In this document: positions 1 to 8,654 of the stretch, one piece after another
Numbering within the stretch: the first letter of the stretch is position 1
How the letters are laid out: each line of letters begins with the position of its first letter
Virus record (IMG/VR): IMGVR_UViG_2563366830_000015
Reading direction: 5' to 3' (one strand)
Length of the DNA: 8,654 nt
Origin: a virus
Lineage: Duplodnaviria > Heunggongvirae > Uroviricota > Caudoviricetes
Translations under genes and position numbers: made by a program
The notes under the pieces: model-generated
What the model saw: only the letters and a program-made list of their open reading frames with translations
Databases searched by the model: none
Told to the model about the DNA's origin: nothing

Positions 1-291
1 GCCGGTGGTTTTTCTGCCACCACGATGCTGTTTTCACTGGGGGCCAGCATGATACTGGGCGGTGTGGCCCAGATGCTGGCCCCGAAGGCAAAAACACCGG
101 ATTACCGCGCAACGGATAACGGCAGACAGAACACGTACTTTTCCTCGCTGGATAACATGATTGCCCAGGGGAACCCGATGCCGGTGCCTTACGGGGAAAT
201 GCTGGTTGGCTCCCGCCGTATATCCCAGGACATCAGCACCCGTGATGAAGGCGGGGGCGGAAAGGTCGTGGTTATCGGGCGGCAGGGGTAA
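1..291 (+). CDS. I: Tail assembly protein I (lambda gpI-like), C-terminal part; 5' end lies upstream of the window
   Basis: Frame 1 is open from base 1 to TAA at 289-291. The translation (...MLFSLGASMILGGVAQMLAPKAKTP...TDNGRQNTYFSSLDNMIAQGN...VVVIGRQG) matches the C-terminus of lambda gpI as I recall it. It sits directly upstream of J, as in lambda. Confidence 0.85.
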   Translation, partial: AGGFSATTMLFSLGASMILGGVAQMLAPKAKTPDYRATDNGRQNTYFSSLDNMIAQGNPMPVPYGEMLVGSRRISQDISTRDEGGGGKVVVIGRQG

Positions 292-298
292 AAAGAAT

Positions 299-337
299 AA
301 AAAAATCCCGCAGTGATCGCGGACAGGAACTGCGGGA
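299..337 (-). terminator. Candidate intrinsic terminator on the minus strand (8-bp GC-rich stem plus U-tract)
   Basis: Plus-strand TCCCGCAG (306-313) and CTGCGGGA (330-337) form an inverted repeat around a 16-nt loop. On the minus strand the stem is followed by TTTTTTTATTCTTTTT (complement of 305-291). There is no T-tract on the plus-strand side, so it is oriented for leftward transcription. Confidence 0.4.
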
Positions 338-395
338 GAGTTACGAAGATTAAGTGTAAGGAATTATTCTTATATCACGACAAAAAAATTAACGC
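299..395 (-). ncRNA. Candidate ~95-nt antisense small RNA (hypothetical; defined only by promoter and terminator)
   Basis: The region between the predicted minus-strand start (~395) and the minus-strand terminator (337-299) contains no ATG on the minus strand, so no protein can be encoded. It sits in an AT-rich spacer absent from the compact lambda I-J junction as I recall it. No family assignment is possible by eye. Confidence 0.25.
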
Positions 396-401
396 AGAGA
401 A

Positions 402-430
402 ATTATACGCGCCACAGTCAGTTTGTGAAA
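402..430 (-). promoter_or_regulatory. Candidate sigma70 promoter on the minus strand (TTCACA - 16 bp - TATAAT)
   Basis: Reverse complement of 391-430 reads TTTCACAAACTGACTGTGGCGCGTATAATTTCTCTGCGTT. The -10 is a perfect TATAAT (plus 407-402); the -35 TTCACA (plus 429-424) is 5/6 to consensus with a 16-bp spacer. An AT-rich tract lies upstream on the minus strand (plus 431-460). Confidence 0.35.
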
Positions 431-504
431 ATGTGAAGATATTCAGAATTTTTATGCCATTACCGGTTTTAACCAACAGGATTATCGGTGGGCATGAAAG
501 AAAA

Positions 505-537
505 CCCCGGTATCTGCTGATACCGGGGTTTCTCTTT
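505..537. terminator. Bidirectional intrinsic terminator-like hairpin (10-bp stem, 4-nt loop) between I and J
   Basis: CCCCGGTATC (505-514), loop TGCT, GATACCGGGG (519-528) is a perfect 10-bp stem. It is flanked by AAAGAAAA (497-504) upstream and TTTCTCTTT (529-537) downstream, so a U-rich tract follows the stem on either strand. Confidence 0.5.
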
Positions 538-634
538 AGCATGGCAGAAATGTGTTTCATGCTTTTCGGGCGAAGGATATCCGACTTCTGTACGGAATGG
601 CAAGTGGCGGTTAATTTATTCAGGGGAAGGCTGT

Positions 635-3600
635 ATGGGAAAAGGTGGCGGTAAGGCACACACGCCTCGTGAGGCGAAGGATAATCTCAAATCCACGCAG
701 ATGATGAGTGTGATTGATGCGATTGGTGAGGGACCGATAGAAGGTCCGGTGAAGGGACTGCAGAGTATTCTGGTGAACAAAACCCCGCTGACGGACACGG
801 ACGGTAATCCCGTGATACACGGTGTGACTGCGGTCTGGCGTGCCGGGGAGCAGGAGCAGACACCACCGGAAGGCTTTGAGTCCTCCGGTGCTGAAACCGG
901 ACTGGGCGTGGAAGTGACGAAGGCAAAACCGGTGACGCGCACCATTACGTCCGCGAACATTGACCGCCTGCGGGTTACCTTCGGAGTGCAGTCACTGGTG
1001 CAGACCACGTCAAAGGGCGACCGTAATCCTTCCTCTGTCCGGATTCTGATTCAGTTACAGCGTAATGGCCGCTGGGTGACGGAAAAGGACGTCACCATTA
1101 ACGGCAAGACCACCTCACAGTTCCTGGCCTCGGTGATTCTGGATAATCTGCCTCCCCGGCCCTTTAACATCCGGATGGTCAGGGAGACGGCGGACAGCAC
1201 CACGGACCAGCTGCAGAATAAGACGCTGTGGTCGTCATACACTGAAATCATCGATGTGAAACAGTGCTACCCGAACACGGCCATTGTGGGGCTGCAGGTG
1301 GATGCGGAGCAGTTCGGCGGCCAGCAGATGACGGTGAACTACCATATCCGCGGTCGCATCATCCAGGTGCCGTCAAACTATGACCCGGTAAAACGCACGT
1401 ACAGTGGTATCTGGGACGGCAGTCTGAAACCGGCATACAGCAACAACCCGGCCTGGTGCCTGTGGGACATGCTGACTCACCCGCGCTACGGCATGGGAAA
1501 ACGTCTGGGGGCGGCGGATGTGGACAAGTGGGCGCTGTATGCCATCGGGCAGTACTGCGACCAGACGGTCCCGGATGGTTTCGGGGGGACCGAGCCGCGG
1601 ATGACCTTTAATGCGTACCTGGCACAACAGCGTAAGGCGTGGGACGTTCTCAGTGATTTCTGCTCTGCGATGCGCTGTATGCCGGTATGGAACGGCCAGA
1701 CGCTGACGTTCGTTCAGGACCGCCCGTCGGATGTGGTGTGGCCGTACACCAACAGCGATGTGGTGGTGGATGATAACGGCGTGGGATTCCGCTACAGCTT
1801 CAGTGCCCTGAAGGACCGGCACACGGCGGTGGAGGTGAATTACACCGACCCGCAGAACGGCTGGCAGACCTCCACGGAACTGGTGGAAGACCCGGAAGCC
1901 ATACTGCGCTACGGACGCAACCTGCTGAAGATGGACGCGTTCGGCTGTACCAGCCGCGGTCAGGCCCACCGTGCCGGACTGTGGGTGATAAAGACCGAAC
2001 TGCTGGAAACGCAGACGGTGGATTTCACGCTCGGGTCTCAGGGGCTGCGGCACACACCCGGTGACATCATTGAAATCTGTGATAACGACTATGCCGGGAC
2101 CCTGACCGGCGGACGTGTCCTGTCCATTGATGCTGCCACCCGCACCCTGACGCTGGACCGTGAAGTGACACTTCCGGAGACCGGTGCCGCCACGGTGAAC
2201 CTGATTAACGGCAGCGGTAAGCCGGTGAGTGTGGACATCACCGCACACCCCGCGCCGGACCGGATACAGGTCAGTACCCTGCCTGATGGTGTGGAGACAT
2301 ACGGGGTGTGGGGACTCTCCCTGCCGTCACTGCGCCGTCGCCTGTTCCGCTGTGTCTCCGTCCGGGAAAACACGGACGGCACCTTTGCCATCACGGCGGT
2401 GCAGCACGTACCGGAAAAAGAAGCCATCGTGGATAACGGTGCCCGCTTTGAGCCGCAGTCAGGTTCCCTGAACAGCGTCATCCCACCGGCAGTGCAGCAC
2501 CTGACGGTGGAGGTGAGCGCAGCTGACGGACAGTATCTGGCGCAGGCGAAATGGGACACGCCGCGGGTGGTGAAGGGTGTGCGCTTCAGTCTGCGCCTGA
2601 CCAGTGGTAAGGGAACGGATGCCAGACTGGTGACCACCGCCATCACCGCAGACACGGAGCACCGTTTCAGCGGCCTGCCGCTCGGGGAATACACCCTGAC
2701 GGTGCGGGCGATAAACAGCTATGGCCAGCAGGGTGAACCTGCCACCACCACATTCCGGATTGCCGCACCGGCAGCACCGTCGCGGATTGAGCTGACGCCG
2801 GGCTATTTTCAGATAACGGCGGTCCCGCGTCTTGCGGTGTATGACCCGACGGTACAGTTTGAGTTCTGGTTCTCGGAAAAGCGGATTGCGGATATCAGGC
2901 AGGTTGAAACCGCAGCCCGCTATCTTGGCTCGGCGCTGTACTGGATAGCTGCCAGTATCAATATCAAACCGGGCCATGATTATTATTTTTACATCCGCAG
3001 TGTGAACACCGTTGGCAAATCGGCATTTGTGGAGGCTGTTGGCCAGCCGAGTGATGATGCATCCGGCTATCTGAATTTTTTCAAAGGAGAGATAGGGAAA
3101 ACCCATCTGGCTCAGGAGTTGTGGACGCAGATTGATAACGGTCAGCTTGCGCCTGACCTGGCTGAAATCAGGACGTCCATTACGGATGTCAGCAATGAAA
3201 TCACGCAGACCGTCAATAAAAAACTGGAAAATCAGAGTGCGGCAATCCAGCAGATACAGAAGGTTCAGGTTGATACAAATAATAATCTGAACAGCATGTG
3301 GGCTGTGAAGCTGCAGCAGATGCAGGACGGACGCCTTTATATTGCGGGTATCGGTGCCGGTATTGAGAATACGCCAGCAGGAATGCAGAGTCAGGTGCTG
3401 CTGGCGGCAGACAGGATTGCGATGATTAATCCTGCGAATGGCAACACAAAGCCGATGTTTGTTGGTCAGGGCGATCAGATATTCATGAACGACGTGTTCC
3501 TGAAACGCCTGACGGCTCCCACCATTACCAGCGGCGGTAATCCTCCGGCATTTTCCCTGACACCGGACGGAAAACTGACCGCTAAAAATGCAGATATCAG

Positions 3601-4108
3601 TGGCAGTGTGAATGCGAACGCCGGGACGCTCAACAATGTCACAATTAATGAGAACTGTCAGATTAAGGGGAAACTGTCAGCCAACCAGATTGAAGGCGAT
3701 ATAGTCAAAACAGTGGGTAAGGCTTTTCCGCGGGACTCCCGGGCACCGGAGCGGTGGCCATCAGGGACCATTACCGTCAGGATTTATGACGATCAGCCTT
3801 TTGACAGGCAAATTGTTATTCCGGCGGTGGCATTCAGCGGCGCTAAACATGAGCGGGAGAATAACGATATTTATTCGTCATGCCGCCTGATAGTACGGAA
3901 AAACGGTGCTGAAATTTATAACCGTACCGCGCTGGATAATACGCTGATTTACAGTGGTGTTATTGATATGCCTGCTGGTCGCGGCCACATGACGCTGGAG
4001 TTTTCTGTATCAGCATGGTGGGTAAATGGCTGGTATCCCACAGCAAGTATCAGCGATTTGCTGGTTGTTGTGATGAAGAAAGCCACTGCAGGCATCACGA
4101 TTAGCTGA
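635..4108 (+). CDS. J: Tail tip / host specificity protein J (lambda gpJ family), 1157 aa
   Basis: Single long ORF with ATG at 635 preceded by GGGGAAGG (624-631) as a ribosome-binding site. An in-frame TGA at 518-520 and no alternative start in between fix the start. The N-terminus ([22 protein letters not shown]...) and long conserved blocks (e.g. [108 protein letters not shown]) match lambda J as recalled. Confidence 0.95.
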
Positions 4109-4127
4109 ATTTTATAACCCCAATACG

Positions 4128-4154
4128 GGCGCCAGAAATGGCGCCTTTTTTATT
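4128..4154 (+). terminator. Intrinsic terminator downstream of J
   Basis: GGCGCC (4128-4133), loop AGAAAT, GGCGCC (4140-4145), followed by TTTTTTATT (4146-4154). Classic GC stem plus T-run, 20 nt after the J stop codon. Confidence 0.7.
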
Positions 4155-4175
4155 GCAGAAAAGCGAGAGGTAATT

Positions 4176-4775
4176 ATGCGTAAAGTTTGTGCAGCCATTT
4201 TGTCCGCAGCAATCTGTCTGTCTGCCTCCGGTACGCCAGCGTGCGCGGCAGAACATCAGTCCACACTGAGCGCGGGGTATCTTCATGCCCGCACGGATAC
4301 TCCCGGCAGCGATAATCTGAACGGGATTAACGTGAAATACCGTTATGAGTTTACGGACGCGCTGGGGCTGATTACGTCCTTCAGTTATGCCAATGCTGAG
4401 GATGAGCAAAAAACGCACTACAGCGATACCCGCTGGCATGAAGATTCCGTGCGTAACCGCTGGTTCAGCGTGATGGCGGGGCCGTCTGTACGCGTGAATG
4501 AATGGTTCAGCGCGTATGCGATGGTGGGTGTGGCTTACAGCCGTGTGTCGACTTTCTCCGGGGATTATCTCCGCGTAACTGACAACAAGGGGAAAACGCA
4601 CGATGTGCTGACCGGAAGTGATGACGGTCGCCACAGCAACACGTCTCTGGCGTGGGGGGCTGGCGTGCAGTTTAACCCGACCGAATCCGTAACCATTGAC
4701 CTTGCTTATGAAGGTTCCGGTAGTGGCGACTGGCGAACGGATGCATTTATTGTTGGTATCGGATACCGTTTCTGA
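4176..4775 (+). CDS. lom: Lom outer membrane protein (Ail/Lom/PagC family beta-barrel), 199 aa
   Basis: ATG at 4176 is preceded by GAGAGG as a ribosome-binding site. The N-terminus MRKVCAAILSAAICLSASGTPACA looks like a signal peptide. Blocks such as STLSAGYLHA, NLNGINVKYRYEFTD, RWFSVMAGPSVRVNEWFSAYAM, SLAWGAGVQFNPTESV and a terminal aromatic residue (...GYRF) match lambda Lom and Ail-family proteins as recalled. Confidence 0.95.
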   Translation: MRKVCAAILSAAICLSASGTPACAAEHQSTLSAGYLHARTDTPGSDNLNGINVKYRYEFTDALGLITSFSYANAEDEQKTHYSDTRWHEDSVRNRWFSVMAGPSVRVNEWFSAYAMVGVAYSRVSTFSGDYLRVTDNKGKTHDVLTGSDDGRHSNTSLAWGAGVQFNPTESVTIDLAYEGSGSGDWRTDAFIVGIGYRF

Positions 4776-4879
4776 CAACAGACGCCGATTTATCTTCTGT
4801 AAATATTGTTATGATACGCAGGTTCATCCGCCTTATGGGGTGAACTGCGTTTGAGGAAACGTAAAGTTACACTGTCCTG

Positions 4880-4916
4880 AAGCCCGTGGCGTCACTGCTG
4901 CGGGCTTTTTTTATTG
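4880..4916 (+). terminator. Intrinsic terminator-like hairpin 105 bp downstream of lom, immediately upstream of stf
   Basis: AAGCCCG (4880-4886) pairs with CGGGCTT (4901-4907) across a 14-nt loop, followed by a T-run (TTTTTTTATT, to 4916). The stf ribosome-binding site GGTGGA (4916-4921) and ATG 4927 follow. Confidence 0.6.
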
Positions 4917-4926
4917 GTGGAAAAGT

Positions 4927-7900
4927 ATGACAGTAAAAATTTCTGGCGTGCTTAAAGATGGCACAGGAAAACCAGTACAGAACTGCACCATTGTGCTGAA
5001 GGCCAGACGAACCAGCAGCACGGTGGTGGTGAACACGGTGGCCTCTGAAAATCCGGATGAAGCCGGACGTTACAGCATGGATGTTGAGCATGGCCAGTAC
5101 AGCGTCACCCTGCTGGTTGAAGGTTTTCCGCCTTCACATGCCGGGACCATTACCGTCTATGAAGGTTCCAGACCAGGTACGCTGAATGATTTTCTCGGTG
5201 CCATGACGGAGGATGATGTCCGACCGGAGGCACTGCGCCGCTTTGAGCAGATGGTGGAAGAGGTGTCACGTAACGCCTCCGCGGTTGCACAGAATACGGC
5301 AGCCGCGAAAAAATCAGCCAGCGATGCCAGTGCATCAGCCAGCGAGGCGGCAACTCATGCAACCGATGCTGCAGCCTCAGCACGTGCCGCCAGCACGTCA
5401 GCCGGACAGGCCGCGTCGTCGGCTCAGTCAGCGTCTTCCAGCGCAGGAACGGCATCGACAAAGGCCCGTGAAGCAGCAAAAAGTGCTGCTGCTGCAGAGT
5501 CATCAAAAAGCGCGGCAGCTACCAGCGCCAGTGCCGCGAAAACGTCAGAAACGAATGCCGCAGCATCACAAAAATCGGCAGCCACTTCTGCATCCACAGC
5601 GACCACGAAGGCGTCAGAAGCTGCCACCTCGGCACGGGGTGCGGCGGCCTCAAAAGAGGCAGCGAAATCTTCAGAAACGAATGCATCATCAAGTGCCAGT
5701 AGTGCAGCTTCCTCGGCAACGGCGGCAGGAAATTCCGCGAAGGCGGCAAAAACGTCCGAGACGAACGCTAAGTCTTCTGAAACAGCAGCGGGACAGAGCG
5801 CCTCAGCTGCGGCAGGTTCAAAAACAGCGGCTGCATTATCTGCCAGTGCCGCGTCAACAAGTGCCGGGCAGGCCTCAGCCAGTGCCACCGCCGCCGGAAA
5901 ATCGGCAGAAAGCGCCGCATCATCCGCTTCAACAGCCACAACGAAGGCTGGCAAAGCCACTGAGCAAGCCACTGCAGCAGCGAGGTCTGCTTCTGCAGCA
6001 AAAACCTCTGAAACAAATGCAAAGACTTCAGCAGACAATGCTGCTTCCTCTAAGGCGGCAGCCGCATCGTCAGCCAGTTCAGCGGCGTCATCGGCATCAT
6101 CTGCGTCTGCTTCAAAGGATGAGGCGACCAGACAAGCGTCAGCAGCGAAAGGTAGTGCCACGACAGCAACAACGAAAGCATCAGAGGCGGCAGGCAGTGC
6201 GACGGCTGCATCTCAGAGCAAAGTTGCTGCTGAATCCGCGGCAACGCGCGCCGAGACAGCAGCAAAACGGGCAGAGGATATTGCATCCGCCGTGGCGCTG
6301 GAGGATGCGAGCACGACGAAAAAGGGGATAGTACAGCTCAGCAGTGCAACAAACAGCACCAGTGAAAAGCTGGCGGCAACGCCAAAGGCAGTTAAAACTG
6401 TTAAAGATAGTTCAGTTCAAAAAACTGGCGACACAATGGGAGGGCAGTTAAAAATCAGCACGATAAATGCTCTTCGAATATTCAACCAAGCCTTTGGCCT
6501 TATTTTTAGGCGTTCCGAAGATCATCTTCATCTTATTCCGACTAATGAAGGGGAGGGGGAAAATGGAGACATCGGTTCATTAAGACCATTCTCTATAAAC
6601 TTAAGATCAGGGTTGGTGTCCATCGGTAATGGACTAAAAGTTGGTGGTAGTGTTACTGGTAATTTGACCGGAAACGCAGATACTGCGACCAAGATCAAGA
6701 CAGCACGTAAGATTGGGGGCGTGGCATTTGATGGATCGGCAGATATCAACTTGCCTGGAGTCAACGCTACCGGTAATCAAAACACTACAGGTAATGCTGC
6801 GACCGCCACGAAACTTCAGGCAGCCAGAACGATTAACGGTGTGTCATTTGATGGTAGTGCAAATATCACATTGACCCCTTCAAATATTGGGGCATTGGCA
6901 TTAACTGGAGGGACTCTTTCAGGTGGTTTAACTGCTGCTGGTGAGGTTATTTCAAGGTCAGCAAATGGTCTGCGTATTGCCTATGGCAACTATGGATTCT
7001 TTATCCGAAATGATGGATCAAACACATATTTTATGTTGACAGATTCGGGTAACAGTCTTGGTACGCACAATAGCTTAAGGCCGTTTATAATTAGTAACCA
7101 TACTGGCAATGTTACAATTGCAACTAAATTAAACGCGAGTGGTGGTATCACTGGATCTTTATCGGGTAATGCAAGCACAGCAACCAAATTGCAAACTGCA
7201 AGGACAATTAACGGCGTAAAATTTGACGGCTCGGCAAATATTGAAGCGTTTCCGCCAGGTGTTCCGCTGCCGTGGCCATCAGATACACCACCTGCAGGTT
7301 ATGCGATCATGCAGGGGCAGACGTTTGATAAGGCAGCATATCCGAAACTGGCTATTGCCTATCCTTCAGGTGTTATTCCAGATATGCGCGGCTGGACAAT
7401 CAAGGGCAAACCCGCCAGTGGCCGGGCCGTATTGTCTCAGGAACAGGACGGCATAAAATCGCACACCCACAGCGCCAGCGCATCCAGTACGGATTTGGGG
7501 ACGAAAACCACATCGTCGTTTGATTACGGCACTAAATCCACGAATAACACCGGGGCGCATACGCACAGTCTGAGTGGCTCTACGGGGTCTGCCGGTGTTC
7601 ATACTCATGGTAATGGTATTCGTTGGCCAGGAGGCGGCGGTTCTGCGTTAGCATTTTATGATGGCGGTGGGTTCACTTATGTCCAGAATTCACAGTATCA
7701 AGTAAGCCCGGAGACTTCTTCCTATAGATCGTATTATCAACGTATTCAGACACAGTCAGCAGGTGCTCATACCCACTCGCTGTCTGGTACTGCAGCAAGT
7801 TCTGGCGCACATGCACATACTGTAGGTATTGGTGCGCATACGCACTCCGTTGCGATTGGTTCACATGGACACACCATCACCGTTAACGCTGCGGGTAACG

Positions 7901-7953
7901 CGGAAAACACCGTCAAAAACATCGCATTTAACTATATTGTGAGGCTTGCATAA
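4927..7953 (+). CDS. stf: Side tail fibre protein Stf (lambda Stf / orf-401 family), 1008 aa, with expanded Ala/Ser/Thr-rich repeat region and fibre-repeat modules
   Basis: The N-terminus ([22 protein letters not shown]...[14 protein letters not shown]...[13 protein letters not shown]) and C-terminus (...[50 protein letters not shown]...[31 protein letters not shown]) match lambda Stf as recalled. The stop TAA 7951-7953 overlaps the ATG of tfa (TAATG). Confidence 0.9.
5270..6295 (+). repeat. Coding low-complexity region of imperfect tandem repeats (Ala/Ser/Thr-rich, recurring AAKTSETNA-like units) within stf
   Basis: Recurrent nucleotide units (e.g. aaaacgtcagaaacgaatgc, aaatcttcagaaacgaatgc, aaaacgtccgagacgaacgc, aaaacctctgaaacaaatgc) encode K(T/S)SETNA repeatedly. 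Both alternate-frame ORFs across this segment are long and low-complexity, as expected for repetitive GC-rich coding DNA. Confidence 0.7.
6670..7245 (+). repeat. Three copies of a ~23-aa phage tail-fibre repeat (TATK[LI]xxAR[TK]I[NG]GVxFDGSA[ND]I) within stf
   Basis: The copies are [23 protein letters not shown] (~6678-6746), [23 protein letters not shown] (~6797-6868) and [23 protein letters not shown] (~7173-7241). The motif resembles the short phage tail-fibre repeat family known from fibre proteins (family name from memory). Confidence 0.6.
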
Positions 7954-8030
7954 TGGCATTCAGAATGAGTGAACAAGCACGGACCATAAAAATTTATAAT
8001 CTGCTGGCCGGAACTAATGAATTTATGTAA
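7953..8030 (+). pseudogene. tfa: Tail fibre assembly protein Tfa, truncated after 25 codons by the IS66-family insertion
   Basis: ATG 7953-7955 overlaps the stf stop. The translation [24 protein letters not shown] matches the N-terminus of lambda Tfa as recalled, then reads M-stop (ATG TAA, 8025-8030) where the sequence runs into the IS terminal repeat GTAAGCG. Confidence 0.8.
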
Positions 8031-8111
8031 GCGTAAACTGACCGCCGTATGTAGCCATCAGACGAGAATTGGTAACTTAGACGCCCATCTGATATAGACG
8101 GACATCTAAGT

Positions 8112-8537
8112 ATGGAATTACAGGACTGGCGAAAAGAACCTCGTAAAAACTATTCGAATGAATTCAAACTTCGTATGGTGGAACTGGCATCACAACCTGG
8201 AGCTTGTGTTGCACAGATTGCACGTGAAAATGGCGTCAATGATAATGTTATTTTCAAATGGCTCAGGCTCTGGCAGAACGAAGGGCGTGTTTCGCGGCGT
8301 CTTCCGGTAACGACCTCTTCTGACACTGGCGTTGAATTATTACCTGTAGAAATAACGCCGGATGAGCAGAAAGAACCTGTGGTGGCCATTGCGCCGTCTT
8401 TATCCACTTCCACTCAGACCAGAGTCAGTGCCAGTTCCTGCAAGGTGGAATTCCATCACGGTAACATGACGCTGGAAAATCCATCGCCAGAGCTGCTCAC
8501 AGTGTTGATCCGTGAACTGACCGGGAGGGGAAGATGA
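8112..8537 (+). CDS. tnpA: IS66-family accessory protein TnpA (orf1, helix-turn-helix), 141 aa
   Basis: The ORF sits directly inside the IS left end. The translation (MELQDWRKEPRKNYSNEFKLRMVELASQPGACVAQIARENGVNDNVIFKWLRLWQNEGR...) has the helix-turn-helix-like N-terminus typical of IS66 orf1 proteins. Its stop overlaps the tnpB start. Confidence 0.8.
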   Translation: MELQDWRKEPRKNYSNEFKLRMVELASQPGACVAQIARENGVNDNVIFKWLRLWQNEGRVSRRLPVTTSSDTGVELLPVEITPDEQKEPVVAIAPSLSTSTQTRVSASSCKVEFHHGNMTLENPSPELLTVLIRELTGRGR

Positions 8538-8654
8538 TCTCACTCCCATCAGGTACCCATATCTGGCTCGTTGCCGGCGTTACCGATATGCGTAAATCCT
8601 TCAACGGACTGGGAGAACAGGTACAACATGTGCTGAATGATAATCCCTTCTCCG
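8534..8654 (+). CDS. tnpB: IS66-family TnpB (orf2), N-terminal 40 codons; 3' end beyond the window
   Basis: ATG at 8534 overlaps the tnpA TGA (ATGA). The translation MISLPSGTHIWLVAGVTDMRKSFNGLGEQVQHVLNDNPFS closely matches the conserved N-terminus of IS66-family TnpB proteins as recalled. It is open to the window end and is not in the supplied ORF track because it has no stop. Confidence 0.85.
   Translation, partial: MISLPSGTHIWLVAGVTDMRKSFNGLGEQVQHVLNDNPFS

Follow-up and report, generated by a model that had tools for sequence, protein, structure and literature searches.

The stretch of phage DNA analyzed here, 8,654 nucleotides in length and hereafter called the window, raises the question of why the tail genes I and J of a late operon should be separated by several hundred base pairs of AT-rich DNA, and of what that DNA contains. 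The elements that delimit this interval are the following:

25..291, plus strand: 3' end of the tail assembly gene I homologue, with the stop codon at 289-291, from the list of open reading frames (ORFs).
292..634: I-J intergenic region, 343 bp, consisting of two modules (292-458 and 459-634).
623-630 and 635-4108, plus strand: Shine-Dalgarno sequence GGGGAAGG and the tail tip gene J.

The gap is thus bordered by the stop of the I-like ORF at 291 and by the start of the J ORF at 635, and both assignments could be checked. The ORF at 25-291 aligns with the end of lambda I and with the end of I in enteropathogenic Escherichia coli (EPEC) E2348/69, and the identical DNA is labelled "tail assembly protein" in the RefSeq annotation of CFT073 and other genomes. 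The J product, of 1157 amino acids, contains six J-specific Pfam domains (Ig_J, FNIII-A_GpJ, Ig_J_second, Phage-tail_3, Ig_GpJ_C, and Phage_Tail_Tip) with E-values from 3e-30 to 9e-41, and J is followed in the window by the genes of an Ail/Lom protein, a tail fiber, and an IS3-type OrfA. Positions 200-750 are 100% identical to positions 1364049-1364599 of CFT073 (NC_004431.1) and to many ExPEC genomes, a match to this segment being present in 1855 of 5426 complete E. coli genomes. An initial annotation, made from the letters alone, had pointed to an unusually long AT-rich interval at 292-634 and had opposed to it a compact junction in lambda; both observations hold, since the GC content of the gap is 0.417 against 0.595 in the I part and 0.566 in J (about 0.58 in the flanks), and since the lambda I-J gap measures 60 bp (I end at 15444, J start at 15505; NC_001416). 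The AT-richness is genuine and mostly confined to the left half, the GC content being 0.365 at 292-458 and 0.466 at 459-634.

The reading that we favor, and to which we assign a probability of about 0.6, is that the gap is a composite of three parts: the gene of the small RNA (sRNA) PasB, carried as a moron; a local terminator of sense transcription ahead of J; and a 97-nt leader. Searches against Rfam gave no direct lead to these parts, as no family reached the gathering threshold in the whole window and as, in 200-750 at E ≤ 10, only weak matches appeared (STnc310, CopA, ncr1015, and others), all of them below threshold and driven by the hairpin described below. The PasB family was absent even from the sub-threshold matches, there being apparently no model for it in the copy of Rfam 15 that we searched.

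With respect to the first part, the left 40% of the gap is, as judged from its sequence, the published sRNA gene pasB together with a predicted promoter and a predicted terminator, so that the description of the whole gap as a simple non-coding spacer has to be abandoned. Its elements are:

299..395, minus strand: pasB sRNA gene, window allele, with a predicted start at G 395 and the 3' end in the U7 tract at 299-305.
429..402, minus strand: predicted sigma-70 promoter of pasB (-35 TTCACA at 429..424, 16-nt spacer, -10 TATAAT at 407..402).
337..299, minus strand: predicted intrinsic terminator of pasB (stem 337-329/314-306, then U7 at 305-299).
430..458: AT-rich stretch upstream of the pasB promoter, common to the 343-bp and the 240-bp junction classes.

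The promoter agrees with the consensus at 11 of 12 positions and is the best promoter-like site that the scan found in the window; together with the terminator, it predicts a minus-strand RNA of about 97 nt running from 395 to 299. PasB itself was validated as an Hfq-dependent, prophage-expressed sRNA in E2348/69 (Pearl Mizrahi et al., 2021; PMC8550237), where it spans 83 nt on the minus strand of prophage PP6 (1466343..1466261) and was detected by northern blotting with the probe AATCCCGCAGTGATCGCGGAGCT (PMC8550237, Table S6), and it has been described as located within an operon of genes for phage structural proteins (Zhu, Shabalina and Storz, 2026; bioRxiv 10.64898/2026.05.13.724894). That probe matches the window at 304-323 in 20 of its 23 nt. 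In E2348/69, PasB lies directly after the stop codon of the I homologue (I end at 1466255, J start at 1466496) in antisense orientation, and according to the alignment its position and orientation are those found in the window, in which the annotated 83-nt form would be equivalent to about 299-381. Of the 77 columns in the alignment of the two alleles, 59 are identical.

Among 80 related IMG/VR loci there occur 27 distinct pasB alleles, and the window allele, which is the commonest, falls within the graded series that those alleles form. Both promoter hexamers are kept in all 27. In the alignment of 14 alleles, GCGTTA at the 5' end and the motif AATCTTC/T are conserved and the terminator stem is invariant, seven of its pairs being unchanged in 13 or 14 of the 14 alleles, with a loop of variable length. 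By analogy with the E2348/69 allele, the pasB of the window may be expected to be expressed and to depend on Hfq. The left DNA of the gap, moreover, has the sequence attributes of a moron, namely that it is additional DNA, carries a predicted promoter and terminator of its own, and deviates in GC content.

The same sRNA has very probably been recorded a second time under other names. EcOnc22, EcOnc23, and EcOnc24 were reported from prophages Sp15, Sp14, and Sp11 of E. coli O157:H7 Sakai (Tree et al., 2014; PMC4104026, Table S2), and northern blotting gave a size of about 85 nt for EcOnc22, which was destabilized without Hfq (PMC4104026). By their coordinates the three lie in the 240-bp I-J gaps of the respective prophages, antisense to the tail operon. 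The coordinates of that work are offset by +137 to +146 with respect to NC_002695.2, as calibrated on the single reference sRNA AgvB (AgvB1 being at 1941920-1941981 in Rfam on NC_002695.2 and at 1941783-1941835 in PMC4104026), and upon application of this offset the three Hfq peaks come to lie inside PasB homologues, whose U-run ends are at 2902926, 2676857, and 2166907; the identification of EcOnc22, EcOnc23, and EcOnc24 with PasB depends on this calibration. The hairpin and pasB strings had no match in the supplements of the same publication (PMC4104026). All three Sakai junctions with Hfq peaks are of the 240-bp type. EcOnc54, which we considered as a potential Hfq peak at a junction of the 343-bp type, was discarded on finding that it sits instead in the regulator/antirepressor insert of Sp6, a prophage in which an insertion of espX7 has degraded the I-J region.

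That the gap is a mosaic became apparent from the comparison of gap lengths, which we counted in those 77 of 80 J-related IMG/VR loci that allowed both junction anchors to be located: 41 loci have gaps of 338-344 bp, as in the window, 29 have gaps of 234-253 bp, as in E2348/69 and Sakai, and 7 have gaps of 851 bp. The pasB body is common to the three classes, the left part being variable, and the homology between the 343-bp and the 240-bp classes stops at about position 455-458 of the window, next to which begins the second module:

459..634: right module, comprising a hairpin and the 97-nt stretch before J, present only in the 338-344-bp class.
497..537: symmetric hairpin resembling an intrinsic terminator (A-run 497-504, arms 502-514/519-531, loop 515-518, T-run 529-537).

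The right module is carried by 1446 of the 5426 complete E. coli genomes (27%), including O157:H7, ST131, and CFT073; of 1451 E. coli records, 1442 show at least 99% identity to it, and in 13 phage records the identity is 100%. A blastn search with word size 11 in E. coli genomes and phages returned only copies of at least 95% identity and no diverged relatives. Since the module is nearly invariant, its variation is uninformative on function and covariation is not assessable in it. Its first portion, 459-496, is predicted to form a small stem-loop. In other prophages the I-J site holds sodC or a lipoprotein gene, and the sequences compared indicate that cargo has been acquired repeatedly between the I stop codon and the hairpin, be it the sRNA, sodC, or the lipoprotein gene.

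Regarding the hairpin, the initial annotation had described a perfect 10-bp stem at 505-528 with U-rich tracts on both sides, which is correct and even conservative: beyond the core stem (505-514/519-528, with the loop TGCT) the perfect pairing extends to 13 nt, and pairing of the A-run with the T-run lengthens the stem to 17-18 bp. No other long perfect inverted repeat exists in the 8.6 kb of the window. For the segment 495-540 the fold energies are -27.1 kcal/mol (plus strand; z = -8.4) and -26.0 kcal/mol (minus strand; z = -7.2), values that none of 200 shuffles equaled, and the core stem alone accounts for -19.1 and -18.5 kcal/mol, respectively. On the sense strand a stable GC-rich stem precedes a U-rich tract, as in an intrinsic terminator, and on the minus strand a U-rich tract likewise follows the stem, so that the terminator anatomy proposed for both directions is indeed present. 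The tails, UUUCUCUUU on the plus strand and UUUUCUUUC on the minus strand, are both interrupted, so that the efficiency of termination is uncertain, and the terminator prediction that had been suggested as a check lists the hairpin 497-537 on neither strand. That consensus scan, however, also overlooks the junction hairpin of lambda, and its omission of the present one is likely due to the stem extension that pairs the T-run with the A-run, for which reason we did not count it against the terminator.

The sense side of the hairpin faces the late operon, and pasB, on the other side, is transcribed away from it. For J or for a plus-strand sRNA, the promoter scan gives no plus-strand candidate before position 7432, and visual inspection of 292-634 revealed none either. 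The only minus-strand promoter-like sites that could feed the hairpin from the side of J are two weak ones, at 603..574 and at 3006..2979, the latter occurring at the same place in lambda J. A full-text literature search with the hairpin sequence returned no matches. The genome-wide search for the pattern of the arms found a match in E. albertii that corresponds to the same junction; look-alikes in a Hahellaceae MAG, after 5S rRNA, and in an Oscillospiraceae MAG were attributed to chance instead of homology, and a partial match in NZRM4165 was set aside as a microhomology deletion in a decaying prophage, uninformative on function.

When the junctions of other phages were compared, terminator-like hairpins turned out to be recurrent before J. 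The 60-bp gap of lambda contains, at about 15465-15490, the hairpin AAACCGCC-TGCG-GGCGGTTT, followed by the T-rich tail TGTCATTT; 76 lambda-like loci, with some 30 distinct junctions, all have this stem and a T immediately behind it, and they differ in the loop (G or C) and in the sequence on either side. Four lambda-like loci carry an insert of 477 bp and 37% GC with a plus-strand lipoprotein ORF; it is placed behind the I stop codon and ahead of a variant of the lambda hairpin with a compensated change (AGCCGCC/GGCGGCT) that is followed by TTGTTGTTTATGGAG and then by J. The 240-bp class has an unrelated hairpin, CAGGCAYCC-loop-GGRTGCCTG, and after it TTGTTTTT. In this class one pair appears as C-G (3), U-A (3), or U-G (1) among eight distinct sequences, and 97% of the cells are paired as compared with 35-43% when the partner is slid; covariation among those sequences amounts to the one compensated pair and is not significant against shuffles (117/500). 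In addition, HK544, mEp043, and the Serratia phage Rovert, with gaps of 52, 41, and 45 nt, have a GC hairpin and a T-run just before J; in a Burkholderia phage the genes overlap at this junction and leave no gap. Sense-strand terminator-like hairpins are found, too, in the J-lom and lom-fiber gaps of the window and in the E-FI, J-lom, and lom-stf gaps of lambda.

On the strength of this sequence comparison, a sense-strand terminator-like hairpin before J is a general feature of the I-J junction in lambdoid phages. Such an element is not peculiar to the prophage of the window, given that the 60-bp junction of lambda and four other junction types have one; the alignment with lambda proposed as a check consequently gave a divided result, in that the spacer is absent from lambda, as anticipated, and the terminator element is present there. 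Only on the sense strand is the stem followed by a T-run in lambda and in the 240-bp class, which assigns the conserved function to sense transcripts. The idea that the hairpin shields the sRNA promoter from minus-strand transcription out of J, also put forward initially, finds no comparative support in the hairpins of E2348/69 and Sakai, whose T-run is on the sense strand alone: that is the junction type in which PasB was detected, and its expression is therefore independent of such a shield. Of the junction hairpins compared, only that of the window is, from its sequence, symmetric enough to act both ways.

These elements can be combined in a sequence of events. The pasB gene would have been inserted immediately after the I stop codon as a small moron, antisense to the late operon. 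In the lysogen it would be transcribed from its own promoter at 429..402 and ended by its own terminator, the product acting in trans with Hfq. Any ordinary polymerase that crossed I and pasB in the sense direction in the lysogen would stop at 529-537, with the consequence that J, lom, and the fiber genes would not be accidentally transcribed. In lambda, the Q-modified polymerase that starts from pR' reads through intrinsic terminators; from this established biology we infer that, after induction, such a polymerase would likewise ignore the hairpin and continue into J, and the expression of J through the hairpin is, as had been suggested at the outset, consistent with Q antitermination. The third part would be the 97-nt leader that follows the hairpin and bears the ribosome-binding site of J. 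The symmetric hairpin is probably also able to stop minus-strand transcription leaving J, which we regard as an extra of the window allele and not as a conserved function.

Among the alternatives, the one that survives best, although we consider it clearly less probable than the composite with its local terminator, is that the hairpin is mainly an element of RNA processing or stability, either a block to 3' exonucleases or a point of cleavage by which the stability of the Z-I segment becomes independent of that of the J-lom-fiber segment. Hairpins between cistrons are established determinants of segmental mRNA stability in other operons, and the stem, with its A/U extension, reaches the 17-18 bp mentioned above; furthermore, a terminator would not affect late expression under Q, yet the hairpin is kept in the cargo-free junctions of the lambda type. 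In every version, however, the sense strand continues from the stem straight into a T-run, which is the mark of a terminator and would be needless for an exonuclease barrier. The two roles are mutually compatible.

More doubtful is an alternative in which the right module would be a second minus-strand sRNA gene, of about 70 nt, starting near 567 and using the hairpin with UUUUCUUUC as its terminator. The candidate start site would be:

603..574, minus strand: weak promoter-like site TTGCCA-18-TATCCT, with a 9/12 match to the consensus.

This site and the terminator are in the correct order and spacing; the predicted RNA (497-570, minus strand) folds as a 5' hairpin plus the terminator at -31.6 kcal/mol with z = -6.1; and weak sub-threshold Rfam matches to sRNA families cover the region, in which, as stated, at least 99% identity is conserved in 1446 genomes. 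Against these points, a promoter of only 9/12 is of a kind expected by chance, one scan having found 3 promoter-like sites, two of them those of pasB, versus 0.9 ± 1.0 in shuffles, and another having found 10 versus 6.8 ± 2.7. Moreover, the U-run is broken and thus poor for Hfq binding, the z-score of the fold is due to the hairpin alone, the conservation equals that of the adjoining 5' end of J and so suggests recent spread, our literature search found no published Hfq peak or sRNA at the right module, and no Rfam family reaches threshold there. Inspection by eye also led us to discard, for the right module, a type I toxin-antitoxin system, in the lack of a hydrophobic small ORF with a ribosome-binding site, and a REP or MITE element, in the lack of a REP consensus and of terminal inverted repeats.

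An extension of the composite reading, which we offer as speculation of similarly low probability, concerns PasB as a regulator of its own surroundings. Any late transcript with the same junction contains, in its I-J part, the perfect complement of PasB; together with the adjacent hairpin the sRNA could direct the cleavage or termination of late mRNA before J, of the resident or of a superinfecting related phage, or, conversely, the sense transcripts that end at the hairpin could sponge PasB at the onset of the lytic phase. If PasB did act on late mRNA, the outcome would be antisense immunity or a dosage control of the receptor-binding protein, for which the antisense RNA STnc6030 of the Salmonella prophage BTP1 offers a parallel in principle (PMC7067206).

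It is still less likely that the hairpin and the rest of the right module are a functionless scar of the recombination that assembled the junction. The junction is clearly mosaic, with a sharp break of homology at about 455-458, the right module lacks diverged relatives, and in a decaying prophage a deletion ends within the hairpin; but a scar would not be expected to contain a GC-rich palindrome of 13 perfect base pairs flanked by matching A- and T-runs (z = -8.4), and a hairpin with a T-run occupies the same place in six unrelated junction types. Finally, that the gap encodes a protein is very improbable: the ORFs 313-654 (plus strand) and 375-659 (minus strand) exist mechanically in the ORF list and one phage record annotates a hypothetical protein in the gap, but among 13 near-identical alleles their lengths vary, because of indels in the pasB body, between 0 and 113 and between 44 and 128 amino acids, neither has a Pfam match, and both cross the pasB terminator or the hairpin from GTG starts with no evident ribosome-binding site, all of which agrees with their initial dismissal as non-genuine.

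Returning to the composite of moron, terminator, and leader, its main content, PasB, was already known, and the hairpin would be, from its sequence, an intrinsic and possibly bidirectional terminator at the boundary of a moron. The new points are modest and consist in the recurrence of a junction terminator before J in lambdoid phages and in the repeated occupation of the I-J site by cargo, neither of which overturns the current views of late-operon control. For annotation they have a practical value, as about a quarter of the complete E. coli genomes carry this exact junction, where RefSeq shows nothing and where a divergent allele of a published Hfq-dependent sRNA is located; the pattern of the cargo site, in turn, helps to predict where prophage-borne regulators and virulence genes are to be found.

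Compared with the PasB of E2348/69, that of the window is alike in its situation directly after the I stop codon, its antisense orientation, its promoter hexamers, its size (about 83-97 nt), the terminator stem CCCGCAG/CTGCGGG with U7, and the AATCTTC motif. It differs in its body, which is about 77% identical and has several indels, so its targets may differ from those of the E2348/69 sRNA; the junctions of E2348/69 and Sakai differ, besides, in having a gap of 240 bp with another right-hand module. With the junction hairpins of lambda, HK544, mEp043, and Rovert, the hairpin of the window shares the GC-rich stem-loop and the sense T-run before J, but it has no sequence similarity to them, and its stem is symmetric and of 13 perfect bp versus 8-9. 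It lies 106 nt from the J start, as opposed to roughly 20-35 nt in lambda, Rovert, and HK544, and to mEp043, where the hairpin directly abuts the annotated start of J. We know of no experimental study of the lambda I-J junction hairpin.

The bidirectional intrinsic terminators of E. coli, known from full-length mapping of RNA ends, consist of a hairpin between an A-run and a U-run and are typically situated between convergent genes. The hairpin of the window resembles them in its perfect GC-rich stem, its mirrored A- and U-runs, and its A:U-paired base, and departs from them in that the nearest minus-strand unit, pasB, points away from it. As to the morons of lambdoid phages, such as lom, bor, and the sodC of Gifsy-2 and of the O157 prophages, pasB shares with them the insertion between neighboring genes, a promoter and a terminator of its own, a lower GC content, and, presumably, expression in the prophage; it differs from them in that its cargo is an sRNA, and not a protein, and is encoded antisense to the operon that harbors it (for the moron concept, see the review PMC3594210).

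The space between tail assembly gene I and tail tip gene J proved to accommodate different cargo in different relatives of the window. In seven related prophage loci (L035, L058, L060, L069, L072, L073, and L077) the I-J gap measures 851 bp and contains a Cu/Zn superoxide dismutase gene, sodC, with its own terminator. The lambda-like prophages L096, L127, L136, and L138 have an I-J insert of 477 bp at 37% GC:

L035, ~540-1067, minus strand: sodC, 175 aa, Pfam Sod_Cu, E = 3.9e-32
L096, 796-1134, plus strand: predicted lipoprotein ORF, 112 aa, beginning MNKTILFCTIIALTGC

In the 851-bp gaps the body of pasB, the gene for an Hfq-dependent sRNA, lies 3' of sodC on the same strand. Both promoter hexamers of pasB (-35 and -10) have been lost there, and PasB could come only from the sodC transcript, through read-through or processing. 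The predicted lipoprotein gave zero matches in a Pfam search, and its ORF is followed on the 3' side by a variant form of the lambda junction hairpin; the gene is further cargo at the same I-J site. For Sakai, Table S2 of Tree et al. (2014) gives positions that differ from the current RefSeq NC_002695.2 by an offset of ~+137 to +146 nt at 1.94 Mb (for example, NC_002695.2 1941920-1941981), for which any mapping of the EcOnc sRNAs onto the current assembly must be corrected.

The terminator-like hairpin upstream of J is cut by a deletion in one decaying prophage and has chance look-alikes elsewhere. L087 (NZ_CP032791.1 2132931-2134843, reverse complement), from a decaying prophage of strain NZRM4165 whose J is frameshifted, carries a deletion that fused mid-gene I to window position 523, within the hairpin, via GGTTT microhomology. 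The 12-nt arms AACCCCGGTATC / GATACCGGGGTT, followed by a T-run, recur in a MAG of the Hahellaceae, an unrelated marine bacterium (L088 6564-6591, L091 2752-2779), directly 3' of the 5S rRNA; here an identical terminator stem has arisen independently, by chance. Within the tail-end part of the late operon, each larger gap examined contained a terminator-like hairpin:

Window, 4127-4146, plus strand: strong sense-strand terminator-like hairpin with T-run, J-lom gap
Window, 4879-4908, plus strand: the same, lom-tail-fibre gap
Lambda, 18920-18935 and 19612-19633, sense strand: counterparts of these two hairpins
Lambda, 7163-7180, sense strand: the same kind of hairpin, 3' of E

Further features of the window lie farther downstream of the I-J gap:

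Window, 8075-8090/8096-8111: imperfect inverted repeat, near the window end
Window, within 8075-8537: IS3-family OrfA, HTH_Tnp_1, E = 4e-12
Window, 3006..2979, minus strand, antisense within J: promoter-like site TTCACA-16-AATAAT, 10/12

Because the inverted repeat and the OrfA directly follow the tail fibre gene, they suggest that an insertion sequence occupies the place expected for the tail fibre assembly gene. As to the antisense site, lambda (NC_001416 17882..17855) has it too, at the same relative position in J, which agreement could reflect either a conserved antisense promoter or a mere by-product of conserved coding sequence.

Follow-up and report, generated by a model that had tools for sequence, protein, structure and literature searches.

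The spacer between tail genes I and J in this prophage carries, on the minus strand at 299-455, what is very probably (probability roughly 0.85) a self-contained small RNA (sRNA) gene of the PasB/EcOnc22-24 family, inserted like a moron between two late genes. Coordinates refer to the window, the whole 8,654-nt stretch of DNA that was analyzed. Small RNAs of prophage origin reshape host regulation in pathogenic E. coli. Genes of the PasB/EcOnc22-24 kind are already known, with no Rfam model describing them. The advance made here is incremental and consists of the identification of the window cassette as a divergent PasB-family allele, a signature formed by an ARN tract and a conserved core, and evidence that the distribution of the family has been undercounted. 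Its open reading frames (ORFs), RefSeq match and Pfam domains identify the window as the tail end of a lambdoid prophage, in which the following features are referred to below.

25-291, plus strand: 3′ end of tail assembly gene I, flanking the cassette (ORF list), with its stop codon at 289-291
299-305, minus strand: U7 tail, the termination site and a candidate Hfq proximal-face site
306-337, minus strand: intrinsic terminator hairpin with a 9-bp stem, core CCCGCAGU/ACUGCGGG (scan and RNAfold)
299-395, minus strand: predicted primary transcript of 97 nt, with G395 as the 7th nucleotide after the -10 element and the start site inferred from promoter geometry
345-362, minus strand: conserved single-stranded core UCCUUACACUUAAUCUUC (UCCWU ... 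AAUC invariant), a candidate seed (allele alignment A2; no consensus pairing predicted)
363-371, minus strand: AAGAAUAAU, three A-R-N triplets, a candidate Hfq distal-face site by conservation
402-407, minus strand: -10 hexamer TATAAT, after a 16-nt spacer (consensus scan)
424-429, minus strand: -35 hexamer TTCACA (consensus scan)
436-455, minus strand: A/T-rich block ATAAAAATTCTGAATATC, UP-element-like, upstream of the -35 element and forming the upstream edge of the conserved module
505-535, no strand assigned: GC-rich hairpin outside the sRNA module, located between its promoter and J and resembling a terminator on either strand
635-4108, plus strand: tail tip/host specificity gene J, flanking the cassette (Pfam Ig_J, FNIII-A_GpJ, Phage-tail_3 and Ig_GpJ_C)
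4176-4775: lom homologue (Pfam Ail_Lom, E = 7.5e-126)
4927-7953: tail fiber gene, 1008 aa
8112-8537: IS3-type transposase ORF of the orfA type (Pfam HTH_Tnp_1 domain)

DNA identical to the gene I part is labeled "tail assembly protein" in RefSeq. The I-J spacer of the window measures 343 nt (292-634), against 60 nt in lambda (I ends at 15444 and J starts at 15505) and 240 nt at the PasB locus of E2348/69, which agrees with the original prediction that the lambda junction is compact and that the window spacer contains acquired material. The spacer ORFs at 313-654 (plus), 375-659 (minus) and 469-603 (minus) have no Pfam match, the DNA beneath them is not conserved between spacer versions, and the minus-strand ORF at 375-659 lies mostly in DNA that is missing from short-spacer versions of the locus. 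Farther downstream, the transposase ORF lies directly 3′ of the tail fiber gene, and because no tail fiber assembly gene is seen ahead of the insertion sequence, the tail module of this prophage may be interrupted.

The promoter is the best promoter-like site in the 8,654-nt window: TTCACA, a 16-nt spacer and TATAAT, read on the minus strand from 429 to 402, match the consensus at 11 of 12 positions, as expected from the near-consensus sigma70 promoter originally proposed there. Of 500 shuffles of the whole window that preserved dinucleotides, 24 (~5%) also contained a site with at least 11 of 12 matches, so the promoter by itself is mildly unusual and suggestive, and the strongest case against chance is the comparative one set out below. 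The A/T block upstream is retained in three unrelated upstream contexts and may act as an UP element. At the other end, where a GC-rich hairpin and U-tract had been proposed at 337-291, a scan found a minus-strand stem at 323-307 followed by ATTTTTTT, and RNAfold widens this stem to 9 bp (U337-A306 to U329-A314, spanning 337-306) with two further pairs predicted inside the loop, leaving U7 at 305-299 and bearing out the proposed extent. Read on the plus strand, the hairpin leads into AGAGTTACG, indicating that it is a one-way terminator for leftward RNA and not the terminator of I. The fold of the 99-nt transcript has a free energy of -19.4 kcal/mol (z = -2.15), with 6 of 200 shuffles as stable, a weak score that is expected for an RNA whose structure is confined to its terminator. 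Reading the minus strand from 430 to 299 for starts confirmed the claimed lack of an ATG; GTG and TTG codons open 2-codon frames only.

The identity of the gene follows from comparison with PasB (pathogenicity-associated sRNA B; Pearl Mizrahi et al. 2021, PMC8550237), an 83-nt RNA encoded by prophage PP6 of EPEC E2348/69 on the minus strand at NC_011601.1 1466343..1466261 (PMC8550237 Table S6) and placed between E2348C_1436 and E2348C_1437 (PMC8550237). These two genes are today annotated as a tail assembly protein (ending at 1466255) and gpJ (starting at 1466496), and PasB lies in this I-J spacer, directed against the operon, six bases past the I stop codon, a layout that is the same as in the window. 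The two loci also share the TTCACA-16-TATAAT promoter with its upstream A/T block; an identical terminator, TCCGCGATCACTGCGGGAUUUUUUU, in which CCCGCAG...CTGCGGG is followed by U7 within a 25-nt exact match; and a body that can be aligned from end to end, including an invariant ARN tract and UCCUU/AAUC core. The 3′ end of PasB maps to the last U of the U-run shared with the window, and the published PasB Northern probe, AATCCCGCAGTGATCGCGGAGCT (PMC8550237), matches window positions 304-323 at 20 of the probe's 23 positions. The window differs in its promoter-to-J DNA, which is unrelated to that of the PasB locus, in a 5-nt insertion in its terminator loop, and in a body that is only about 60% identical. 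In a MAFFT alignment (A2) taken from the predicted transcription start site, the window allele and PasB are 69% identical overall, with 60% identity across the body and 84% across the terminator segment. Pairwise alignment of the window with E2348/69 shows near-identity from the A/T block to the first transcript bases (~60 nt) and again from the terminator into I, with a divergent middle; homology of the bodies is credible because the flanks on both sides are near-identical.

The same cassette also corresponds to EcOnc22, EcOnc23 and EcOnc24, reported as homologous Hfq-CRAC peaks in prophages Sp15, Sp14 and Sp11 of EHEC O157:H7 Sakai (Tree et al. 2014, PMC4104026 Table S2). All three peaks fall in I-J spacers on the strand opposite the tail genes, and the cassette is identical in Sp15, Sp14 and Sp11. 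The published EcOnc22 probe, GGGAGAGAACGATGAAGATTAACTGATGAGTTA (PMC4104026), has a 23-nt exact match, GTTAATCTTCATCGTTCTCTCCC, to the cassette body on the anti-tail strand of Sp15, Sp14 and Sp11, while its other 10 nt, as stored, mismatch. The published EcOnc22 coordinates refer to NC_002695.1, and an AgvB1 anchor places them at a shift of ~+139 relative to the current record, a calibration that the probe match made unneeded. The Sakai allele resembles the window in position, orientation, terminator stem, conserved core and ARN tract, and it differs in its -35 element, which is degenerate (TCCGGC), its -10 element (AATAAT), its 5′ part and its terminator loop, being 67% identical overall. Its RNA is still seen by Northern blot and Hfq-CRAC (promoter region at 1290-1330 of locus L123, from Sp15, and identical in L124 and L125). 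Promoter strength or regulation therefore probably differs between the Sakai and window alleles, and because an allele without a recognizable -35 element is nevertheless expressed, promoter details may matter less than assumed.

PasB and EcOnc22-24 thus belong to one family, a link between two separately named RNAs that is new here: it is stated in neither PMC8550237 nor PMC4104026, a table in the former lists EHEC homologues for PasA and PasD and none for PasB, and the main text of Zhu et al. 2026 (bioRxiv 10.64898/2026.05.13.724894) does not contain "EcOnc." The function of EcOnc22-24 was listed as unknown in a 2021 review (PMC7873438). The proposal of a stand-alone sRNA gene transcribed opposite the tail operon is borne out by these two precedents in the same I-J position, and the RNA, which had not been matched by eye to a named family, does belong to one. 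Rfam is silent on the point: the whole window contains no family at gathering score, and a search of 250-680 with E values up to 10 returned just sub-threshold terminator look-alikes (SSRC34_2, STnc310, CopA and others) far below gathering score, a blank explained by the lack of an Rfam model for the PasB/EcOnc22-24 family. Two other identities were considered and rejected. AgvB/AsxR (RF02702, RF02703) are sited downstream of PR′ and gave no Rfam match, even at E up to 10 in 250-680; PasA, PasC and PasD occur in a different context, beside Q, lysis and esterase genes.

Experimental support for the window sRNA comes, by analogy, through homologous alleles with bodies about 60% identical to its own. 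The predicted sizes of the Pas RNAs were backed by Northern blot, and pasB RNA fell in delta-hfq cells under two conditions, by log2 fold changes of -6.8 (a 110-fold drop) and -2.4 (a 5-fold drop) (PMC8550237). PasB ranked 15th by interaction number among RNAs of the EPEC Hfq network defined by RIL-seq (PMC8550237), with 37 interactions, 30 of them in the CDS/5′UTR class, and a U-tract of 7 (PMC8550237 Table S5). EcOnc22 gave a Northern band of ~85 nt and was destabilized in delta-hfq cells (PMC4104026).

These data bear on the length of the transcript, for which ~95 nt had been proposed. The promoter supports this value, predicting 97 nt from a 5′ end at 395, whereas the homologues have been sized at ~83-85 nt and the 5′ end may lie at ~382: window 299-382 is the equivalent of annotated PasB (83 nt; ends mapped by alignment from PMC8550237 Table S6), the annotated start of which is 15 nt downstream of that predicted by the promoter. 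Likewise, EcOnc22 ran at ~85 nt on a Northern blot versus 91 nt predicted. The sequence offers no obvious second promoter from which a start near 382 could arise. The PasB 5′ end was set from read coverage and an approximate Northern size (PMC8550237), and either the reported PasB and EcOnc22 ends are approximate or a 5′ U-rich leader is trimmed. In the predicted fold of type B alleles, to which PasB belongs, the A-rich ARN tract is base-paired to the 5′ U-run (PasB RNA nt 8-33, in the fold of L002:1260-1359, minus strand); the regions to compare in the window are 382-388 and 363-371, and the reported PasB 5′ end falls just past the U-run. We speculate that leader trimming would free the ARN tract.

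The comparative case rests on an IMG/VR scan by exact terminator match, which returned at least 120 stretches. Together with the window, E2348/69, Sakai and an Stx2c phage, the IMG/VR matches listed gave 125 cassettes (32 unique), 119 of which were fetched by terminator match only, so that the promoter was not selected for. Among the matches listed, TTCACA-16-TATAAT is kept in 116 of the 125 loci and TTCACA in 121, and the -10 elements other than TATAAT are AATAAT, GATAAT and GATAAA. The promoter is therefore kept while the body diverges to ~60% identity. Co-conservation of promoter and terminator had been put forward as a check, and the result favors the prediction over the contrary outcome, in which the hairpins are kept and the -10 and -35 elements are lost. 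At least five body types were seen among the cassettes listed.

Type A: the window, and with few changes Stx2c and Stx1a phages
Type B: PasB, together with PasB-2, a variant at position 27 described by Zhu et al. (bioRxiv 10.64898/2026.05.13.724894)
Types C and D: further body types
Type E: Sakai

Published work has named two of these alleles, separately, as PasB (EPEC) and EcOnc22-24 (EHEC). Conservation also speaks to the view that type A is a silent relic, or a set of chance signals, whose promoter and terminator were inherited without current function. The evidence for type A comes from its sequence, and an 11/12 promoter arises by chance in ~5% of shuffled windows. Its promoter, however, is intact and consensus-like, 613 E. 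coli genome records have the allele at an identity of at least 99%, and conservation of promoter and terminator around a diverging body is the pattern of a maintained gene; we find a relic hardly credible.

The limits of the conserved unit coincide with those of the gene. Homology of the window to Stx1a- and Stx2c-converting phages is limited to 300-455, and the conserved unit of ~299-455 comprises exactly the A/T block, promoter, transcript and terminator. The filler between promoter and J exists in at least two unrelated versions, of 196 nt (window) and 93-94 nt, each with sub-variants. The body types are reassorted with the fillers and with the I 3′ end, of which two versions occur, across three upstream contexts, indicating that the cassette is a recombining unit. 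With its own promoter and terminator between late genes, and its absence from the lambda site, the cassette would by its sequence fit the definition of a moron. It resembles lambdoid morons (for example lom and bor; Juhala et al. 2000, as cited in PMC4104026) in being an autonomous promoter-gene-terminator unit inside the late operon, and it appears to differ from the morons described there in that its cargo is a non-coding RNA oriented against the operon. In the window itself, lom follows the textbook moron layout, with a strong plus-strand terminator-like hairpin on either side, at 4127-4146 (after J) and at 4879-4908 (after lom). A bolder proposal, which we put forward tentatively and at less than even odds, is that the I-J spacer is an allelic sRNA slot in which a fixed promoter and terminator serve as recombination handles for a swappable body, that the PasB census misses more than half of the family, and that type A has its own regulon. 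Under this proposal, type A would be the allele common in extraintestinal isolates and in Stx1a and Stx2c phages.

The remainder of the spacer contains a second hairpin that lies outside the sRNA module. A GC-rich hairpin is present between the sRNA promoter and J in every spacer version (the window, with equivalents in L002, L123 and L001) and has, on the tail-operon strand, the look of an intrinsic terminator just 5′ of the ribosome-binding site (RBS) of J. The window version at 505-535 pairs CCCCGGTATC with GATACCGGGG and is followed by TTTCTCTTT. The hairpins of short spacers differ, being CAGGCACC..GGTGCCTG or CAGGCATCC..GGATGCCTG followed by TTGTTTTTGTG, with one compensatory change of C-G to T-A. 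Hairpins of this type might insulate J from leaky rightward transcription, in the sense direction of the tail operon, in the lysogen. One IMG/VR locus (L051) lacks 47 nt corresponding to window ~504-550, which include the hairpin and one copy of an imperfect 12-nt direct repeat found in the window as GCATGAAAGAAA at 492-503 and GCATGGCAGAAA at 539-550. The hairpin could thus have arrived as a small insertion, or the repeats could make it liable to deletion.

Within the transcript, the A positions of the ARN tract are invariant across alleles and its N positions vary (alignment A2), as in AAG AAU AAU in the window, AAA AAC AAC in PasB and AAA AAU AAC in Sakai, and at least three consecutive ARN triplets occur at the aligned place in 13 of 14 allele representatives. 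The tract appears among the invariant columns of the alignment as A.AA.AA, and the others are the first bases (GC-TTA), UCC-U, AAUC and the terminator. RNAalifold on this alignment predicts the 7-bp terminator stem alone, invariant in 14 of 14 alleles with a covariation term of 0, although this invariance is partly an artifact of having fetched the IMG/VR loci by exact terminator match. The core agrees in position with the seed that Zhu et al. (bioRxiv 10.64898/2026.05.13.724894) proposed for PasB, in a single-stranded stretch just upstream of the terminator. No common target motif has been reported for PasB, as "pasB" is not in Table S7 of PMC8550237. The window RNA contains a 3′ U7 and the AAGAAUAAU ARN repeats, and it may be an Hfq class II-like sRNA.

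An ARN tract of this kind is what Tree et al. (PMC4104026) describe for AgvB and AsxR of EHEC prophages, and it raises the question of whether the window RNA is likewise an anti-sRNA sponge, binding the Hfq distal face through the ARN tract and having core-genome sRNAs as its main partners. AgvB and AsxR are prophage-encoded, Hfq-binding short RNAs with their own terminator, in families that mix conserved and variable parts; the window RNA is also prophage-encoded and has a body that varies between conserved ends. AgvB and AsxR, in contrast, are 51-60 nt long, lie downstream of PR′ next to moron coding sequences rather than between I and J, and have no similarity in sequence or structure to the window sRNA, including at the level of the Rfam models. 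Moreover, since 30 of the 37 PasB interactions in RIL-seq were with the CDS/5′UTR class (PMC8550237), we consider a sponge very unlikely.

We favor instead a trans-acting, Hfq-dependent sRNA of the PasB type. The sigma70 promoter, with its UP-like A/T block, TTCACA, 16-nt spacer and TATAAT, would drive a non-coding RNA of ~84-97 nt, and this leftward RNA would end at the 9-bp GC-rich hairpin and U7, directly past the I stop codon. With its own promoter the sRNA would be produced while the prophage is repressed, without need of the late operon. Hfq would hold it at two sites, the 3′ U-tail and the conserved (ARN)3 tract, and the unstructured core (UCCUU...UAAUCUUC, nt ~34-51) would pair in trans with mRNAs of the host and the accessory genome, as shown for PasB by RIL-seq in EPEC; the pyrimidine-rich UCCUU would suit purine-rich ribosome-binding regions. 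Positions flanking the invariant core differ between alleles and ~40% of the body is different, and for this reason the target set predicted for type A may differ from that of PasB. A crude RNAduplex test of the sRNA body against the translation start regions of J, lom, the tail fiber gene and the transposase ORF found complementarity no better than with shuffles.

The gene occupies one fixed position and runs against the tail operon in all alleles and contexts seen, and this constancy leaves a cis-acting antisense role to be weighed. Either the leftward transcript or its transcription could act on the late tail-operon mRNA and tune J relative to I in lytic growth, whether through interference from convergent transcription or through base pairing at the I-J junction of the polycistronic RNA, leading to RNase III processing. 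By construction, the sRNA is an exact complement of the late transcript in its I-J part. This complementarity is nevertheless limited to intercistronic late mRNA: the transcript at 299-395 is clear of I (which ends at 291), of J (which starts at 635) and of the RBS of J, from which it is separated by more than 200 nt. The term antisense in the original prediction thus holds for orientation and fails for overlap. Homologues, furthermore, build up in lysogens, with the late operon silent, depend on Hfq and form chimeras with many unlinked mRNAs. Together with the lack of overlap with a coding sequence or RBS, the abundance of homologues in lysogens and their unlinked partners make a purely cis-antisense role improbable. 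Trans and cis roles are compatible, and the fixed position and orientation leave room for an added effect on the late transcript beside the trans activity that we favor.

The cassette is widespread in E. coli. Megablast searches of 5,426 complete E. coli genomes gave the following counts.

Type A body (window 324-400): 800 genomes, 985 places
PasB, 83-nt query: 956 genomes, 999 places
Sakai allele: 542 genomes, 1,246 places (median 2 per genome)
Whole window-type spacer: 1,662 genomes, 2,510 places

No annotated feature lies under the type A, PasB, Sakai or whole-spacer matches in these genomes. In the phage collection, all 65 matching records are Escherichia or Stx phages. A GTDB scan with the pattern CCCGCAGN{9,18}CTGCGGGATTTTTTT was discarded as generic, having recovered, among the matches listed, unrelated terminators from Firmicutes, Bacteroidota and other phyla. 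Zhu et al. (bioRxiv 10.64898/2026.05.13.724894) counted 1,158 PasB hits by blastn with a word size of 28 and query coverage >75%, an operational rather than biological criterion. With the 83-nt PasB query, the window gives no hit at word size 28 and, at word size 11, the 25-nt terminator alone at 30% query coverage. Because the query misses the window at the census settings, the published census very probably excludes type A.

The practical gains from this analysis are the link between PasB and EcOnc22-24 and a corrected distribution of the family; these are modest and introduce no new principle. The family definition, consisting of promoter, ARN tract, core and terminator, could seed an Rfam model. 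Carriers of type A include many human clinical isolates and Stx1a- and Stx2c-converting phages, and the seed region of this allele differs from that of the allele that has been studied. Expression of type A, if it occurs, would mean that ~15% of complete E. coli genomes carry an unannotated Hfq sRNA.

Follow-up and report, generated by a model that had tools for sequence, protein, structure and literature searches.

A close relative of the gene studied here encodes the side tail fibre protein (Stf) of Ur-lambda (UniProt P03764; orf-401 and orf-314 in lambda PaPa), which is made up of a collar domain, a linker, a proximal coiled coil and a hinge, followed by a distal part that resembles gp37 and binds OmpC (PMC12617516). 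The N-terminal domain of this protein builds a 12-copy collar on gpV/gpM, and its proximal coiled coil is placed at residues 102–393 and reported as a trimeric rod consistent with the cryo-EM/ET density (PMC12617516). Residues R393 and S528 of lambda Stf are the fusion positions of engineered chimeras (PMC11338833). Tips of the T4 gp37 type have a layout in which conserved flanks surround a variable insert (PMC9659904), and the region of T4 gp34 around residues ~1040–1115 comprises a triple beta-helix and the P4 beta-prism (Granell et al., 2017).

The window, by which we mean the whole stretch of 8654 nucleotides that was analysed, is identical to sequence of Escherichia coli strain MS 196-1, and it matches annotated prophage genes at 100%, in the order I, J (635–4108), lom (4176–4775), stf (4927–7953) and tfa from 7953 (the parts described from 4879 onwards lie on the + strand unless stated otherwise). 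The ORF at 4927–7953, downstream of J and lom and with the start of tfa immediately after it, encodes 1008 aa that are 100% identical to RefSeq WP_000216487.1, annotated as ‘prophage tail fiber N-terminal domain-containing protein’, and has Pfam matches to PF08400, PF21446, PF07484 and PF03335 as well as to PF03406 at a junction discussed below. As the preliminary description of this DNA had stated, the protein is longer than lambda Stf (774 aa in the reconstructed Ur-lambda protein). We regard it as very probable that the ORF is the Stf of a lambda-like E. coli prophage at ompW (‘PPompW’ type) and that, as a mosaic of exchangeable modules, it is explained as a whole. This is an ordinary, previously catalogued Stf showing textbook tail-fibre mosaicism that is already known; it has little significance beyond annotation, although it neatly illustrates how modular tail fibres are. 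Just upstream of stf, after lom, lies a terminator-like hairpin with a T-run (4879–4908; a 13-bp stem with seven GC pairs, then TTTTTATT), and this hairpin and a second one at 4127–4146 flank lom on both sides in a moron-like layout. Rfam gave no matches across the window.

The N-terminal tail-attachment domain (aa 1–94, 4927–5208) matches PF08400 with an E-value of 5.6e-70 and the whole profile covered (positions 1–134 of 134), which places the protein among the lambda Stf-type fibres. The N-terminus also aligns with residues 1–94 of PDB 9e7m, ‘Tail fiber protein’ (E 3.6e-47), which we take to be lambda gpStfN, the tie between the structure and the published work being our assumption. By homology, three chains of this domain would be docked at the junction of tail tube and tip.

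Between aa 100 and 456 (5224–6294) the protein consists of 51 uninterrupted heptads of the form xxSAxxA, which share one phase without a break. Amino-acid autocorrelation at lag 7 is 0.43 vs 0.23 in shuffles (z ~9), and there is signal at every multiple of seven. Two long ORFs in other frames within the tract (5213–6331 on the + strand and 5424–6161 on the − strand) were discounted, since the run of GCN/TCN/ACN codons produces such frames through its composition alone. The preliminary description had placed about 1 kb of imperfect tandem repeats at 5270–6295; the periodic tract is real, with the limits given above, but at the DNA level its repetition is weak. Tandem Repeats Finder (TRF) run on stf returned no array for the tract and only two tiny, trivial ones, for which reason the reading as a DNA tandem array was dropped, the sole direct-repeat family in stf with more than two copies has six 33-nt copies at 64–82% identity, and DNA autocorrelation at 21 nt is 0.45 vs ~0.36 at other in-frame lags. 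Because of these results the tract is a protein heptad repeat with weak DNA repetition rather than a classical DNA tandem repeat. An extreme composition (39% Ala, 24% Ser and 11% Thr, 74% for the three together) and the occurrence of near-identical alleles that vary in length, some outside the heptad register, could be taken to mean that the tract, instead of forming a structured coiled coil, is a low-complexity spacer without order, or else a contingency locus based on a hypermutable DNA tandem repeat. This we consider very improbable, since the 7-residue periodicity is strict and in one phase over all 51 heptads, the heptads are only ~43% identical in nucleotides and make no TRF array, and the homologous lambda segment (residues 102–393) is the one reported as a trimeric coiled-coil rod. 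Moreover, 94 of the 120 relatives listed, mostly at least 95% identical, have exactly the same length, so the tract is not hypervariable. The signature of a coiled-coil rod is here read at the level of sequence, as one-phase heptads homologous to the lambda coiled coil, a monomer model being unsuited to trimeric helices. A core of Ala and Ser is atypical for a canonical coiled coil. By homology the proximal rod would have 51 heptads with such a small-residue core and, at ~0.15 nm per residue, a predicted length of ~53 nm, ~16 nm longer than that of lambda.

The difference from lambda Stf is 15 heptads (105 aa, 15 × 7): in an ungapped register comparison lambda aa 310 onwards corresponds to aa 415 onwards here, an offset of 105 aa, leaving aa 310–414 (5854–6168) without a lambda counterpart. 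The tract had been called expanded, which holds in comparison with lambda (51 vs 36 heptads) but not with K-12 StfR and several phages, which also have 51, and because of these lambda Stf may equally be the shortened form. In a search for higher-order repeats, all heptad offsets within the tract gave ~40% amino-acid and ~43% nucleotide identity. Internal block duplication was considered as the source of the extra 15 heptads and rejected as too weak, the 16-heptad offset (aa 198 to 310) scoring no higher than roughly the 95th percentile when heptads were shuffled. Variation in tract length across related prophages, which the preliminary description had proposed to examine, was found: near-identical alleles carry clean deletions of 1–112 aa, which are single and in register in six of 10 alleles (7, 28, 42, 49, 105 and 112 aa, i.e. 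1, 4, 6, 7, 15 and 16 heptads; P ~1e-3) and out of register in the other four (1, 22, 34 and 43 aa). The latter may mean that register is not strictly kept, or that some of these sequences are defective or erroneous. Among relatives with PF08400 the KKGIVQL junction lies at 241, 248, 262, 353, 360 or 465, and in one at 257; distances from 465 are multiples of seven (105, 112, 203, 217 and 224 aa) except for the anchor at 257. Rod length would change by deletion or insertion of heptads in register, between short repeated codon strings. It is a rather unlikely but conceivable extension that the Ala/Ser heptad rod is an evolvable length ruler, its steps of ~1 nm per heptad tuned to the thickness of host O-antigen or capsule separately from receptor specificity. 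In its support are the heptad-quantised position of the junction across relatives and the alleles that lie 1, 4, 6, 7, 15 or 16 heptads apart, and repeated codon strings (e.g. AAKTSETNA, at least four copies) would favour gain or loss of whole heptads in register. That rod length is quantised in heptads is a minor finding, open to testing in a study of fibre lengths.

The rod ends in a junction repeat (aa 457–500, 6295–6426) that matches PF03406, Phage_fiber_2 (E 9.7e-18), is also present in Mu S (5yvq residues 83–150) and is the final segment that this Stf shares with those of lambda, K-12 (StfR) and further phages or prophages ahead of the breakpoint. The central block that follows had been described as AT-richer at ~6330–7250, and GC is indeed 0.41–0.47 across ~6300–7200 vs 0.55–0.61 on the flanks, with third-position GC (GC3) falling as well, to 0.39, 0.38 and 0.30. 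Since second-position GC (GC2) of the tract is 0.78, the contrast is partly an effect of amino-acid composition. Two paralogous modules of ~95 aa with an extra short repeat between them had also been recognized from the sequence, and this arrangement was borne out. Module 1 (aa 501–612, 6427–6762) is probably a divergent gp34-type shaft domain, given its homology to module 2, and is followed by a repeat of the form GNAxTATKxxTARxIxGVxFDGSxxI; the extra short fibre repeat (aa 613–649, 6763–6873) is, over aa 619–649, 68% identical to aa 579–609 and 71% to aa 746–779; and module 2 (aa 650–772, 6874–7242; GC3 0.30) is a domain of the gp34 P4/Mu S type, again followed by the repeat. A profile search of the central block against fibre families, as had been suggested, placed PF03406 at the junction and PF21446 (Gp34_trimer) in module 2 (93.7 bits vs a cut-off of 27, E 1.4e-26), which assigns module 2 to that family; the match of module 1 to PF21446 (18.8 bits, E 0.0024) is below the 27-bit cut-off, and both modules match identical PHROG profile positions. 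Module 2 also matches Mu S (5yvq residues 268–349, E 1.9e-25) and T4 gp34 residues 997–1121 (9x3r, 4uxe and 5nxf, E ~1e-17). AlphaFold2 run as a monomer on aa 457–800 with a 14-row alignment gave a mean pLDDT of 46 and a pTM of 0.24, a model of too low quality to confirm the folds or to serve in a fold search, although its beta-strand patterns are similar in both modules. By homology the distal shaft would combine two beta-prism-type domains, like those of T4 gp34 and Mu S, with short fibre repeats.

When aligned (aa 501–612 vs 667–779) the two modules are 42% identical by BLASTP (E 9.5e-22). This homology, together with their spacing of only ~55 aa and the repeat of the same family between them, is what a recent tandem duplication of ~110 aa inside stf would leave, and the preliminary description had spoken of an internal duplication. 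The modules are homologous, but their global identity is 43% in amino acids and 49.5% in nucleotides, identity at third codon positions of conserved residues is 27%, i.e. saturated, and no direct DNA repeat links the two in stf. In addition, by HMMER score module 2 strongly matches Mu S and T4 gp34, compared with its mere 42% identity to module 1, and in P0108 and P0112 module 2 alone is swapped (69–72% identity vs 91–96% in the flanks). A recent duplication is therefore very improbable and, because synonymous sites between them are saturated, the modules are taken to be ancient paralogues, both belonging to a fibre domain that occurs widely.

Fibre genes of other phages and prophages run collinear with stf as far as gene nt 1470 and resume at nt 2344, with a different centre, which gives DNA breakpoints near 6396 and 7270 and a cassette of gene nt 1471–2343 (6397–7269). 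At the protein level breakpoints lie at aa ~207, ~495–500, 649/650 and 772/773 and include fibres with a different N-terminal anchor. Collinear flanks around a different centre, discrete breakpoints and natural variation in tract length support the domain shuffling proposed earlier, and the three structural claims of the preliminary description all hold. We suggest that anchor plus rod, central cassette and tip would each pass between phages on their own, through recombination at junctions that are conserved. Among 50,697 phage records none matched at least 80% of the central cassette, so no donor can be named; partial DNA matches of 70–75% were to fibres of P1-like phages, Mu, P2 and D6. The breakpoint at aa ~498 corresponds to lambda R393 from the +105-aa offset, and that at aa ~772 approximately to S528 (the alignment puts aa 764 at lambda 519). 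As these two positions match those used for lambda chimeras, the junction map (aa ~207, ~498, 649/650 and 772/773) may aid the choice of fusion points and donor tips in host-range engineering.

Beyond the last of these breakpoints the tip (aa 773–1008, 7243–7950) has the layout of T4 gp37: a collar (PF07484, aa 778–825), a needle with seven HxH motifs (aa 846–982), recognized from sequence and putatively coordinating metal (Fe), a variable head insert (aa ~897–943, 7615–7755) and a conserved C-terminal strand, with a further match to PF03335 and a match of PDB 2xgf, the T4 gp37 tip, to aa 743–1008 (E 1.2e-79). GC returns to 0.55 at 7243–7614 and is 0.47–0.51 thereafter, and with 65% identity to lambda Stf this end of the protein is, as had been claimed, GC-rich and lambda-like. 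By homology the tip would be of gp37 type, its needle bearing the seven HxH motifs and its head the variable insert. The protein is expected to trimerize, four fibres projecting from the tail, and by analogy with Ur-lambda Stf and OmpC the fibres would bind an outer-membrane receptor, either a porin or LPS, in an initial and reversible step, and so speed adsorption. Receptor, trimeric state and rod length are predicted ones for this Stf.

Folding of Stf would require the chaperone Tfa, encoded downstream, and in this strain tfa (tail fibre assembly) is truncated: the 25 codons at 7953–8030, annotated in RefSeq as a partial pseudogene, follow intact tfa (WP_000885577.1) collinearly over 74 nt, to 8026, and stop inside the left end of an insertion sequence. 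This element, annotated as ISEc23 (IS66 family), starts GTAAGCG, occupies 8027–8654 with tnpA at 8112–8537, and in the source genome is 2532 bp long with an 8-bp target duplication, GAATTTAT. The interruption of tfa had been missed in the preliminary description. Because of it this strain probably produces the fibre without assembling it, and as a practical warning an intact stf ORF here does not imply a working fibre. Loss of tfa, the downstream remnants of another tfa and a DUF4376 gene, and the fact that the related K-12 StfR belongs to the cryptic prophage Rac might all suggest that stf has no function and is decaying within a cryptic prophage, its mosaic features being historical debris. 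We consider this improbable because the 3-kb ORF is intact and conserved at 99% identity or more in 419 complete E. coli records, the ISEc23-tfa junction is present in only one of 5,426 genomes, and tfa is intact in all other genomes examined, the intact allele being 94% identical to lambda Tfa. Strains ATCC 25922 and FDAARGOS_1249 are examples with an intact tfa. A unique junction and a target duplication that is still present indicate that the insertion is recent, and we keep to the reading of stf as an exchangeable-module Stf.

Ur-lambda Stf occupies the same site, after J and lom and before tfa. It is 77% identical without gaps over the N-terminal domain and first 352 aa, is in the same heptad register and shares the PF03406 junction motif, the gp37-type HxH tip and the same C-terminal end. 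It differs in its 36 heptads, in a central part (aa ~395–518, PLDSPALTG...DALNTLNELAAALG) without counterpart here, where a 264-aa cassette with the two homologous modules is found instead, and in the tip, which is only 65% identical and has another head insert and eight HxH motifs rather than seven. K-12 Rac prophage StfR (b1372, 1120 aa) is 90% identical without gaps over aa 1–499, with the same 51-heptad rod and junction, and TfaR shares 96% identity with the intact tfa allele. Past the junction StfR has a different segment of ~200 aa and a single gp34-type module, 50% identical to module 2, whereas two modules are present here; in the gp37-type tip identity is 75%, and the head insert is another one.

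In T4 the domains of gp34 (residues ~1040–1115, 4uxe/5nxf/9x3r, matching module 2) and of gp37 (2xgf, matched by aa 743–1008 with their collar, seven HxH motifs and C-terminal strand) belong to different proteins, in the fibre of a contractile tail and with gp38 and gp57A as chaperones, whereas in this Stf one chain carries both, preceded by a lambda-type anchor and coiled coil; the head insert of gp37 also differs. Mu S (5yvq) has the module 2 likeness and the junction motif in common with this Stf, and module 2 DNA is ~75% identical in the fibres of Mu, P1, D6 and P2, but the N-terminal anchors and tips of Mu S and the P1, P2 and D6 fibres are different. The variable part of the Mu and P1 fibres is carried on an invertible segment, whereas a search of 4927–7953 for gix/cix-type crossover sites (AAACCNNGGTTT-type) found none, and no invertase, such as would adjoin a Mu G, P1 C or e14 P switch, is annotated downstream in the source genomes. 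Close in the flanks are Escherichia phages 204576 and PhiR30_1 (also mEp332, ev099 and Turner), whose stf is 89% identical without gaps over gene nt 1–1470 and in which the central cassette (nt 1471–2343) is different; nt 2344–3027 are 94.6% identical in phage 204576, whose gene is longer (~1138 aa), and are matched in parts only, at 87–89%, in PhiR30_1.

The window is identical to part of the chromosome of Escherichia coli MS 196-1 (NZ_CP146681.1) and holds the distal tail genes from a lambda-like prophage that adjoins ompW, yciE and trp. In a phage collection, related elements bear the label 'PPompW', a name used for prophages at ompW (Nakamura et al.). The genes lie in the order I (end part, 25–291), J (635–4108), lom (4176–4775), stf (4927–7953, plus strand, 1008 aa), a truncated tfa (the tail fibre assembly chaperone gene, directly after stf, start 7953) and, from 8027, an IS66-family element (ISEc23). 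At least 80% of the stf gene is carried by 423 of 5,426 complete E. coli genomes, with at least 99% identity in 419 records from such genomes, and the product is already in public annotation under a correct name (WP_000216487.1, 'prophage tail fiber N-terminal domain-containing protein' at NCBI). J encodes 1157 aa as against 1132 aa in lambda (computed from the lambda J coordinates), and its GC content, about 0.63 up to position ~2850, is about 0.47 thereafter, which suggests that the receptor-binding C-terminal part of J is another separately acquired module. The I–J gap (292–634) is unannotated, AT-rich (GC ~0.42) and 343 bp long compared with ~60 bp in lambda; PPompW-type prophages and Stx phages conserve its sequence at 91%, and it contains a hairpin at 500–531 (14-bp stem, zero mismatches) and, on the minus strand, a promoter-like site from 429 to 402 (11 of 12 matches) and then, at 323–307, a terminator-like site. 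The gap gave no Rfam match and could be a small moron or sRNA. On both sides of lom there are strong terminator-like hairpins with T-runs (4127–4146 and 4879–4908), a classic moron layout; the second of these has to be read through for stf to be transcribed.

The preliminary description had proposed an Ala/Ser/Thr tract of imperfect tandem repeats in stf. Periodicity is strict in the protein: residues 100 to 456 (Ala 39%, Ser 24%, Thr 11%), laid out seven per row, keep one register through 51 heptads, in which the third position is nearly always Ser and the seventh Ala, and amino acid identity is ~0.43 at lag 7 and every multiple of it (0.23 in shuffles, z about 9) but no higher than expected at other lags. 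At the DNA level the term 'tandem repeat' does not hold. Tandem Repeats Finder (TRF) reported only two tiny arrays in the gene, just one direct-repeat family exceeded two copies (six of 33 nt, at 64–82% identity), nucleotide identity between heptads was ~43% whatever the offset, and the 21-nt autocorrelation was 0.45 against ~0.36 at other in-frame lags. The tract is therefore a heptad repeat of the protein and not a DNA tandem array. Its homologue is residues 102–393 of Ur-lambda Stf, a trimeric fibre in which this segment is described as the proximal coiled coil, after a collar domain (1–91) and a linker (PMC12617516). An alternative-frame ORF (5213–6331, plus strand, 372 aa) and an antisense ORF (5424–6161, minus strand, 245 aa) within the tract are most probably artefacts of a GCN/TCN/ACN codon run free of stops; the annotated lambda 'orf206b', which lies on the minus strand of orf-401, is another case of this.

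Whether this rod is 'expanded' depends on the relative chosen. Against Ur-lambda Stf (774 aa, rebuilt by joining the two lambda PaPa reading frames), which has 36 heptads, the alignment is gap-free to residue ~309 and then offset by exactly 105 aa, or 15 heptads. K-12 StfR and phages 204576 and PhiR30_1 are gap-free over the first ~490–499 aa and so also have 51 heptads; expansion thus holds only by comparison with lambda. Across 150 PF08400 family representatives the tract varies from absent to as long as it is here, and the conserved KKGIVQL junction lies at position 241, 248, 262, 353, 360 or 465, the distances from 465 (224, 217, 203, 112 and 105 aa) all being multiples of seven; an additional anchor at 257 is at a distance that is not. 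Natural alleles in close relatives (95–100% identical elsewhere) carry clean single deletions within the tract, six of ten being in register (7, 28, 42, 49, 105 and 112 aa, with a 3–6 aa junction repeat) and four out of register (1, 22, 34 and 43 aa), a proportion with a chance probability of about 1e-3. The earlier suggestion of a tract whose length changes through recombination or slippage is supported.

Beyond the rod, a PF03406 fibre repeat (aa 462–498) immediately precedes the first of two modules (aa 501–612 and 667–779), which are 42% identical (E 9.5e-22) and separated by a 31-aa repeat (aa 619–649) matching the repeats that end each module at 68–71%, so that the paralogy and extra repeat described previously are both present. 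Module 2 belongs to PF21446 (93.7 bits) and matches Mu S (5yvq, residues 268–349) and T4 gp34 residues ~1000–1121, a triple beta-helix plus P4 beta-prism domain (Granell et al.). Module 1, a divergent copy, scores 18.8 bits against PF21446, under the cut-off, but the PHROG profile positions that it hits are those hit by module 2. The two share 49.5% of their nucleotides and, at conserved residues, 27% of third positions; a recent duplication within stf is therefore contradicted, and the modules represent either an ancient duplication or separate acquisitions. The centre is AT-richer, as had been noted (GC 0.41–0.47 over ~6300–7200, 0.55–0.61 in the tract), with GC3 values of 0.39 in module 1, 0.38 in the short repeat and 0.30 in module 2 (J, for comparison, 0.665). 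The contrast with the tract is partly one of amino acid composition: the tract has a GC2 of 0.78, because of its Ala, Ser and Thr codons, and a GC3 of just 0.45.

Domain shuffling can be mapped at both DNA and protein level. Phage 204576 matches gene nt 1–1470 at 89% and nt 2344–3027 at 94.6% with a different centre, and PhiR30_1 matches nt 1–1470 at 89% and the 3' region in parts (87–89%), a pattern in which recombination is directly visible and which puts the breakpoints near window positions ~6396 and ~7270. Further junctions, at aa 649/650, 772/773 and ~207, come from protein comparisons. At the last of these, the fibres P0108 (1272 aa) and P0115 (1254 aa, plasmid-borne according to its source label) have a different N-terminus (MWYREGTI...), lacking PF08400, joined to the rod and the beginning of the centre at 92–96% identity. 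The shared stretch runs through both modules to aa 779 in P0115, which has a different C-terminus, and ends at aa 649 in P0108, whose module 2 is only 72% identical and whose tip is common at 94%. The coiled coil itself is thus a junction at which different tail types recombine. Lambda Stf R393 and S528, which are fusion points of functional engineered chimeras (PMC11338833), are the counterparts of the junctions at aa ~498 and, approximately, ~772.

The C-terminus is lambda-like, as proposed, with 65% identity to lambda Stf (75% to StfR) and GC3 rising again to 0.52 in the collar. Residues 743–1008 match the T4 gp37 receptor-binding tip (2xgf, E 1.2e-79), including the collar domain PF07484 and seven HxH motifs, with a divergent insert (aa ~897–943) at the place of the receptor-specific segment in the gp37/Stf family. 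Through such motifs the gp37 needle reportedly coordinates seven iron ions (work of Bartual et al. in 2010). Over 74 nt the tfa gene is collinear with its intact allele, whose identity to lambda Tfa is 94%; ISEc23 then begins (GTAAGCG at 8027), leaving a 25-aa product. This element measures 2532 bp in the source genome and is flanked by an 8-bp target duplication, GAATTTAT, and the junction occurs in one of 5,426 complete E. coli genomes, MS 196-1. Fibres of this family need that chaperone, a dependence established with lambda Tfa and with T4 gp38 (see PMC9659904), and the fibre is therefore probably not assembled in MS 196-1. Downstream of tfa in source genomes (L001, 9584–11374; L002, 12151–13940) lie a small hypothetical ORF, an opposite-strand SAM-dependent methyltransferase, fragments of a second tfa and of a DUF4376 gene, and a truncated ompW; these genes at the prophage end look like leftovers of an alternative fibre-tip and chaperone cassette.

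The preliminary observation and interpretation were thus correct, with refinements, the sole mildly new point being that rod length varies in heptad-quantised steps. The stf product is a standard mosaic side tail fibre of the Stf type built from known domains, and modular exchange among the fibres of lambda, T4, Mu, P1 and P2 has been known for long.
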